From a bacterium (GTDB lineage Bacteria > Armatimonadota > Zipacnadia > Zipacnadales > Zipacnadaceae): a DNA stretch of 64,000 bases. The position numbers and the translations under genes were made by a program. The stretch covers positions 73,720 through 137,719 of the forward strand of contig JAUVZM010000001.1 in NCBI GenBank assembly GCA_030602615.1, read 5' to 3'. The notes beneath the pieces were generated by a model. That model made no database searches. It was not told the DNA's origin and saw only the letters and a list, made by a program, of their open reading frames with translations. How positions within the stretch are numbered: position 1 is the first letter of the stretch; each line of letters starts with the position of its first letter. Shown in pieces: positions 1-64,000 of the stretch.

Positions 1-2
1 AG

Positions 3-446
3 GCAGGCAACGCGGCTTCGTCGTCGCTGCTGGCGGCGATTGATACTGCTATGCAGGCCCCGGCGCCGCTGGTGCCGGAAGTGGTGGACGCCGTCGAGCG
101 CGCCAAGGGCAAAGTGGACGATGAGCAGCTACAGCAGGGCGCCGAGCAGATAGTGGAAATACTGGACCAGCTTCGCGATGACGCCACCGTGAACTTACTG
201 GATAGCGCCAGCGGGAGCGTGCGCGGCGCCCAGGATGCGCTGCAGCGGACAGCCTGGCCGGTGCTGATTGCTGAACTGGACCAGCTCGAGGCGATGCTCA
301 GCCAGCTTCAGGAGAAGATTGGGGAGGAGACCACCGTAGTTGCTGCTGAGCAGGAGCCGACAGCAGCAGAAGATGCGGAAGCCGAGCCGGGCGAAGAGGC
401 CGAAGCTGAGATGCCAGAGCCGAGGCCGCAACCCGCTGAGGAGTAA
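3..446 (+). CDS. Hypothetical acidic protein, 3' part (frame is open to the window edge; the tool ORF starts at 51)
   Basis: Open frame from position 3 with no stop. C-terminus is Glu/Ala/Pro-rich (EAEAEMPEPRPQPAEE). No recognisable domain. Confidence 0.3.
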   Translation, partial: AGNAASSSLLAAIDTAMQAPAPLVPEVVDAVERAKGKVDDEQLQQGAEQIVEILDQLRDDATVNLLDSASGSVRGAQDALQRTAWPVLIAELDQLEAMLSQLQEKIGEETTVVAAEQEPTAAEDAEAEPGEEAEAEMPEPRPQPAEE

Positions 447-506
447 CCAAGCGGCAGCGGTATCGATCTCTCTGTCTTTGGCTAACTGGGGCCATGCAGG
501 TGTTGG

Positions 507-535
507 GGCAGGAATGCCCCTCCTACCGGTTTTGG
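507..535 (+). terminator. Intrinsic terminator-like hairpin
   Basis: GGCAGGA-atgcccc-TCCTACC followed by GGTTTTGG, immediately after the stop of ORF 3..446 and before dnaE. Confidence 0.45.
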
Positions 536-624
536 AACGCTTTCTAACAATAGACCACGGGTTTTGGAGCAGTCTCTACCGGTAAATCACAGTAAACTAC
601 ACACCAATACAAGGAAACCAGCCA

Positions 625-3600
625 ATGGCCGAGCAGTTTGCTCACCTCCACGTTCATACTGAGTACAGTCTACTGGACGGCGCCTGCCGTCTGGACCAGC
701 TAGCCCAGCGGGCTGCCGAGCTGGGTATGCCGGCGGTGGCGATGACTGACCACGGCGTGATGTATGGGGCGATTGATTTCTATAAGGCGTGCCAGGCCGT
801 CGGAGTCAAGCCGATTATTGGCTGTGAAATCTACGTGGCCTCTGACAGCCGATTTGAGCGGGCTCCCCGCCAGGGTCAGCGCACTCGGCATCTGACGCTG
901 CTGGCTGAGAATGAGGCCGGCTACCGCAATCTTCTCCAGATCGTCAGCCAAGCCCACCTGGAGGGTTTCTACTATCATCCTCGCGCCGACCTGGAGCTGC
1001 TCAGCGACCATGCAGAAGGGCTAATTGCACTCAGTGCCTGCAAGCAGGGGGCGATTGCCCGCGCGATTCTGGATGACAACTACGCCGCGGCCCGCCAGCA
1101 GGCCGAGGTAGCGCGTGAGGTGTTCGGGGAGGATAATTTCTATCTGGAGCTTATGGATCACGGCCTGCCCGGCCAGAAGAAGATTATCGCCGCTAAGGTG
1201 CAGCTTTCTGAGGAGCTGGGCATCCCCGTGGTGGCGACTAATGACGCTCACTACGTGCGCCAGGAAGACGCTGAGGCCCACGATGTCTTGCTCTGCATTC
1301 AGACGCAGGCCACCCTCTCCGATCTCAACCGGATGCGCTTTGAGACTGACGAGTTTTACCTGAAGTCGCCCGAAGAGATGGCAGAGCTGTTTGGGGAAGT
1401 TCCCGAAGCGCTGCGTAATACTGTGCAGATAGCGGAGCGCTGTAATCTTGAGTTAGACCTGGGGGCGGTGCGCTTGCCCCGTGTTGAGGTCGAAAACGGC
1501 TACGATGTGACCAGCTATCTGCGGCATCTGTGCGAGCAGAACACCGTCAGGCTGTACGGCGAAGATCGTCCGGATGTACGAAAGCAGTTGGACTACGAGC
1601 TGGATGTTATTGAAAGGGCGGACTACTCAGGCTACTTCCTGATTGTCGGTGACTTGATCCGCGAGGCGAAGAGTCGAGGCATTCTGATAGGACCGGGCCG
1701 AGGTTCGGCAACGGGCAGTATTGTCGCTTATCTGCTGGGCATTACCGATGTTGACCCCCTGGAGTATGACTTGATCTTCGAGAGAATGCTCAACCCCGAG
1801 CGGGCCAGCCCGCCTGATATTGACCTTGATTTCCCTGATGACCGCCGCGAGGAAATCATCGAGTATGTCAAGGAGAAGTATGGCCGCGACCACGTTGCCC
1901 AGGTGGCGACGTTCAATACGATGGGGGCGCGGGCGGCCATCCGTGACGTCGGGCGAGTTATGGGTGTGCCTTTGGATAAGGTTGACGCGCTGGCTAAGGC
2001 AGTACCGCCGGGCACCAGCCTGGAAGAGGCCTGTGAGCTGGTTCCGGAGTTGTCTGAAGCCCGCCAGGAAGATACCGAAATCGCACGCATGCTGGATATT
2101 GGCCAGCGCCTGGAAGGGCTGGCTCGCCACGCTTCGGTCCATGCCGCGGCGGTAGTCATCTCTGAGGGCCCGCTTACCGACTATGTGCCGCTGCGTGGAG
2201 AAAAGGATGGTATGGTGACCACCCAGTATCCGATGGGGCCGGTTGAGGAAGTCGGGTTGGTCAAGATTGACTTCCTGGGGCTCAAGACGCTGACGGCCTG
2301 TGCCCGCGCGCTGGAGGCTATACAGCGAAATCGACAGGTAGAGTTGGACCTACTGGCTATCCCCCGCGATGACCCCGAGACGTTCGGGTTGCTTTGCCAG
2401 GGAGATACGGCGGGTGTATTTCAGTTGGAAAGCGAGGGGATGCGCGGGCTAATGTGCAAGCTGCAACCCGATCGCTTCGAACATCTCATTGCCGCAGTGG
2501 CGCTATACCGGCCCGGCCCTATGCAGCATCTGGATGAGTTCTGCGAGGGCCGGCACGGAGCTGCAATTGAATACCTGCATCCAGACCTGGAGCCGATCCT
2601 GGAAGAGACCTACGGTGTGATCACCTACCAGGAGCAGGTTATGCAGATTGCGGTGAAGCTGGCTGGCTTTTCCATGCCCCAGGCTGAGATTATCATGCGA
2701 GCTATGGCCAAAAAACAACTCAAGAAGATGCAGCAGATGAAGCCAAAGTTCCTCCAGGGCTGCATAGACAACGGCGTAGCTGAGCGAATCGCGCAGGGGA
2801 TCTACTTGCGGATGGAGAGCTTTTCTTCGTACGGTTTCAATAAGTCCCACTCGGCGGCTTATGCGCTGGTAGCCTATTGGACGGCTTACCTGAAGGCTAA
2901 CTACCCCGGCGAATTTATGGCCGCGCACCTGTCCACGGTTATGGATAACAGCGAGGACGTCGGCAGGTATATGAATGAGTGTCGCCGCATGGGCCTGGAA
3001 GTGTGTGGGCCCACGGTCAATCGTAGCCTGGCACAGTTCACGGCCCGTGACGGAGAAGTTATCTTCGGACTGGCTGCTATCAAGAACCTCGGCTCACCGA
3101 CTGCTCAAGCAGTTGTTGCGGAACGCGAGGAAAACGGCCCCTATCAGGGGCTGGGTGATCTGTGCCGTCGCTTGCCCGGCAGCAAGGTTCCGCGCACAGC
3201 AGTCGAGCTGCTTATCAAGGCGGGGGCGTTGGACGAATTCGGTGAGCGTAATGCCTTGCTGGCGGGCCTGGATAGTCTCTACGCAGCCGGCCAGAAATAT
3301 CAACGGGATCAGGTCACCGGTCAAAACTCTTTGTTCGGTGAGGCGGGTTCAGGGGAAGTGCCGACGTTTGATGAGCAACTGCCTTGGGTACCGGAGATGC
3401 CGCAGTCGGAGCGCCTGCGCCTGGAGAAAGAGCTGCTCGGTCTGTATGTCTCCAGCCACCCGTTGATTGAGAAGCAAGAGCAGTTGGCCCAGCGGACCAC
3501 GGCTGAAATACGTGAGCTGGCAGAATTCGCTGACGGTACGCCGGTAATTGTGAGTGGGATCATCGGGCAGACCAAGCACTATGTCACTAACAGTGGCGCT

Positions 3601-4167
3601 CCTATGATGTTCTTGACGCTTGAAGGTTTGGGCAAGCATCTGGAGACAGTCGTGTTTCCGGATGCCTATGAGAAATACCGAGACAATATCAACGAAGGCG
3701 GAGTTGTAGTCGTCAAGGGCAAAATTGACCGAAAGGGCGCGCGCAGTGACGATAGCAACGAGGTGAAGTTACTGTGTGACTGGATCAAGCCACTGGCGGA
3801 GAGTGCGGCCGTCTCGGAGCAACAACGGAAGCAAACTGAGCAAGGCCGGCTGGAGGGTAGGCCGGCACAATCCGCGGGCGACCAGCAGCCCGAACCTGCG
3901 CCGCTGGACATCTCGACTCCGGCCCGAACCGTATTCATTGAAGTGGATGCGACTGATTGTGGTGAGCAATCACTGCGCCGAATCAAACAGGTCATCGAAG
4001 CGAATCGTGGCCAGCAGCCGGTTGTGCTGAAACTGACCGGAGGCAATGGGGCACGGCGCGTGGAACTGGGCGAAGGCTATACGGTTGACTGCAGCGAGCA
4101 GTTTCCCATTCAAATCCGGCACTGTCCTGCTGTAATAACCCTGTGGCAGCAGGAAGCTGATAGCTAG
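625..4167 (+). CDS. dnaE: DNA polymerase III alpha subunit
   Basis: 1180 aa. N-terminal PHP motif HLHVHTEYSLLDGA, polymerase core, OB-fold tail. Confidence 0.95.
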   Translation: MAEQFAHLHVHTEYSLLDGACRLDQLAQRAAELGMPAVAMTDHGVMYGAIDFYKACQAVGVKPIIGCEIYVASDSRFERAPRQGQRTRHLTLLAENEAGYRNLLQIVSQAHLEGFYYHPRADLELLSDHAEGLIALSACKQGAIARAILDDNYAAARQQAEVAREVFGEDNFYLELMDHGLPGQKKIIAAKVQLSEELGIPVVATNDAHYVRQEDAEAHDVLLCIQTQATLSDLNRMRFETDEFYLKSPEEMAELFGEVPEALRNTVQIAERCNLELDLGAVRLPRVEVENGYDVTSYLRHLCEQNTVRLYGEDRPDVRKQLDYELDVIERADYSGYFLIVGDLIREAKSRGILIGPGRGSATGSIVAYLLGITDVDPLEYDLIFERMLNPERASPPDIDLDFPDDRREEIIEYVKEKYGRDHVAQVATFNTMGARAAIRDVGRVMGVPLDKVDALAKAVPPGTSLEEACELVPELSEARQEDTEIARMLDIGQRLEGLARHASVHAAAVVISEGPLTDYVPLRGEKDGMVTTQYPMGPVEEVGLVKIDFLGLKTLTACARALEAIQRNRQVELDLLAIPRDDPETFGLLCQGDTAGVFQLESEGMRGLMCKLQPDRFEHLIAAVALYRPGPMQHLDEFCEGRHGAAIEYLHPDLEPILEETYGVITYQEQVMQIAVKLAGFSMPQAEIIMRAMAKKQLKKMQQMKPKFLQGCIDNGVAERIAQGIYLRMESFSSYGFNKSHSAAYALVAYWTAYLKANYPGEFMAAHLSTVMDNSEDVGRYMNECRRMGLEVCGPTVNRSLAQFTARDGEVIFGLAAIKNLGSPTAQAVVAEREENGPYQGLGDLCRRLPGSKVPRTAVELLIKAGALDEFGERNALLAGLDSLYAAGQKYQRDQVTGQNSLFGEAGSGEVPTFDEQLPWVPEMPQSERLRLEKELLGLYVSSHPLIEKQEQLAQRTTAEIRELAEFADGTPVIVSGIIGQTKHYVTNSGAPMMFLTLEGLGKHLETVVFPDAYEKYRDNINEGGVVVVKGKIDRKGARSDDSNEVKLLCDWIKPLAESAAVSEQQRKQTEQGRLEGRPAQSAGDQQPEPAPLDISTPARTVFIEVDATDCGEQSLRRIKQVIEANRGQQPVVLKLTGGNGARRVELGEGYTVDCSEQFPIQIRHCPAVITLWQQEADS

Positions 4168-4192
4168 GGCAACAGGGCACCGGGCCGGGAAG

Positions 4193-5503
4193 GTGGCATC
4201 ACTGATGGCACCAATCATAGACGTTATTGATGCACGGACTGGCGACAGTTCAGCCCTGCAAGCGCTGCGCCAGCGGTCACTGGCCGACCTGCCTGACCAC
4301 ATCGAGACCGATGTACGGCGCATCGTTGAAGATGTTCGGCGGCGCGGTGACGAGGCGCTGATAGACTATGAGCGTCAGTTTGATTGTTCGAACTTCACTG
4401 CCGAGCACTTGGTAGTTGGCTCCGAAGAGATTGAGGGGGCCTATGCGCAGGTCTCCTCGGCCCAGTTAGGAGCACTGCGACGGGCCCGGGAGAATGTGTA
4501 TGAGTTTCACCTACATGCCCGGCCTCGCTCGTGGCTTGACGAATTCGATGGCATGTGGCTGGGGCAGCGGGTTACCCCGGTAGATTCGGCCGGCATTTAC
4601 GTGCCTGCCAGAAGCGCCCCCCTGCCTTCCACTGTGTATATGTGTGCGATGCCCGCCAAGGTGGCGGAAGTGCCGCAGATCGCTATATGTTCGCCGCCGC
4701 GCAAGGACGGTTCGCTTGATGCCTTGACGCTGGTGGCTGCCGCCGAGTGCGGCGTAGACGAGATATATCGTCTGGGAGGTGCCCAGGCCATCGCTGCTCT
4801 GGCCTTTGGTACGGAGAGCGTCGCGCCAGTCAGCAAGATTGTCGGCCCGGGCAATCCCTGGGTGACGATGGCCAAGAAACACGTCTACGGTATAGTGGGC
4901 GTTGATTCGCTGGCCGGGCCCAGCGAGGTGTTGGTAATCGCTGATGCAACTGCCAAGCCGGCTACGGTTGCGGCTGATCTGGTAGCGCAGGCCGAGCATA
5001 CCGGGGATAATATGGCGGTATTGATCACGCCCAGCCAAGCGCTCGCCGAGCAGGTAACCGCCGAACTGCAACAGCAAGTTGCGGGGGCTGAGCGGGTCAC
5101 CAAGATTCAGGATTCGCTGAGCGAGTTCGGCGCGATTGTACTGGTGCGGGATTTGCACCACGCTGCCCGGCTGGCCAGCGACATCGCCCCCGAGCACTTG
5201 CAACTGTTGGTGGATGATCCTCTGGCGCTGTTGGCCGAGATTGACCACGCCGGGTGTGTGTGTCTCGGAGAGCTGACGCCTGTGCCCCTGGGCGACTATG
5301 CTGCCGGTCCCAGTCATGTCCTGCCGACTGGTGGCACGGCCCGCTTCGCTTCGGGACTGGCGGTGGATGACTTTGTGAAGAAGACGTCGCTAATCTCTGC
5401 AACGCGCCGCGGCTTAGATCGGCTGGCCCCTGATGTAATTGAGTTGGCTGAGGCTGAAGGGTTGGAGGCACACGCTCAGGCGGTGCAGCAGCGCCGTCAC
5501 TAA
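4193..5503 (+). CDS. hisD: Histidinol dehydrogenase
   Basis: 436 aa. HisD-family similarity along the whole length, including the AGPSEVLVIAD segment. Alternative start at ATG 4205. Confidence 0.9.
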   Translation: MASLMAPIIDVIDARTGDSSALQALRQRSLADLPDHIETDVRRIVEDVRRRGDEALIDYERQFDCSNFTAEHLVVGSEEIEGAYAQVSSAQLGALRRARENVYEFHLHARPRSWLDEFDGMWLGQRVTPVDSAGIYVPARSAPLPSTVYMCAMPAKVAEVPQIAICSPPRKDGSLDALTLVAAAECGVDEIYRLGGAQAIAALAFGTESVAPVSKIVGPGNPWVTMAKKHVYGIVGVDSLAGPSEVLVIADATAKPATVAADLVAQAEHTGDNMAVLITPSQALAEQVTAELQQQVAGAERVTKIQDSLSEFGAIVLVRDLHHAARLASDIAPEHLQLLVDDPLALLAEIDHAGCVCLGELTPVPLGDYAAGPSHVLPTGGTARFASGLAVDDFVKKTSLISATRRGLDRLAPDVIELAEAEGLEAHAQAVQQRRH

Positions 5504-5597
5504 GCGCGCGCCGCCTGCCGCCCTCGAAGAGAGTTGCCGGGATAATAGCATCGGCGGCTCCCCCGTCCTCCTGGAGTTAACAGGCATCCCAGCACAG

Positions 5598-5990
5598 TTA
5601 GCTGCCAGCATAGACCCTGGTAACGTCATCGAGGACGGTGGTCAATTCATTGATGTCGAAGGGCTTGTAGAGGCAGGGCTGACCGGAAAGCTCCACGAAG
5701 CGGTTGGTCCGGGTGCCCAGGTTGTCCCCCGTGACGAAGATAACCCGCTGGGCTAGCTCTGGCGACTGATGCTGCCAGATCCTGAACAATTCCATCCCAT
5801 TGAGGATTGGCATCAGCAGATCGCAGATGACCGCGGAGTAGCTACGCTGGGCGCCCATCTGCAGGGCTTTTTCTCCGTCAGCAGCTCGGTCGACGGCATA
5901 GCCCAAATGCTCCAGCAGAGCCTGCATTAGCCGGGCCAAGGTATCTTCGTCGTCAACAATCAGTATTCGCTGTCCGTTGGGCGTCTCCAC
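5598..5990 (-). CDS. Single-domain response regulator (CheY-like receiver)
   Basis: 130 aa. ILIVDDEDTLARL...DLLMPILNGMELF receiver signature, no output domain. GTG start sits directly after the TAA of the upstream kinase (TAAGTG). Confidence 0.8.
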   Translation of the reverse strand: METPNGQRILIVDDEDTLARLMQALLEHLGYAVDRAADGEKALQMGAQRSYSAVICDLLMPILNGMELFRIWQHQSPELAQRVIFVTGDNLGTRTNRFVELSGQPCLYKPFDINELTTVLDDVTRVYAGS

Positions 5991-7679
5991 TTACTTATTC
6001 ACACTCCCACGGCTAGATTTATGGCGCTTGACCTCTTCTTCATTGGCGGCAGGCAGTATTATCTTGACTAGCATTCCGCTCTCCTGGCGGTTGGGTGATA
6101 CCAATACTTGCCCGCCAGCTTGCTGGACTGTGCTATATACCACCGGCAGGCCCATGTCCATGAACTTGTCCTGACTCTCTTCAATGGGTTCAGTGCCTTT
6201 GAGCAGTTCGGGTACTTCTCCTGGCTCGGGGGAGGGGCCGGTACTGCGGAACCTGATCTCCACGGCCTCGAAGCGGCGCCGCGCCTCGATATGCAGTTTC
6301 CGTGGCCCCGGCCAGTCTTCCATAGTCTGCCATACATAGGTTATGATATTGATGAAGCTGTGATAAAGACTATGGCGATTGGCGTGAGCCAGCGGCAGGT
6401 TGGCAGGAATATCCTGCTCTAGTTCGACCCCCGTGATCATCAGTTGCGGCTGGGTCAGCACCAGTGCTTGCTCCATTACCTCGTTTACGTCGGAGACTGG
6501 GGTACTCTCATCCCGGCCAGCGACGTAGACCTCCAACCCTCTGATGGCTGCGTTGCAGCGGTCAAGCTGACGGATGATCTCATGCCAGTCCGGTTCTTCA
6601 CCTATCACTTCGGCTACCTGGATGCTCATGCGAATGATGGCCAGGGGATTGTTGAGAGTATGTCCGAGGCTGGTCAGGACATGACGCACCGCCACGAACT
6701 TCTCGAGGTGCTTGAGCTCCTGCTGGGTTTGACACAGTTCGGTAATATCACGAATGGCAACATTGATGGTGGTTATCTGACTTTCTTCGGCAATCGGCAG
6801 GGCGCTGAACAGCAGCGTGTGAGGCGTGCCGTTCCCGCCAGTAGTGGTCAGGGGGATTTCTGAGACACTCTCTCCTGCCAGAATCTGGTTCTGATAGGGC
6901 CTGAGGCCCTCGGGATGGCGCAACTGCAGTAGTTCCACCAGGTTCTTCCCCTCCAGGCGGGGTCCGTCGCCGTTCCCCAGCATCCTGGCAGCCGTGGCAT
7001 TGGCCTCCTGCACCTGCCAAGCTGGATCCACTATCAGCAGTGCGTCGTCAGATGACTCGGTCATCTCCCAGTACCGGCGGGCCTTGTGCCGGGCAGTATC
7101 GTGGGCTTGGTAAAGCTGGGTCATGTATTTGCTGACTATCCAGCTTATGGAAATCAGCAATATGCTGTGGCTGGCGAGGGTAAGCAGTACTGCACTGCTG
7201 GCCGTCCCCATCATCAGGGCCTGAGCAGATAACGCTATGACTGCTCCGCCTGTAACCAGTCCGGTCTGGGTACTGCTGGCGCAGATGGCATAAACGACTA
7301 CGACCAGATATAGCAATGGCAGTAATGGGCTGTTCAAATGGCCAGTGAATTGCAACGCGAACGCAATCCACGCTATGTGCATTAGGGCCACAGCGCCACT
7401 TATCAGCCAACTACTTTGCTGGGTGTCCATTGCGAAGCTGACGGCCACCAGCGCTATGAGAACCAGCGTCACAGCGATGAAGTAGGCAATTTCTGGGAGC
7501 ACGATATACAGGACGCAACCAGCCACCAGAGCTGCGCCCAGCAGTACCAGACGCATCTCCCAGCTTAGGCGTGTCCGGGCATCATCGGCCACTGCACGGT
7601 GAACGTTTGGTTCCTCAACGTCCAGAGGTCTGATGGAGCTGACTTCGCCTTCCAATTTAGGTTCTGTTAGTGTCATCAT
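5991..7679 (-). CDS. Membrane sensor histidine kinase (multi-TM N-terminus, PAS, HisKA, HATPase)
   Basis: 562 aa. About 6 predicted TM helices, a PAS-like region, H-box LGHTLNNPL, C-terminal ATPase region. Confidence 0.8.
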   Translation of the reverse strand: MMTLTEPKLEGEVSSIRPLDVEEPNVHRAVADDARTRLSWEMRLVLLGAALVAGCVLYIVLPEIAYFIAVTLVLIALVAVSFAMDTQQSSWLISGAVALMHIAWIAFALQFTGHLNSPLLPLLYLVVVVYAICASSTQTGLVTGGAVIALSAQALMMGTASSAVLLTLASHSILLISISWIVSKYMTQLYQAHDTARHKARRYWEMTESSDDALLIVDPAWQVQEANATAARMLGNGDGPRLEGKNLVELLQLRHPEGLRPYQNQILAGESVSEIPLTTTGGNGTPHTLLFSALPIAEESQITTINVAIRDITELCQTQQELKHLEKFVAVRHVLTSLGHTLNNPLAIIRMSIQVAEVIGEEPDWHEIIRQLDRCNAAIRGLEVYVAGRDESTPVSDVNEVMEQALVLTQPQLMITGVELEQDIPANLPLAHANRHSLYHSFINIITYVWQTMEDWPGPRKLHIEARRRFEAVEIRFRSTGPSPEPGEVPELLKGTEPIEESQDKFMDMGLPVVYSTVQQAGGQVLVSPNRQESGMLVKIILPAANEEEVKRHKSSRGSVNK

Positions 7680-7942
7680 TGATTTAGCTGCAACTGGCGA
7701 TAGTAGCTACTTGGTAGGCTGTCAGTTCAGGTTGCGGAAGGAAAGGCTCTAAGTTAAGGAGCGCCAGCGCATCCTCCTAACTCCAGATAGTTGAGCGAAC
7801 ATTGACTATTTGCTCGACATATACTTAGTATGTTCAAATCAACACATTCTTAAACATTAGTTTAGATAAACCCTTGAGTTTGTTTTGAGGTAGTAGGCGT
7901 GGTGGCCTCCTCCGGAGTACCTCGGTACAGTTAAGCTTTTCC

Positions 7943-7971
7943 TTGACCCTATCAGGGGTTTTGTTTATAAT
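7943..7971 (+). promoter_or_regulatory. Sigma70-like promoter
   Basis: TTGACC, 17-nt spacer, TATAAT. Located in an unusually AT-rich 7.7-8.0 kb intergenic stretch upstream of ORF 8029. Confidence 0.5.
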
Positions 7972-8028
7972 GAGTGGTGTGAGCGACAGCCCCCGAGCGC
8001 TGCACTCAACTCCAAGGAGGCCAGGCAG

Positions 8029-8421
8029 ATGGCAGACGAGCTTGACGATCTCCAGTACCCAGCGCAGGAAACCGAGCAGGACATTGAAGAGCAGGCTCTC
8101 CACCCCGCCAAGGCGATACCGGCGCGTAAGCCGGGCTGGCTGGCGCGCCTGGGCGAGCGGATAAGCAATCAAATCGCGCGCATTGGCCTGCCTGAGTGGG
8201 ACCTACGCAGCTTTCTATATGGGCTTGCCATATTGATCACGTTCATCCTGATTTGGCGCAACTGGGTTGATGTTCGGCTGGATGTGCTCGTCTGGCGATT
8301 CGATATTCCTAAGTCGATAGTCATCATTGCTGCAATATTACTGGGGGCAGGCTTGGTGCGCGCCTGGGATGCCTACCGCCGGCGCCAGGTGGACAGGACA
8401 GAGGAGTCTGAGGAAGCTTAA
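8029..8421 (+). CDS. Hypothetical membrane protein (acidic N-terminus, 2 TM)
   Basis: 130 aa. RBS AAGGAGG upstream. Hydrophobic segments ILITFILIW and IVIIAAILLGAGLV. Confidence 0.5.
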   Translation: MADELDDLQYPAQETEQDIEEQALHPAKAIPARKPGWLARLGERISNQIARIGLPEWDLRSFLYGLAILITFILIWRNWVDVRLDVLVWRFDIPKSIVIIAAILLGAGLVRAWDAYRRRQVDRTEESEEA

Positions 8422-8429
8422 CCGCGGCG

Positions 8430-9125
8430 ATGGGAGAGAAGAGCATGTGCTATAAGCGACAGGTGGTTCATCGGCGTACACCCGTGGTGGCGATGCTGGC
8501 CGCTGTGCCCTATCTGTTGTTGTCAGCCTCGCAGAGTGTGCAGTTGCGCACGGTCGTCAACCTTGACGGCTCAGGCTTGCGCCAGTATACGGTTGCCTGC
8601 CTGCCGGATCGCACTAAAGAGGTGCAGAAGCGCTTGCTCGAGCAAACCGCGGATTTTGACCACCAAAGCTGGCAACGCAAAGGTCCAGACCGGGTGGTCA
8701 CCCGCGACTGGCGCCCGGCCAATTTGGCCAAAGCGGTCATCGACCCAGACGCGGCGGCCTCGCTGCAGATTACTGACATAATCCAGAAGCCGTTTGATGT
8801 GTTTACCGAGTATCATTGGTCAGAGCAGCTTGAGATCTACCGCGAAACCGCTACCCCGATCGAGATCGTTGGCGAAGAGATAGCTATACTATCCTACAAG
8901 TTGAATATGCCGGGCAGAGTCATCGCCTCCAATGCGGATCGCACAGATGGGGGCAGCGCGTTCTGGGAACTGAGCGCGAACGTTGATACATATACTTTAG
9001 AGGCTACTTCCCGCCGCCTGCGCTGGGAGTATCTGCTGCTTCTGCTCTATGTAGTAGGGTTTGTTGTCTTTCAGGTTGTCGGCTACGTCACGCAGCTGGT
9101 TCGCAACCGTCCGCGCAAGATCTGA
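8430..9125 (+). CDS. Hypothetical secreted / membrane-anchored protein
   Basis: 231 aa. N-terminal signal-like segment and C-terminal TM (LLLLLYVVGFVVFQVVGYV). Probably co-transcribed with 8029. Confidence 0.45.
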   Translation: MGEKSMCYKRQVVHRRTPVVAMLAAVPYLLLSASQSVQLRTVVNLDGSGLRQYTVACLPDRTKEVQKRLLEQTADFDHQSWQRKGPDRVVTRDWRPANLAKAVIDPDAAASLQITDIIQKPFDVFTEYHWSEQLEIYRETATPIEIVGEEIAILSYKLNMPGRVIASNADRTDGGSAFWELSANVDTYTLEATSRRLRWEYLLLLLYVVGFVVFQVVGYVTQLVRNRPRKI

Positions 9126-9167
9126 GTCCGGCCAGGATTCGCTGCCGGCGATCCCTGCTAGCAAGTG

Positions 9168-9196
9168 AGCCGTGGAGGCCTCCACGGCTCTTTTAC
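9168..9196 (+). terminator. Rho-independent terminator
   Basis: Perfect palindrome AGCCGTGGAGG/CCTCCACGGCT followed by CTTTTAC. Confidence 0.7.
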
Positions 9197-9374
9197 ACGT
9201 CTATGTTGCGAAGGCTCAGTGGGCAAGGTGTCACCGCTGGCAACATACCGCTTAGCGCCGCTGTTAGGAGTTAGAATTGTGCCAACTGCAGCACCGTTCT
9301 GCCACCTGTCTGATCTGGCAGTTGGTTATATGGCATTATCGAGAACCTCGCTGATTGTCGTGGAGTGGTCATAG

Positions 9375-10562
9375 ATGTGGCAGCGTATCCGGGCACCTCG
9401 GCAGCGGCTGGTCGGCGCAGCCTTTGTTATGGATATGGCGAGCGGCTGTGCGATGCTGGCTGTGCAGTTCACGGGCGTGGCTTTGGGAGCTGGCCCCGGG
9501 CTGCTGGGGTTGCTGGGTGCTGTGGGTGGGGCTACTTATACCGTATCGTGCCTGGGTAGTGGGATGGTGGCAGATCGCTTCGGCCCCCGGCGCACCACTC
9601 GCCTGGCGGCTGCGTTGATGATTGTGATTTGGTTGGCACTGGCGGCGACCGGTCGCGTAGGGCTGTTGCTGGGGTTGGTAGTGGCCAGTGGCGCAGCTAT
9701 GGCGTTGTTTTGGCCCTCTATTATGGTATGGGTGGCCGATTTAAGTTCAGGACAGGCGCGGGGACTAGGGCGGGCACTGGGTGTGTTCAACATCTCCTGG
9801 TCGGCAGGTTTGCTGGTCGGGGCAGTGGTCGCGGGAGCTTTATGGGACTCGGTGGGTGGGGGTGCGTTTTACTTCTCGGTCGCCGCTGGGATAGTAATCC
9901 TGATATTGCTGCAACTTACCCCGGGCGGTGCCAGCCGAGGTGGTGAACACCCCTCTGACGAGCCTACTGCACTGCCGCGTGCTGCGCTGGGTCGTCGACT
10001 GCGCATTGCTGGCCGCGTTGGTGTCTTTGCCAGTTTCTTCTCGACTGCTATGATTCGGGCCTTGTTTCCCAAAGTCGGCGACACTCTGGGTTACTCCAGT
10101 GCGCTGGTTGGTTGGGCTGCTGGTATGCCCTACCTTAGCGCCATGGTCATATTTGCGCTGGCCCGAACCACCACTGGCTGGCAGTACCGCCCCTGGAAGT
10201 TGTGGCTGGCGATGCCAGCCGGGGTTGTGGGGATGGTGCTGGCGACATCGGCCCAGGTGCCCTGGCAGTTTTTGGTGGGCTTCTCCCTGGTCGGCTTCTG
10301 TGGGGGAATTTCCTACCTGTCCAGCCAGTTCTACGGACTGCATCAGCCCGAGCAGCGCCGTGCCGCCAGTATGCGCCATAACGAGGCTATGGTGGGGGCA
10401 GGGGTGGTGGCTGGCCCCCTGTTGGGCGGGTTGGTGGCTGACTACACCGGCCAGTTGCCGGCCGCCTTTGCCCTGGCCGCGAGCGCTATGGTCATTGCGG
10501 GGCTGGTCCAAATCGTGCTGTGGTGGGTTATGAGCAAGGCAGACGAAGGTTCTTCAGTCTGA
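9375..10562 (+). CDS. MFS transporter
   Basis: 395 aa, about 12 TM, MFS-like loop motif GMVADRFGPRRT. Confidence 0.8.
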   Translation: MWQRIRAPRQRLVGAAFVMDMASGCAMLAVQFTGVALGAGPGLLGLLGAVGGATYTVSCLGSGMVADRFGPRRTTRLAAALMIVIWLALAATGRVGLLLGLVVASGAAMALFWPSIMVWVADLSSGQARGLGRALGVFNISWSAGLLVGAVVAGALWDSVGGGAFYFSVAAGIVILILLQLTPGGASRGGEHPSDEPTALPRAALGRRLRIAGRVGVFASFFSTAMIRALFPKVGDTLGYSSALVGWAAGMPYLSAMVIFALARTTTGWQYRPWKLWLAMPAGVVGMVLATSAQVPWQFLVGFSLVGFCGGISYLSSQFYGLHQPEQRRAASMRHNEAMVGAGVVAGPLLGGLVADYTGQLPAAFALAASAMVIAGLVQIVLWWVMSKADEGSSV

Positions 10563-10621
10563 TGCGTAGACCGTGAACATACTGAATTCGGTGCCCTGCT
10601 CGCCGCTGCCCTTGACATTCT

Positions 10622-10885
10622 TTGGTTAACTGGGTACCTTTTGCTGCAGAGGCGAGGCTGATGGGACGTGGGCCAGGATCAAAGTGGGGTAGCCAGTTGC
10701 GCCTGTCCACCGTGGGTTTGACCTTGGCGATTGCCGTAGGCATTGGTGCAGTGGGCGGGCTGTATCTGGATGACTACCTGGGAACGGGGCCCTGGCTGAC
10801 GATCTTGGGCGTACTGCTGGGTAGCGCTGCCGGCTTCCATCAATTAGTCCGTGAGATTAAACAGTCCGCAGATCCCGATGACTGA
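10622..10885 (+). CDS. atpZ: AtpZ-like small membrane protein (ATP synthase gene-1 family)
   Basis: 87 aa, 2 TM. LAIAVGIGAVGGLYLDDYLGTGPWLTILGVLLGSAAGF is typical of the AtpZ/Atp1 family. Lies directly upstream of atpI; the true start may be an internal Met. Confidence 0.55.
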   Translation: MVNWVPFAAEARLMGRGPGSKWGSQLRLSTVGLTLAIAVGIGAVGGLYLDDYLGTGPWLTILGVLLGSAAGFHQLVREIKQSADPDD

Positions 10886-11282
10886 CCAGTTACAATCACG
10901 GTTCTTTGTCCGGGGCTATTTTGCTGCCGGGTTTGTCACTGCTCTGTTAGCTGGAGGGTTAGCTGTCAGCGGGCGTGGCAATGTGGCGTTGGGGGTGGTG
11001 GCGGGCGCGGCGGTTGCCCTGCTTATGATTCACGGCACAGTCAAGCTGGGTACTGCCCTTGTTGATCGGACTGGGAATGAAGCGCAAAAGGGGCGACGCT
11101 TTCGGCGCGCGCTGGCCTTTCAAATAAGTAAGTACATAGTGGCCATTGGCGCGCTGTTTCTGCTGGTTACCAGATGGGAAGTTGACCCGGTAGGACTGGC
11201 CGTCGGCTATGGCATACCCCTTGTGGTTTTGGTAGTGGCGGGCCTGAGGGCGCGAGGCGCCGGGCCTACGCAGGAAAGATGA
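10878..11282 (+). CDS. atpI: ATP synthase protein I
   Basis: 4-TM small protein, overlapping atpZ stop and atpB start (ATGA). Start chosen at ATG 10878; the tool ORF starts at 10851. Confidence 0.6.
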   Translation: MTDQLQSRFFVRGYFAAGFVTALLAGGLAVSGRGNVALGVVAGAAVALLMIHGTVKLGTALVDRTGNEAQKGRRFRRALAFQISKYIVAIGALFLLVTRWEVDPVGLAVGYGIPLVVLVVAGLRARGAGPTQER

Positions 11283-12067
11283 GTCCGAGTCGGGCTTCGG
11301 TAACTTGGATGGAAGAACATGCTGGTAGTTGGCTAAACCTGTTAGTAAACCTCGAGCCCCAGTGGCTGCGGCCCTATCTGCCGCTGGAAGTGGTCACTGG
11401 TTGGCTAGTGTTGATTCTGGTAGTGCTGGTGGCCTGGTACAGTGTCCGCCGCATGCAGCGAGTGCCCGCCTCCGGGTGGCAGACGATAGCTGAGTGGAGC
11501 TACGGACTGTGCGCTAGCTTCTCTCGGCAGATGATTGGCCCGGGCGGCGAGCGCTATGCCCCCCTGCTGGGCACGCTTTTTGTCTACATATTGATAATGA
11601 ACGTGGCCGGCCTGGTGCCGGGCCTGACCTCGCCTACTGCGACGCTGAACATGACACTGGCGCTGGCGATTACTGCAGTGGTGGGGGCAGCTATCTACGG
11701 AATAATGCAAAAAGGGTGGCGCTATCTGGAACATTTCGTGGATGGCCCGTGGCCTATATGGCCGCTTACGGCGCTGATCCATCTAATCGGGGAGCTTGCC
11801 CGCATTATGTCGCTGAGCTTCCGTCTATTTGGCAATATCTTCGCCAAGGAGACCGTCATTGCCCAGGTGCTACTGCTTTTGGGCAGTGTGCTAGCTGTTC
11901 AGCAGATTAGCCTGGTGCTACGGGCACCGACAGTACTGGCCGGCACAGCGCTGTTGCACTTGCCGTTGCTGCTGTTGGGACTATTGGTCAGCCTAATTCA
12001 GGCTTTGATATTTATGATGCTAACTGCTGCCTATATCCAGGGTGCGGTGGAGACGCATTCGGAGTGA
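11279..12067 (+). CDS. atpB: F0 ATP synthase subunit a
   Basis: 262 aa. Conserved LSFRLFGNIFAKE segment carrying the essential Arg. Confidence 0.9.
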   Translation: MSPSRASVTWMEEHAGSWLNLLVNLEPQWLRPYLPLEVVTGWLVLILVVLVAWYSVRRMQRVPASGWQTIAEWSYGLCASFSRQMIGPGGERYAPLLGTLFVYILIMNVAGLVPGLTSPTATLNMTLALAITAVVGAAIYGIMQKGWRYLEHFVDGPWPIWPLTALIHLIGELARIMSLSFRLFGNIFAKETVIAQVLLLLGSVLAVQQISLVLRAPTVLAGTALLHLPLLLLGLLVSLIQALIFMMLTAAYIQGAVETHSE

Positions 12068-12133
12068 CGCTAGCGAGCAGTTGATTTTGTGATCTATCCG
12101 AACCGGATCAAACTAAGATAGGAGGCACGAATT

Positions 12134-12394
12134 ATGTCATTTGCTGCGGTGTTTGCGGCTGTACTTGGATTAGCTGTACCCATAACAGCTGTGTTCGCGG
12201 CCACCGCTCAGGGTAAGGTAGGCGTCGCGGCGATGGAGGGCATCGCCCGCCAGCCGGAGGCGGCCGGCGATATCGGGCGCAACCTGATTATCACGCTGGC
12301 CCTGATTGAGGCGCTGGTGATCTACGCTCTGCTTACCTTCCTGGTGCTGTTTGGCAACATTCCTCCCTTGATCGAAAAACTCGGCCAGTTGTAG
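12134..12394 (+). CDS. atpE: F0 ATP synthase subunit c
   Basis: 86 aa hairpin. ARQPEAAG loop, ion-binding Glu in LIEALVIYAL. RBS TAGGAGG. Confidence 0.9.
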   Translation: MSFAAVFAAVLGLAVPITAVFAATAQGKVGVAAMEGIARQPEAAGDIGRNLIITLALIEALVIYALLTFLVLFGNIPPLIEKLGQL

Positions 12395-12419
12395 ATACTG
12401 CCAGTGAGGGCTGTCGTAT

Positions 12420-12956
12420 ATGGAATTCCTGCAGGGACTGCTGGGTGAGTTGCACATTGACCCGCCGGTAATTCTGGTGAATATTATCGGCTTTTTGATA
12501 TTGCTCGCCCTGATGCGCAAGTTCTTCTTTGGGCCAATCAGCCAGTTTTTCGCTGAGCGCCAGCAGGAGGTGGCCCAGCGGATAGAGAGCACAGAAAGCG
12601 CCCAGAAAGAGGCTGCTCAGGAGCTTTCCCGCATCCACGGCCAGCGCCAGGAGATGATTGACCAGGCCCAGCAGGAGGCCACCGAGCTGCACCAGCAGGC
12701 CCAGCAGCAGGCTGAGGGGTTGGTTGATGAGGCCCGCCGGCAGGCCCTGGAGCGGGAACAGCGTGCCGAAGAGCATATCCGCGACAGCCAGGAGCGGGCT
12801 TTGGCTGAGGCTCGTGGCGAGATTGCCCAGCTATCTACTCAGCTTGCCCGGCGGGCGTTGGGCGAGAGCCTCAAGGATGAAGAGCAGCAGCAACTGCTGG
12901 AGGCTGCTCTGCGGGATGTAGAAGAGATAGCCAGGCGCAACAGTGAGCAGGTGTGA
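12420..12956 (+). CDS. atpF: F0 ATP synthase subunit b
   Basis: 178 aa. N-terminal TM followed by a long charged coiled-coil. Confidence 0.85.
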   Translation: MEFLQGLLGELHIDPPVILVNIIGFLILLALMRKFFFGPISQFFAERQQEVAQRIESTESAQKEAAQELSRIHGQRQEMIDQAQQEATELHQQAQQQAEGLVDEARRQALEREQRAEEHIRDSQERALAEARGEIAQLSTQLARRALGESLKDEEQQQLLEAALRDVEEIARRNSEQV

Positions 12957-13498
12957 TTGTGGTGCTGGCTGCCAGTCAGAGCGGAAAGAAATATGTTCAG
13001 GGGCTGGTGCAGGCTGCTGTGGAGCGGGACAAGGTAGAGGAAGTTAAAGCAAGCCTGCGCAGACTTCAGGATACTGTTGAAAACGTGCCACAGTTGGTCG
13101 TCACCCTGAGCCACCCTGAGCTGGCCGATGGCGAGAAGCTACAGGTCCTGAACAGGGCGACCGGAGAAGACCGGCCGCCGCTGGTGGCGGGATTTATAGA
13201 CCTGATAGTCAGGGACGGGCAGACGGACGTTTTGCAGCACGTTGCTGACCTGTATGAGCAACTATATGACGAGGTGCGCGGCGTGCAGCGGGCCCTGGTC
13301 GAGACGCCGATCCCGCTCAGTGACTCGCAGAAGCAGCGCCTGCATACGGCCCTGGGAAAGATTGTCAGCGGTCAGGTCAGCCTGGAAGAGCAGATCAACC
13401 CACAGGTCCTGGGCGGGCTGCGTATTTCCCTGGGCCACAGAATCATAGATGCCAGCTTGCAGGGGCGGCTGGAGGGCCTCCGCCAGGCCGTCGGGTAG
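12953..13498 (+). CDS. atpH: F1 ATP synthase delta subunit (OSCP)
   Basis: 181 aa. Position between b and alpha. OSCP-like C-terminus. Confidence 0.8.
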   Translation: MIVVLAASQSGKKYVQGLVQAAVERDKVEEVKASLRRLQDTVENVPQLVVTLSHPELADGEKLQVLNRATGEDRPPLVAGFIDLIVRDGQTDVLQHVADLYEQLYDEVRGVQRALVETPIPLSDSQKQRLHTALGKIVSGQVSLEEQINPQVLGGLRISLGHRIIDASLQGRLEGLRQAVG

Positions 13499-13522
13499 AC
13501 TGCCAGAGGTGTTGGCCGCCGT

Positions 13523-15076
13523 TTGCCGTTTGTTGATGAGGTGAACCGGTTGCGGGCAAATGAAACTAACATAACATCTGTGCTTCGCGAGCGAATCGCC
13601 GCCTACGAGCAGGAGTTGAAGGTGGACGAACGCGGGACGGTGATTGCCGTCGGCGACGGCATCGCTCGGGTCTACGGCCTGGAGAAGGTTATGGCCCAGG
13701 AACTGGTGGAGTTCCCCGGCGACGTAATGGGGATTGCCCTGAATTTGGAGGAGGACACCGTTGGCTGCATCCTGATGGGCCCGGACGAGGATATCGTAGA
13801 AGGCGACGTTGTCCGCCGCACCGGTCGTATTGCTGAGACCCAGGTCGGCGCGGGGGTCTGGGGGCGGGTGATGACCCCGTTGGCCGAGCCGCTGGACGAT
13901 CCCGACCGGCCCATTGCGGGCGAAACCACTCGTCCGCTGGAAGTCAAGGCGCCGGGAGTTATCAAGCGCCAGCCCGTCAACGAGCCGCTGTATACCGGCA
14001 TTAAGGTCATTGATGCTCTAACGCCCATTGGGCGAGGCCAGCGCGAACTTATCATCGGCGACCGCCAAACCGGCAAGACCGCCCTTGCTGTTGATACCAT
14101 TATCAACCAGCGTGACAGCAACGTAAAGTGCATCTATGTGGCCATAGGACAGAAGATCTCCACAGTTCGGCGCATCGCTGCCATCTTAGAAGAGTATGGG
14201 GCGATGGAGCATACCTGTATCATCGCCGCCTGTGCCAGTGACCCGGCGGCGCTGCAATATATCGCTCCTTACGCCGGCTGTACCATAGGAGAGCACGAGC
14301 GCAACAACGGCCGCAACGCCCTAATTGTCTATGACGATCTGTCCAAACATGCCAAGGCCTACCGCGAGCTTTCCCTACTGCTGGAACGCCCGCCGGGTCG
14401 GGAGGCTTACCCGGGAGACATATTTAACCTCCATTCCCGCCTGCTGGAACGGGCGGCCAAGATGAGTGACGCAGAGGGCGGCGGGTCGCTCACCGCTCTG
14501 CCCATTGTGGAGACCCAGGAGGGCGACTTTTCGGCCTATATTCCCACCAATATAATCTCCATTACTGATGGGCAGATATATCTGCAGCCGGACCTGTTTC
14601 ACCAGGGAGTGCGTCCGGCAATTAACGTGGGTCTGAGCGTCTCCCGTGTGGGAGGCGCCGCCCAGCCGAGGATGATGCGCCAGGTGGCGGGGCAGTTGCG
14701 CTCGGACCTGGCTACGTACCGCGAGTCAGAGGCTTTCACGCAGTTCGCCGAGGAGCTTGACGCCCACACTCAGCAAATCCTGCGCCGTGGCCAGCGTATG
14801 GTCGAGGTGCTCAAGCAGCCCCAGTACGTCCCTCAGGCTGTCGAAGACCAGGTTATTGCAGTCTTTGCCGGCAGCGAGGGACATTGGGACGAGGCCCCAG
14901 CAGATGCCGTTGATGAGCTTGAAAACGAGCTGATTGAGTTCATTCACGAACAGCATCCTGAAATCATCGAAGAGCTGCGCAACAAGCAGGAACTTGAGGA
15001 AGCGGTGGCGCAGGCGTTGAGTGAGACCATTGAAAGGTTCAAAGCAGAAAGCCCTCACCTTGAAAAGGATGAGTAG
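13523..15076 (+). CDS. atpA: F1 ATP synthase alpha subunit
   Basis: 517 aa. P-loop GDRQTGKT and the canonical alpha-subunit blocks. Confidence 0.95.
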
Positions 15077-15107
15077 GACTGCTGCGTATGATACACAGGC
15101 AGGATAA

Positions 15108-15983
15108 ATGATGGCTCGTAGCCTGCGCGATTTGCGTCGAAAAATCAAGGGCGTCCGGCACATTCGCCAAATCACTCGGGCGATGAAGATGGTGGCCACG
15201 GCCAAGCTGAAGCGCATTCAGCGCACGGTCGAGAACAGCCGGCGCTATCAGGAGGAGTTGCGCTCCCTGCTGGCCGATGTGGCTAGAGCCAGTGTCGAGG
15301 TTGATCACCCCTACCTGCAAGCCCGCGAAGTCGAGCGGGTGGGGGTGATGATTGTCGGCGGCGACCGGGGCTTGTGTGGGGCATTCAATCGTCAGATAGA
15401 CGAGCAGGCGGTCGAGTTCATTGCTGGCCAGTCAGCGCCGGTCGAAGTTATTACGGTGGGCAGGCGCATGCGCCGGTATGCCGACCGGCACGGGCTGGAT
15501 GTCGTGAGCAGTCACGCGGCCGTGGAGCGTGCTGATGCCCCTGATATTGACCAGATCATCGGCGAGGTGCGCTCGTGGTATGAAAGTGGTCATGTGGATT
15601 TGGTGCAGGTGGTCTATGCCCGGTTTGACTCGCTCGTCCGTCACCCGGCAATCAGCGAGCAGCTCCTGCCGATGTCGCCGCAGGCCTTTGCGGAAGCCAC
15701 TGACGATGCCGCCCCCGTGCCTGTTGAATATATCTTTGAGCCGCCGGCTGCCCGGTTACTGGCAGAGCTGCTGCCCCGGGCGCTGGAGGTGGAGATTGCC
15801 CAGATATTGTTGACGACCCAGGCCTCCGGGCAAGCAGCACGCATGACCGCGATGAGTGCAGCTACCGACAACGCTGGCGATATGATCACTGACCTTACTC
15901 GTAGTATCAACCGTGCTCGCCAGGAGGAGATCACCGCTGAACTTCTGGACGTGGTCACCGGCGCGCGGGCCCTGCAGTCCTAA
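15108..15983 (+). CDS. atpG: F1 ATP synthase gamma subunit
   Basis: 291 aa. Conserved N-terminal ITRAMKMVATAKL and C-terminal helix. Confidence 0.9.
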   Translation: MMARSLRDLRRKIKGVRHIRQITRAMKMVATAKLKRIQRTVENSRRYQEELRSLLADVARASVEVDHPYLQAREVERVGVMIVGGDRGLCGAFNRQIDEQAVEFIAGQSAPVEVITVGRRMRRYADRHGLDVVSSHAAVERADAPDIDQIIGEVRSWYESGHVDLVQVVYARFDSLVRHPAISEQLLPMSPQAFAEATDDAAPVPVEYIFEPPAARLLAELLPRALEVEIAQILLTTQASGQAARMTAMSAATDNAGDMITDLTRSINRARQEEITAELLDVVTGARALQS

Positions 15984-16022
15984 GTGGCCGGCAGCCGAGC
16001 ATTTAAGGGACGAACGATATAG

Positions 16023-17411
<1,389 letters not shown>

Positions 17412-17443
17412 CTTACCCCTGGGGGAATGGGCAGGTTAAGCGT

Positions 17444-17866
17444 ATGGCGTCTGCGCCTGCATTTGTCACCACAATCGTCACCCGCAATGGGGAGTTGTTC
17501 GCGGGTGATGCAATAAGCACAATTGCCCCCGGCCAGGAGGGGTACTTCGGCGTGAAGGCCAATCACGCCCCGTTTATGGTCGCGCTGGGCATAGGTGAGC
17601 TCCGAGTCACTACCCCGGACAACCAAAATCACTATTTCGCCATTGCTGGTGGGGTAGCTGAGGTGCAGGACAACGCCTTGGTGGTGCTGGCCGATACTGG
17701 CGAGCGAGCGCTGGATATTGATGTCGCTCGGGCCGAAGAGGCCGCCGAGCGGGCGCGGACACGCCTATTCGGTGAAGGACCCGAAGAAGAGGTAGAACTC
17801 ACCCGGGCGGAGGTGGCTCTAACCCGGGCCATGAATCGCCTGCGCGTCGCCCGCCACGGGCGGTAG
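17444..17866 (+). CDS. atpC: F1 ATP synthase epsilon subunit
   Basis: 140 aa. Beta-sandwich plus helical hairpin. Last gene of the operon. Confidence 0.9.
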   Translation: MASAPAFVTTIVTRNGELFAGDAISTIAPGQEGYFGVKANHAPFMVALGIGELRVTTPDNQNHYFAIAGGVAEVQDNALVVLADTGERALDIDVARAEEAAERARTRLFGEGPEEEVELTRAEVALTRAMNRLRVARHGR

Positions 17867-17897
17867 TTGCATCGTTGTAGTGCTCCTTGTTTGTCGC

Positions 17898-17925
17898 GGC
17901 AGGAATGCCGCTCCTACCGGTTTGG
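17898..17925 (+). terminator. Intrinsic terminator after the atp operon (same hairpin sequence as 507..535)
   Basis: GGCAGGA-atgccgc-TCCTACC then GGTTTGG. Identical at 27 of 28 nt to the hairpin at 507..535. Confidence 0.5.
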
Positions 17926-18060
17926 CAATAGTTTCGTTCTGTTCATCTTGCCGGCAACAAATAGACCCCTGAGAAGGAGATAGGGCGCAGCTTAGAGAAG
18001 GGGCTATTGTGGCTTGGAATATCACTGCGAAGGCTAAAGCCTGTATAAGGGGGTTCCAAC

Positions 18061-18876
18061 ATGCAATGGGGACTTGAAAACCGTTTGGCGCAGATTATTC
18101 GACCGGAGACGGGCCGAACCGTGATGCTGGCTATTGACCACGGTTACTTCCAGGGGCCGACTACCGGCCTGGAGGAACCGGGAAAAACCGTCGCACCGCT
18201 TCTGCCCTATTGTGACGCGCTCAGCCCGACCAAGGGGATACTCCAATACTGTATCGATCCGCTGACCGCTCCCCCGATTATCCTGCGGGTCTCGGGCGGC
18301 AACAGTATGGCCCGGCGCGACGAGTTGGACGATGAAATCCTCACCTGCACCATTGAGCAGGCTGTTGCGCTTAATGCCGTCGGGGTATCAATCTCGATAT
18401 ACGTCGGTACCGAGCATCAGCGCCAGACAATACAGAATCTGGCGACAATGGCCGACGAGGCCCACAAGTACGGCCTGGTGGTCCTGGGGATCAGTGCAGT
18501 TGGCGCGAGCCTGGGCGAGTTGCGCGAGCCGGGCAAGGAGCAGGAGTTCGCCCGCTATTTGGCCCTGGCCAGCCGCATCGCCGCCGAACACGGTGCTGAC
18601 ATCTCCAAGACTTACTACGTGCCCGGCCATTTTGATAAAGTGGTGGGCGGCTGTCCTATCCCTATTGTGCTCGCCGGCGGCAAGAAAGTGCCGGAGGCCG
18701 AGGCGCTTGAATTCTCCTACAACGCCATTCAAGACGGTGCCTCCGGCGTTGACATGGGCCGCAATATCTTCCAGGCGGAATCACCGGTGGCTATGATCCA
18801 GGCCGTCCGCGCTGTTGTGCACGAGGGCAAGGCATCCGAGGAAGCCTACGAATTGTACCAGAGCCTGGCCAAATAG
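18061..18876 (+). CDS. Class I aldolase of the DhnA/LsrF/FbaB (DeoC-LacD) family
   Basis: 271 aa. LAIDHGYFQGP signature, with a TIM-barrel aldolase Lys region. Confidence 0.65.
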   Translation: MQWGLENRLAQIIRPETGRTVMLAIDHGYFQGPTTGLEEPGKTVAPLLPYCDALSPTKGILQYCIDPLTAPPIILRVSGGNSMARRDELDDEILTCTIEQAVALNAVGVSISIYVGTEHQRQTIQNLATMADEAHKYGLVVLGISAVGASLGELREPGKEQEFARYLALASRIAAEHGADISKTYYVPGHFDKVVGGCPIPIVLAGGKKVPEAEALEFSYNAIQDGASGVDMGRNIFQAESPVAMIQAVRAVVHEGKASEEAYELYQSLAK

Positions 18877-18892
18877 CTGCCAGGAGCAGGAT

Positions 18893-19936
18893 ATGGTCAG
18901 AGGAAACTCTATGAAAGTGGGGATGTACTACAACAATCGCGATGTGCGTGTCGAGCAGATGCCGATTCCGCAGATTGGTCCGGGCGAGCTGCTTATGGAG
19001 GTCAGGGCCAGTGGGATCTGCGGCAGCGACGTTATGGAGTGGTATCGCATTAAGAAAGCCCCCCTGGTTTTGGGCCACGAGGTCACCGGCGATGTTGCTG
19101 AGGTCGGGCAGGCCGTTACTGACTATCAGGTCGGCGACCGCATCTTTGTTACCCATCACGTGCCCTACAACACCTGCCACTATTGCCTGAGTGGGCATCA
19201 TACTGCCTGTGAGACGCTGCATACTACCAACTTCTACCCCGGCGGCTTTGCCCAATATGTGCGTGTACCCCCGATCAATGTGGATCGGGGCACACTGCGT
19301 TTGCCCGCAGAGGTTTCCTATGAGGACGGCTCGTTTATCGAGCCGCTGGGCACGGTAGTGCGCGGCCAGCGCAATGCTGGTGTTGGCCCGGGCGACAGCG
19401 TGCTGGTGCTGGGCTGTGGCATCGCTGGCCTGCTGCATGTCAAGCTGGCCCAGGCACTGGGGGCCAGCCGGATTATGGCTACTGACATTGATGACTACCG
19501 AATGGCAGCCGCGCGCAAGTTGGGGGCCGACAGTGTTGCTGATGCCGCCGAAGACATCCCTGACTTCGTTCGCCAGGCCAACGAGGGCCGACTGGCTGAT
19601 AAGGTGATAGTCTGCGCCGGAGCAGTGGCGGCATTCGGGCAGGCCCTGGAGTCGGTTGACCGCGGTGGCGTGGTGCTGTTCTTTGCTGTGCCCAGGCCCG
19701 GCGAGACGGTGGCCGTTGATTTCAATCGCTTTTGGCGCGACGACATATCCTTTATGCCCAGCTACGCGGCGGCGCCCCAGGATAATGCCACTGCTCTGGA
19801 GCTTATCAGGTCGGGGCGAGTGGTAGTTAATGATATGATCACCCACCGATTGAGCCTGGAGGAAATCGGCGAGGGCTTCCGCCTGGCCAGCGCCGCTGAC
19901 CACTGTCTTAAGGTGATAATACAGCCAAATGGCTAA
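18893..19936 (+). CDS. Zn-dependent medium-chain dehydrogenase (sorbitol / threonine-DH-like)
   Basis: GHEVTGDVAEVG catalytic-Zn motif, Cys-rich structural Zn loop, Rossmann GCGIAGLL. Start moved to ATG 18893, after AGGAGCAGG. The tool ORF at 18815 overlaps the aldolase. Confidence 0.8.
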   Translation: MVRGNSMKVGMYYNNRDVRVEQMPIPQIGPGELLMEVRASGICGSDVMEWYRIKKAPLVLGHEVTGDVAEVGQAVTDYQVGDRIFVTHHVPYNTCHYCLSGHHTACETLHTTNFYPGGFAQYVRVPPINVDRGTLRLPAEVSYEDGSFIEPLGTVVRGQRNAGVGPGDSVLVLGCGIAGLLHVKLAQALGASRIMATDIDDYRMAAARKLGADSVADAAEDIPDFVRQANEGRLADKVIVCAGAVAAFGQALESVDRGGVVLFFAVPRPGETVAVDFNRFWRDDISFMPSYAAAPQDNATALELIRSGRVVVNDMITHRLSLEEIGEGFRLASAADHCLKVIIQPNG

Positions 19937-20046
19937 GCTGCCCGCTAGTTGGCGATGTGGTGTCGTCTGTTATTGTGCCTTCGCGGCTTGACAGCAGCCG
20001 TCAACTCTGGGAAAATGGAATAGGAAACAATAGCTTTGGCAGGAGG

Positions 20047-21453
20047 ATGGTTCAAGTGACGAGATGGATGAGAATTGCGGTAGTATTGCTCGCTGCAGCA
20101 GTAGTGGCCGGCTGCGGGGGCGGCCCGAGCTCCTCTCGACAGACCAGTCGCCAGCAGCTCACCATTCGCGGCACCAGCTTTCCGCAACAGCTAGAGCCAG
20201 CCAGCCAGGTGAGCGTCTATGAAGACGACTACAACGGCTGGCCAGCGCTGTTTATGAAGAATGGTCTGGTCACGGTAGTGGCAGTGCCGGCCATCGGCGG
20301 TCGGATTATGGAGTACAACCTGGGCACTCACCCCTTCCTGTGGGTCAACGACGCTGAATTTGGTAAGACCTATGACCCACCCAAGACAGAGGAAGAGCGA
20401 CGGTGGCACAACTATGGTGGGTACAAAGTGTGGCCGGCCCCAGAGAGCCGCTGGGACGGGCCGCCTGATCCGTTGGGCTCGGCTCTGGATGGCGGAAAGT
20501 GGACTGGCGAGATCACTGCCCACGGTGGCCAGATTGGGGAGATTGAGCTGGTCAGTCCCGCTGACGAGAACGTGACGGGTTTGCAGATTAAGCGGAGAGT
20601 ACAGATGTTTGCTGGTACTACCCAGGTAGTGGTTACCGAGACCTTCGAAAACGTAAGCGCCGAGCCGATTGAATGGAGTATCTGGGGAGTCACCCAGGTC
20701 CGCGGCTCGCTGTCCAGCAGCGAAAAGTTCAGTGAACAGGCCCGCATCTACTTCCCGCTGAATCCCGACAACCGTGCCTCGAAGGGCTTCTGGTATTTGA
20801 CCAAAGGTCCGTCGGATCAATTTCAACTGCTCGACGATGGGAAGCTGATGCAGGTCTCTTACGGCTTTGAGACCAGCAAAATCGGCGCAGACGTAGCTGA
20901 CGGCTGGATGGCTTACGTTGACGATATTCACCAGTATGCTTTTGTCCAGCGTTTTGAGGAGCGGAGCTTGAGCGAATATCCCGACCAGGGCGCGAACGTG
21001 GAGGTATATACCTCGGGTGAAGAGTTCGCCCATATGGAGATGGAGACACTCAGCCAGTTATACACCCTCCAGCCCGGCGAGACGAAATCCTACTCTCAAC
21101 AGTGGTATGCCACCAGCTTGCCAGGACCGGTTCGCGATACCACCGAGCTGGCGGCTATCCGCGAGCCGTTGCGCCTGGAAAGTGTGGAGGCGGGATTGCA
21201 GCTTACTGGCGAGCTGGGCATATTTGCGCCAGGAACCCTTGAGGTCGTCCTGACTGACAGTGCAGGGAGACCTATGGGCGAGCCGGTGGCTGCGATCACA
21301 GTCAGCCCAGCACAGACAGTGGTGTTGGACCAGATTGTAACGCCGCAGCCAGAGGCGTCGGCACTGGTCCTGAGACTGGTCAACGACTGGGACACACCGC
21401 TGGGCGAGGTAGCCAGCGTCTCGTTGGCGACCCAGACCGCGCAGGCCCCCTGA
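20047..21453 (+). CDS. Secreted lipoprotein, possibly DUF4380 / mutarotase-like fold
   Basis: Lipobox LLAAAVVAGCGG after an AGGAGG RBS. GGRIMEYNL motif and a beta-rich sequence. No catalytic assignment possible. Confidence 0.45.
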   Translation: MVQVTRWMRIAVVLLAAAVVAGCGGGPSSSRQTSRQQLTIRGTSFPQQLEPASQVSVYEDDYNGWPALFMKNGLVTVVAVPAIGGRIMEYNLGTHPFLWVNDAEFGKTYDPPKTEEERRWHNYGGYKVWPAPESRWDGPPDPLGSALDGGKWTGEITAHGGQIGEIELVSPADENVTGLQIKRRVQMFAGTTQVVVTETFENVSAEPIEWSIWGVTQVRGSLSSSEKFSEQARIYFPLNPDNRASKGFWYLTKGPSDQFQLLDDGKLMQVSYGFETSKIGADVADGWMAYVDDIHQYAFVQRFEERSLSEYPDQGANVEVYTSGEEFAHMEMETLSQLYTLQPGETKSYSQQWYATSLPGPVRDTTELAAIREPLRLESVEAGLQLTGELGIFAPGTLEVVLTDSAGRPMGEPVAAITVSPAQTVVLDQIVTPQPEASALVLRLVNDWDTPLGEVASVSLATQTAQAP

Positions 21454-21635
21454 ATCCGATGGTAAAGACCCGCATTTACCATTTGTCACTGGGAGGTAAG
21501 AGAGCTGGATGAGGCCCTGGGCTTGACCGAGTTAACGGGGCTTACGCCGGTAGCGGGTGACTATGCCCTTACTGCGGCGAAGGATCGGTGGTGTTGCGTA
21601 TGCCCAGGCGGGATTGTCTCTGCTATCGCCCCAGC

Positions 21636-21669
21636 GCTGTCATACTTGTTCAATTCGGGGCAGAATCCC
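21636..21669 (+). promoter_or_regulatory. Conserved promoter module (copy A): CTGTCA, 18-nt spacer, CAGAAT
   Basis: 31 of 34 nt identical to 30322..30355, and matches the inverted copy at 26741..26771. RBS GAGGTGG and ATG 21683 follow. Confidence 0.55.
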
Positions 21670-21682
21670 AGAGGTGGACGAA

Positions 21683-24304
21683 ATGTACAATGCCAAAGCA
21701 ACAGTGTTTTTGGCAACTCTGATGTGTGCAGTAGGACTGACAATATGTGAGGCGTACACCGAGAGCTTCCCCGGGGGGATCTTGGGGCCACGGCAATCAC
21801 AGATCCCGGCGGCGCAGTGGACGAAGGCCGAGTTAGACAAGGGGTACGTGGTCTTCACGCATAGCACCTTGGAGGGCCTTCAACCCGACTACGTGCCCGC
21901 GCGGAGAGCGGTCGTCGGCAAGGTATCCTGTGCCCTGGCCCAGGGTGAGTACAAGTCCGTGCAGATCGGCGTCCACTCGCTGACCGGAGGCCTTCAGAGC
22001 GTGCGCCTGGAGCTTGAATCGGACCTGGAGGCCAGGATATACCGCTCCATTGACGGGGAGACGAGGAAGCTGCTTCTGGGATATGAGAACCCCGTGCCTG
22101 ACTCGATCCATGCCGTGTGTCTGGACGAGTCGAGCCGGATCGCCTCGATCGAGAAAGGGAGCACCTCCTTTTTCTGGGTGACCCTTCATGCAGAGGAGAA
22201 CGCCACTGCAGGCAAGCACCGTGGCAAGATGCTTATCCGACCCGCGGGCAGGCCTGCCACGGAACTGGATCTGGAGGTGACCGTAAGGCCCTTCAAACTC
22301 CAGCGCGCCAGAATTGCCTACGCTCCGTTCTTCTACGTGGAGTGGAAGCCGGGGGCGCTCCCCAAGTTCGCCCAGACCGACGAGTGGATCGGCGCCTTCT
22401 TCCGCGACATGGCCGAGCACTCGCACACCTCCGTCATCATACACGGCGCGGGATTCGTGGACTTCTCCAGGCTCCCCCCTCCGGAGAACCGGTACTTCTC
22501 TACGCTGCTCCCTCTGGCCAAGCAGGTGGGTCTGACCAGCCCCGGCATCCCCATCATCGTTATGGACCACAACATGGCCCGGAGGCAAGACCAAGGCGGG
22601 ATGGAGACCGTGGAGCAGAGGAATGCGGCTATGGACTGGTACGAGGCAGAACGGCGCAAGCACGGCTGGCCGGAGATCGCCGCTTATGGCCAGGATGAAC
22701 CATCTTATCCGCATCCTGTTGTTCGGAGGAACTGGGAGTGGTTCCGCGATGTACGGATGCGGCTAGCCACCGCGTTGTTTGCCCCGGCAGCGTACGGGTT
22801 CGGAGATTTCCACGATATCTGGATTGTGATTGGGGGAAGTATCACGCAGGAGATGGTCGCGGAGGCCGAGCGGATGGGCGCGGAAGTGTGGACCTACATC
22901 TGTACGCCCATGTCCAACAATCCCCTGCACGAACGCCACTATGCAGGCCTGTACGTCTGGGCATACGGATTGAAAGGTCATACCACGTGGCATCACTATG
23001 ACGGGGGCGAGTTCAAGCTCGTGTGGATGCGGGAAGGCGACCAGCGCCCGATGCCGCTGGTCGGGTGGGAGACCCGTCGCGAAGGCGTTGACGACTACCG
23101 TTATCTGCAGATGCTGGAGGACTGCGTTGCGGCCCAGCCGGGCAATCCCCTGGCCGCTGAGGCGAAGAAGTGGATAGCCGGCCTGCGCGCCCGAATCGTC
23201 ACAGCGGATCCCTACATCCGAAACGTTCCTGGAAAGCCTTTGGCCCTGGATGAGTATGACCGTATCCGCGAGAAAGCGGCGGGGTACATCCAAAGGTTGG
23301 GTCCAGTACCGGCGGACCGGATTCCCCCGAGTCCACCCACACGCCTGAAAGACGAGGCGAAGCTCTTCCGAGGCAAGCCCGTGCAAGAGTGCATCGCCGG
23401 CCTCAGGAGCACGCAGGCCTCCACCCGTCGCGCGGCAGCATGGGCTCTGTTCGAAAAAGGCTGGCAGGCCGCCCCGGCTGTGCCAGCTCTGACGGACTTG
23501 CTGGACGACACCGATGTGCGCATACCGGCGTTGCGGGCGCTGGAGGCGATCGGGCATGAGAGCCGCCCGGCCCTGCCGAAACTGACAGCGCTCCTGAAAC
23601 ATCCGGACGGGTTCGTGCGACTGGGCGCCATTCACGCCCTGGGCGCCATCGGAGCACCTTCCATTCATGCGCTGATGCAAGCGACGGGAGACGAGTATTG
23701 GCCAGCCAAGTGCCGTGCCGCGAACTACATGCCGTGGATGGCAGGACAAGCAGCTCTGCGATCGGCGATGCCCGCCGTGCTGCCGGTCCTGATCAAGCTA
23801 CTCGACGATCCTAGCCCGAATGTGTGGACGTCGACTTTGTGGGCCTTCGAGCTCATCGGCCCGGAAGCTGCGCCCGCCGTGCCGCACATCATCAGGCTCA
23901 TACAGGGAGTTGTCCCAACTACCCGTCTCCGCTACCATAAACGCTGGACCGATGCACTGGCAGCCATCGGACCCGGAGCGGCGCAAGCCGTACCCATGTT
24001 GGAGGAGTTCCGCAAGGACCACGGCTCTTCAGATCCGCTCGCGGAAGCCTATGCGTTAAACGCGCTGTACAGAATCAGGGGCTCGCCGGAGGACCTCCAC
24101 GCGCTCGTCGCCCTGATCAGCGGCGCCGGAGAGGGACCGATAGACGCATCCGCGGCCCTGCAAAAGCTGGAGGAACTGGGCAGCGAGGCGAGAGACGCCG
24201 CGCCCCAGATCCGGGAGCTGATCGCTCAGGGCGGCCTGAGCGACGACGTGAAGAAGCGGCTTGAGGCAGTCCTCGATTCGATAGCCGCCCCGGCCGGCGA
24301 GTGA
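21683..24304 (+). CDS. Secreted GH123-like (DUF4091) putative beta-N-acetylhexosaminidase fused to C-terminal HEAT/PBS-lyase-like repeats
   Basis: Signal peptide MYNAKATVFLATLMCAVGLTICEA. Central region is paralogous to ORF 26984, sharing the G.DEPS motif, WTY.C block and REGV(D/E)DYR(Y/L)L motif. The C-terminal ~300 aa are repeated AAPAVPALTDLLDD / ALRALEAIG HEAT-like units. Start set to ATG 21683; the tool ORF starts at 21557. Confidence 0.6.
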   Translation: MYNAKATVFLATLMCAVGLTICEAYTESFPGGILGPRQSQIPAAQWTKAELDKGYVVFTHSTLEGLQPDYVPARRAVVGKVSCALAQGEYKSVQIGVHSLTGGLQSVRLELESDLEARIYRSIDGETRKLLLGYENPVPDSIHAVCLDESSRIASIEKGSTSFFWVTLHAEENATAGKHRGKMLIRPAGRPATELDLEVTVRPFKLQRARIAYAPFFYVEWKPGALPKFAQTDEWIGAFFRDMAEHSHTSVIIHGAGFVDFSRLPPPENRYFSTLLPLAKQVGLTSPGIPIIVMDHNMARRQDQGGMETVEQRNAAMDWYEAERRKHGWPEIAAYGQDEPSYPHPVVRRNWEWFRDVRMRLATALFAPAAYGFGDFHDIWIVIGGSITQEMVAEAERMGAEVWTYICTPMSNNPLHERHYAGLYVWAYGLKGHTTWHHYDGGEFKLVWMREGDQRPMPLVGWETRREGVDDYRYLQMLEDCVAAQPGNPLAAEAKKWIAGLRARIVTADPYIRNVPGKPLALDEYDRIREKAAGYIQRLGPVPADRIPPSPPTRLKDEAKLFRGKPVQECIAGLRSTQASTRRAAAWALFEKGWQAAPAVPALTDLLDDTDVRIPALRALEAIGHESRPALPKLTALLKHPDGFVRLGAIHALGAIGAPSIHALMQATGDEYWPAKCRAANYMPWMAGQAALRSAMPAVLPVLIKLLDDPSPNVWTSTLWAFELIGPEAAPAVPHIIRLIQGVVPTTRLRYHKRWTDALAAIGPGAAQAVPMLEEFRKDHGSSDPLAEAYALNALYRIRGSPEDLHALVALISGAGEGPIDASAALQKLEELGSEARDAAPQIRELIAQGGLSDDVKKRLEAVLDSIAAPAGE

Positions 24305-24528
24305 GAAATCAGCAAAATAATCTTCCAGATGGTGGAGGTGGCAGTATCCAGGGAGCTCTTTGAGCAAGTATTGGGACGAATCTGGGCCTTAACGCCCGGC
24401 ACTGGGTGACAGTGCCGTCGGCGACGGGATTATTGATAGTTAGTGTCTGGCGCAGGCCAGCCCTCACTGGAACGTGGGCTAAGTGCGATAGTGGCGCTTG
24501 AATTCTGTGACTATCTTGTTAAAACCAC

Positions 24529-26613
24529 TTACTCTCCCGCTACTGGCATCCACACGCGCATTGCGGAATCGGCGCGATTAGCCCAGGCATAATAGGGAAT
24601 AGCCGTCACCAGGACTTTGTCCCTACGCATTGTGGGTCGCGTACCTAGCGGATGATAGAGGGGACTGTTCTCCGGGGCATAGCAAACTGGCAAGGCCCGC
24701 CGGCGCAGGACGGTCACGCCGCCCAGCAGGTCGGGCTGCCACTCAGGCCGGAAGCCGCCCTCCGGGTCTGGCGTCTCGAAGACCAAGGCCAGGTCAGCCA
24801 GAACCGTGTCGGGATTATCTACACTCTCAAAGCAGTAGACTAACGGGCCACGCTGCAACGCCACACAGCCCCGGTTCTCCGCCACACGTGGATGGCTTTC
24901 CATTATTCGCACCGGCATTGGTAACTGCAGGCGGACCGTATCTCCGGGCCGCCACCGGCGTGTAAGCTTTAGATAATTGCCAGGCTCAATGGCCGCAGAC
25001 AATGGCTCATCATTCACCGCTGCCGCGGCTCCTGCTGCCCAGCCCGGAATGCGGAGGAAGAGAGTGAACTGTGCAGGTTGTTGCAAATCTAACGCGATTT
25101 CAATCTCGCCCTCCCCCGGGTACTTAGTGTCCATCTTCAGTGTGACTCGGGGGCCGTCGGGTACAGGGAGCGTGGCCTGGCAGGTATCGTAAAGGTGCAC
25201 CCAGAGGCCCTGGCGGCTGGTACTGAAGAGGTAACCGGGAACAGCCGCCAGCGTACGGTGGATGTTGGGGGGGCAGCAGTTGCACGGGAACCAGGACTGC
25301 CGCTGGTAGCCGCCGTCCGAGGCCAGCGGGTTGCCGTAGAAGTATTTGCTCCCGTCCAGAGATACGCCGGACAGAAAGCCATTGTATAGAATCGTCTCCA
25401 TCACATCCGCATACTGGGCCTCGCCCGTCAGCAGCAACATGCGCCAGGCCCACATTGCGTGCGCGATCTGTGCACAGCTCTCGGCATAGGCCCAGGTGAG
25501 TTCGTTATAGTGCGCCCGCGGTCCAGGGAAATACCCCCATCGTCCCCCGTGTTGTGAAGGCCGTGTACCGGTGGTGTCGGCCCAGGCGTTAGGCAGCTCG
25601 TACCGCTCACCGAAAGACTCGCCGCGAGCCCCCATGCCACCAGTGATGTAGATCTTACCTCCGACTAAGTCCTGCCACAAGGACTGCAGGTTGGCCCACA
25701 TCTGCTCGTCGCCAGTTTCAGCATAATAGTCAGCTCCGCCACAGCAGAGATAGCCGGACCGGACGGCGTGACCTACCACGATGCGATTGTTTAGATATTG
25801 GGACTGGCCCAAGAAGAAGGCAGCGAGGTCCCAATAGCGCGTCCTACCGGTGGTGCGGTACAGTTCGATCAGGGCCATTTCCACCTCGGGATGTCCGGGG
25901 GCGGCCTCGATTTTTCCGGGGCCAAACTCCTGGCATATATAATCAGCGAGGCGGCAGGCCACTTGCAGCAAACTGTCCTGGCCGGTGGCCCGGTAGTAGG
26001 CAATCGCCGCCTGCACTAGATGCCCGGCGCAGTACAGCTCATCGGGGCAAGTGTTGAGGAACAAGCGGCCGTCTTCGCCCTGGGCGGCTGCGATGTCGTC
26101 AATAATTGCTGCCACCGTTTGCCGCAGTTCAGGCAGATCCTGCGACTGGAGAGCCCAGGAGACCCCCTCCAGCCACTTATACAGGTCAGATTCGCTGCCG
26201 TAAGAAGCGTCCCGGAATTCAACCTGCTTGCGTCCGGACAGGCGCCGGAAATTATCCACCACCCCATGCTCCTCCATTAGACGTAGGAAAGTGGGCATTC
26301 CCTCCTTGGCATTGGCCTCCATTCGCGGCCGCCAAAAGCCTGGCCCCATTGCTACCGCCCGGATCGGCACCGATTGCAACCGAAACTGCGACCCCCGGCG
26401 GGTATCGACAACGCCGCCTTGTTGCCACTGGTCCTCCGGTTGTAGTTCCCTATCTTCGACAATGCCGCCGTTGGGGTCAAAACCTGTGCGTGCCACGACA
26501 CCCTCAGGCACCGGTCTGAAGGCTGGTTTAGCTTTTCCTGCACGAATCACGCTAACAAGCAATGCGCAAACACCAACTAGCACCAACAAGTCAGACAGTC
26601 TCATGTTCTTCAC
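24529..26613 (-). CDS. GH127 (DUF1680) beta-L-arabinofuranosidase-like glycoside hydrolase
   Basis: 694 aa. N-terminal signal anchor. GH127-type GFWRPRMEANAKEGMPTFLRLMEEHGVVDNFRR block and Cys-rich catalytic region. GTG start. Confidence 0.75.
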   Translation of the reverse strand: MKNMRLSDLLVLVGVCALLVSVIRAGKAKPAFRPVPEGVVARTGFDPNGGIVEDRELQPEDQWQQGGVVDTRRGSQFRLQSVPIRAVAMGPGFWRPRMEANAKEGMPTFLRLMEEHGVVDNFRRLSGRKQVEFRDASYGSESDLYKWLEGVSWALQSQDLPELRQTVAAIIDDIAAAQGEDGRLFLNTCPDELYCAGHLVQAAIAYYRATGQDSLLQVACRLADYICQEFGPGKIEAAPGHPEVEMALIELYRTTGRTRYWDLAAFFLGQSQYLNNRIVVGHAVRSGYLCCGGADYYAETGDEQMWANLQSLWQDLVGGKIYITGGMGARGESFGERYELPNAWADTTGTRPSQHGGRWGYFPGPRAHYNELTWAYAESCAQIAHAMWAWRMLLLTGEAQYADVMETILYNGFLSGVSLDGSKYFYGNPLASDGGYQRQSWFPCNCCPPNIHRTLAAVPGYLFSTSRQGLWVHLYDTCQATLPVPDGPRVTLKMDTKYPGEGEIEIALDLQQPAQFTLFLRIPGWAAGAAAAVNDEPLSAAIEPGNYLKLTRRWRPGDTVRLQLPMPVRIMESHPRVAENRGCVALQRGPLVYCFESVDNPDTVLADLALVFETPDPEGGFRPEWQPDLLGGVTVLRRRALPVCYAPENSPLYHPLGTRPTMRRDKVLVTAIPYYAWANRADSAMRVWMPVAGE

Positions 26614-26771
26614 TTCTTCTTTCAGCGAGATTTCCCAGATGCTTTGTTGCTGCCTGTAGCATCCTCTGTTTACTGCACTGCTTCCTCCCGATGCGGATCA
26701 TTTAGCTAGAAAAACTCCAGATTAGAACACTTCTGACGAAGATTCTACCCCGAATTGAACAAGTTTGACAA
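26591..26771 (-). promoter_or_regulatory. Conserved promoter + leader + uORF cassette (copy C, oriented with GH127)
   Basis: On the minus strand: TTGTCA, 18 nt, TAGAAT (plus coordinates 26741..26771). Leader CGTCAGAAGTgTTCTAATCT...GCATCGGGAGGAAGCAGTGCAG follows. A 23-codon uORF (26591..26662, MLQAATKHLGNL...) overlaps the GH127 start in the +1 frame. Confidence 0.55.
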
Positions 26772-26876
26772 CTTTTGGACCGATGGCAAAGACAGTCCCG
26801 CTTGGGCATAAACCCAATCACCATTGCTACAGAATAATGGTTCAACTGCTACCTATAATTCTAACACAACTGTCCC

Positions 26877-26905
26877 TTGATAGCAAGCCCCCCGTGTGCT
26901 ATAAT
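26877..26905 (+). promoter_or_regulatory. Sigma70-like promoter for ORF 26984
   Basis: TTGATA, 17 nt, TATAAT in the divergent intergenic region. Confidence 0.45.
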
Positions 26906-26983
26906 AGGAAGGTAACTTTCGCAACAGTCTCAAACAAGTAAGAGCCAAATGCTAAATCTCGATGAGAAGGAAAGGATGCTGCC

Positions 26984-28765
26984 ATGAGAATGATTGCCAA
27001 CGACTTGCGGTGTTATGTCATATGGATGCTGGCGGGTGTCTGGTGCGTGGCACTGATGACAAGCGCGTTCGCGGCGGCTGAGCAAGCCGACCGGGTCATG
27101 AACTGGCGCCAATATCCCACTCCTTACGGGACGCCCGCCACGGCCCGCCCGCCGGACGAGGCGTTCTTGAAGGTCATACCGCCCTTGAAGACACTGGGTA
27201 CCATCAGTGACGAGGCGAAGGAGTTGGGGGTCGCCGTCTGGTGGGCCGACTACGGGCAGAATGTCTTTTGCGAGCAGCCGCCGACCGACGAGGACCTCGC
27301 GCGCAAGGGCGCAATCCGCACGAGCGCGGGCGAGGACGAGCCGTTGGTCCTGGCGCTGTGGGGGCTCGACGACGTGGGCAATGCGACGCTTAGCGCGAAC
27401 GCCCCGGTCTTCCCGGTCACGATCCGCAAAGTGGAGTTTGAGCCCCGGTACATCCCGGGCGACTACCGGGACTATCACATCGACGGTGGGCGCAAGGTGG
27501 GCATTCCCACGTATCTGCCGGAAGAATCGAGCGTCGTGGTGAAGGCTGGCGAGAACGCGCCGTTCTGGGTGACGGTGTCCGTGCCCGAGGACGCCGCGCC
27601 CGGGACTTACGAGATTCCGTTCCGGTTGATCCTCACGGACGCGAACAAGGCCGTGACGCTCGCGGTCACGGTCGAGGTGCTGCCGTTCGAGCTGCCGCGG
27701 GCGAAGATCGCCTACGGTATGTATTTTCGCCCCTCGGCGAAGACGCTCGAGAACCCGCGCGACCGCACGCCGGAGCGGCTGCGTTTCTACTGGCGAGATA
27801 TGGCACGTCATGGCATGACAAGTGCGACCCTCTACAACTACACTCGCCTGCACGATCCTGAGGGGAATCTCAATCTCCACACCGTGCCGGTGCTGGGGTG
27901 GCTTGAGGAGATGATCGAGGAAGGGCTCGTCACGCCGGACGTGCCCGTCATGTACCTGGACGGCGGCGGGATCGACCTGGCGAACCCCAAGACGCCGGAG
28001 ATCCTCGCCTCGCTCAAGGAGGAGATCGCCGAGCGCGGCTGGCCGGAATTCCTCTACTACGGGCCCGACGAGCCGTCGGTCAATGACAAGGGCTGGGCGG
28101 ATTTCGAACGCCTGCAGCCCTTGCGCGAGTATTTTCGCGTCGTCACCGCGATCGGCGATCACGCGGTAAACGCGTATGCGGATTTTCTGGATGTTTATAT
28201 CGTGAACGCCGGTTGCACGAGCCCGGAAATGTACAAGCTGGCTGCCGACAAGGACGCGGAGCTGTGGACCTACACATGTCACAATCGAGGGCGAAGCAAT
28301 GCGCCGTTCCAGCGATACTACGCGGGCATTTTCACGTGGGCGCTGCGCCTGAAGGGAAACTTCATGTGGGCTTACACCGAGAACTATACGCGGGAAAAGG
28401 GTCAGTATCTTCCCTGGTCTCCGCTGTACTGTTACGTGGTTCCCAGCGACGAAGGAGCGATCCCGTCGATCGCCTGGGAAGTCCGCCGGGAGGGTGTGGA
28501 GGACTATCGCCTGCTTACGCTCCTGGAAGAACAGATAGCGAAGAATCCTGACAACACGGTCGCTGCCGAAGCGAGAGACTGGCTGGAGCAACTGCGCGGG
28601 CGCGTTGACTGGTATATCGCGCGCGACATGCCACCGTCGCTGTATCCGTGGGACGGTCCAGAACTCTATCCGCTCTGCCCGAACTTCGAACCGGCGGAGT
28701 TCTCGAAGATCCGGGCCAAGGTGATCGATTACATTCTTCAGTTGAGCAGCGCCGCCGGCGGCTAG
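26984..28765 (+). CDS. Secreted GH123-like (DUF4091) protein, paralogue of 21683
   Basis: 593 aa. Signal peptide. Shares the LPRAKIAYG, YGPDEPS, WTYTC and REGVEDYRLL blocks with the 915-aa protein. Confidence 0.6.
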   Translation: MRMIANDLRCYVIWMLAGVWCVALMTSAFAAAEQADRVMNWRQYPTPYGTPATARPPDEAFLKVIPPLKTLGTISDEAKELGVAVWWADYGQNVFCEQPPTDEDLARKGAIRTSAGEDEPLVLALWGLDDVGNATLSANAPVFPVTIRKVEFEPRYIPGDYRDYHIDGGRKVGIPTYLPEESSVVVKAGENAPFWVTVSVPEDAAPGTYEIPFRLILTDANKAVTLAVTVEVLPFELPRAKIAYGMYFRPSAKTLENPRDRTPERLRFYWRDMARHGMTSATLYNYTRLHDPEGNLNLHTVPVLGWLEEMIEEGLVTPDVPVMYLDGGGIDLANPKTPEILASLKEEIAERGWPEFLYYGPDEPSVNDKGWADFERLQPLREYFRVVTAIGDHAVNAYADFLDVYIVNAGCTSPEMYKLAADKDAELWTYTCHNRGRSNAPFQRYYAGIFTWALRLKGNFMWAYTENYTREKGQYLPWSPLYCYVVPSDEGAIPSIAWEVRREGVEDYRLLTLLEEQIAKNPDNTVAAEARDWLEQLRGRVDWYIARDMPPSLYPWDGPELYPLCPNFEPAEFSKIRAKVIDYILQLSSAAGG

Positions 28766-29082
28766 TGCGCCCCAACCGGGATCGTCAGCTTTGAGACGTT
28801 TGGGCCTGCATTATAGAGAGCGCACAACTTGCCCGGCCGCCAGCGCGGACGGGAGCCATAGACCTTGAGCCTGAAGATGTCCTCCTCAACTCGGTAGCAA
28901 GACGTAGCCAGCAGCTCGCCGCCGGGCAACAGTGCTACGGAGGTTTTATAGATGTCCCGCTGCCCGATGCGAACCCGCATGGCCGGTTGAAGGGTCCAGT
29001 GGACCACCTGCTGCAAGTCGAAGCCAGTAAAGCCAGCCATCCCTTCCGGGTACTGGGCATAGTCTGGCTCTTCGGCGAACAC
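28762..29082 (-). CDS. Short hypothetical ORF, possibly a gene remnant
   Basis: 106 aa from a GTG start. The stop overlaps the convergent GH123-like gene. No domain recognised. Its upstream end runs into leader copy 1. Confidence 0.2.
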   Translation of the reverse strand: MFAEEPDYAQYPEGMAGFTGFDLQQVVHWTLQPAMRVRIGQRDIYKTSVALLPGGELLATSCYRVEEDIFRLKVYGSRPRWRPGKLCALYNAGPNVSKLTIPVGAH

Positions 29083-29111
29083 CGGCGCCGTAGCCGGCTC
29101 GATTGGCGCCG

Positions 29112-29289
29112 CCCCGTCAGAAGTCTTCTAATCTCGGGTCTTTCTAGCTAATTGATTCGCATCCGGAGGAATTAGTGCAGGAAATAGAGAATGTCAAACG
29201 TAGTAACAAACGATATGAGAGACCCCAGTTCACTGTCATCCAGGCATTCCTGGTGCTCTGGCTCGACTAAGGGGGAAAGGAATAACGCT
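29112..29289 (+). promoter_or_regulatory. Conserved leader + uORF cassette (copy 1, lacks the -35/-10 module)
   Basis: CCCCGTCAGAAGTCTTCTAATCTCGGGTCTTTCTAGCTAATTGATTCGCATCCGGAGGAATTAGTGCAGGAAATAGAGAATG, about 90 % identical to copy 2. The uORF ATG at 29191 (MSNVVTNDMRDPS...) runs in frame into the PIG-L gene. Confidence 0.55.
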
Positions 29290-30198
29290 ATGTCTAAAAG
29301 ACCGCTCGTAGTCGAGAATATTCTGCCGGACGAAAACATTAACATCCTGGTCGTTGGTGCGCATCCGGCTGATGCGTTTGATGATATCGGCGGCACGCTG
29401 GCCCATCACGCGGCCCGGGGCGATCACATCACCGCCTTAATCCTGACACACGGAGCGCGTGTCCACGATGTGGTCTTGACCGATGAGGTGGGCCAGCGCG
29501 AGCGCGCTCCCACCCGCGAGGAACTGGAGCCCATCATCGAGGAGCGCACGAGCGTGAAGCACCAGGAAGTCCTGGAAGCCTGCCAGATTCTAGGGTTCTC
29601 CGACTTGCGCTTCCTCACCTACGACGACAGCGTCCTGACCCTAAAAGAGGAGCTCATGCAGAGGATCGCTAAAGTCATTCGAGAGGTGCAGCCGCATCTC
29701 CTCATTACTCACTATCCCCTCGAAAGCGGAGGCATCGCCAGCCACCATGCTATCACGGGCCAACTGGTCCTCAATGCCGTGGGGTCGGCCTCCAGAGTCT
29801 CGCCTGAAGACCCTAACCCCCCATGGGGGGTGCCCGAGGTCTATTTCAAGGCCATCCATACGGCACTGGCGAGGCCAGACGTGCTGAGTCACGCTACTGC
29901 AGGCTTTGCCAATGTCTATGTGGACGTCACCGACGTCATCGAACTCTTAGTCAAGGCTCTGGACAAGATGAAGAGCCAACAGTACAACGGTGCCTGGGCC
30001 CGTAAATCCCGCGAGGTGTACGAGGGCGTCTTTGGCCTCAATGTCGGTGTCGCCTACGCCGAAGCGTTCATCCGCCTTAGGGCACAAGTCTGCGATTACC
30101 TGCCCCTCTCACACTATGCCATGGCAAGGGCTAACGAGCTTGAAGCCACTGAGCACCGTCGCCAGAACCTCCTAGTGTGCCATACAGTGCCTGAATAG
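29290..30198 (+). CDS. PIG-L / LmbE-family N-acetylglucosaminyl deacetylase
   Basis: ILVVGAHPADAFDDIGGTLAHH (HPDD-type motif) and the H..H zinc region. RBS AAGGGGGAAAGGA before ATG 29290. The tool ORF starts at the upstream in-frame ATG 29191. Confidence 0.7.
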   Translation: MSKRPLVVENILPDENINILVVGAHPADAFDDIGGTLAHHAARGDHITALILTHGARVHDVVLTDEVGQRERAPTREELEPIIEERTSVKHQEVLEACQILGFSDLRFLTYDDSVLTLKEELMQRIAKVIREVQPHLLITHYPLESGGIASHHAITGQLVLNAVGSASRVSPEDPNPPWGVPEVYFKAIHTALARPDVLSHATAGFANVYVDVTDVIELLVKALDKMKSQQYNGAWARKSREVYEGVFGLNVGVAYAEAFIRLRAQVCDYLPLSHYAMARANELEATEHRRQNLLVCHTVPE

Positions 30199-30321
30199 TC
30201 GTACAGTGGTCTTTATGTTGTCAACTGTATCAGTATGCGGGTGGATATGGCAGGTGCACCAAGCGGCGGTTGTTCTGTCTGATGTTGCCAAGGCAGGAGT
30301 GTCTCTGCCCTGGGCCCGCAA

Positions 30322-30508
30322 GCTGTCATACTTGTTCAGTTCGGCGCACAATCCCCGTCAGAAGTCTTCTAATCTCGGGTCTTTCTAGCTAATTAATCCG
30401 CATCGGAGGAATTAGTGCAGCAAACAGAGAATATGAGTAGTCCCAGATTAGTGCAGGAAACAGAGAATGTTGAACGTACTGGCAAAGCATATGAGAAATC
30501 CCAGCTAA
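30322..30508 (+). promoter_or_regulatory. Conserved promoter + leader + uORF cassette (copy 2)
   Basis: CTGTCA, 18 nt, CACAAT module, then the same ~80-nt leader with an internal 22-nt duplication (ATTAGTGCAGcAAACAGAGAAT repeated). 13-codon uORF at 30467..30508 (MLNVLAKHMRNPS). Located upstream of the MttB-like gene. Confidence 0.55.
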
Positions 30509-30554
30509 CCAAAACCCCAAGCCGACGAGTTAGCCTACCATTGTAGGGAGATTA

Positions 30555-31979
30555 TTGGAATTGATTACTTTCCGCCTCGACGGTGGGTTCACGGAAGCCC
30601 AACTGGATCAGGTATACAGCGAAACTTTCCAGGTACTTGAGGAAATCGGCGTGGAGGTCGGCGACGACGAGATTCGTCAGTATCTGGGAGAGTTACCGGG
30701 CATCTCCGTGCGAGGCACACGGGTCTGCTATGCCCCCAGCCTGGTGAAAGAATGGATCGAAGTCATCAAAGAGGACAATCTTGAGTACGCTTACAACCGC
30801 AAAGACGGCCGCATCCGGATGGTCGGACCGTACATGGGACAGTACTATCACGACCCAGACACCGACGAGGTGCGGCTAGCGACCGGGGCGGATATGAGCC
30901 TTGCGGTGAAGCTGTGCGACGCCCTTGACTTCTACGGTCCCTCGCCGATCCACCTGCAGACCGTCCCTCCACCTGTTCGCCAAGTGACGACCTTCAAGAT
31001 CTGTGTGGAGAACAGCCGAGAAGTCGGTGGCTGGGGGCCGGCGGCCACCGAGAAGGACGGATACTGGCTGTGCCAGATTGGTGAAGCGGCAGGGCGCCAG
31101 CCTCCGCACTGCTGTATGGAGATCCCCATCAGCCCCCTGCGGCTCAACCACAAGGCTCTACGGATGATTTACAATCGCCGTAATCAGGATGATCAACTGA
31201 CCGGCATGGTACTGGGCGGCGGGGTTGTGCCGATGCCTGGAGCAACGGCGCCCATCTTTGCGCCAGCCTGCTTTATCCAGAGCATGGCCGAGGCCCTGGC
31301 CGCCTACATCACCCCTCAGTTAATTGATCCCCGAGTGCAGGGGTACTGCTCGTTCGGCGGTAAGCTGTTCGATCTGCGGCGTATGACCCCAAGTATTATG
31401 TTTCCCGAGACTGCCCTGTACACCAGCTTGGTCCGGCAGGTCATTCAGCGTTTCTTAGGTGAGACGATGGGCGGTCAACTCGCCGATGTGGGTATCATGA
31501 AAAGATTCGAAGACTACAGTGTGGACGGGTTTGGCAGCCCACAGGCCACCCTTGAGTTGGGCTTCCGCATAGCCCTGGACATCCTGGCCGGTGCGCGCAC
31601 CTTCCTGGGAGTAGGTGGGTACGGTGATGGCTTCTGTCCCGTGACGGCGGTTATTGAGGCCGACCTGGTGAACCACTTTACTAAATTCATTGCTGGCTGC
31701 GCATACCGTTATGAACCCGGGATCAATCTACGCACTATGACCGAGGCCCTGGAGGACAAAAACTACCTGGCGCATCCCACGACGCTAGAGTATCGTGAGC
31801 TGTATCTAATCCCAGAGTTGGTCTTCAGGCATGACACGCGCCCGGAACTGGTCGCCGCCGCTTGGGAGAAGGCCCAACAGATAGTCGCCGAGCACGACTA
31901 TGCGCTGCCCGAGGACGTACAGCGCAACGTCACAGAAGTCTACGAAGCGGCGTGTGCAGACCTACTGGAAGGGAAGTAG
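30555..31979 (+). CDS. MttB-superfamily methyltransferase, non-pyrrolysine member (quaternary-amine:corrinoid methyltransferase-like)
   Basis: 474 aa, TTG start after GGGAG. PMPGATAPIFAPACFIQSMAEALAAYIT resembles the MttB GATAP...AGxL block. No in-frame amber codon. Confidence 0.55.
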   Translation: MELITFRLDGGFTEAQLDQVYSETFQVLEEIGVEVGDDEIRQYLGELPGISVRGTRVCYAPSLVKEWIEVIKEDNLEYAYNRKDGRIRMVGPYMGQYYHDPDTDEVRLATGADMSLAVKLCDALDFYGPSPIHLQTVPPPVRQVTTFKICVENSREVGGWGPAATEKDGYWLCQIGEAAGRQPPHCCMEIPISPLRLNHKALRMIYNRRNQDDQLTGMVLGGGVVPMPGATAPIFAPACFIQSMAEALAAYITPQLIDPRVQGYCSFGGKLFDLRRMTPSIMFPETALYTSLVRQVIQRFLGETMGGQLADVGIMKRFEDYSVDGFGSPQATLELGFRIALDILAGARTFLGVGGYGDGFCPVTAVIEADLVNHFTKFIAGCAYRYEPGINLRTMTEALEDKNYLAHPTTLEYRELYLIPELVFRHDTRPELVAAAWEKAQQIVAEHDYALPEDVQRNVTEVYEAACADLLEGK

Positions 31980-31982
31980 ACC

Positions 31983-32930
31983 ATGGGGCTGCAAATCAGA
32001 GATTTCGCGCCTGTGGGTGCTGATCTGGCGACCATCTGCCACATCTGGAACGAAGCGGTGGCCCCAGAATCAGAATTGTATCTGCATATGACGCCAGAGT
32101 TGCTGGCCGAGCGGCTTGCCGGTCGCTCTGGTACACCTAGGCGCATCTGCCTACTGGCGCAAGCCCAGGGCGAAGCCATAGGGCTGGCCGTAGGGACGGT
32201 GACGCCAGCGGCAGCCCCTGAAGCGGCCAATCTGGCCTGTGTAGCAGTGTTGCCGCAGGCCCGGTGGCATGGTATCGGCTCAGCCCTACTAGCTGAAATT
32301 GAGGAAAGAAGCCGGGCCGCCGGCTGCACCAAGTTGAAGGTGGGCTCTGCTTCCCAGGTCCGGCTGGCCCACGGCGTTGCCCCGACTACACCCGGCCATC
32401 TGTGGCTGCTGCACAAAGGCTTTCGCGTCGCCAAAGACGAATTGTTCATGCGCATGGCATTCGGCACATGGCAAATGCCAGGGCAGATCCAGCAAATAAT
32501 CGAGGGCCTCTGCGCTCAGGGCGTTGACTTTCGCATAGCGACAAAGGGTGACCTGCCTGGGCTTATGGCCACTGCCCGAGAGTTTAGCGACCATCTACCC
32601 CAGATATTCCAGGATAACGTGGCGGGAGCCAAGGGCGCACCGGTGCTGATTGCAGTAGAGGGTGGACAGGTGGTGGGGTTCGTCGGCCCGCTGACGGTAT
32701 CGAAGTGCGGCTTTGCCGACTTCGCTTTTATAGGTGTTTCTGAGACTTACCGGGGTCGGGGGATCGGCAAGGCGCTGTTCTATCTTTGCTTGGACAATTT
32801 CCAGGAACGCGGCGCCCGCGCTTTTGAGCTGGTGACCGACTCGACCAACCCTGCGCAGAAATTGTATCTGGACGCGGGCATGCGCCTGGTGACTGTGTTA
32901 TTACATCTTGAGAAGCGTCTGGGCCACTGA
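31983..32930 (+). CDS. Tandem-GNAT N-acetyltransferase
   Basis: 315 aa with two acetyl-CoA binding cores (VLPQARWHGIGSALL and VSETYRGRGIGKALF). ATG lies 4 nt after the MttB stop. Confidence 0.7.
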   Translation: MGLQIRDFAPVGADLATICHIWNEAVAPESELYLHMTPELLAERLAGRSGTPRRICLLAQAQGEAIGLAVGTVTPAAAPEAANLACVAVLPQARWHGIGSALLAEIEERSRAAGCTKLKVGSASQVRLAHGVAPTTPGHLWLLHKGFRVAKDELFMRMAFGTWQMPGQIQQIIEGLCAQGVDFRIATKGDLPGLMATAREFSDHLPQIFQDNVAGAKGAPVLIAVEGGQVVGFVGPLTVSKCGFADFAFIGVSETYRGRGIGKALFYLCLDNFQERGARAFELVTDSTNPAQKLYLDAGMRLVTVLLHLEKRLGH

Positions 32931-33338
32931 GGTCACGCCATAGGGCGTCGGCCCCCTCCGAGGCTTGTCAAGTCCAAGGCAGAATACGTCCAATACAGAG
33001 GTTAGGCGAGCCCAAGACGCCACAGGAGGAGAACGACGAGTTGGAAGATACTTGTCCAACTCAAGGCAGCCTCAGCCTGTGGCGTAATCATTACGACCGC
33101 CTCTACAGAACACTGAGCAATTCAACACATATCTTCGCCGTCAAGTCCCAAATAGGAGGCTCGTCTCCCCACCGGGGCAGGAATATCGTTCAATACCCAA
33201 AGAGTTAGGCGGATCTAAAGGCTCCGGTCTGGCTAGGCCAGAGCATTTCTTGTGTAGCACTCGCATAGTGACCACAGGGCTGAGAGGAATCTATGCACTC
33301 ATCGCTGGCAAATTCCTCCGTCACTGCTTTCTGGCCGG

Positions 33339-34739
33339 CTACCCCAGTCCGACTACGTTGACGAGCAGCAGGCTCAATCCGAAGTAGATAAGTAGCGCGA
33401 AGCTGTCATTGAGGGTGGTCACCAGTGGGCCGGAGGCGACGGCGGGATCGATATTCCAGCGGTTGAACAGGAGGGGCATAACGGCTCCCACCATCGAGGC
33501 CCAGACGACTGCGCAGAACAGGGCTGTCCCGATCAGCGGAGCGTAGGCCATCTCGCCAGTGAGCAGCCCGGCGCCCAAGCCGGCCAGCACTGCGCAACTC
33601 AGGCCCACCAGTACGGCAATCAGCAACTCGCGGACCAGCATTCGGTATAGACCCACCCGGCCGATCAAGCCCAGAGCCAGCCCGCGTACGACGATAGTCG
33701 ATGATTGCAGTCCGCTGTTGCCACTCGTTGCGTTAATGACAGGGATAAAGGCCGCCAGGGCGATAAGCGGTCCCAGCAGGCTGGCGGTGAACAGGCGGAT
33801 AACGGCTGCCGAGACAAAGGTCCCGGCCAGACAGATAATCAGCCAGGGCAAGCGCAGGCGGGCGATGCGGAAGCTGGAGCCGGTGGCTAGCGCCTCAGCG
33901 CGGGTGCCGCCCAGCCGGCTGATGTCCTCGGTGTGTTCAGCTTGCATTGCGTCAATAACGTCGTCAATAGTTACGACACCCAATAATCTATCGTCCTCGT
34001 CAACGACCGGCAGGGCCATCAAGTCGTACTTGTCCACCAGGCGCACTGCCTCAGTCCGATCGCTATCTGGACTTATTGTCACCACATCGGTGACCATGGT
34101 CTCAGCCAGGGGCTTATGAGGCGGCGCGGTGACCAGCTCGGGTATGTCCACCACGCCCAGCAACCGCCTGCTCTCTTCGTCCACCACATAGATGTAGCTG
34201 AGCACCTGCGCCTCCACCTGCTGGCTGCGCAGGTGGGCGATAACATCTGCTGGAGTGAGGTCAGGTGGCGCGTAGACCAGCTCGGAGGTCATCAAGCCGC
34301 CCGCGGTCTCCGGGCCAAACTGCAGCAGTCCTCGTAGTTCCTCCGACTCTTCATCAGGAATGCGCTCCAGGACACGGTGGGCGGTCTGCTCGTCAAGTTG
34401 GCTGACCATATCACTACCGGCATCGGGGGGCATAGCGTCGATGATTTCGGCCAGTTCGGCCTCTTCGGTGGCCTCGGCCAGGTCGGCGCTTATCTCGTCG
34501 TCAACCTCTTCCAGAACTACCCCGGCCTCGGCGCTGTCGAGCAGGCGGAACAGGACCTCGCGCTCGTCGGGGTCCAGCTCGCGCATAGCAAAGGCGATAT
34601 CAATCGGGTGATAGCCGCTGATGAGTCCTTCCAGCGCACCGGGCACCTGGCTGCGGGCGGCGGCGCGAATCGCTGCTGCCACATCCTCCGGATGCTGGGC
34701 CCGCGGGAATTGGTTGTCGGAGTGTTGCGTATCCGTCAC
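33339..34739 (-). CDS. mgtE: Magnesium transporter MgtE
   Basis: 466 aa. MgtE N-domain, CBS pair, 5-TM C-terminal domain. Confidence 0.9.
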   Translation of the reverse strand: MTDTQHSDNQFPRAQHPEDVAAAIRAAARSQVPGALEGLISGYHPIDIAFAMRELDPDEREVLFRLLDSAEAGVVLEEVDDEISADLAEATEEAELAEIIDAMPPDAGSDMVSQLDEQTAHRVLERIPDEESEELRGLLQFGPETAGGLMTSELVYAPPDLTPADVIAHLRSQQVEAQVLSYIYVVDEESRRLLGVVDIPELVTAPPHKPLAETMVTDVVTISPDSDRTEAVRLVDKYDLMALPVVDEDDRLLGVVTIDDVIDAMQAEHTEDISRLGGTRAEALATGSSFRIARLRLPWLIICLAGTFVSAAVIRLFTASLLGPLIALAAFIPVINATSGNSGLQSSTIVVRGLALGLIGRVGLYRMLVRELLIAVLVGLSCAVLAGLGAGLLTGEMAYAPLIGTALFCAVVWASMVGAVMPLLFNRWNIDPAVASGPLVTTLNDSFALLIYFGLSLLLVNVVGLG

Positions 34740-34898
34740 TGTCTCTAACTCCTGGCTAACTGGACATAATCAGAGGCTTCCTACCAACTTTCGTCATGTA
34801 CATTGGCAGTTGAGGGCGCGTTATCTCCAGGCACCAGCCTGTTTTACAGAAAGTTCGAGTGACTGCTTACCTGCGCGTATCTTCCCTGCAGGTCCCGC

Positions 34899-35573
34899 TC
34901 AGGCCTGCGCATTGAGAAATTCTTCCTGCTCCTGGCGCATCCGGGCGATGCTGGTCATCACCTGGTGGGTAACTTCCTGGAGCTGTTCTTTGTGCAGGCG
35001 GCGACTCTCGAACTTATCGAAGGTGATTGGTTCACCGAAGCTGACCTGTACGATGCCCCGATGCAGGTACCAGGCTCCGCGCGGCAGGACCTGGTCGGTA
35101 CCACTGAGGGCGCAGGGGATTATGGGGACGCCGGCGCGGGAGGCGATCAGAGCTGCTCCAACCTTGCCTTCTTCCAGCTTGCCGTCGGCGCTGCGCCCGC
35201 CCTCGGGAAAGACGAGCAGTAGCTCACCAGCTTGTAGCAGCCTAATAGCATGGCGAAAGGCAGCTATATCGCTGATCTCTCGATCCACGGGGAAGGCGTA
35301 GCACTTGCGAATAATCCATCCGAAAATTGGTATCTCAAAGAGTTCCTTCTTGGCGAAAGAGTACGCCCGGCGGGGCAATGCGCTACCGACCGCCGGCGGG
35401 TCCAGATACGAGACGTGATTAGGTGCAATTGCTGCGCCACCAGTCTCCGGCACATTGTCCCGTCCCACCACCCGCCAGCCGCCCAGCAGCCGCAGCAGCC
35501 CGGGCAGAAACACGTGCAACGCCTGGTAATGCGGCCAGGTCCAGGAGCGAATTGGCTCAGGTGCCTTGTGCAT
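34899..35573 (-). CDS. plsC: 1-acyl-sn-glycerol-3-phosphate acyltransferase
   Basis: NHVSYLD (HX4D) and FPEGGRS motifs. Start set to ATG 35573, downstream of the cmk stop. Confidence 0.8.
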   Translation of the reverse strand: MHKAPEPIRSWTWPHYQALHVFLPGLLRLLGGWRVVGRDNVPETGGAAIAPNHVSYLDPPAVGSALPRRAYSFAKKELFEIPIFGWIIRKCYAFPVDREISDIAAFRHAIRLLQAGELLLVFPEGGRSADGKLEEGKVGAALIASRAGVPIIPCALSGTDQVLPRGAWYLHRGIVQVSFGEPITFDKFESRRLHKEQLQEVTHQVMTSIARMRQEQEEFLNAQA

Positions 35574-36276
35574 CGGTCCCCCCGCGGGCCAGCGCATCTT
35601 GCAGCCAGCTTTCCAGTACGTCCACAACCTGCTGGACAGTCAGTTCATCAGTAACCAGTTCACGGGCATCTTCGGCTGGGCGCAACGGTGCCACTGCCCG
35701 CGAGCTGTCGCGCTTATCCCGCTCGAGCTGGTCGCGCAGGACCTGCTCGTAGTCTTCGATAATGCCCTGCTCCTGGAGCTGCCGCCAGCGGCGCCGCGCC
35801 CGCTCTCCGGCTGTTGCAGTCAGAAAAACCTTCAGATCCGCATCGGGCAGTACCACCGTTCCGATATCGCGCCCTTCCATAATCACGCCGCCCGGAGCAG
35901 CCATCTGCCGCTGGGCGGCGACCAGATGCTCGCGCACCGCGGGGATGGCTGAGACCGGCGAGGAAAGATTGCCCACCTCCACGCTACGAATCACCTCTTC
36001 GACGTCTTCACCGTCCCCGAACAGGTGCTGCTCATCACCGACTTGCTGGAACTCGAAGGTAAGCTCTCCTGCTAGATTGCCAATCTCTTGGGCATCTCTC
36101 TCCGCGTCCAATCCTGCTTGGCTTGCCCGATACGCCACCGCCCGGTACATTGCCCCACTGTCAACGTAGATATAGCCCAGCCGCCGGGCCAGCATCTGGG
36201 CGACGGTGCTCTTACCGCAACCCGCCGGGCCGTCAATGGCCACTACACCTTTGCCTTTGGCCAGGGATTCAGTCAT
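35557..36276 (-). CDS. cmk: Cytidylate kinase
   Basis: P-loop AIDGPAGCGKST and Cmk-family similarity throughout. Confidence 0.9.
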   Translation of the reverse strand: MTESLAKGKGVVAIDGPAGCGKSTVAQMLARRLGYIYVDSGAMYRAVAYRASQAGLDAERDAQEIGNLAGELTFEFQQVGDEQHLFGDGEDVEEVIRSVEVGNLSSPVSAIPAVREHLVAAQRQMAAPGGVIMEGRDIGTVVLPDADLKVFLTATAGERARRRWRQLQEQGIIEDYEQVLRDQLERDKRDSSRAVAPLRPAEDARELVTDELTVQQVVDVLESWLQDALARGGTDAQGT

Positions 36277-37591
36277 TGTGCGCCTCATCCGGTGATATAT
36301 TGCTGCCTAACTGAGCAAGTGCATCAGCAAATCCCGGAAACGACGTATCAATGCAGACTGTATCCTCCACGACACTCTGACCCACTGCAATCAAGCCCGC
36401 TACCACTGCCGTCATAGCGATGCGATGGTCGCCGTAGCTGTTTACGGTGGCTCGGTGCAACCGGGTAGGTCCGGTGATGACCAGTCCGTCCGGCCGCTCT
36501 TGGACATCGCCGCCGAAGGTCTGCAATACCTGCGCGGTTGTTGCCAGGCGATCGGATTCCTTCACGCGCAGTTCGGCGGCGTCGCGAATAACTGTCTGCC
36601 CCTTGGCCTGAGTGGCAACAAGCGCCAGGATCGGCACCTCGTCAAGCATCCGGGGTATCTCGTCACCGCCTACCTCGGTGGCAACAGGCTCGCTGGTGCG
36701 TGCGGTGATATCGCCCCGTTCTTCGCTGCCGACCTGCCGGCGATCTGTCACTTCCACGTCACCACCCATTCGCTGCAGGATGTCCAGCAGGCCAGTGCGC
36801 GTCGGATTCAGCAGAACATTACGCACGGTCACCTGTGAGTCGGGCGCAAGCAGGGCAGCAGCCAGCAGGAACGCCGCCGACGAGATGTCGCCAGGTACCA
36901 CTATCTCCGCGCCACGCAGCTTGGGCGAGCCAATCACGCTGACCTGCAGTTCGTCAACTGTAATCTCAGCGCCGCAGGCCGCCAGCATGCGCTCGGTGTG
37001 GTCGCGCGAAGGCCCCGGCTCAATCACTGTAGTGATCCCTTCGGCATAAAGCCCGGCCAGCAGCACTGCTGACTTGACCTGCGCGCTGGCCGTCGGCGTA
37101 TGGTAGGTGATGGCCTCAGGCTGACCGCCGCATACGGTAACCGGCGGCGTGCAGCGCTCTCCCTGGCCGGTAACCTCTATGCCCATCTGTCCCAGGGGGA
37201 TGGCGATGCGATCCATAGGCCGGCGGCGCAGTGATTCATCGCCGGTCAGCGTAGTGGTAAAATCCTGGCCGGCCAGCACCCCCATCAGCAGCCGCATACC
37301 AGTGCCGGAGTTGCCCAGGTCCAGCGGCTTGCCCGGGTCACGCAGCCCTCTCAGCCCCACGCCGTGCACTACCATATCGTCCTGACCCAGGTTGTCAATC
37401 TTTACACCCATTGCGACGAGGGCCTGGGCGGTTTTGCGGCAGTCGGCGGCGTCCAGGAAGCCGCTAATTTGGGTTCTGCCCTCGGCCAGGGCTCCGAGAA
37501 TTATTGACCGGTGGGAGATGGACTTGTCGCCGGGCACGGTCAACTCGCCACGCAGGCCAGTCACCGAGCCACGCACGCGCAGGGCGGTCAT
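36269..37591 (-). CDS. aroA: 3-phosphoshikimate 1-carboxyvinyltransferase (EPSP synthase)
   Basis: LTVPGDKSISHRS N-terminal motif. Start chosen at ATG 37591 (MTALRV...) abutting the tyrA stop. The tool ORF extends to 37645. Confidence 0.9.
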   Translation of the reverse strand: MTALRVRGSVTGLRGELTVPGDKSISHRSIILGALAEGRTQISGFLDAADCRKTAQALVAMGVKIDNLGQDDMVVHGVGLRGLRDPGKPLDLGNSGTGMRLLMGVLAGQDFTTTLTGDESLRRRPMDRIAIPLGQMGIEVTGQGERCTPPVTVCGGQPEAITYHTPTASAQVKSAVLLAGLYAEGITTVIEPGPSRDHTERMLAACGAEITVDELQVSVIGSPKLRGAEIVVPGDISSAAFLLAAALLAPDSQVTVRNVLLNPTRTGLLDILQRMGGDVEVTDRRQVGSEERGDITARTSEPVATEVGGDEIPRMLDEVPILALVATQAKGQTVIRDAAELRVKESDRLATTAQVLQTFGGDVQERPDGLVITGPTRLHRATVNSYGDHRIAMTAVVAGLIAVGQSVVEDTVCIDTSFPGFADALAQLGSNISPDEAHND

Positions 37592-38454
37592 CGGCCCGTC
37601 AGCCTCCGGCGCGCCTGGCGAGCTTCGATCAGCAGCCGCTCGCACGCATCGGAGTCTGCCTCATGCAATGCCGCTGCCAGGGCCTGCAATGCGGCGATCA
37701 ATTCCTCCACGCTATCTCCTAGATTGTCGGCATTGCTCATAAGGATGTCGCGCCATATCTCGGGCGACCCCTCTGCCAGGCGCGTAGTGTCGGTAAACCC
37801 CGTGCCCAGGAAATTGCCGAGTTCTTTGTGGCCACTTGTCAAGCGGTGTACGGTACCAGCCAGGGCCGCTGCGGCCAAGTGGGGGAGATGACTCGTCGCT
37901 GCCATCAGCCGATCATGATAGTCTGCCGCTTTCACGTCGGGGCGGGCCCCCAGTACTCGGACGAGCGCTAGCATGTGGTCCAATTCGTCTTGCGTTGTAG
38001 CCTCGCTTGGGGTGAGGTAGTACGCTGCGCCCTCGAAGAGGTCCGCCCGCGCCGCCCGCACTCCCGACTGTTCGGAGCCGGCCATGGGATGGCCGCCGAT
38101 GAAGGCAACCTGGTCAGGCAGCAGTTCGGCAGCGGCCTGCATCACCTCGCGCTTGGTGCTGCCGGCGTCGGTGACCAATGCTCCTGGCTCCAAGACATCA
38201 CGAATCTGCTCGAAGACGCTGCGGGTAGCGCCCACCGGCACTGCGATATAGACCAGATCGGCTCCCCGCACCGCCTGGGCGGGATCAGTAGTAACTTCGT
38301 CGGCTGCGCCAATCTCCAGCGCTGCCTGCAGCGTCTCGTCCGAGCGCGCCACGCCCACCACTGTCTCAACGATTCCGGCACGCTTAGCCGCCAGCGCGAA
38401 CGACCCGCCGATAAGACCGATACCAATTATTGCTGTGCGTTTGTATTTCACCAA
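37588..38454 (-). CDS. tyrA: Prephenate / arogenate dehydrogenase
   Basis: Rossmann IAIIGIGLIGGS N-terminus and the TyrA C-terminal domain. Confidence 0.85.
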   Translation of the reverse strand: MVKYKRTAIIGIGLIGGSFALAAKRAGIVETVVGVARSDETLQAALEIGAADEVTTDPAQAVRGADLVYIAVPVGATRSVFEQIRDVLEPGALVTDAGSTKREVMQAAAELLPDQVAFIGGHPMAGSEQSGVRAARADLFEGAAYYLTPSEATTQDELDHMLALVRVLGARPDVKAADYHDRLMAATSHLPHLAAAALAGTVHRLTSGHKELGNFLGTGFTDTTRLAEGSPEIWRDILMSNADNLGDSVEELIAALQALAAALHEADSDACERLLIEARQARRRLTGR

Positions 38455-38468
38455 ATCTCCTCAGTCGG

Positions 38469-39488
38469 CTACAGTTCTTTGCCGATCGCCTGGGCCACCG
38501 CTCGTAGGTCGTTCATCAGCCGATGGAAGCTGGCCGGCGTCAGCGACTGTGGCCCGTCGGACAGGGCCTGGTCGGGATGCGGATGCACCTCAACGATTAG
38601 CCCGTCGGCACCGGCGGCGATGGCCGCTAGCGCCATCTGCGGGACCAGTTCGTGCATGCCCATACTGTGGCTGGGGTCGGCGATAACTGGCAGATGTGTC
38701 TCAAGCTGGGCGGCAGCCATCCCGCCTAAATCAAGCGTGAAACGGGTCTGGGTCTCGAAGCTGCGGATGCCCCGCTCACACATTATCACCCGCAGGTTCC
38801 CCGCCGCCGCGATATACTCTGCTGCACGCAGCCAGTCCTGGACCGTCGCCGCAAAGCCTCGCTTGAGCAGAACCGGCTTGTCGGTCTGGCCGACAGCGCG
38901 CAGCAGGTCGTAGTTCTGCATATTGCGGGCGCCGACCTGCAGCACATCAGCCGCCGCCAGCAGCTCCACCTGCCGGGGGTCCATCACTTCGGTGACGATG
39001 GGCAGCCCGGTCTCTTCGCGAGCGGCCAGCATTAGTTCCAAGCCCTTTTCCCCCAGGCCCTGGAACGAGTACGGCGAGGTGCGGGGTTTGTACACTCCGC
39101 CGCGCAGCGCGCAGGCCCCGGCCGCCTTCACCGCGCGAGCTGCCTCCAGAATCTGCTCCTCCGACTCAACTGCACAGGGGCCGGCGATTACCCCAATCTG
39201 AGAACTGCCAAATTCAACATCGCCTACCTTTACTTGGGTCGTCTGCGCTTGTGACTCGCGGCTGACCAGCTTATAGGACTTGAGAATGGGGACGACGCGG
39301 TCCACGTTGGGGAAACGCGACAGTTGCTCAGCGATGCTCTCCTTCTCACCCTCGGGCGCGCCCACTGCCCCGATGAGCGTGCGCTCGACGCCCCGCGAGA
39401 TGTGCGAATCATAGCCCCATTCCTTGAGCTTATCAGAAACGCGCTGGATGTCTTCCTCTGTGGCCTCTGGTCCCATTACGATGATCAT
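38469..39488 (-). CDS. DAHP synthase, class I-beta, with N-terminal ferredoxin-like regulatory domain
   Basis: 339 aa. KDSA-like TIM barrel (LLKRGFAATV, ADPSHS) preceded by a ~90-aa regulatory domain. Confidence 0.85.
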   Translation of the reverse strand: MIIVMGPEATEEDIQRVSDKLKEWGYDSHISRGVERTLIGAVGAPEGEKESIAEQLSRFPNVDRVVPILKSYKLVSRESQAQTTQVKVGDVEFGSSQIGVIAGPCAVESEEQILEAARAVKAAGACALRGGVYKPRTSPYSFQGLGEKGLELMLAAREETGLPIVTEVMDPRQVELLAAADVLQVGARNMQNYDLLRAVGQTDKPVLLKRGFAATVQDWLRAAEYIAAAGNLRVIMCERGIRSFETQTRFTLDLGGMAAAQLETHLPVIADPSHSMGMHELVPQMALAAIAAGADGLIVEVHPHPDQALSDGPQSLTPASFHRLMNDLRAVAQAIGKEL

Positions 39489-39531
39489 CGTTGTTTCTCA
39501 GTCCTCCGGACTATTTCACCTGTCAGCATCG

Positions 39532-39822
39532 TTACTCTTGGCCTCTACGATGGCGGATTCTTTGTACCACGGCATATACGCCGGCTGCGAGAATCGCCAG
39601 CGGTAGCACAGCCGAGGCCGTATGTGCCACAATCTGCCAGCCATTCAATTCCTTTGCGCTGCCCTCGCCCATCCATTCCAGCAATGCGGTACCAATGCCC
39701 AGTGCTCCTGAGATAACCAGGATCACACCGATGGCCACTTGAACTGCGGGTCTCAGCTTATGAAAGCTTAGACCAGTTGAGCCGTCCTCGGCTCTTGCCG
39801 AATTGTGATTTATGCTTTGCAA
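39532..39822 (-). CDS. Small hypothetical membrane protein
   Basis: 96 aa with 2 hydrophobic helices. Confidence 0.3.
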   Translation of the reverse strand: MQSINHNSARAEDGSTGLSFHKLRPAVQVAIGVILVISGALGIGTALLEWMGEGSAKELNGWQIVAHTASAVLPLAILAAGVYAVVQRIRHRRGQE

Positions 39823-39848
39823 ATCGATATACGTGCCTCCAGCCTAAC

Positions 39849-40946
39849 TCAGTTCAACACATCCCGCAACGCCTCGATGAACTTGCGGTTCTGCTCCATT
39901 GTCCCTATCGTCACTCGTATGTACGTCGGGCGGCCGAAGATATCGCCGGTGCGGACGGTAACGCTCCGTCGCATCAGCTCATCAAAGCATTTCCGGGAAT
40001 CAATCCCCACATCCACAAAAATGAAATTGGCCTGCGTCGGAACATAGCTCAGGCCCATCTGCTCGAATTGCTCGTACAGGTACTGCTTGCCATCCTGAAC
40101 GAGTTGAAAGCTGCGCTGGACCTGATTGGGATCGGCCAGGCTGGCCAGCGCCGCCGCCTGGGCGATGCTGCTGATGTTAAACGGCTCGCGCACTTGCTTG
40201 AGCGCTGTGGCCACTTCCGGCGGCGCGATACCGTAGCCGATGCGCAGTCCGGCCAGGCCATACGCCTTCGAGAAGGTCCGCAGCACCACCGCCTTACGCC
40301 CCTTGCGGACATAGTCGAGGCAGTTAGGATAGTCTGGGTCGTCTACATATTCACAATAGGCTTCATCGAAACCCACGATGACGTAGTCGGGAATAGCGTC
40401 CATGAACTCGGCAACCTGCGGGGCGGTTACGATCGTTCCGGTCGGATTGTACGGATTGCTGATGAAGACCAGCTTGGTCTTGTCGGTGATTGCCGCCGCC
40501 ATTGCCTCCAGGTCGTGCGTGAAATCACGGCACGGTATCACCACCGGCTGCCCGTCCATGATCGCCGTTGTCATTGGGTAGAGTGCAAATGGTGGGTCAC
40601 AGTAGATGATCTCCTCGCCGGGATTGACGAAGGCCAGCCCCATCATATGGATAATCTCATCCGAGCCGCGCCCCACCAGGATCCCATCAGGATCAACATC
40701 CCACTTCTCAGCCAAGGCCGCGGTCAAATCTCGGCAGAGTGGATCGGGATAAAAATAGACCTCCGCTGCCGCCTGCTGCATGGCTGCGACGGCCTGTGGG
40801 CAGGGCCCCAGTGGATTCTCGTTGGAGGCCAGCTTGACAATTTCGGCCAGGCCCAACTCTTCTTTAACCTCGCGGGACGATTTCCCCGGCGAATAAGGAG
40901 TTATCTGCTTAATACTATCGCGAACCAGGTCAGATATATCAGACAA
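39849..40946 (-). CDS. hisC: Histidinol-phosphate / aromatic aminotransferase
   Basis: 365 aa. LASNENPLGP motif and a PLP-lysine region. Confidence 0.85.
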   Translation of the reverse strand: MSDISDLVRDSIKQITPYSPGKSSREVKEELGLAEIVKLASNENPLGPCPQAVAAMQQAAAEVYFYPDPLCRDLTAALAEKWDVDPDGILVGRGSDEIIHMMGLAFVNPGEEIIYCDPPFALYPMTTAIMDGQPVVIPCRDFTHDLEAMAAAITDKTKLVFISNPYNPTGTIVTAPQVAEFMDAIPDYVIVGFDEAYCEYVDDPDYPNCLDYVRKGRKAVVLRTFSKAYGLAGLRIGYGIAPPEVATALKQVREPFNISSIAQAAALASLADPNQVQRSFQLVQDGKQYLYEQFEQMGLSYVPTQANFIFVDVGIDSRKCFDELMRRSVTVRTGDIFGRPTYIRVTIGTMEQNRKFIEALRDVLN

Positions 40947-41055
40947 TAGCTTTTCCTCCTATCTGAGTTGCTCAGTAGCTATACTTTTAACACAAATCGC
41001 CGCTGCTGGCAACCGTTCGGAGGTGTTTGGAGTTGCGTCGCGGGCAGCACTTGAG

Positions 41056-42243
41056 TCAGTCTTCCGGCTGACTGTCGGTTGAATCCTCGTCCACCAGGCG
41101 GGCGCGCTGGACGCTGGTGGTCCCAAACCGCTCCCGAACGGCGTCCATCGCCCTGTCAACCTCTGACTCGCGGGAGTTGGCGGTGGCCAGCAACTGGGGC
41201 TGCTGGCCGGTGTCCAGATTGCTCACCGCTACACCCACCAGGCGGACCTTGCGCCGGGCCAGGTTGACTGCGTCCAGCAGACCGCCGACTGATCGGTATA
41301 TCTGCCGGTCGGAGTTGGTCGGCTCGGTCAAAGTGGTACTGCGGGTTATAGTATGAAAATCGGAAAAGCGCAGTTTGAGGGTCGCAGTTCTGCCTTTAAA
41401 CTGGCCAGAACGCAATCGGTGGCCGACCCGCTCCGACAGTTCCAGCAGCTTGCTACGCAGAAACTGTCTATCTCTGGTATCTTCGGCGAAAGTTTGTTCG
41501 TGGCTGACCGATTTGCGCTCCCGGTGGGTCTGGATGGGGCTATCGTCCTGGCCTCGGGCAAGCTCGGCCAGCCGCCGGCCGTGCTTGCCAAACTGGGCAA
41601 GCAGTTCATCAACATTGCACTGCTGGAGCTGACCAATGGTGGTGAATCCCAGCCGGTGCAGCTTGCCGGCAGTGGTCTCCCCCACTCCCCACAGCGCAGC
41701 AACTGGCAGCGGGGCGAGAAACTCACAGACCTGGTCGGGTTCGATCGCCAGCAGACCATCGGGCTTAGCCTGCTCGGAAGCAAGCTTGGCGACAAACTTG
41801 TTCGGGCCGATGCCTACCGACGCAGTCAACTGGAAATCGTGGCTGATGCGCTGGCGAATCTGCTGGCCGATATGCGTGGCGCTGCCATGCAGCCGTAAGG
41901 AGCCGGTCACGTCCAGGAAGGCTTCGTCTACTGACACTTGCTCGACTAGCGGCGTATACTCAGCCAGCAGCGCCATTATCTGCTCGGAGAAGCGGCGATA
42001 TTTGGTATGGTCAGGAGCCACGATGATCAGCTCCGGGCAGCGCTGCTGGGCCTCAGCGGTGGGCATGGCCGAGCGGATGCCATAGCGCCGGGCCTCATAG
42101 GAAGCCGCGGCGACCACCCCTCGGCTTTCCGCAGAGCCGCCCACTGCAACCGGCTTGCCCCGTAAGTTGGGGTTATCGCGCTGCTCGACAGCCGCAAAGA
42201 ACGCATCCATGTCCACGTGGAGTATAGTACGCTGGTTCGCCAT
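41056..42243 (-). CDS. dinB: DNA polymerase IV (Y-family)
   Basis: ILHVDMDAFFAAVE catalytic N-terminus. Confidence 0.9.
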   Translation of the reverse strand: MANQRTILHVDMDAFFAAVEQRDNPNLRGKPVAVGGSAESRGVVAAASYEARRYGIRSAMPTAEAQQRCPELIIVAPDHTKYRRFSEQIMALLAEYTPLVEQVSVDEAFLDVTGSLRLHGSATHIGQQIRQRISHDFQLTASVGIGPNKFVAKLASEQAKPDGLLAIEPDQVCEFLAPLPVAALWGVGETTAGKLHRLGFTTIGQLQQCNVDELLAQFGKHGRRLAELARGQDDSPIQTHRERKSVSHEQTFAEDTRDRQFLRSKLLELSERVGHRLRSGQFKGRTATLKLRFSDFHTITRSTTLTEPTNSDRQIYRSVGGLLDAVNLARRKVRLVGVAVSNLDTGQQPQLLATANSRESEVDRAMDAVRERFGTTSVQRARLVDEDSTDSQPED

Positions 42244-42431
42244 AGGGGTTGGTTATCCTCGGATAGCTGACATTGCCACGGCTTCGCCTGCAGCAAAGCT
42301 GCGCTGCTATGGCCTAAGAATTGCGGACGGGTATGGTTGCTGACCTGACAGGTGACGGTTCGCGCAATATCGGCTTTTTCCTCCAGCGGTTAATTCGTCG
42401 GTCTTGCGGGTATAGGTATACAGGCTGTCGG

Positions 42432-42460
42432 TTGATTTTCAGGCCCATATGTGGTAGAAT
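42432..42460 (+). promoter_or_regulatory. Sigma70-like promoter for ORF 42496
   Basis: TTGATT, 17 nt, TAGAAT. AAGGAGG RBS 9 nt before GTG 42496. Confidence 0.5.
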
Positions 42461-42495
42461 TAGGTATGCGCTGATAGAGCAAGGAGGTTTGTGTA

Positions 42496-43011
42496 GTGTC
42501 GGGCAGGCCACAGGACAACGGTCTAGAAAGAGTAAGAACCGGCGTAGAACATCTGATCAATTCTTGTACCATGGTTGAAGAACAGCGTATAGGGTATGGT
42601 AATCTGCGCTGCCAGTGTTCGGACTGGGATCGAGGGGGCCAGACGATTACCAACATAGCAGTCATCTATGAAACTCCCGGCGGCTCAACTTGCCAAGTCA
42701 ACGTGGAGTACGATCATCGAAGCGCTGAGTTCGGTTTCCTGGGAGATGGACTGGAAACAACTGTAGTAACTGATGAACCTCAGCAGGTCCTCGCGATGGT
42801 GGATAGCCATGTACGGGCGATTCCGCGAAGGCGACTACAACAACTTCAGCAGCAGATCGATTCGTGGGTAGCAGAGGGCAAAACGCGCAGCCAACTGTTT
42901 AGTGAATTCAACAAGCTGCTGCAAGCTGAATTTCTCGGCGGGCGCATCAGTACCAATGAACTGAAGAAGGGCATCCAGTATGCCATAGACCACTTTCCCT
43001 CGCCCGATTAA
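42496..43011 (+). CDS. Hypothetical protein (no recognisable domain)
   Basis: 171 aa, GTG start with strong RBS and promoter. Divergent from dinB. Confidence 0.45.
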   Translation: MSGRPQDNGLERVRTGVEHLINSCTMVEEQRIGYGNLRCQCSDWDRGGQTITNIAVIYETPGGSTCQVNVEYDHRSAEFGFLGDGLETTVVTDEPQQVLAMVDSHVRAIPRRRLQQLQQQIDSWVAEGKTRSQLFSEFNKLLQAEFLGGRISTNELKKGIQYAIDHFPSPD

Positions 43012-43321
43012 GATCCGCGCAGCCCTTGCTCTAATCCTGTAATCTCTCTATTGTGTATACCTATTGTGCCCCCTGCCGTGTTGTGCGTCTGTGGAGCATT
43101 AACTGTCCCTTTGTCCGCTCTGTCCTATCTGGCGAATGTATGTTCTATTGCCTGGTTGCCCGCCGAGGCATAGACACCGGGGCCTGATTAGAGAATGTGC
43201 TCTAGCCAGCAGGCTGCTTAGAAGCCTGTGCCATCCCAGTGTTATCGGACGTATGTTCTAACCCTTGTCGGCCCGATAGCCTCCTGGTGGCGTCTGCGGC
43301 AGGCTCCAGTACTCCCAATAC

Positions 43322-44431
43322 CTATAGGTTGGAAATGATGTCCTCAATCTCCCCTATCTCCGTCTGGTTGGTCAGGACTCCAATCTCCAGATTGTAGTTT
43401 CGCGACTGCTGCGGGCCGATCGTAATCATACGCCCACTTTCGCGTTCTCCAGGCCGGTCGCCGCCTTGGCCGGTGGCTGGCTCGATACCTGTTACGTACG
43501 CCTGCGCCCCGGGCATCTTCCACTGCAGCAACCACGGCATCTGCTCGAGATTGAACTTGAAGTATAGGCCCAGTCCCTGGGCTGCATTGAACTTACGGTT
43601 CACGAAGGCAACATAGGTGGTCCCGTCTGGGTTCCCCCGCAGGCGGTGATAGTAACATAGCTCCTCCTGGTGGGGATTGGGAGCCGCGAACTTGTCCCAC
43701 TGCTCAGCACATTCGTCAGCCAACTCTGTGACAGGGATCGCTTGCTCGGAGGCGAATAGGTATTCGCTGTGCTCATCGGCTACCGGGAAGCCGATGTTGC
43801 AGTGATACATCAACATATGCTCCTGCTCGCGGGATCCCTCGTTGGTAACTTCATCATCGATCCAGATTCGATTCTCGCCCAGGCGGGTCCAGACTTTGCG
43901 CTCCAGAAGCAAATTGGGCCCAAATATCATCGTCTCCCGCATTTTGCCCTGCGCCCACATCGTGTATTCATCCCCCTCCCACGCACCGTCTACATAGAGA
44001 TTCTCGGCTGGGATGTGGGTAATTCTGCCGTGCAGGCCCAGGCCACTATGTGCCTCTACCCCACCAGCGGGATCCTCGTGCGGTGCGCCAAGCCAAGTCA
44101 TACCACAAGTCACTAACAAACCCCCAAAGAAGCTGCGTAGCCACCCCAGTCCCTCCGGCTCAAAGTAAGCCGGATGAACAACTCCGCACGGTGCCTCCCA
44201 GCATAGCGAAGCACCGCAATACGCGGCTGAACAGATATCCAGGGCGCGGTCGGCGAGGGCAGTGAAGCGCAGACCGGTTCCCGTGCAGAATTCGACGGCG
44301 CGGGTGGCGCGGGCCTTCCCGTCGGCCAGGGTAATCTGGCGGACGCCACCAAGTTGATCGACCCTCCCCACCTTCTGCAACAACTCATCACGCGAGTACT
44401 GCCGGCCAAAAAGCTTGGGCATTCTCAACAC
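43322..44431 (-). CDS. Aldose-1-epimerase-like (DUF4432-type mutarotase fold) protein
   Basis: 369 aa, beta-rich, with a GLHGRITHIPAENL..E..H pattern reminiscent of galactose-mutarotase-like proteins. Confidence 0.4.
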   Translation of the reverse strand: MLRMPKLFGRQYSRDELLQKVGRVDQLGGVRQITLADGKARATRAVEFCTGTGLRFTALADRALDICSAAYCGASLCWEAPCGVVHPAYFEPEGLGWLRSFFGGLLVTCGMTWLGAPHEDPAGGVEAHSGLGLHGRITHIPAENLYVDGAWEGDEYTMWAQGKMRETMIFGPNLLLERKVWTRLGENRIWIDDEVTNEGSREQEHMLMYHCNIGFPVADEHSEYLFASEQAIPVTELADECAEQWDKFAAPNPHQEELCYYHRLRGNPDGTTYVAFVNRKFNAAQGLGLYFKFNLEQMPWLLQWKMPGAQAYVTGIEPATGQGGDRPGERESGRMITIGPQQSRNYNLEIGVLTNQTEIGEIEDIISNL

Positions 44432-44791
44432 CTCCGTTGTTGTTAGTACTCTTATTTGTGCCCGGTTGATATCCGGGCGGGAGCAGTTTATTATACATTC
44501 TCCACTCTTGGCCCTTTCCCTTCTGTTTGTTAGAACAGCCGGGCATCTTTCAGACTATGGCCTACACCAGGGGTCATATTGCTAGCCGCGAGCGACTTGA
44601 GGAGCATTGTATAGCAATGGGGCTATTCCTTGTAATTTCTTGTACTTTCCTCCATTTTTTCATAATCAGAGCTGCGGCCTTGCATTTAGCGGCAGTTTGT
44701 GCTATACTATTCATTAGTGCTGTCAGATGTTTCATGTGAAACCTACTTGTGCTAACATATAGCTGTTGATCAGAGCCCGGAGCTGTTTCAC

Positions 44792-45439
44792 GTGAAACCA
44801 CTGCCCATATCGGGTTACCAACAATTTGCTGACTATGCCCAGGCCCAGGGTTGGTCACTATCCGACGACCAGCAGCAACGTATTGCTGACTTAGCTCAAT
44901 GGCTGACAGAAAGGGCACCACCCCTGGGACTGTCCAAGTATGCCGATCTACCCAGCGTTCTCTCGTACGCCATGGCGCCAGCATTGGTGATATCCGACCT
45001 TATCGAACCGAGTGAGGTCAGGCGAGTTGTTGATTTGGGAGCAGGCTCGGGAGCTTTGGGCTTGACCCTGAGTATCATCCAGTCCGGCTGGGAAGTAACC
45101 TTGATGGATCGCAGCAGCAATACAGCCACCTTTCTGGAGTGGACTGTTCAGTGGTTAGGGGTAGAGAATGTCACGGTCCGGCACGAGGACGCCGCCGCGG
45201 CGGCCACGGGTGGCGTTGCCCGGTACGATTTGGTCTGCTTGCGGGCGGTGGCTTCGGCCCAGCAGGCGTTGCAACTGGCTGGGCCATTGGCTGGACCTGG
45301 TGGATATGTAGTGGCCTGGCACCAGGCCGAGGATGAAGGCTTCTGCTCTCCCCAATCCCCATTGCCCTACACGGCCACCACCCCGACAGTTGTACCGGGT
45401 CTGGTGGCATCACTGTATAGGCCTCAAATAATGAGTTGA
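44792..45439 (+). CDS. rsmG: 16S rRNA (guanine527-N7)-methyltransferase
   Basis: SAM motif VVDLGAGSGALGL. Located upstream of parAB, as in many genomes. Confidence 0.85.
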   Translation: MKPLPISGYQQFADYAQAQGWSLSDDQQQRIADLAQWLTERAPPLGLSKYADLPSVLSYAMAPALVISDLIEPSEVRRVVDLGAGSGALGLTLSIIQSGWEVTLMDRSSNTATFLEWTVQWLGVENVTVRHEDAAAAATGGVARYDLVCLRAVASAQQALQLAGPLAGPGGYVVAWHQAEDEGFCSPQSPLPYTATTPTVVPGLVASLYRPQIMS

Positions 45440-45489
45440 GAATGGTTTGCCCGCCAGCCGCTGGCCAAGACGCTGCCGGAGGTGCGCTA

Positions 45490-46266
45490 ATGGCTTTGTC
45501 CTATGCAGTGGTTAATCAGAAGGGCGGTGTCGGCAAGACGACCACCGCGGTCAATCTCGCTGCCTGTGCGGCTCTGGACGGCCATAAAGTGCTGCTGGTA
45601 GACGCCGACCCGCAGGGCAACGCCACCAGTGGCTGCGGTATCGATCGCTCGATACTGGACGAATGCATCTATGATCTCCTCACCGCCACTGCGGAGGATC
45701 CCGCGCAATTGTTTCCGGAGGTAGTGACGCCCACATCGGTTGATAACCTTTCGGTGGTACCGGCTACTATTAATCTGGCAGGGGCTTCTATAGCCCTGGC
45801 CACTGCCATTGCCCGGGAGACGAGACTACGGCGGGCCTTAGAAAATGCTTACGAGCGCTACGATCTCATCATTGTTGATACAGCTCCCTCGCTGGGGCTG
45901 CTGACGATGAATAGCCTTACTGCTGTCCAGCAGATACTTATCCCTATTCAGTGCGAATACTATGCGCTGGAGGGGCTAACCCAGTTGTTGGAGGTCATTC
46001 AGCTCGTCCAGAGCCAACTCAACCCCAGCTTGCGCCTCAGCGGTGTGGTGCTGACGATGTATGATGCGCGCACCAACCTGGCCGCTGAGGTTGAGCAGGA
46101 GGTCCGCTCGAACTTCCCGGGGCGAGTCTACGGGACAGTTATTCCCCGCAACGTGCAGTTGGCGGAGGCGCCCTCCTATGGGCTCCCCGCTGTGCTTTAC
46201 GATAAATACTGTGCCGGCAGTCGAGCATATTGGCGACTTTACGAGGAGGTATTCCCCCATGAGTAG
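45490..46266 (+). CDS. parA: Chromosome partitioning ATPase ParA / Soj
   Basis: Deviant Walker A NQKGGVGKTTT. Start at ATG 45490. Confidence 0.9.
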   Translation: MALSYAVVNQKGGVGKTTTAVNLAACAALDGHKVLLVDADPQGNATSGCGIDRSILDECIYDLLTATAEDPAQLFPEVVTPTSVDNLSVVPATINLAGASIALATAIARETRLRRALENAYERYDLIIVDTAPSLGLLTMNSLTAVQQILIPIQCEYYALEGLTQLLEVIQLVQSQLNPSLRLSGVVLTMYDARTNLAAEVEQEVRSNFPGRVYGTVIPRNVQLAEAPSYGLPAVLYDKYCAGSRAYWRLYEEVFPHE

Positions 46267-47140
46267 ATCCCGCCTTGGACGCGGTCTCAGTCAGCTTATT
46301 TCCAGCAATGCCCTGTCGCAAAGCCGTGCAGTGATAGAGGTAACCCCGGATCGGCTTCAGCCCAATCCCTTCCAGCCTCGGCGCGGCTATGATGTTGCGA
46401 CACTTGATGAACTAGCCGAATCAATTCGCCAGCAGGGGATACTCCAGCCGCTATTGGTGCGACCTGCCGGCGACAACTACCAGATCGTCCTTGGTGAGCG
46501 CCGCTGGCGAGCTGCCCAGCAGGCCGGTCTGGAGACTGTCCCATGCATTGTTCAGGAAGTGGAGGACCGGCAGGCTCTGGAGATGGCATTGATCGAGAAT
46601 CTTCATCGCGAAGACCTCAATGCTGTGGAAAGAGCGCGCGCCTATCAGCAGCTAATTGATGACTTCGATTTCACTCACGAAGAGCTGGCTCAGCATATCG
46701 GCAAGAGTCGTTCCGCCATCACTAACACACTCCGACTGCTGCAACTGCCTGAAGAGGTGCTGGCCAGCCTGGCGGAGGGCAATATCAGCGAGGGCCACGG
46801 CCGTGCATTGCTCAGCCTGGAAGACGCCCCGGATTCGCTTCGAGATGTGTGGCGAACTGTCGAGAACGAAGAACTGTCCGTTCGTGCCACCGAGGAACTG
46901 GTGCGGGAGGTGTTGGGACGGGATGAGCCGCCTGCGCAGGCCCGCCGGTCACCCCGGGTCGCGCCACCGCCACCAGATCCTCACCTGATGGCGCTTAGTG
47001 AGCATCTGCAGGAGACCCTAGCCACTGAAGTCAGGCTGCAGCCCAGGAAAGGCGGCGGGGGAACGATCCTTATTCGGTTCAGCGACTCCGAGGAGCTCCA
47101 ACGAATCGTAGAGCACATTGCCCCGGGGGACTATCTTTAA
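46259..47140 (+). CDS. parB: Chromosome partitioning protein ParB / Spo0J
   Basis: N-terminal MSRSRLGRGLSQLI, ParB box GERRWRAA, HTH. Overlaps the parA stop by 8 nt. Confidence 0.9.
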   Translation: MSRSRLGRGLSQLISSNALSQSRAVIEVTPDRLQPNPFQPRRGYDVATLDELAESIRQQGILQPLLVRPAGDNYQIVLGERRWRAAQQAGLETVPCIVQEVEDRQALEMALIENLHREDLNAVERARAYQQLIDDFDFTHEELAQHIGKSRSAITNTLRLLQLPEEVLASLAEGNISEGHGRALLSLEDAPDSLRDVWRTVENEELSVRATEELVREVLGRDEPPAQARRSPRVAPPPPDPHLMALSEHLQETLATEVRLQPRKGGGGTILIRFSDSEELQRIVEHIAPGDYL

Positions 47141-47670
47141 GCTGGCCACCCTCTGAAGGACCCTGGCAAATAACTATTGGCGGCTAGTAATAATCAGCCG
47201 CCCAATGGGCGAGACCGTAGTGCTGCGCGCGGGCTGTGCTTCTGGTCTGTGCAAGAGTCTACATCCAACGGTTTGCGGCGGCAGGGACATTTCGCCGTCG
47301 TGTCGAACATATGTTCTATTCATCCTGGCTTCACAGGTTGCCCAAGTCAACATACCTGGGTAGTTATGCTGCAGACGACTACGCAAGATGCTCGGCGGGT
47401 AAACTCTCGCGTACGACAGAAGAACCCCACTATTCCGTTGTGTTCTCGTAGGGAGGAGAGCTCTGGGGGGTTGCGGACTAGTGAGGGCTGACAGCCTGGC
47501 TGAGTCGTCACGGAGTTGTTTTGATTAGCGGTTGTTTGGTATGGAAGAACGTAAGCACTTGCGCCAACCTGGTACTGCTTCGGGGTGTTGACGAAGCGAG
47601 CACGGAGTGGGGGAGAACATCATGGGTAGAAGCCAGGACGGGCTGCCCAGGCACCGAACAGCCTGACAGG

Positions 47671-47740
47671 TTGACAGGTACTGGCTAATATGCTACGATA
47701 GATACGCCTCCCACGCGGGAGGCTATCTTATTCAGGAGGT
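47671..47740 (+). promoter_or_regulatory. Promoter (TTGACA, 17 nt, TACGAT) plus a stable leader hairpin and RBS upstream of the S5-like gene
   Basis: Hairpin AGATACGCCTCCC-acgc-GGGAGGCTATCT at 47700..47730 lies immediately 5' of the AGGAGG RBS. Confidence 0.4.
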
Positions 47741-47749
47741 TGGATTGTA

Positions 47750-48556
47750 TTGGCCACAGTATCAGAGCGTGAGAAGTTGGAAGCAGAAGAGCTAGAGGAT
47801 CGAGTAATCCGGATTGACCGCACTCGCAAGACCGTAGCGGGCGGGCGGTTATCGAGTGCCCGCGTTGTAGTTGCTGTTGGCGATAATCGGGGGCACATCG
47901 GTCTGGGGATAGGCAAGGCCCGTAATGTTCCGGAGGCGATTTCTAAGGGAATTCGTAGAGCGAAGAAGAACATGATTGACATCCCACTGGATGGATACAC
48001 CATTCCTCATGTAACCCAGGCCAAAGTTGGCGGTGCCGTCATTCTGCTCAGGCCGGCCTCACGGGGTACCGGTATCGTCGCTGGTGGTGCAGTCCGGCAA
48101 CTGATCGAGATCAGCGGTATCCGCGACATACTGACCAAGTCGCTGGGCAGCGGCAATGTGATGAACCGCGCCAAGGCCTGTTTTAAGGCGCTGTCGGAGT
48201 TGCGAAATCCCCACGAAGTTGCCGAACGGCGGGGCATAGCCGTCGAGGAGATGATGGACCGCGAGATTGTCAATCCGTATGATGAAGAGGAAGTTGAGGA
48301 AAAGGAGGAAGCGGCCGAGGCTATAGAGGGCGGACAGGAAGCACCTGCGGAGACAGTCGCGGCTGCTGCCGATGCCCAACCCGAACCGGAGGCCGAAGAG
48401 GCAGAAGAAGTCGGGGCGGCTGAAGCTGAAGAAGAGGTGCTCGCCGAGGGTGGCGAAGAGGCAGAAACTGAGGTCGTGGCCGCGGCCATCGAGGCTTCCA
48501 GCGAACAGGCAGAGCAAGACGCTGAACAGCAACAAGCTGGCGACGAGCAAGAATAG
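47750..48556 (+). CDS. rpsE: Ribosomal protein S5 homologue with long acidic C-terminal extension
   Basis: TTG start. Residues 1-165 align with bacterial S5 (KTVAGGR, VVVAVGD..G.IG.G.GKA, PASRGTGIVAGG). The last ~100 aa are Glu/Ala-rich low complexity. Confidence 0.8.
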   Translation: MATVSEREKLEAEELEDRVIRIDRTRKTVAGGRLSSARVVVAVGDNRGHIGLGIGKARNVPEAISKGIRRAKKNMIDIPLDGYTIPHVTQAKVGGAVILLRPASRGTGIVAGGAVRQLIEISGIRDILTKSLGSGNVMNRAKACFKALSELRNPHEVAERRGIAVEEMMDREIVNPYDEEEVEEKEEAAEAIEGGQEAPAETVAAAADAQPEPEAEEAEEVGAAEAEEEVLAEGGEEAETEVVAAAIEASSEQAEQDAEQQQAGDEQE

Positions 48557-48610
48557 GCTGGCTGGGTCCCGGGCGGTCTGGAGTTGGAGATTGTAGCAAC
48601 TGGAGTGTTG

Positions 48611-48669
48611 AGCCGGCTTGTCACTTGGCAAGCCGGCTTTTGGTAAGCCCGCCTCCTTTTCGGCGGGCT
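48611..48669 (+). terminator. Tandem terminator hairpins after the S5-like gene
   Basis: AGCCGGCTTG-tcacttgg-CAAGCCGGCT followed by TTTTGG, then AGCCCGCC-tccttttc-GGCGGGCT. Confidence 0.65.
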
Positions 48670-49237
48670 ACCTCCCAATCATCCCCCCATTGTCTCCGCC
48701 TCGCCGGCTAGTACGGAGGCCGTCGTTGCTTCTGGCTTACCTAGTGGGTGTCGGATGGTGAGGTATTCCCCTGTGGCAAAGTGGTCTTTGCTGGAGACCG
48801 GCCACATGCGCTGCGCAGTCAGTGTTGATAAGTCAGGGAGTTGCACCTGCCTGTGGAAAGATGAGAAGGTGAGCAGGGGGGCGTGCTGGGCAAAGGAAAC
48901 AGCGAGACGCCCAGTGGGTGTGGCATGTGAAGGAGGGAGGGTGGAACCTTCTCATGACCTGGCTATCCCGCAGGTGCGGGTGATTGGGCGCCTCGCTTGT
49001 TTTGTGCAATAGTATAGACGTTTCCCGCTATGAAAAGGTTCCCTTGCCCTTGATTACTTCGGCTTTTTCAGGGAATTCTGAAGGCTCCGCTGAGCTTGCT
49101 ATTGGCCAATAATAGGCCATCTTTCCACATTTACAGGCGAAATGCACCTGTTATCAACTGACTTTTCCACAATTCTACGTCACTGCCAAGGACTCATCTG
49201 GAGCCCGTCGTTAGTTGTCCAGTTGAAGATGTCCTGC

Positions 49238-50293
49238 CTAAAGTTGGTCATAGGGTAACAGCGGCAGGCTGGAGAATACGTCCATATCCAGCTCAGAAGG
49301 GCCCTGGCGCTGAGCTTGGAAGTATCCGGCCGCGGCGACCATTGCAGCGTTGTCGGTGCATAGATCGAGCGGCGGAAAGGCCACGGGAATTCCCTGAGAT
49401 TGACCGACCTCGAATAGCCTCCGTCGCAGAAGCTGATTGGCGGCGACGCCCCCAGCCATTATCAGTTGCTCGGCCTTGTGCTCCCGCGCGGCGGCAGGTA
49501 GGTTGTGGATGAGCGTCTCCACCACGGCCTGCTGAAAGCTGGCAGCCAGATCCGCAACTTGCTGGGCAGCTTGTGGGGGAGTTTCGCGCACCTGGCGGGC
49601 CAGCGCCGTCTTGAGACCGGCGAAACTGAAGTCATAGCTGTCCTCAATACGAGGCCGCGGCAGGTCCACGGCGTTGGGATCGCCCTGGGCGGCGGCCTGC
49701 TCAATAGCTGGTCCGCCCGGATAGCCTAGCTCCAGCAGGCGGGCGGCCTTGTCGAGAGCTTCTCCGGCGGCGTCATCGCGAGTTTCGCCCAGCGATTGGC
49801 AGTCACCGAACTGTTGCATCAAGATGAGACTGGTATGCCCGCCCGACGCCAGCAGACACACGGTAGGGAAGAGCTGCTGTGCTGGCGGGTGTTGGCCGGG
49901 CGGCGCGATGAAGTTGGACATAACGTGAGCCTTCAGATGATTGACGCCCACCAGAGGGATGCCGCTGGCGGCGGCGTAACCCTTGGCGGCGCTGACTCCG
50001 ACAAGCAGCGAGCCGATCAGGCCGGGGCCCTGGGTGGCGGCCACCAGATCAATTTCAGCCAGTGACACCTGAGCCTGGTGCAGGGCTTTGTGTGTGATCA
50101 GGGTAATGACCTCGGTGTGACGGCGGGAGGCAATCTCCGGCACTACTCCGCCAAAGACAGCGTGGAGATCATCCTGGGTCGCGACGACATTCGAGAGAAT
50201 CTGTCGCCCGCCACGCACCACTGCTGCGCTGGTCTCGTCGCAGGAGGTTTCAATGCCCAGAACCAGAGCGTCAGAGTTGCCCTGCCATCTCAT
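49238..50293 (-). CDS. tsaD: tRNA N6-adenosine threonylcarbamoyltransferase
   Basis: LVLGIETSCDETS N-terminus and the Kae1/TsaD metal-binding H..H region. Confidence 0.9.
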   Translation of the reverse strand: MRWQGNSDALVLGIETSCDETSAAVVRGGRQILSNVVATQDDLHAVFGGVVPEIASRRHTEVITLITHKALHQAQVSLAEIDLVAATQGPGLIGSLLVGVSAAKGYAAASGIPLVGVNHLKAHVMSNFIAPPGQHPPAQQLFPTVCLLASGGHTSLILMQQFGDCQSLGETRDDAAGEALDKAARLLELGYPGGPAIEQAAAQGDPNAVDLPRPRIEDSYDFSFAGLKTALARQVRETPPQAAQQVADLAASFQQAVVETLIHNLPAAAREHKAEQLIMAGGVAANQLLRRRLFEVGQSQGIPVAFPPLDLCTDNAAMVAAAGYFQAQRQGPSELDMDVFSSLPLLPYDQL

Positions 50294-50574
50294 AGAAATC
50301 CGTCTCCAACAAACGTTCTAAAGACCTTCTCCGTCATGGATCTTTCTCAGACCCGACGACTTGGTAGTTCGCGGCGAAGCGGACGTCCTCCTGCTACCTT
50401 GCAGCGGATAGTGAGCGCAGCCCACTGGTAGCAGGAGTAATATAGATAGGAAACTTTTTGCCCGCTCAAACCGTCATAGAGAGACAGTAGCGAGGCGATC
50501 GCGCAAGAACCGGTCGCCTCGTCGTTGAGTTAGCACTATAAGTAGGTAGTGTCCTTGCCGACAGGAGTGATTCG

Positions 50575-51201
50575 ATGAGTATCAGCAAATATCGGCAGCG
50601 TCGGGTGAAGTCTGGCAGATTGTTTGGGGCAGTATTTGCTTGGGTAATGCTGGCGCTGGTAGCATTGCTTACCACCGGCCTCGCTACGGGACGTGAAGAC
50701 AATAACGCGTCGTCTGAGAAGTCGGCGACAGCAGACACTGGCCGGAGGGACGATGTGGATAATAATGACGGAAAACAACTACCAGCGAATCCAGTTCAGA
50801 GAGTGGCTCACAAGGCCCTGAAGGGCGAGTACGGCAAGCTGGAAGACTGGCAGTATAAGGCGTATAAGTATGCTCTGATCCAGGAAGCTAGTGTTAACGG
50901 AGTGGCCTGGGTCACCAGTTACGGCCCCTGGGAAGGCTTTATGTTCGGCGAGGCTTGCGCCTTCGGCTATGGCTGTAGTGACTCGACTGCCGCCGCTAAC
51001 CTGATCCCCTCACATTATTATGTCCTCATAGAGCTGCCCGAAGGCTGGGAAGCGCGGCGCATTGAAGACTGTGGCGCCAAGCGCAATGACTTTGTGGCCC
51101 GCCGCAAGGGCGCGCAGGTGTGGATTGACCGCTGGGTGCGAACCAATGAGGGCAGCTACCTCACCCGCTACGCCTCCATCCGCGCCTTCAAGACCTGGTA
51201 G
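50575..51201 (+). CDS. Hypothetical secreted / membrane-anchored protein (possible 3D / DPBB-like C-terminus)
   Basis: 208 aa, N-terminal TM. Cys- and Gly-rich C-terminal domain. The 3D/DPBB domain assignment is speculative. Confidence 0.35.
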   Translation: MSISKYRQRRVKSGRLFGAVFAWVMLALVALLTTGLATGREDNNASSEKSATADTGRRDDVDNNDGKQLPANPVQRVAHKALKGEYGKLEDWQYKAYKYALIQEASVNGVAWVTSYGPWEGFMFGEACAFGYGCSDSTAAANLIPSHYYVLIELPEGWEARRIEDCGAKRNDFVARRKGAQVWIDRWVRTNEGSYLTRYASIRAFKTW

Positions 51202-51249
51202 TAAGCCCCTGCTCCGCAAATGACCTCGCGTAGTCTTCCGCCGCCTTAC

Positions 51250-51390
51250 GGAAAGAGCCCCAGGTAGCTGATTGCTCCGCCAATCGCGCGGGAGTCGGTC
51301 AGCGTCAGGTCCACCCGCCAGGAACGGTCGGGAGCCGCGCGCAGCCCGTAGTTGAACCAGTCGGTGTCGTATTCCCCGATTACTGCCAGG
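51250..51390 (-). pseudogene. Duplicated 3'-terminal fragment (about 47 codons plus stop) of the YjbH-like gene at 52444..54708
   Basis: About 94 % nucleotide identity to 52447..52589. The frame is intact and encodes ...VIGEYDTDWFNYGLRAAPDRSWRVDLTLTDSRAIGGAISYLGLFP*. Confidence 0.6.
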
Positions 51391-51442
51391 CCCTGGGAGG
51401 TAATGAGATATCGGACGGAGAACCTCAGGCACAGTAGGAGGT

Positions 51443-52324
51443 ATGTCGCAAATCTGGACTAAAAGGTGGTTCCTGGATATGTGCCAGTTCTGCGTCAAAC
51501 ATGGTGAAGGCAAGAAATGGTATCTGCAGGCAAAGAACTATGCTGAGGACCTGCTGAGCGATCTGCGGCGACGCAATGTCATCACCAATTTTTTTGGTCA
51601 TCCCGAGCACTTGGCCGAGGACTCCACCCGGCTGGCAAGCCTCGCCCGGGCACCGGCTCTTGTGCGACGCGCAATCAGCGGACTAGTGACTCGCCGGATG
51701 AAGAAACAGCATTTTGGCCAGGTGCTGCCGCTGGAAGACATCGAGGTCATCTTCGGATTTGTCAATTCCATTGTGCGGGTGCCATGCATCTGCCGCCACA
51801 TCATACTTGGCCGCGAAGTAGGATACTGCTATGGTATCTCAATGGGCCCGGGTGGTGGTGCGTTTGGTGACTTGCTGAAGAACCTGGACGATAGCTTCTT
51901 GTTCGGCCCAGATACTTCCGAGTTCGAAGAGCTGAATGCTCAGGAGGCGCTGGAGGCATTCGCCGACCACGAAAAGGAAGGTCTCTGCCACAGTGTCTGG
52001 ACCTTTGTGACTCCTTTCATTGGCGGGATATGCAACTGCGACCGAGTTGATTGTATGGCCATGAGAGCCACAGTGGTACATGATGTGAAGGTGATGTTTC
52101 GGGCGGAGTATGTCGCTGAGGTGAATCCCGACCTGTGTACGGGCTGCCGTTCCTGCATGCGTGTTTGTCAGTTCGGGGCACTTGTCTACAGTGCTGCCGA
52201 CCAGAAGGCCTCCGTAGACCAGACGGCCTGCTATGGTTGTGGCGTCTGTCGCAGCGCCTGTCCCAATGACGCCCTCGAACTGAAGCCGCGTGCGGAAGTG
52301 CCGGTTGTGGCTAACTTGTGGTAG
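51443..52324 (+). CDS. 4Fe-4S dicluster domain protein (ferredoxin-like C-terminus, Cys-rich N-terminus)
   Basis: CTGCRSCMRVC and CYGCGVCRSACP motifs, plus N-terminal CQFC and CICRH cysteines. Strong RBS GGAGG. Confidence 0.6.
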   Translation: MSQIWTKRWFLDMCQFCVKHGEGKKWYLQAKNYAEDLLSDLRRRNVITNFFGHPEHLAEDSTRLASLARAPALVRRAISGLVTRRMKKQHFGQVLPLEDIEVIFGFVNSIVRVPCICRHIILGREVGYCYGISMGPGGGAFGDLLKNLDDSFLFGPDTSEFEELNAQEALEAFADHEKEGLCHSVWTFVTPFIGGICNCDRVDCMAMRATVVHDVKVMFRAEYVAEVNPDLCTGCRSCMRVCQFGALVYSAADQKASVDQTACYGCGVCRSACPNDALELKPRAEVPVVANLW

Positions 52325-52443
52325 TTTTCGTCTAGCTTGCTGTTCCGCACTACTGGAGAAAAGGGTCGGCTTTTCGCGGATCCCCGGTGTGACTTTCTGG
52401 TGCGGTCTCACCGCCGCTCCTGGGGCCGGAATTGCCCACTTGT

Positions 52444-54708
52444 CTAGGGAAAGATGCCCAGGTAGCTGACCGCGCCGCCAATCGCGCGGGAATCGGTCAG
52501 CGTCAGGTCCACCCGCCAGGAACAGTCGGGAGCCGCGCGCAGCCCGTAGTTGAACCAGTCGGTGTCGTATTCCCCGATTACCGCCAGGGTTGGGGAAAGG
52601 CGGTATTCCGCCCCGCCGAACAGCCCACTAAGCCGCTTCGTGCCTCTGCCCAGGTGTACGCGGAGGTCACCCAGTTGCTGCGTTGCCACGATGTATTCGG
52701 CACGGCCGACGACCTCAGCGTCATCGCGGAAGCTGATGTCCTGGGCACCAATGGCAACAGCCGGGACATTGCCGTGCTGCGGCCAGAGCTGATAGTGGGC
52801 AAATACGCTGCGGTCAGTGCTGTAGTCCCAATTGGGAAAGTGGAGTGGTTCGATATCGGGAAATATGCTCAGGCGGAAGCCCAGCTCCAGGCCAGGAAGC
52901 AGCCCCACGTTGACAAAGGTGGGAATCATATCGCTGCGGTCGGCATGGGCTCCCCTGGTGTAGTCGGAATCTATGAAGCTAGCACCGACCCGATAGCTGC
53001 CATCGGGGATCACATTGGCCGTCGGTATGCGGATCAGGCCAGAAATGCCCTCGTGGGAGGGCCCCGGGATCCAGCTTTGCTTGGACATATCCCGGCGCTG
53101 GCTTGCCTGACGGCGAGAGTCAGCCGTCAGGTATGGCCCACTCAATTCGCCGCGGAAGGCGCGCAAGTCATGATCTCCCCGTAACATCTCTGTCCCTGGC
53201 GTCCCCCTATCGGTGAAGTAATCAAGAGCCAGGTAGTCAGAGGTGCGCAACCGCAAGGGCGCGGGATCATCAACCCGGCGCGGGCCAAACGGTACGGTCA
53301 CCCGCACGATTCCTTCACGCACTGGTGAGTGAACTGTTATGCCCGCCCTGAGAGTGCTCTCACCGAAACGCCGGTCCAGCTCCACCAGGCCAGTGGGGTC
53401 TATGTAGTCGGCGAACTGGCCCGCCGTGGCTCGGATGGTCAGTCCGAGGTTGCCAAACTCGTGTTCGTAGTATCCCAGCCACATGGGAATGTCAAGGTCC
53501 CAGTCGTCACGGCCCACTCGGGCCAGGCGCACACCGGCCCGCCCGTCGCCCAACTCTAATTGGGCCTCGCCAAAGGCTCCGCGCAGGCGGGTGTCGAATC
53601 GGCCCGCGCTGGCAGTCCAAAGCACTCGACCACCCATGAGTCGTCCGGTCCTGGTCAGCAAGGCGTGACTTAAGTGTGCGCCTGGGTTGTCGGCTTGCAG
53701 GCTGCCCTGCAGCGACATGCGCCAGCCCGGTGCGATGGTGGTGCTAAGCTGGGGCAGCACGAACCAGTCGGTAATGATCGGACGACGCCAGTTACCGATC
53801 TCGTAGTCCAGGGCTGGGCGGAAGCTCAGATCAAAGCGCCCAAAGCTTTCGTTGAGCAGCCCACTGCTGTCGGCCACCGCGCCATCGGGCGCCGTCGGAC
53901 GAGTTTCCCTCAGTCCCTCCGGAACAGCGCCGGGCTTTGGCAATTGCTGAGATTTGTCGGCTTTGGTGGTGACGGTGATAACGGGCACGTCGTCGCGCTT
54001 GGCCGTCAGATACAAAACCGTGCCTGCCGAACAATGCTGAGAAGCAATCTGCGCTGCTATGCCCAGTGCCTCTGTATCGCTGCGGTAGGTACGGTTTTCA
54101 TATTCTATAGCTATGTGGCCGGATTCGAGCAGGCTTACTGCGACGTTTTCCAGTCCGGCCCCGACAAGGGCCTGTCCTATCTTTGAGGCGAAGCCAGGCT
54201 GCAGGCTCGGTGGCTTGGTGGTTGTGGGGCGTGGGGCAGGCTCTGCCTGGAGCGTTTGGTATCCGGGTTCACCGGGTTGCCCAATCTGCGGTGCGCCTGT
54301 GGCGGCTGCCGCTTGCTGCAGGAGCCTGCCGGCCTCCGCCATAGCCTCGGATCCGGCATTTCTCTCGGCGAAATGCATAAGGCCAGAGGGGCTGGTGGAA
54401 AACTCGAGAAAGTGCCGGCCCTCGCGCCGGGCGATGACACAGACTTTGTCGCAGCCACCGATGATATCCTGGGTGCCAACAGCGATTAGGGCAAGTGCTA
54501 GCTTATCCGAGAACTGTTTGCTGAAGGCGTATGTGATGGATAGCTCGTTGTTCTGACGCTCGAAGCTGACTTCCTGCAATCCGCAGGCAACAAGTAGCTG
54601 CTTGCCCTCCTGCTGGGCAGTGCCGCCTTCAGCGTACCCGGCAACGGCGACTAGGCCACATACGAGCATCCATGCAACGATACGCCATTCAGAACGTCGC
54701 ACCAGCAT
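52444..54708 (-). CDS. YjbH/GfcD-family-like putative outer-membrane beta-barrel protein (polysaccharide-export associated)
   Basis: 754 aa. Signal peptide. SGLIRIPTANVIPDGSYRVGASF resembles the YjbH GLL.mPtAr.. motif. Beta-rich with alternating aromatic residues, C-terminal aromatic end. Confidence 0.4.
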   Translation of the reverse strand: MLVRRSEWRIVAWMLVCGLVAVAGYAEGGTAQQEGKQLLVACGLQEVSFERQNNELSITYAFSKQFSDKLALALIAVGTQDIIGGCDKVCVIARREGRHFLEFSTSPSGLMHFAERNAGSEAMAEAGRLLQQAAAATGAPQIGQPGEPGYQTLQAEPAPRPTTTKPPSLQPGFASKIGQALVGAGLENVAVSLLESGHIAIEYENRTYRSDTEALGIAAQIASQHCSAGTVLYLTAKRDDVPVITVTTKADKSQQLPKPGAVPEGLRETRPTAPDGAVADSSGLLNESFGRFDLSFRPALDYEIGNWRRPIITDWFVLPQLSTTIAPGWRMSLQGSLQADNPGAHLSHALLTRTGRLMGGRVLWTASAGRFDTRLRGAFGEAQLELGDGRAGVRLARVGRDDWDLDIPMWLGYYEHEFGNLGLTIRATAGQFADYIDPTGLVELDRRFGESTLRAGITVHSPVREGIVRVTVPFGPRRVDDPAPLRLRTSDYLALDYFTDRGTPGTEMLRGDHDLRAFRGELSGPYLTADSRRQASQRRDMSKQSWIPGPSHEGISGLIRIPTANVIPDGSYRVGASFIDSDYTRGAHADRSDMIPTFVNVGLLPGLELGFRLSIFPDIEPLHFPNWDYSTDRSVFAHYQLWPQHGNVPAVAIGAQDISFRDDAEVVGRAEYIVATQQLGDLRVHLGRGTKRLSGLFGGAEYRLSPTLAVIGEYDTDWFNYGLRAAPDCSWRVDLTLTDSRAIGGAVSYLGIFP

Positions 54709-54801
54709 AAGGCTGCCCCCCTTCCAGTTGGACGGAAATGCGCTGATCTATGCCGCGCGACCTGTCTCAAGTCCGGGACACTAGCTATGCCCAGGCAAGC
54801 T

Positions 54802-55209
54802 CTAATCGCCACCTTCACTGTGGCCGGTGCCCCAGGTGGTTTCCCCAGCTGCGATCGTTATCGTCACCGCTATGTCCACTACCCCGTCGTCGTCTATGTC
54901 AACTTCCAGTTCGTACTCGCCCGGCGGCAAATCACTGAGCACATAGAATCCCAGTGAGTTAGTGATGGCGAGTTCCTCACCGAGAGTAACCACCGCACCG
55001 ACAGCGGGCACATAGCCTTCCGGCGGCGTCGGGCTGGCACTGATGATTATGGGAGGTGCCACCGCAACGCCAGGGGCACCCACATCGAGCTCGTACACAT
55101 ATCCCTTCGCCGTCCCGACGTTGGCCCCCTCTCCACCACATCCTACCAATCCCACCACAAGACCAACAACCACCACCACTATTATGGTACTACCGACTAG
55201 TCGCATCAT
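54802..55209 (-). CDS. Lipoprotein with carboxypeptidase-regulatory-like (CarbopepD_reg / Cna-B-like) domain
   Basis: Lipobox VVGLVGCGG. GAVVTLGEE..TNSLGFYVLSDLPPGEYELEV is typical of the beta-sandwich regulatory domain. Confidence 0.45.
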   Translation of the reverse strand: MMRLVGSTIIVVVVVGLVVGLVGCGGEGANVGTAKGYVYELDVGAPGVAVAPPIIISASPTPPEGYVPAVGAVVTLGEELAITNSLGFYVLSDLPPGEYELEVDIDDDGVVDIAVTITIAAGETTWGTGHSEGGD

Positions 55210-55723
55210 TCCAACTGCACCTCCGTTCAAGTTGTAGGTTCCTGGGCAGGGTGCTTCGCAGTACAGCTGGGCGCTGCTGGCGGGCCAGCCCCTTCTGCTC
55301 TGCGTGCCATTGGCGAAAGTTGTGGCCTCTTCTCAGCTATCCTCCACCTGAGCAGGCCACATTCTCATCTGTATCGCCAATGTCCCTGCACCACCCTATC
55401 TGCAATTGGTGTGCCAGACTTCTCACCCTACAGGAATCTCCCACCACGACAGCGCATTTTTCTGGCGTACTCGGGTTTAGGTTGACAATTTATGGGTAAT
55501 ATATTGACATTCTTGCCACAATTGACAGATAACTGCCAAACTGGCTAGCAGGCAGTTCTTGGAACTGCCATCAAAGCAGCCTTAGGCCAGTTTGAAACTA
55601 CAGTTTATGCCGTCTGGGGGGCAGGCGCAACACGCGCCGCTCCCCAGGCGGCATTTTCTTTTGTGCAAGCAAATCGCCGTGATGACAAGCTGCATAGCGC
55701 AAGTGAACATTAGGAGGTACATG

Positions 55724-56650
55724 ATGAGAAACTATCAGCAACGCAGTGTAATTCTTGTAGGAGTGTTGGCGTTCATTCTGTTGGTTACTGGATGTGGCGG
55801 AGGCCCTTCCATGGCCCCGGGAGTAGGTAATGCTCCCTCCCCCGTAACCGGTAAGATCGCCTTCTGCACCACCCGTGACGGTAACCATGAGATCTATTTG
55901 ATGGATACCGACGGCAGCGGCCAGACCAATCTTACCAACAATCCGGCCCTGGACGCAACCCCGGCGTGGTCGCCCGACGGCAGCAAGATTGCCTTCCGAA
56001 GCGATCGCGACGGCAACTCTGAGATCTACGTGATGGGTGCCGATGGCAGCAACCCAACCCGGCTCACCAATAACTCGGCGTTGAACTCAGCGCCAGCCTG
56101 GTCGCCCGACGGCACTAAGATTGCCTTCCAGAGCGACCTCACCGGCCAGTATGAGATCTGGGCGATGAACGCCGATGGCACCGGACAAGTCAATCTTACC
56201 AACGACTCGGCGCGGGACTTGTACCCGGCCTGGTCTCCCGATGGCGCCGAGATTGCCTTCACCAGCGAACGCGACGGGGACGCTGAGATCTACGTAATGG
56301 GTGCCGATGGTACCAGTCCAACCCGGCTTACCAACAGCTCAGCGGTGGAATCGGCTCCGGCCTGGTCGCCTGATGGTACTAGGATTGCCTTCAGCAGGAG
56401 AGAAGCCGACAGCTACTATTACGATGTCTATGTGATGAACGCTGACGGCAGTGACCAAGTCAATCTTACAAACGGAGCCCCTCCGTCGGATTTGACCCCA
56501 ACGTGGTCGCCCGATGGCACCAGGATTGCCTTCCAGAGCAGCCGGGTGGCACCGTACGAAATCTACGTGATGAACGCTGACGGCACTGGGCGAACCAATC
56601 TTACCAATACCTCGGCCAAGGAGTCCTGGCCGGTGTGGTCGCCGCATTGA
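55724..56650 (+). CDS. TolB-like beta-propeller lipoprotein (PD40 / WD40-like repeats)
   Basis: AGGAGG RBS, lipobox LLVTGCGG, and seven IAF.S.RDGN.EIYVM.ADGS...LTN repeats. Start set to ATG 55724; the tool ORF starts at 55592. Confidence 0.75.
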
Positions 56651-56825
56651 CTGCCGACAGCAACCCGACGGGAAGCTGCCAGGCGGCGGCCGGCCTACGA
56701 CCAATACCGTCATATTACTGACGGCAACTGATTGACTGTGTTGTCGGGCGGCCCGTTTTTGGGTGATGATAGGAGCGGTATGGAATGACGAAGCGATAGC
56801 ACGCAATGGTCTGCTATCGGCAGAG

Positions 56826-57830
56826 TCACAACCAGTTCAGCGCCAGTGGTGCTCCCTGGACCATGCTCTGATTGGCGAACGGTCGGTAGCGGTGCGCCTG
56901 GGAGAGTTTGTCAATTCGCTCGATGTCCTCAGAGTCTATCTCCACCTCCACTACATCCCACAGCGCCTCATAGTGCTCGGCACGGCTGCCGCCCATTATC
57001 GCTGAGGTCACATACGGCTTGGCCAGCAGCCAGGCATAAGCAAGCTCTGTCAGTTCTATCCCATACTGGCCTGCAATCTCCTCTAACTCATCGAGAATTT
57101 CGAAAAAATCCTGGCCGAACTCCTGTTTTCTTGCAGACTCCGATCGCTCGAAGCGGGCGCCTTCGGGAGGCGGCTTGTCTCGCTGGTACAGGCCGGTCAG
57201 CAGGCCACCGCACAGCGGGCCGTAGGTCATAGTCGCGATGTTGAACCGCTGGCAGAAGGGGACAGTCTCATTCTCGATGGCTCGGTCAATAATGTTGTAA
57301 CGGCATTGAATGGACACCAACGGCTCCCAGTTATGCAGGGTGCTGACCCCGAGCATATGGGCCATCTGCCAGGCATAGTGGTTGCAGACTCCGATATAGC
57401 GCACTTTGCCCTGCTTCACCAGCGTGTCCAGTGTGGAAAGCGTCTCTTCAACGGGCGTCTTGGGGTCGGGATGATGGAGCATATACAGGTCAATATGGTC
57501 GGTCTGCAGCCGCCGCAGGCTGTCCTCAACAGCCTGCATAATGTGCAGGCGCGAGCAGCCCCCGGTGTTTGGTCCCTCCCCCATTCGCACCCAGAACTTG
57601 GTGGCCAGTACCACGTCGTCCCGGCGCCCCTGCAAAGCCCGCCCCAGAACTTCCTCACCATAGCCTTGGCCATAGGCATCGGCGCAGTCAATGAAGTTTA
57701 TGCCATGATCCAGCGCCGCGTGGACTACGCCGATAGCTTCGTCTTCCTCAACTCGATTGGGCAGATCCATAAAGCCTAGACAGAGCCGAGAGACCTGCAT
57801 ACCGCTGTTCCCAAACTTGACGTATTCCAT
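56826..57830 (-). CDS. Aldo-keto reductase
   Basis: 334 aa. AKR catalytic tetrad region DCADAYG...GRRDDVVLATK. Confidence 0.85.
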   Translation of the reverse strand: MEYVKFGNSGMQVSRLCLGFMDLPNRVEEDEAIGVVHAALDHGINFIDCADAYGQGYGEEVLGRALQGRRDDVVLATKFWVRMGEGPNTGGCSRLHIMQAVEDSLRRLQTDHIDLYMLHHPDPKTPVEETLSTLDTLVKQGKVRYIGVCNHYAWQMAHMLGVSTLHNWEPLVSIQCRYNIIDRAIENETVPFCQRFNIATMTYGPLCGGLLTGLYQRDKPPPEGARFERSESARKQEFGQDFFEILDELEEIAGQYGIELTELAYAWLLAKPYVTSAIMGGSRAEHYEALWDVVEVEIDSEDIERIDKLSQAHRYRPFANQSMVQGAPLALNWL

Positions 57831-57881
57831 AGTCCTTTGCTTGCCTCCTGTTCAGAGATATCTGATTAGCCAGTAACGGCA

Positions 57882-58982
57882 CTATTCACCGAGCGCAGCG
57901 TGACTCTCTTTCAGCCGCTCGATGATGGGGATATCCTGGGGGCATTTCTCCTCGCATTCTCCACACTCTACGCAGGCGGAAGCGTTCATCTTGCCCTCTT
58001 TGTTGTCGGGCCCCAATCTCCGATAGAGTTGTTTCGCATGTGCGGTCAGGCCCCACACCCTGTGGTGGTTCATTGCCACGAAGATGTCCGGAATCGCCAC
58101 GCCTTGCGGACAAGGAATGCAGTAGTTGCAGCCCGTGCAGTAGAGTTCTGCTAGGCGCTTGTTCTCTTCCAGAGCACTCTGAATGGCTTGCATCTCTTTA
58201 TTGGAAAGCGGCGCTTCTCGGGAGGCAACGGCACAATTCTCTTCCACTTGGGCGCGGGTGTTCATACCGGAGAAAGCAATCGTAACGTTGGGGTTTGCCA
58301 ACACGAATCGCAGGGCGAGCTCCGGCGTGCTGCTGACCCCTGGAACCATCGATTCGACGCGCTCGGAAGCCATACCCAAGCGCCCTCCGCCCACCGGGCC
58401 CATGATCTCGACACCCGTCCCAGATTCGTGGGCATGGGCGATGACTTCCTCGTTAGCCCGATCCAACAGGTTATACTGAAGCAGAATGCCTTCAAAAACG
58501 CCGGTATTGATGAGCTTGGTCATGTTTTCTGGGCTATCATGACAGGAGAAGACCAAGTGGCCGATAATACCCTGGTCACGCGCCTTTAGTGCTTTTTTGT
58601 GCAGTTTCGGCTCGTAGACGCGAGTGTAGACGTCCCAGGTGAGGCCATGGATGACCTTGTAGAAGTCTATGTGATCGGTTTGGAGGCGTTCCAGTTGGGT
58701 TTCAAGCCGCTGCCACCACCCGGCCACCGTCTCGTCGTGCAGCGGGTTTTTGGTGGCGATATAGACCTGATCACGGCGGTCTTTGATCGCTTGGCCGACG
58801 TATTTTTCGCTGCGCCCTTCCCCGCCGTATCCGTAAGCAGAATCTACGTAGTTGACGCCGAGATCCATGCCCAGCCTCAACAGAGCTACAGATTCTTCCG
58901 GGTCATCAAAAGGCAGACGCATAGCGCCGTATCCTAGTGCTGATACTATCTTGCCCGTGTTGGCGTACTCACGGTATTGCAT
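57882..58982 (-). CDS. Aldo-keto reductase fused to a C-terminal 2x[4Fe-4S] ferredoxin domain
   Basis: AKR N-terminus (DSAYGYG, ATK) followed by CTGCNYCIPCP and CVECGECEEKCP. Confidence 0.8.
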   Translation of the reverse strand: MQYREYANTGKIVSALGYGAMRLPFDDPEESVALLRLGMDLGVNYVDSAYGYGGEGRSEKYVGQAIKDRRDQVYIATKNPLHDETVAGWWQRLETQLERLQTDHIDFYKVIHGLTWDVYTRVYEPKLHKKALKARDQGIIGHLVFSCHDSPENMTKLINTGVFEGILLQYNLLDRANEEVIAHAHESGTGVEIMGPVGGGRLGMASERVESMVPGVSSTPELALRFVLANPNVTIAFSGMNTRAQVEENCAVASREAPLSNKEMQAIQSALEENKRLAELYCTGCNYCIPCPQGVAIPDIFVAMNHHRVWGLTAHAKQLYRRLGPDNKEGKMNASACVECGECEEKCPQDIPIIERLKESHAALGE

Positions 58983-59039
58983 ACGCTTTTTCCTCCTTGT
59001 AGGCACGAACTTGCAATGACTCGACGCACTTCGCAGACT

Positions 59040-60161
59040 TTAGTAGTATCCTTCGGGGATTGTGCCGGCCTTCATCTGGACTTGTCGCAGTTCGCTGCCT
59101 TTTTGCACGGTCAGTTTTATAATGTCGCCAATTTTGTGGCTGCGGATCTGCTTCTGGAGTTCGTCTGTGTCCGTCACGACCTGGCTGTCAACCTCCAGAA
59201 TCACATCGCCCGGCTCAATCCCAGCTCGCGCAGCGGGGCTGGCTTCGGCCACGGCTATCACCACCAGGCCCCTATTGGTGCCTAGCTGAAGGTAGTGAGC
59301 CAGCCCCTGACTGTTCTTTTGCACATTGAGCAGGCCGACCCACGGCCCGCGATTTACCAGGAAGTACATCATCTCCTTGGCCTGGTTTATGGGAATGGCA
59401 AAGCCGATACCCAGACTGGTTTTGGTGGGGCTGAAAATGGCGAAGTTAATACCGATAACGTTGCCACCTAAATCCACCAGCGGCCCGCCGCTGTTGCCCG
59501 TGTTGATGGCCGCGTCGGTCTGAATGACCTCGCGCCTCTTATCTCGTATCTCGCGGGGGCCTTTGGCGCTGACAATACCAGCAGTAACTGTATTCTCGAA
59601 ATCAAAGGGATTGCCCACAGCGATGACTTTCTGCCCGACTCGCACCTGGGCCGAATTGCCCAGCGGCAAGGCTGTGAGCGCCCTGGGGGCATCAACCGGC
59701 TCGATTACTGCAATATCGTTGGCGGGGTCGGCTCCTAGCTTTTTGGCCTCGAACTGATCGCCGTCCACGGTCTTCACAACCAGTCGCTCTGCCCCGCCGA
59801 TGACATGGGTATTGGTCAGGATCAACTTTTTCCCGCCATATTCGAAGACAAAGCCCGACCCTACCCCTTTCTGCTCACGGGGAGGCAGCCGGAAAAAGAA
59901 GCCAGGAGGTTCAATCAGGTGGGTGGAAATGATCTTGACGACGCCCCGGCTGACCTTCTGGGCTGCCTCAATCACAGCCTCGTCTTCGGAGATCACCTTG
60001 ACAGGTTGTGGCTGGGGCGGTGGCGGCTGGGGGCTTGGCGGAATCGCCGACGGCATACTATTCATAACCACATACGTCCCGATGCCGCCGCCGATCAGGC
60101 CAAAGATCAGCGCCACCACAACCACAGCTAACACGCTCAAACCTCTACTGCGTGCCACCAC
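59040..60161 (-). CDS. HtrA/DegP-family serine protease with PDZ domain
   Basis: N-terminal TM. Catalytic TNTHVI, D, and GNSGGPL. C-terminal PDZ. Confidence 0.85.
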   Translation of the reverse strand: MVARSRGLSVLAVVVVALIFGLIGGGIGTYVVMNSMPSAIPPSPQPPPPQPQPVKVISEDEAVIEAAQKVSRGVVKIISTHLIEPPGFFFRLPPREQKGVGSGFVFEYGGKKLILTNTHVIGGAERLVVKTVDGDQFEAKKLGADPANDIAVIEPVDAPRALTALPLGNSAQVRVGQKVIAVGNPFDFENTVTAGIVSAKGPREIRDKRREVIQTDAAINTGNSGGPLVDLGGNVIGINFAIFSPTKTSLGIGFAIPINQAKEMMYFLVNRGPWVGLLNVQKNSQGLAHYLQLGTNRGLVVIAVAEASPAARAGIEPGDVILEVDSQVVTDTDELQKQIRSHKIGDIIKLTVQKGSELRQVQMKAGTIPEGYY

Positions 60162-60170
60162 AACGCCTCC

Positions 60171-60641
60171 TTAGTCGGGTATTGACTTGAGCGCATTTAC
60201 CTGCTCGATGGCGGTGAGAGCCGCCTCGAAGCCGCGGTTGGGCAGCTTGGTGCCAGCCCGTTCGATGGCCTGTTCGATGGTCTCGGCGGTCACCACGCCA
60301 AAGATGACTGGTACGCCCGTCTGCAAGCCTGCTTGAGCGACGCCCTTGGCGCATTCGCTGGCAACGAACTCAAAGTGCGAGGTCGCGCCGCGAATCACCG
60401 CCCCAACTGCAATGACTGCGTGGTAGCGGCCCGACTGAGCCATCTTCAAACAAGCCAGTGGTATCTCGAACGAACCGGGCACATAGAGCGTGGCAATGTC
60501 TTCGTCGGCTGCTCCATGGCGGCTGAGGCCATCTATGACGCCCTCAACCAAGTGCTTGGTGATGAAGCTGTTGTAACGGCTGACCACAATAGCAAACTTC
60601 AGACTGGTCGCATCCAGCTTGCCTTCGATTACCTGACCCAT
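60171..60641 (-). CDS. ribH: 6,7-dimethyl-8-ribityllumazine synthase
   Basis: 156 aa. Lumazine synthase signature [18 protein letters not shown]. Confidence 0.9.
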
Positions 60642-60661
60642 AATCTTCTCCTTCTCCGGCT

Positions 60662-61879
60662 CTATGGTTCATCCTGCTCAACAGCACTAATCAGATGCCC
60701 CATCTTCTCTTTTTTGGTCTGGAGATACTTTTCATTATACTCGGTAGGGCGAGACTCCAGCGGTACCCGTTCGACCACCCGCAGACCGTAGCCTTCCATA
60801 GCGGCATACTTCTGCGGATTATTCGTCATCAGCCGCATCTCGGTAATGCCCAGGTCAGCCAGCACCTGCGCGCCAATACCGTACTCCCGCATATCGGCCG
60901 GAAAGCCGAGTGCTTCGTTAGCCTCCACCGTATCGTAGCCTTCCTCCTGAAGGTGGTAGGCCTTAATCTTGTTGGCCAGGCCGATGCCGCGCCCCTCCTG
61001 GCTGGCGACGTACACCACCACGCCGCAGCCTTCGTCTTCAATCTTCCCGAGCGCTGCCGCTAACTGCCAGCCACAGTCACAACGCAGCGAGCCCAGCACA
61101 TCACTGGTAACACAGCCCGAGTGAACTCGCACCAGCGGCGCCCGTTCGTAACTGGCTAGATCGCCCTTAATGACTGCCAGATAGTCGGTGCTGTCCAGTA
61201 GCGAGGTATAGATAACCACATGAAAGTTACCGTATTTACTGGGCAGCTCGGCCTCCGCCTTCCTCTCAATAAGCTTTTCGGTCCGCCGGCGATACTCAAT
61301 CAGATCAACAATCGTAACCAGCCCGATGCCGTGGACTCGACTGAACTGGGCAAGTTGGGTCATATCTGCCGCCTGGCCCTGCTCGTCCAGGATCGTTGAT
61401 ATCACTCCGGCTGGATACAGCCCCGCCATAAGGGCCAGATCAACCGCTGCCTCGGTGTGCCCGGTACGCCGCAGCACTCCTCCGTCGGCGGCACGAATGG
61501 GGGAGATGTGGCCGGGGCGGACCAGATCCTCCGGCCCTGTCTTCGGGTCAGTTAGCGTAGCAATGGTAGTGGTGCGGTCGGCCGCAGAATCGCCGGTGGT
61601 AACACAGGTCTTGGCATCAACTGAGATCGTGAAGGCGGCGCGTTGGTCATCGCTAGGTTCGATGACCATCAGAGGCAGATTGAGCTGCTCCAGGCGCTCG
61701 CCGGTCATCGCCACTCCCATCAACCCGCGGGCCTGCTGCATCATAAAGTTCAGCCGCTCGGCAGTGACGTGCTCAGCGGCCAGCACCAGATCGCCGGTGC
61801 TGGGCCCCTCAGGCTGGTCCACCACGATGAGAAACTGCCCGGCTTTCATCTGCTCGATTGCTTGTTCTATGCTAATCAT
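60662..61879 (-). CDS. ribBA: Bifunctional DHBP synthase / GTP cyclohydrolase II
   Basis: 405 aa. RibB N-half (DDEDRENEGDL-like) and RibA C-half with a Zn Cys cluster (CDCGWQ). Confidence 0.9.
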
Positions 61880-61889
61880 AAGTGAACAG

Positions 61890-62537
61890 TCAGTAAAAGC
61901 CGTGCTCGGTCAGAAACTCTTTCGTAATTGTACTTTCGGGAGATTCGTCGCTCGGGTTTAGCATATTGTAGACGTATTTGGCGATGATATCAACCTCGAG
62001 ATTGACCTGAGCGCCCACGGAAAGCTGCGCCAGGTTGGTATGCTCAAGCGTATAGGGAATGATGGCTACTGAAAAACCTTCCTTAGTTACCTCGGTGACC
62101 GTCAGGCTTATTCCGTCAACGGCGATGCTGCCCTTCTCGGCGACGAACGGGCACCACGGGGCCGGCAGTGCGAAGGTGAAGTAGACAGTCTCAGCCGGAG
62201 GGTCGCGCTTTATCAGCTCGCCGACGCAGTCCACATGGCCCTGCACGAAGTGTCCGCCCATGCGCTGGCCGGTAGCGCGCGCGCGCTCCAGATTAACTGG
62301 TGTACCCGCCTGCCAGCCGGCCGCCGTGCTGCGCTGGACGGTCTCGGCACCGACGTGGAACTGGAGCCGACTGCCGGTCACCTGCTCGACAGTCAGGCAG
62401 ATGCCGTTGATGGCCACGCTGTCGCCGACCACACATTCCGCGCCAATGGTGGGTGCCTCAATCAGCAGACTCAGCTCCTCGTCGGCCGACGAGATCACTG
62501 CTACCTGGCCAACTTCTTCAATTAGTCCGGTGAACAT
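61890..62537 (-). CDS. ribE: Riboflavin synthase alpha chain
   Basis: MFTGLIEE N-terminus and duplicated lumazine-binding barrels. Confidence 0.85.
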
Positions 62538-63652
62538 AGGTATGCAGTCACCAGTATATCTGCGCCGATCTGCTCGACGCGATGAATACGGACACTGTGA
62601 GCATCGGAAATGTTCGCTACTTTCATCCCACTAATCGCACTGAGCGCCTGCTCGTCGCCCAGAAGCTTAGGCGCGTAGAAGAAGAGCAACTTATCAACCA
62701 ACCCCTCTTCCAACAGCCCTCCAACCAGGCGCGAGCCGCCCTCTACCAGCACTGACATAATGTCGCGGCTGCCCAGTTGGCGCATTAGCTCTCTCAGGTC
62801 TACTCTGCCCTCTTTTTCCGGCACTAAGATAATCTCCGCACCGGCCTGCTGCAATTTTGCTGTCCGCCTTTGCGCTTCATTGTCGCCTACCTCCGCCTCA
62901 GCCACCGCGATTAGGCAGGGAGCGTCACTTTCCACACCAATCACCTGGGCGGTGGGCGGCGTCTGCGCGCGGGTATCTACCACCACTCGCACTGCGTCGC
63001 GGCTGTCGGGTCGGTCTGTACGCGTGGTCAGGGCCGGGTCGTCGGCCGCCACCGTTCCCCGGCCGACCATAACTGCATCGCTGCGACCGCGCAGGATATG
63101 AACAAACTCCCGCGCTTCTTTGCCTGTTATCCACCGAGCATCGCCGCTGCGGGTGGCGATTTTGCCATCCAGTGTGCAGGCCAGTTTGACCGTTATAAAA
63201 GGGTATCCAGTGTTTTTGTGTTTGAAGAAGGCTTCATTAAGCTGGCGCGCTTCGTTTGCCAGCGGCCCAGCCAGAGTCTCAATCCCCGCAGCCGACAGTA
63301 TCTGGTCAGCGCGACCGGAGTTAGCTGGATCACAGTCTTCGCATGTATAAACCACGCGGCTGATTCCGGCGGCAATTATGGCATCGGTGCACGGGGGAGT
63401 TCTGCCCTCAGTTGAGCAGGGCTCGAGTGTGACGTACAGTTCGGCTCCCGCAGCCCGCTCGCCCGCCTCCTCGAGGGCTAAGATCTCGGCATGGGGCTGT
63501 CCTGCAGCTCGATGAAAGCCCTCTCCTACTACCTTATCACTGACAACAACCACCGCCCCGACCACGGGATTAGGGGAAGTCCGCCCCAGACCCCGCTCGG
63601 CCAGCTCTAGGGCTCGCCGCATATATTTCAAATCGCGAGCAGCGGTAGTCAC
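62522..63652 (-). CDS. ribD: Bifunctional pyrimidine deaminase / reductase
   Basis: CMP/dCMP-deaminase zinc motif HAEILAL...PCSTEG and a C-terminal RibD reductase domain. Confidence 0.9.
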   Translation of the reverse strand: MTTAARDLKYMRRALELAERGLGRTSPNPVVGAVVVVSDKVVGEGFHRAAGQPHAEILALEEAGERAAGAELYVTLEPCSTEGRTPPCTDAIIAAGISRVVYTCEDCDPANSGRADQILSAAGIETLAGPLANEARQLNEAFFKHKNTGYPFITVKLACTLDGKIATRSGDARWITGKEAREFVHILRGRSDAVMVGRGTVAADDPALTTRTDRPDSRDAVRVVVDTRAQTPPTAQVIGVESDAPCLIAVAEAEVGDNEAQRRTAKLQQAGAEIILVPEKEGRVDLRELMRQLGSRDIMSVLVEGGSRLVGGLLEEGLVDKLLFFYAPKLLGDEQALSAISGMKVANISDAHSVRIHRVEQIGADILVTAYLCSPD

Positions 63653-63942
63653 GACTCAGTCTCAATGTCCTGCTCGGTCTTATCCTGGCTCTGTTTGGCT
63701 TTCGTAAGCTCCTCTATCTCCTGGCGCATATCGGCAAGACGCTGATACAGCTCACCGCGCGCCCGCTGTTGAGCGGCCATGACCTGCCGCAAATCCAGCA
63801 GCGCCAGCACCACTACTGCAACAATCATCACAAGCCCCAGGCCGATTCCGACGGCCAGAGCTGTTGGCTCCCGGTTTTCGCTGCTCAGATAGACCTTCCC
63901 CCAGAAACCGAGCCCGATAATGCCGAGCAGCAGCACGGCCAT
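63649..63942 (-). CDS. Hypothetical TM + coiled-coil protein
   Basis: 97 aa, 2 TM then a charged helix. Overlaps the ribD start by 4 nt. Confidence 0.35.
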   Translation of the reverse strand: MAVLLLGIIGLGFWGKVYLSSENREPTALAVGIGLGLVMIVAVVVLALLDLRQVMAAQQRARGELYQRLADMRQEIEELTKAKQSQDKTEQDIETES

Positions 63943-64000
63943 GACCAGACGCAGCAGAAGCTGGCGGCCAGAGATTATCGTCTGGCCCCGGAAGTACTTG

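Follow-up and report, generated by a model that had tools for sequence, protein, structure and literature searches.

Foreign DNA can enter the 3' end of a protein-coding gene and leave that gene whole, as e14 and phage 21 do in the icd gene of Escherichia coli, where the element supplies the last ~50 codons and the displaced native end persists as an in-frame orphan, the icdC pseudogene, at the far side. The two icd ends at e14 form a repeat of 165 nt that is ~93% identical, with homology extending to 1 nt past the stop codon, and the element itself is 15 kb long and carries intE and xisE. A repeat-insert-repeat arrangement also results when a circle bearing a gene fragment integrates in the Campbell manner (insertion-duplication, ends-in); the repeat then extends as far as the homology carried, the integration is reversible through recombination between the repeats, and hybrid copies are predicted. 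At rhs loci and in T6SS effector-immunity arrays, a 3' end that arrives with cargo behind it takes the place of the resident one, and the latter is left downstream as an orphan; the exchange has been ascribed to homologous recombination through circular intermediates or to homology-facilitated illegitimate recombination, neither of which calls for a dedicated recombinase (PMC2935791; PMC5361080). Finally, CIMEs (cis-mobilizable elements) are decayed ICEs or IMEs in which attL and attR are kept at the 3' end of a gene and the genes for integration and transfer have been lost (PMC5704250).

The window analysed here, meaning the whole 64-kb stretch of Armatimonadota DNA, is core, origin-proximal DNA. 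It contains a YjbH-like gene into which a 1,198-nt segment has been inserted 153 nt upstream of the stop codon (Table 1). The insert consists of a 77-nt leader, a gene for a 281-aa Fe-S protein, a 119-nt spacer, and its own version of the last 51 codons and stop codon of the target gene. This incoming end, copy B, now completes the YjbH-like gene, and the native end, copy A, has been moved by 1.2 kb and is a non-functional orphan still joined to its 44-nt spacer and its 208-aa neighbour. Such a footprint is of a known kind; what is unusual is a single-gene cargo without a recombinase. The complete ORF at 52444..54708(-) matches Pfam YjbH (PF06082, E = 2.7e-21), and its orthologues in syntenic contigs are 84-87% identical; the 208-aa product has no match in Pfam or NCBIfam, and exact-protein look-ups of the 754-aa and 281-aa products returned no record.

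Table 1. Features of the insertion locus, in window coordinates.
Feature	Coordinates	Strand	Basis or remark
208-aa conserved hypothetical gene	50575..51201	+	ORF list; convergent with the YjbH-like gene, and its native neighbour, where the insert is absent
Native 44-nt spacer, 208-aa gene to original YjbH stop	51202..51245	.	Homologous spacer of equal length in empty-site loci
Copy A, orphan native YjbH-like 3' end (51 codons + TAA)	51246..51401	-	Frame intact, without gene body
77-nt insert leader	51402..51478	+	Left edge is the novel junction; common only to L005, ~90% identity
Cargo gene, 281-aa 4Fe-4S protein	51479..52324	+	Pfam Fer4 families
119-nt insert-borne spacer, 4Fe-4S gene stop to YjbH stop	52325..52443	.	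92% identical to L005
Copy B, functional YjbH-like 3' end	52444..52599	-	At least partly insert-borne
Complete YjbH-like gene, 754 aa, insertion target	52444..54708	-	ORF list; Pfam PF06082

The first-pass annotation had described a direct repeat of ~141 nt, with the downstream copy as the genuine C-terminus of the YjbH-like ORF and the upstream copy as an intact frame plus stop without a gene body. The repeat and the nature of both copies were borne out, the upstream copy being in frame and ending in TAA, and only the length proved to be understated. A repeat search of the 64-kb window returned a direct-repeat family of two members, 51247-51390 and 52445-52588 (144 nt, 94% identical, spacing 1198), and blastn found 135 of 144 bases equal (93.75% identity, E = 3e-57), with the nine mismatches at copy A positions 51249, 51257, 51258, 51272, 51273, 51276, 51294, 51326 and 51384, and without a further copy anywhere in the 64 kb. 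Because copy A follows the allele of two related contigs, L017 and L011, past 51390, and copy B follows another allele, we set the homologous unit at 156 nt (51 codons plus stop). Over this unit the copies differ at 17 positions (89% identity) and their peptides at 5 of 51 residues; the differences are concentrated at both edges, with only two of them in the central 107 nt. The copies agree exactly over runs of 31 and 57 nt, and the homology ends at the stop codon. A repeat of this size is, as had been remarked, far beyond the length of transposon target-site duplications. The repeat search found no terminal inverted repeats at the insert ends, and the breakpoint shows neither an evident inverted-repeat core nor, on inspection by eye, a recognisable dif-like (XerC/D) site. 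As single-stranded DNA neither copy folds better than its shuffles (z = +1.1 and 0.0), so that an integron cassette or attC-like structured repeat was rejected, no IntI having been found either. The window has no Rfam match, and a promoter and terminator scan of 50400-52800 gave nothing exceeding chance.

The site without the insert is seen in four related Armatimonadota contigs (L002, L011, L017 and L019), in which an uninterrupted YjbH-like gene, the 44-nt spacer and the 208-aa gene follow one another without a 4Fe-4S gene; the earlier proposal that a one-gene segment had been inserted therefore holds. Homologues of the 208-aa protein, at 85-92% identity, directly adjoin YjbH in these four and in L018, and the counterparts of the spacer lie at 8858-8901 in L002 and 8628-8671 in L017. 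The same insertion and junction, including a 12-nt orphan tail, are present in L005 (91% identity), where an unbroken sequence runs from the orphan tail through leader, gene, spacer and copy B into 617 nt of the YjbH body. Between the window and L005, dS is 0.16 in the 4Fe-4S gene and 0.35 in YjbH, and the 119-nt spacers are also close (Table 1); since divergence steps up only gradually at the border between cargo and gene (3-11 versus 7-20 mismatches per 100 nt), we take the dS contrast as suggestive only. With that weight, the lower divergence of the cargo at sites that are likely near-neutral is compatible with lateral spread. The 119-nt spacer is unrelated to the native spacer, or to the DNA 3' of YjbH in L002, L003, L004 and L016. 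The DNA directly after the YjbH stop is of five lineage types (native, window plus L005, L003, L004, and L016), and the position is thus a hotspot; the downstream regions of L003, L004 and L016 were found to have no DNA in common, and in L016 that spot is occupied by a 6-kb block, with no orphan.

Comparison with these relatives indicates that copies A and B are two different alleles that pre-existed in the population. For copy A the nearest alleles are those of L017 (12 mismatches in 156 nt) and L011 (one mismatch in the last 45 nt); homology to them extends to about 51401, and 49 of the 51 encoded residues equal those of the L017 C-terminus. Copy B is nearest to L003 (9 mismatches in 156 nt, two of them in the last 45 nt) and L005 (two in the last 45 nt); its stop-proximal ~28 nt equal L005 without mismatch, the first mismatch falling at 52471. 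The outer flank of copy A is the native flank, and that of copy B is foreign. As the copies are distinct alleles, with 17 differences in 156 nt, there was no fresh target-site duplication, and the suggestion that the event had duplicated the target sequence is not supported; it follows likewise that the insert carried its own replacement gene end and that the native end was displaced.

The 4Fe-4S protein gene (ORF 51443..52324) is the only gene between the copies, as the first-pass annotation had it. Judged from its homologues, the true start is likely to be 51479, giving 281 aa, with a possible ribosome-binding site (AAGGTGG) ahead of this ATG; translation from the ATG further upstream, at 51443, would instead yield 293 aa. 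No sigma-70-like promoter was found in the leader. Pfam Fer4 families cover residues 224-279 only, a C-terminal 2x[4Fe-4S] ferredoxin domain, to which the NCBIfam and PDB matches are also confined, and the Cys-rich N-terminal region has no family match. Homologues number more than 3700, mostly of 281 aa and at 60-94% identity, and the GC content of the gene (0.56, against 0.59 +/- 0.025 for the window) is host-like. Elsewhere the homologues occur in ordinary operon contexts with no flanking repeats around them, the family being widespread and non-mobile-looking, and neither the repeat nor the gene was found in phage or viral contigs; on these grounds the notion that the 4Fe-4S gene is a generally mobile cassette is not supported.

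A second, independent orphan is present in L013/L014/L015, from a Candidatus Zipacnadia MAG, with cargo and flanks unrelated to those of the window, an outer flank that matches that of L004, and a lost stop codon. It ends 0-1 nt from the body-side nucleotide of the window's repeat, between EYR and ISP and before the codon A[T/C]C (n = 2 cases). We estimate the chance that two independent random breakpoints would coincide in a gene of 2.3 kb at roughly 1% or less. With these two cases, the breakpoint shared across lineages suggests a site-specific docking point and favours a site-specific over a homologous mechanism. The window leader has no similarity to the cargo beside the L013 orphan, and in local alignments of the window leader and spacer with the L013/L014 orphan flanks no common motif scored better than shuffles.

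The insert encodes the Fer4 gene alone, without an integrase. In agreement with the earlier statement that no integrase or transposase is present, Pfam searches of the window ORFs of at least 110 aa over the 64 kb detected no domain of an integrase, excisionase, transposase or relaxase; three of these ORFs (231, 390 and 171 aa) have no Pfam match of any kind. Among the Pfam-tested genes of the related sites, several of which have no family match, there is no recombinase domain in 3.7 kb beside the L013 orphan, in L003 and L004 over the 4 to 6.4 kb that follow YjbH, or in the L016 6-kb block. We know of no helper element or integrase family for the Armatimonadota YjbH-like site.

We favour the interpretation, with a probability of about 0.5, that the insert is what remains of att-type integration, or a satellite of it, with a single gene and no integrase, and that it now comes and goes by recombination between the two repeat copies. 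Incoming DNA with a replacement gene end would have entered the 3' end of the protein gene by site-specific integration, with the crossover point at the body-side edge of the repeat. The element would now be, or may always have been, an integrase-less single-gene cassette served by a recombinase in trans, comparable to a decayed CIME. The repeat-cargo-repeat unit could then be gained and lost among related lineages through RecA-dependent recombination between the copies; excision would restore an intact gene, and ends-in or gap-repair re-insertion would account for a near-identical middle of 107 nt and differing edges. The att-type reading draws support from the identical 44-nt spacer and neighbour at all four empty sites, from the native flank of copy A, the foreign flank of copy B and the homology that stops at the stop codon, from the two population alleles, and from an anatomy that is quantitatively that of icd/icdC at e14. 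It is supported further by the second orphan that breaks within 0-1 nt of the same position, by the hotspot seen in the five types of DNA after the YjbH stop, and by L005, which shares the junction and shows a lower dS in the cargo than in YjbH, together with the edge location of the copy differences. The same reading is weakened by the lack of a recombinase domain among the genes tested in the window, a core, origin-proximal stretch, and near related sites, by a host-like cargo from a non-mobile-looking family with no phage contig match, by a recurrent breakpoint of n = 2 only with no inverted-repeat core and no notable fold, and by the L016 block, which occupies the spot without an orphan.

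The main rival to this att-type reading, which we regard as possible but short of probable, is a recombinase-independent, homology-anchored insertion ('C-terminal displacement'), the donor being a related lineage with a 4Fe-4S gene beside its own YjbH end. It could have combined a homologous crossover in YjbH with an illegitimate joint, as in homology-facilitated illegitimate recombination, or have used one RecA crossover with a small circle bearing a piece of the gene end, and either route leaves the old end downstream. The lack of a nearby recombinase (window ORFs of at least 110 aa), a cargo that resembles ordinary chromosomal DNA of the clade, and copies that are two population alleles all agree with it, as does homology that stops at the stop codon, where two gene neighbourhoods would diverge. 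The mosaic of copy B, in which the last ~28 nt equal L005 and the inside is native-like, fits a crossover within the repeat, and there are precedents in Rhs tips exchanged via circular intermediates (PMC2935791) and in T6SS effector-immunity arrays (PMC5361080). An illegitimate joint is expected at a random position, however, and the L013/L014 orphan breaks at the same nucleotide +/- 1; nor did we find a relative with a native 4Fe-4S/YjbH adjacency without the orphan tail, L005 already having the junction. The homologous anchor and the signature of a related donor are present, but the position of the joint recurs in a second lineage, a recurrence that homology-facilitated illegitimate recombination does not predict.

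Duplication and insertion in situ, with copies identical at birth that later diverged, is disfavoured and in our view improbable, whether by a replication template switch that copied the 4Fe-4S gene and re-entered 156 nt upstream or by an unusually long target-site duplication. The presence of only two differences in the middle 107 nt, the host-like composition of the cargo and the absence of mobile-element genes among window ORFs of at least 110 aa would suit such an event, but the edge differences reproduce the alleles of other lineages (within the last 45 nt, one mismatch between copy A and L011 and two each between copy B and L003 or L005), an outer end at the stop codon is not expected of a random template switch or a staggered cut, the breakpoint is recurrent, and terminal inverted repeats were not found. 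A transposon or IS target-site duplication was rejected, given a 156-nt repeat formed by two alleles, with no inverted repeats at the insert ends and no transposase among the window ORFs of at least 110 aa.

It is very improbable that the arrangement is an assembly artefact, in which a strain chimera or a mis-threaded repeat would have joined a repeat, gene and repeat that are not on one molecule. In its favour, the source has the look of a metagenome assembly, the shared exact stretches of 31 and 57 nt are not resolvable by short k-mers, and the read-derived Logan unitig L001 (run SRR14872667), which spans 51354-52522, takes in copy A only from 51354 onwards and so only its leader-proximal part. 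Over that interval, however, L001, built independently from the raw reads, is 100% identical to the window, with leader, gene, spacer and a part of each copy included, and it breaks exactly at the shared 31-mers, its ends coinciding with the limits of the 31-mers unshared between the copies, as judged from the blastn mismatch list; both copy variants and both inner junctions are therefore present in the raw data. L005, an independently assembled other lineage, is contiguous from orphan tail through YjbH body, and a divergence of 6-11% between the copies is not what a repeat collapsed or expanded in assembly would show. On L001 and L005 we reject an artefact, including the assembly collapse or expansion that the first-pass annotation had named as its refutation.

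Least credible of all is a functional silent cassette, with copy A as a gene-conversion donor for a surface-protein C-terminus or as the template repeat of a diversity-generating retroelement: the intact frame and undecayed peptide of copy A (49 of 51 residues equal to a functional allele) and the homogenised look of the middle of the copies speak for it, but there is one cassette only, with 5 of 51 residues different from copy B, the orphan is absent from most relatives, the L013 orphan has no stop codon, and a retroelement was rejected for lack of a reverse transcriptase and with only 4 of 9 mismatches at copy A adenines.

The locus offers a clean natural example, in an uncultivated phylum, of a single chromosomal gene entering a conserved core region with the target gene left intact, the means of keeping it whole being a spare gene end carried in and an old end left as an orphan. 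The repeat pair makes the cargo gene easily lost, or passed among related lineages, by ordinary recombination, and this is one route to single-gene presence/absence polymorphism. A bolder proposal, which we consider unlikely, is that Candidatus Zipacnadia-like Armatimonadota use the last 51 YjbH-like codons again and again as a docking site, where different lineages receive unrelated cargo at the same nucleotide with no cargo-encoded recombinase, through a host or trans-acting recombinase or through repair of a site-specific break from small circles of gene end plus cargo; the 1.2-kb unit of repeat and Fe-S gene would then be the smallest such cassette, circulating between lineages purely by excision and ends-in re-insertion. 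If the shared breakpoint does mark a genuine docking site, the implication would be a site-specific system not yet recognised in Armatimonadota, and orphan gene ends with fixed edges would provide a simple signature for hotspots in metagenomes. In annotation, copy A should be marked as a pseudogene fragment rather than a gene.

Among the known systems, the rhs and T6SS loci differ in that their new tip is a different toxin and their cargo its immunity gene, whereas the two ends in the window specify almost identical peptides and the cargo has no relation to what the target gene does. The hybrid copies of Campbell-type integration are seen here in the mosaic of copy B, although such integration alone gives no account of unrelated cargo at the same breakpoint in another lineage. 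The att repeats of CIMEs described in Firmicutes measure tens of nucleotides, compared with 156 nt here. The likeness to CIMEs lies in repeats that are kept with no recombinase found, descent from a larger element being hypothetical, and in a site re-usable by further elements, to which the second orphan at the same breakpoint also points. The counterpart of e14, 15 kb long with its intE and xisE, is here a 1.2-kb insert with one metabolic-looking gene and no element-encoded integrase, no recombinase having been found in 64 kb. Three other traits of the icd type are present: direct repeats of a gene 3' end, of which one completes the gene and the other is an orphan; an empty site; and a native-flank orphan opposite a gene-attached copy of the other allele with foreign DNA, the pattern also seen in icd/icdC. 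The repeat of 156 nt, 89-94% identical and ending at the stop codon, is likewise close in dimensions to that at e14.

The direct repeat around the 4Fe-4S gene is real, as the first-pass annotation had proposed, and is the single two-copy direct repeat in the 64-kb window: a repeat search returned two copies of 144 nt with nine mismatches and no gaps, starting 1198 nt apart and matched by blastn at E = 3e-57, and blastn found no third copy within the window. Also borne out is that the downstream copy (copy B) is the genuine C-terminus of the YjbH-like gene, and that the upstream copy (copy A) keeps an intact frame – the same as that of copy B, ending in TAA – with no gene body attached. The proposed length of ~141 bp was an understatement. 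On the edge facing the YjbH gene body, the match of copy A to the allele of the related contigs L017 and L011 (GCCC.GGGAG.T) extends to about 51401, and the repeat unit is thus 156 nt (51 codons plus stop); copy B has the alternative allele on this side, as in the related contigs L003 and L005. Differences between the copies fall at both edges, with only two in the middle 107 nt, a pattern that would fit either repair of a gap during integration or gene conversion of one copy by the other at a later time.

Features at the YjbH insertion site and elsewhere; positions are those of the window unless a related contig is named
Feature	Sequence	Position	Description
208-aa gene	window	50575..51201(+)	conserved hypothetical
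Copy A	window	51246-51401(-)	no gene body
Repeat search, upstream copy	window	51247-51390	144 nt
Leader	window	51402-51478	77 nt
Spacer	window	52325-52443	119 nt
Copy B	window	52444-52599(-)	3' end of YjbH-like gene
Repeat search, downstream copy	window	52445-52588	144 nt
YjbH-like ORF	window	52444..54708(-)	754 aa, Pfam YjbH PF06082 match
Second orphan	L013	~280-436	YjbH gene end without YjbH body
Second orphan	L014	~4681-4837	YjbH gene end without YjbH body
Second orphan	L015	3501-3638	YjbH gene end without YjbH body
Block at the site	L016	1162-7173	6 kb between YjbH stop and 208-aa gene stop
Region with extra aldo-keto-reductase gene	L002	11200-12608	330 aa, TsaD-S5 interval; compared with window 48473-48902
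80-150-nt sequence	window	26661-26808(-), 29112-29192(+), 30286-30432(+), 21599-21667(-)	copies 80-94% identical
GH127 gene	window	24529..26613(-)	80-150-nt sequence just upstream
PIG-L deacetylase gene	window	29191..	80-150-nt sequence just upstream
MTTB-like gene	window	30555..	80-150-nt sequence just upstream
HEAT-repeat gene	window	21557..	80-150-nt sequence upstream only in part
Ribosomal protein S5	window	47750-48556(+)	Glu/Ala-rich C-terminal extension
Periodic repeats	window	55853-56643	in PD40 ORF 55592..56650

Close relatives of the YjbH-like protein number about ten (56-92% identity), and a 33-kb Logan contig, L002, shares the gene order of the window on both sides of the site: aldo-keto reductases, PD40 protein, small ORF, YjbH, 208-aa gene, TsaD, S5, ParB, ParA and GidB. 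No 4Fe-4S gene is present at the site in L002, where 44 nt separate the YjbH stop from the stop of the 208-aa gene, and L011, L017 and L019 have the same empty arrangement, such that all four show the uninterrupted YjbH-like gene expected of an insertion in the window. L018 is probably a further empty site, its unitig stopping inside the repeat. In the window the distance from the 208-aa gene stop to the copy A stop codon is likewise 44 nt, the spacer being homologous to that of the empty sites, and compared with the empty-site genomes the window just carries 1,198 additional nucleotides. We note that, 2 kb from the insertion, L002 and the window differ by one further single gene, an extra aldo-keto-reductase gene that is present in L002 and absent from the window. 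The S5 protein of the window extends about 105 aa past its Pfam S5 domains; those of L002 and L017 are of similar length (266-276 aa).

The flanks and alleles of the two copies indicate which of them is native. The outer flank of copy A, past its stop codon, is the native spacer, whereas the flank of copy B bears no relation to it; the two copies cease to be homologous at the stop codon. Over 156 nt copy A has 17 mismatches to copy B and 12 to L017, and copy B has nine to L003; in the last 45 nt only, copy A differs from L011 by one mismatch and copy B from L005 by two. Of the 51 residues encoded by copy A, 49 are identical to those of the L017 C-terminus. These allele matches show that the copies are two pre-existing population alleles, and not a duplicated target sequence as previously supposed. 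The comparison establishes copy A as the displaced native gene end, and copy B – at least in its stop-proximal part – as having come with the spacer and cargo, the repeat marking a 1.2-kb insertion into the 3' end of the gene.

The cargo is, as first described, exactly one gene, the C-terminal 55 residues of its product forming a 2x[4Fe-4S] ferredoxin domain (Pfam). Its ORF has two candidate starts, 51443 (293 aa), whose ATG follows GGAGG after only 1 nt, and 51479 (281 aa), with AAGGTGG 8 nt upstream; the latter is probably the true start, since nearly all of the >3700 homologues are 281 aa long (280-283 aa). Its GC content is 0.56 against 0.59 +/- 0.025 for the window. Other members of the family lie in ordinary operon contexts with no flanking repeats at their loci, and a search of viral contigs found neither the repeat nor the gene.

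A second carrier of the insertion is L005, an independently assembled 1.8-kb contig with about 91% identity to the window, which holds in one piece the leader, 4Fe-4S gene, spacer, copy B and 617 nt of the YjbH body. Its first bases are the terminal 12 nt of the orphan, or detached gene end, and the junction is therefore common to L005 and the window. Between the two, dS is lower for the 4Fe-4S gene (0.16) than for the adjacent YjbH (0.35), identity across the non-coding spacer is 92%, and divergence changes gradually with no step, which offers only a hint that the cargo may have passed between the lineages after they had diverged. Position 1 of this SPAdes contig (2.8x coverage; window 51389/51390) lies 1 base before copies A and B diverge, and its start lacks the k-1 overlap normally left by a de Bruijn graph break.

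Scanning metagenome and genome collections with a degenerate DNA pattern encoding EYDTDWFNYG, a motif inside the repeat, recovered a second, independent orphan, in two overlapping contigs (L013 and L014) and in L015, which belongs to the Candidatus Zipacnadia (Armatimonadota) MAG Meg22_1012_Bin_287 (JALGTV01). It is 86-90% identical to other gene ends, and its stop codon is mutated to CAA. About 36 nt of its outer flank match the DNA downstream of YjbH in L004, not that of the window; its inner flank holds unrelated genes (a Gly-rich protein, a NapH-like Fe-S membrane protein and NosL), and a DUF1559 pilin-like gene lies on the other side. L015 appears to stop inside the orphan; a contig end inside repeated sequence is expected assembler behaviour. 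The body-side edge of this orphan is 0-1 nt from that of the window, just before the codon A[T/C]C at the boundary of EYR and ISP, and we estimate the chance that two breakpoints falling independently and at random in a 2.3-kb gene would agree this closely at roughly 1% or less. The DNA directly 3' of the YjbH stop falls into distinct types – native, window plus L005, L003, L004, and L016 – with no sequence common to the different types. The L016 site (MAG CSMAG_2722, JAUWYY01) holds a tandem pair of DUF6785/DUF6784 membrane-protein genes, 89.8% identical to each other, together with GH42-like remnants, and lacks both an orphan gene end and the native spacer. Such unrelated DNA marks the YjbH gene end as a hotspot for rearrangement.

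The observation that no integrase or transposase is present holds for all window ORFs of at least 110 aa, which also lack excisionase and relaxase domains, and no recombinase was found among the neighbouring genes tested by Pfam at related sites. The window consists of core DNA close to the origin, with dnaE, hisD, ATP synthase, aro genes, dinB, gidB-parAB and the rib operon. The repeat shows no notable folding (z = +1.1 and 0.0 for the two copies), the window has no Rfam match, and the repeat search gave no terminal inverted repeats. Elsewhere in the window, the dispersed 80-150-nt sequence terminates in a GGAGG ribosome-binding site and might act as a promoter or 5' UTR regulatory leader common to these genes, and the internal ~130-nt periodic repeats (66-71% identity) are ordinary PD40 beta-propeller blades.

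We favor, at a probability of about 0.5, a primary event of att-type, site-specific integration at one set position; the unit would now be an integrase-less remnant or satellite that is gained and lost through recombination between the copies. The main rival, homology-anchored insertion with no dedicated recombinase, accounts for the lack of any such enzyme but leaves the shared breakpoint unaccounted for, and we regard it as less probable. Since the copies are two pre-existing alleles, a fresh target-site duplication is argued against, and duplication in situ is unlikely. An assembly artefact is very unlikely: L001, a 1169-nt Logan unitig assembled from raw SRR14872667 reads, matches window 51354-52522 at 100% identity, and both of its ends lie exactly where 31-mers stop being common to both copies (from the blastn mismatch list, 51353 is the start of the last 31-mer of copy A found in both, and the shared 31-mer of copy B is 52493-52523), and both repeat variants and both inner junctions are therefore present in the reads. 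Least probable of all is that copy A serves as a functional silent cassette.

The footprint is of a kind already known, the recurrent breakpoint with no recombinase in sight being the one unexplained feature. In E. coli K-12, prophage e14 lies in icd and provides the last 165 nt of the gene, and the 165 nt that were native to it persist as the icdC pseudogene beyond the other end of e14; the icd and icdC copies are about 93% identical and their homology stops 1 nt after the stop. The window insertion resembles e14/icd in repeat length, identity, edges and intact orphan frame, but e14 is 15 kb with intE and xisE, whereas the insert here is 1.2 kb with one gene. Elements that retain attL and attR at a gene end after losing their integrase are termed CIMEs (PMC5704250), and for rhs tips a recombinase-free route to the same arrangement has been proposed, in which homologous recombination with circular intermediates displaces the old C-terminus (PMC2935791).
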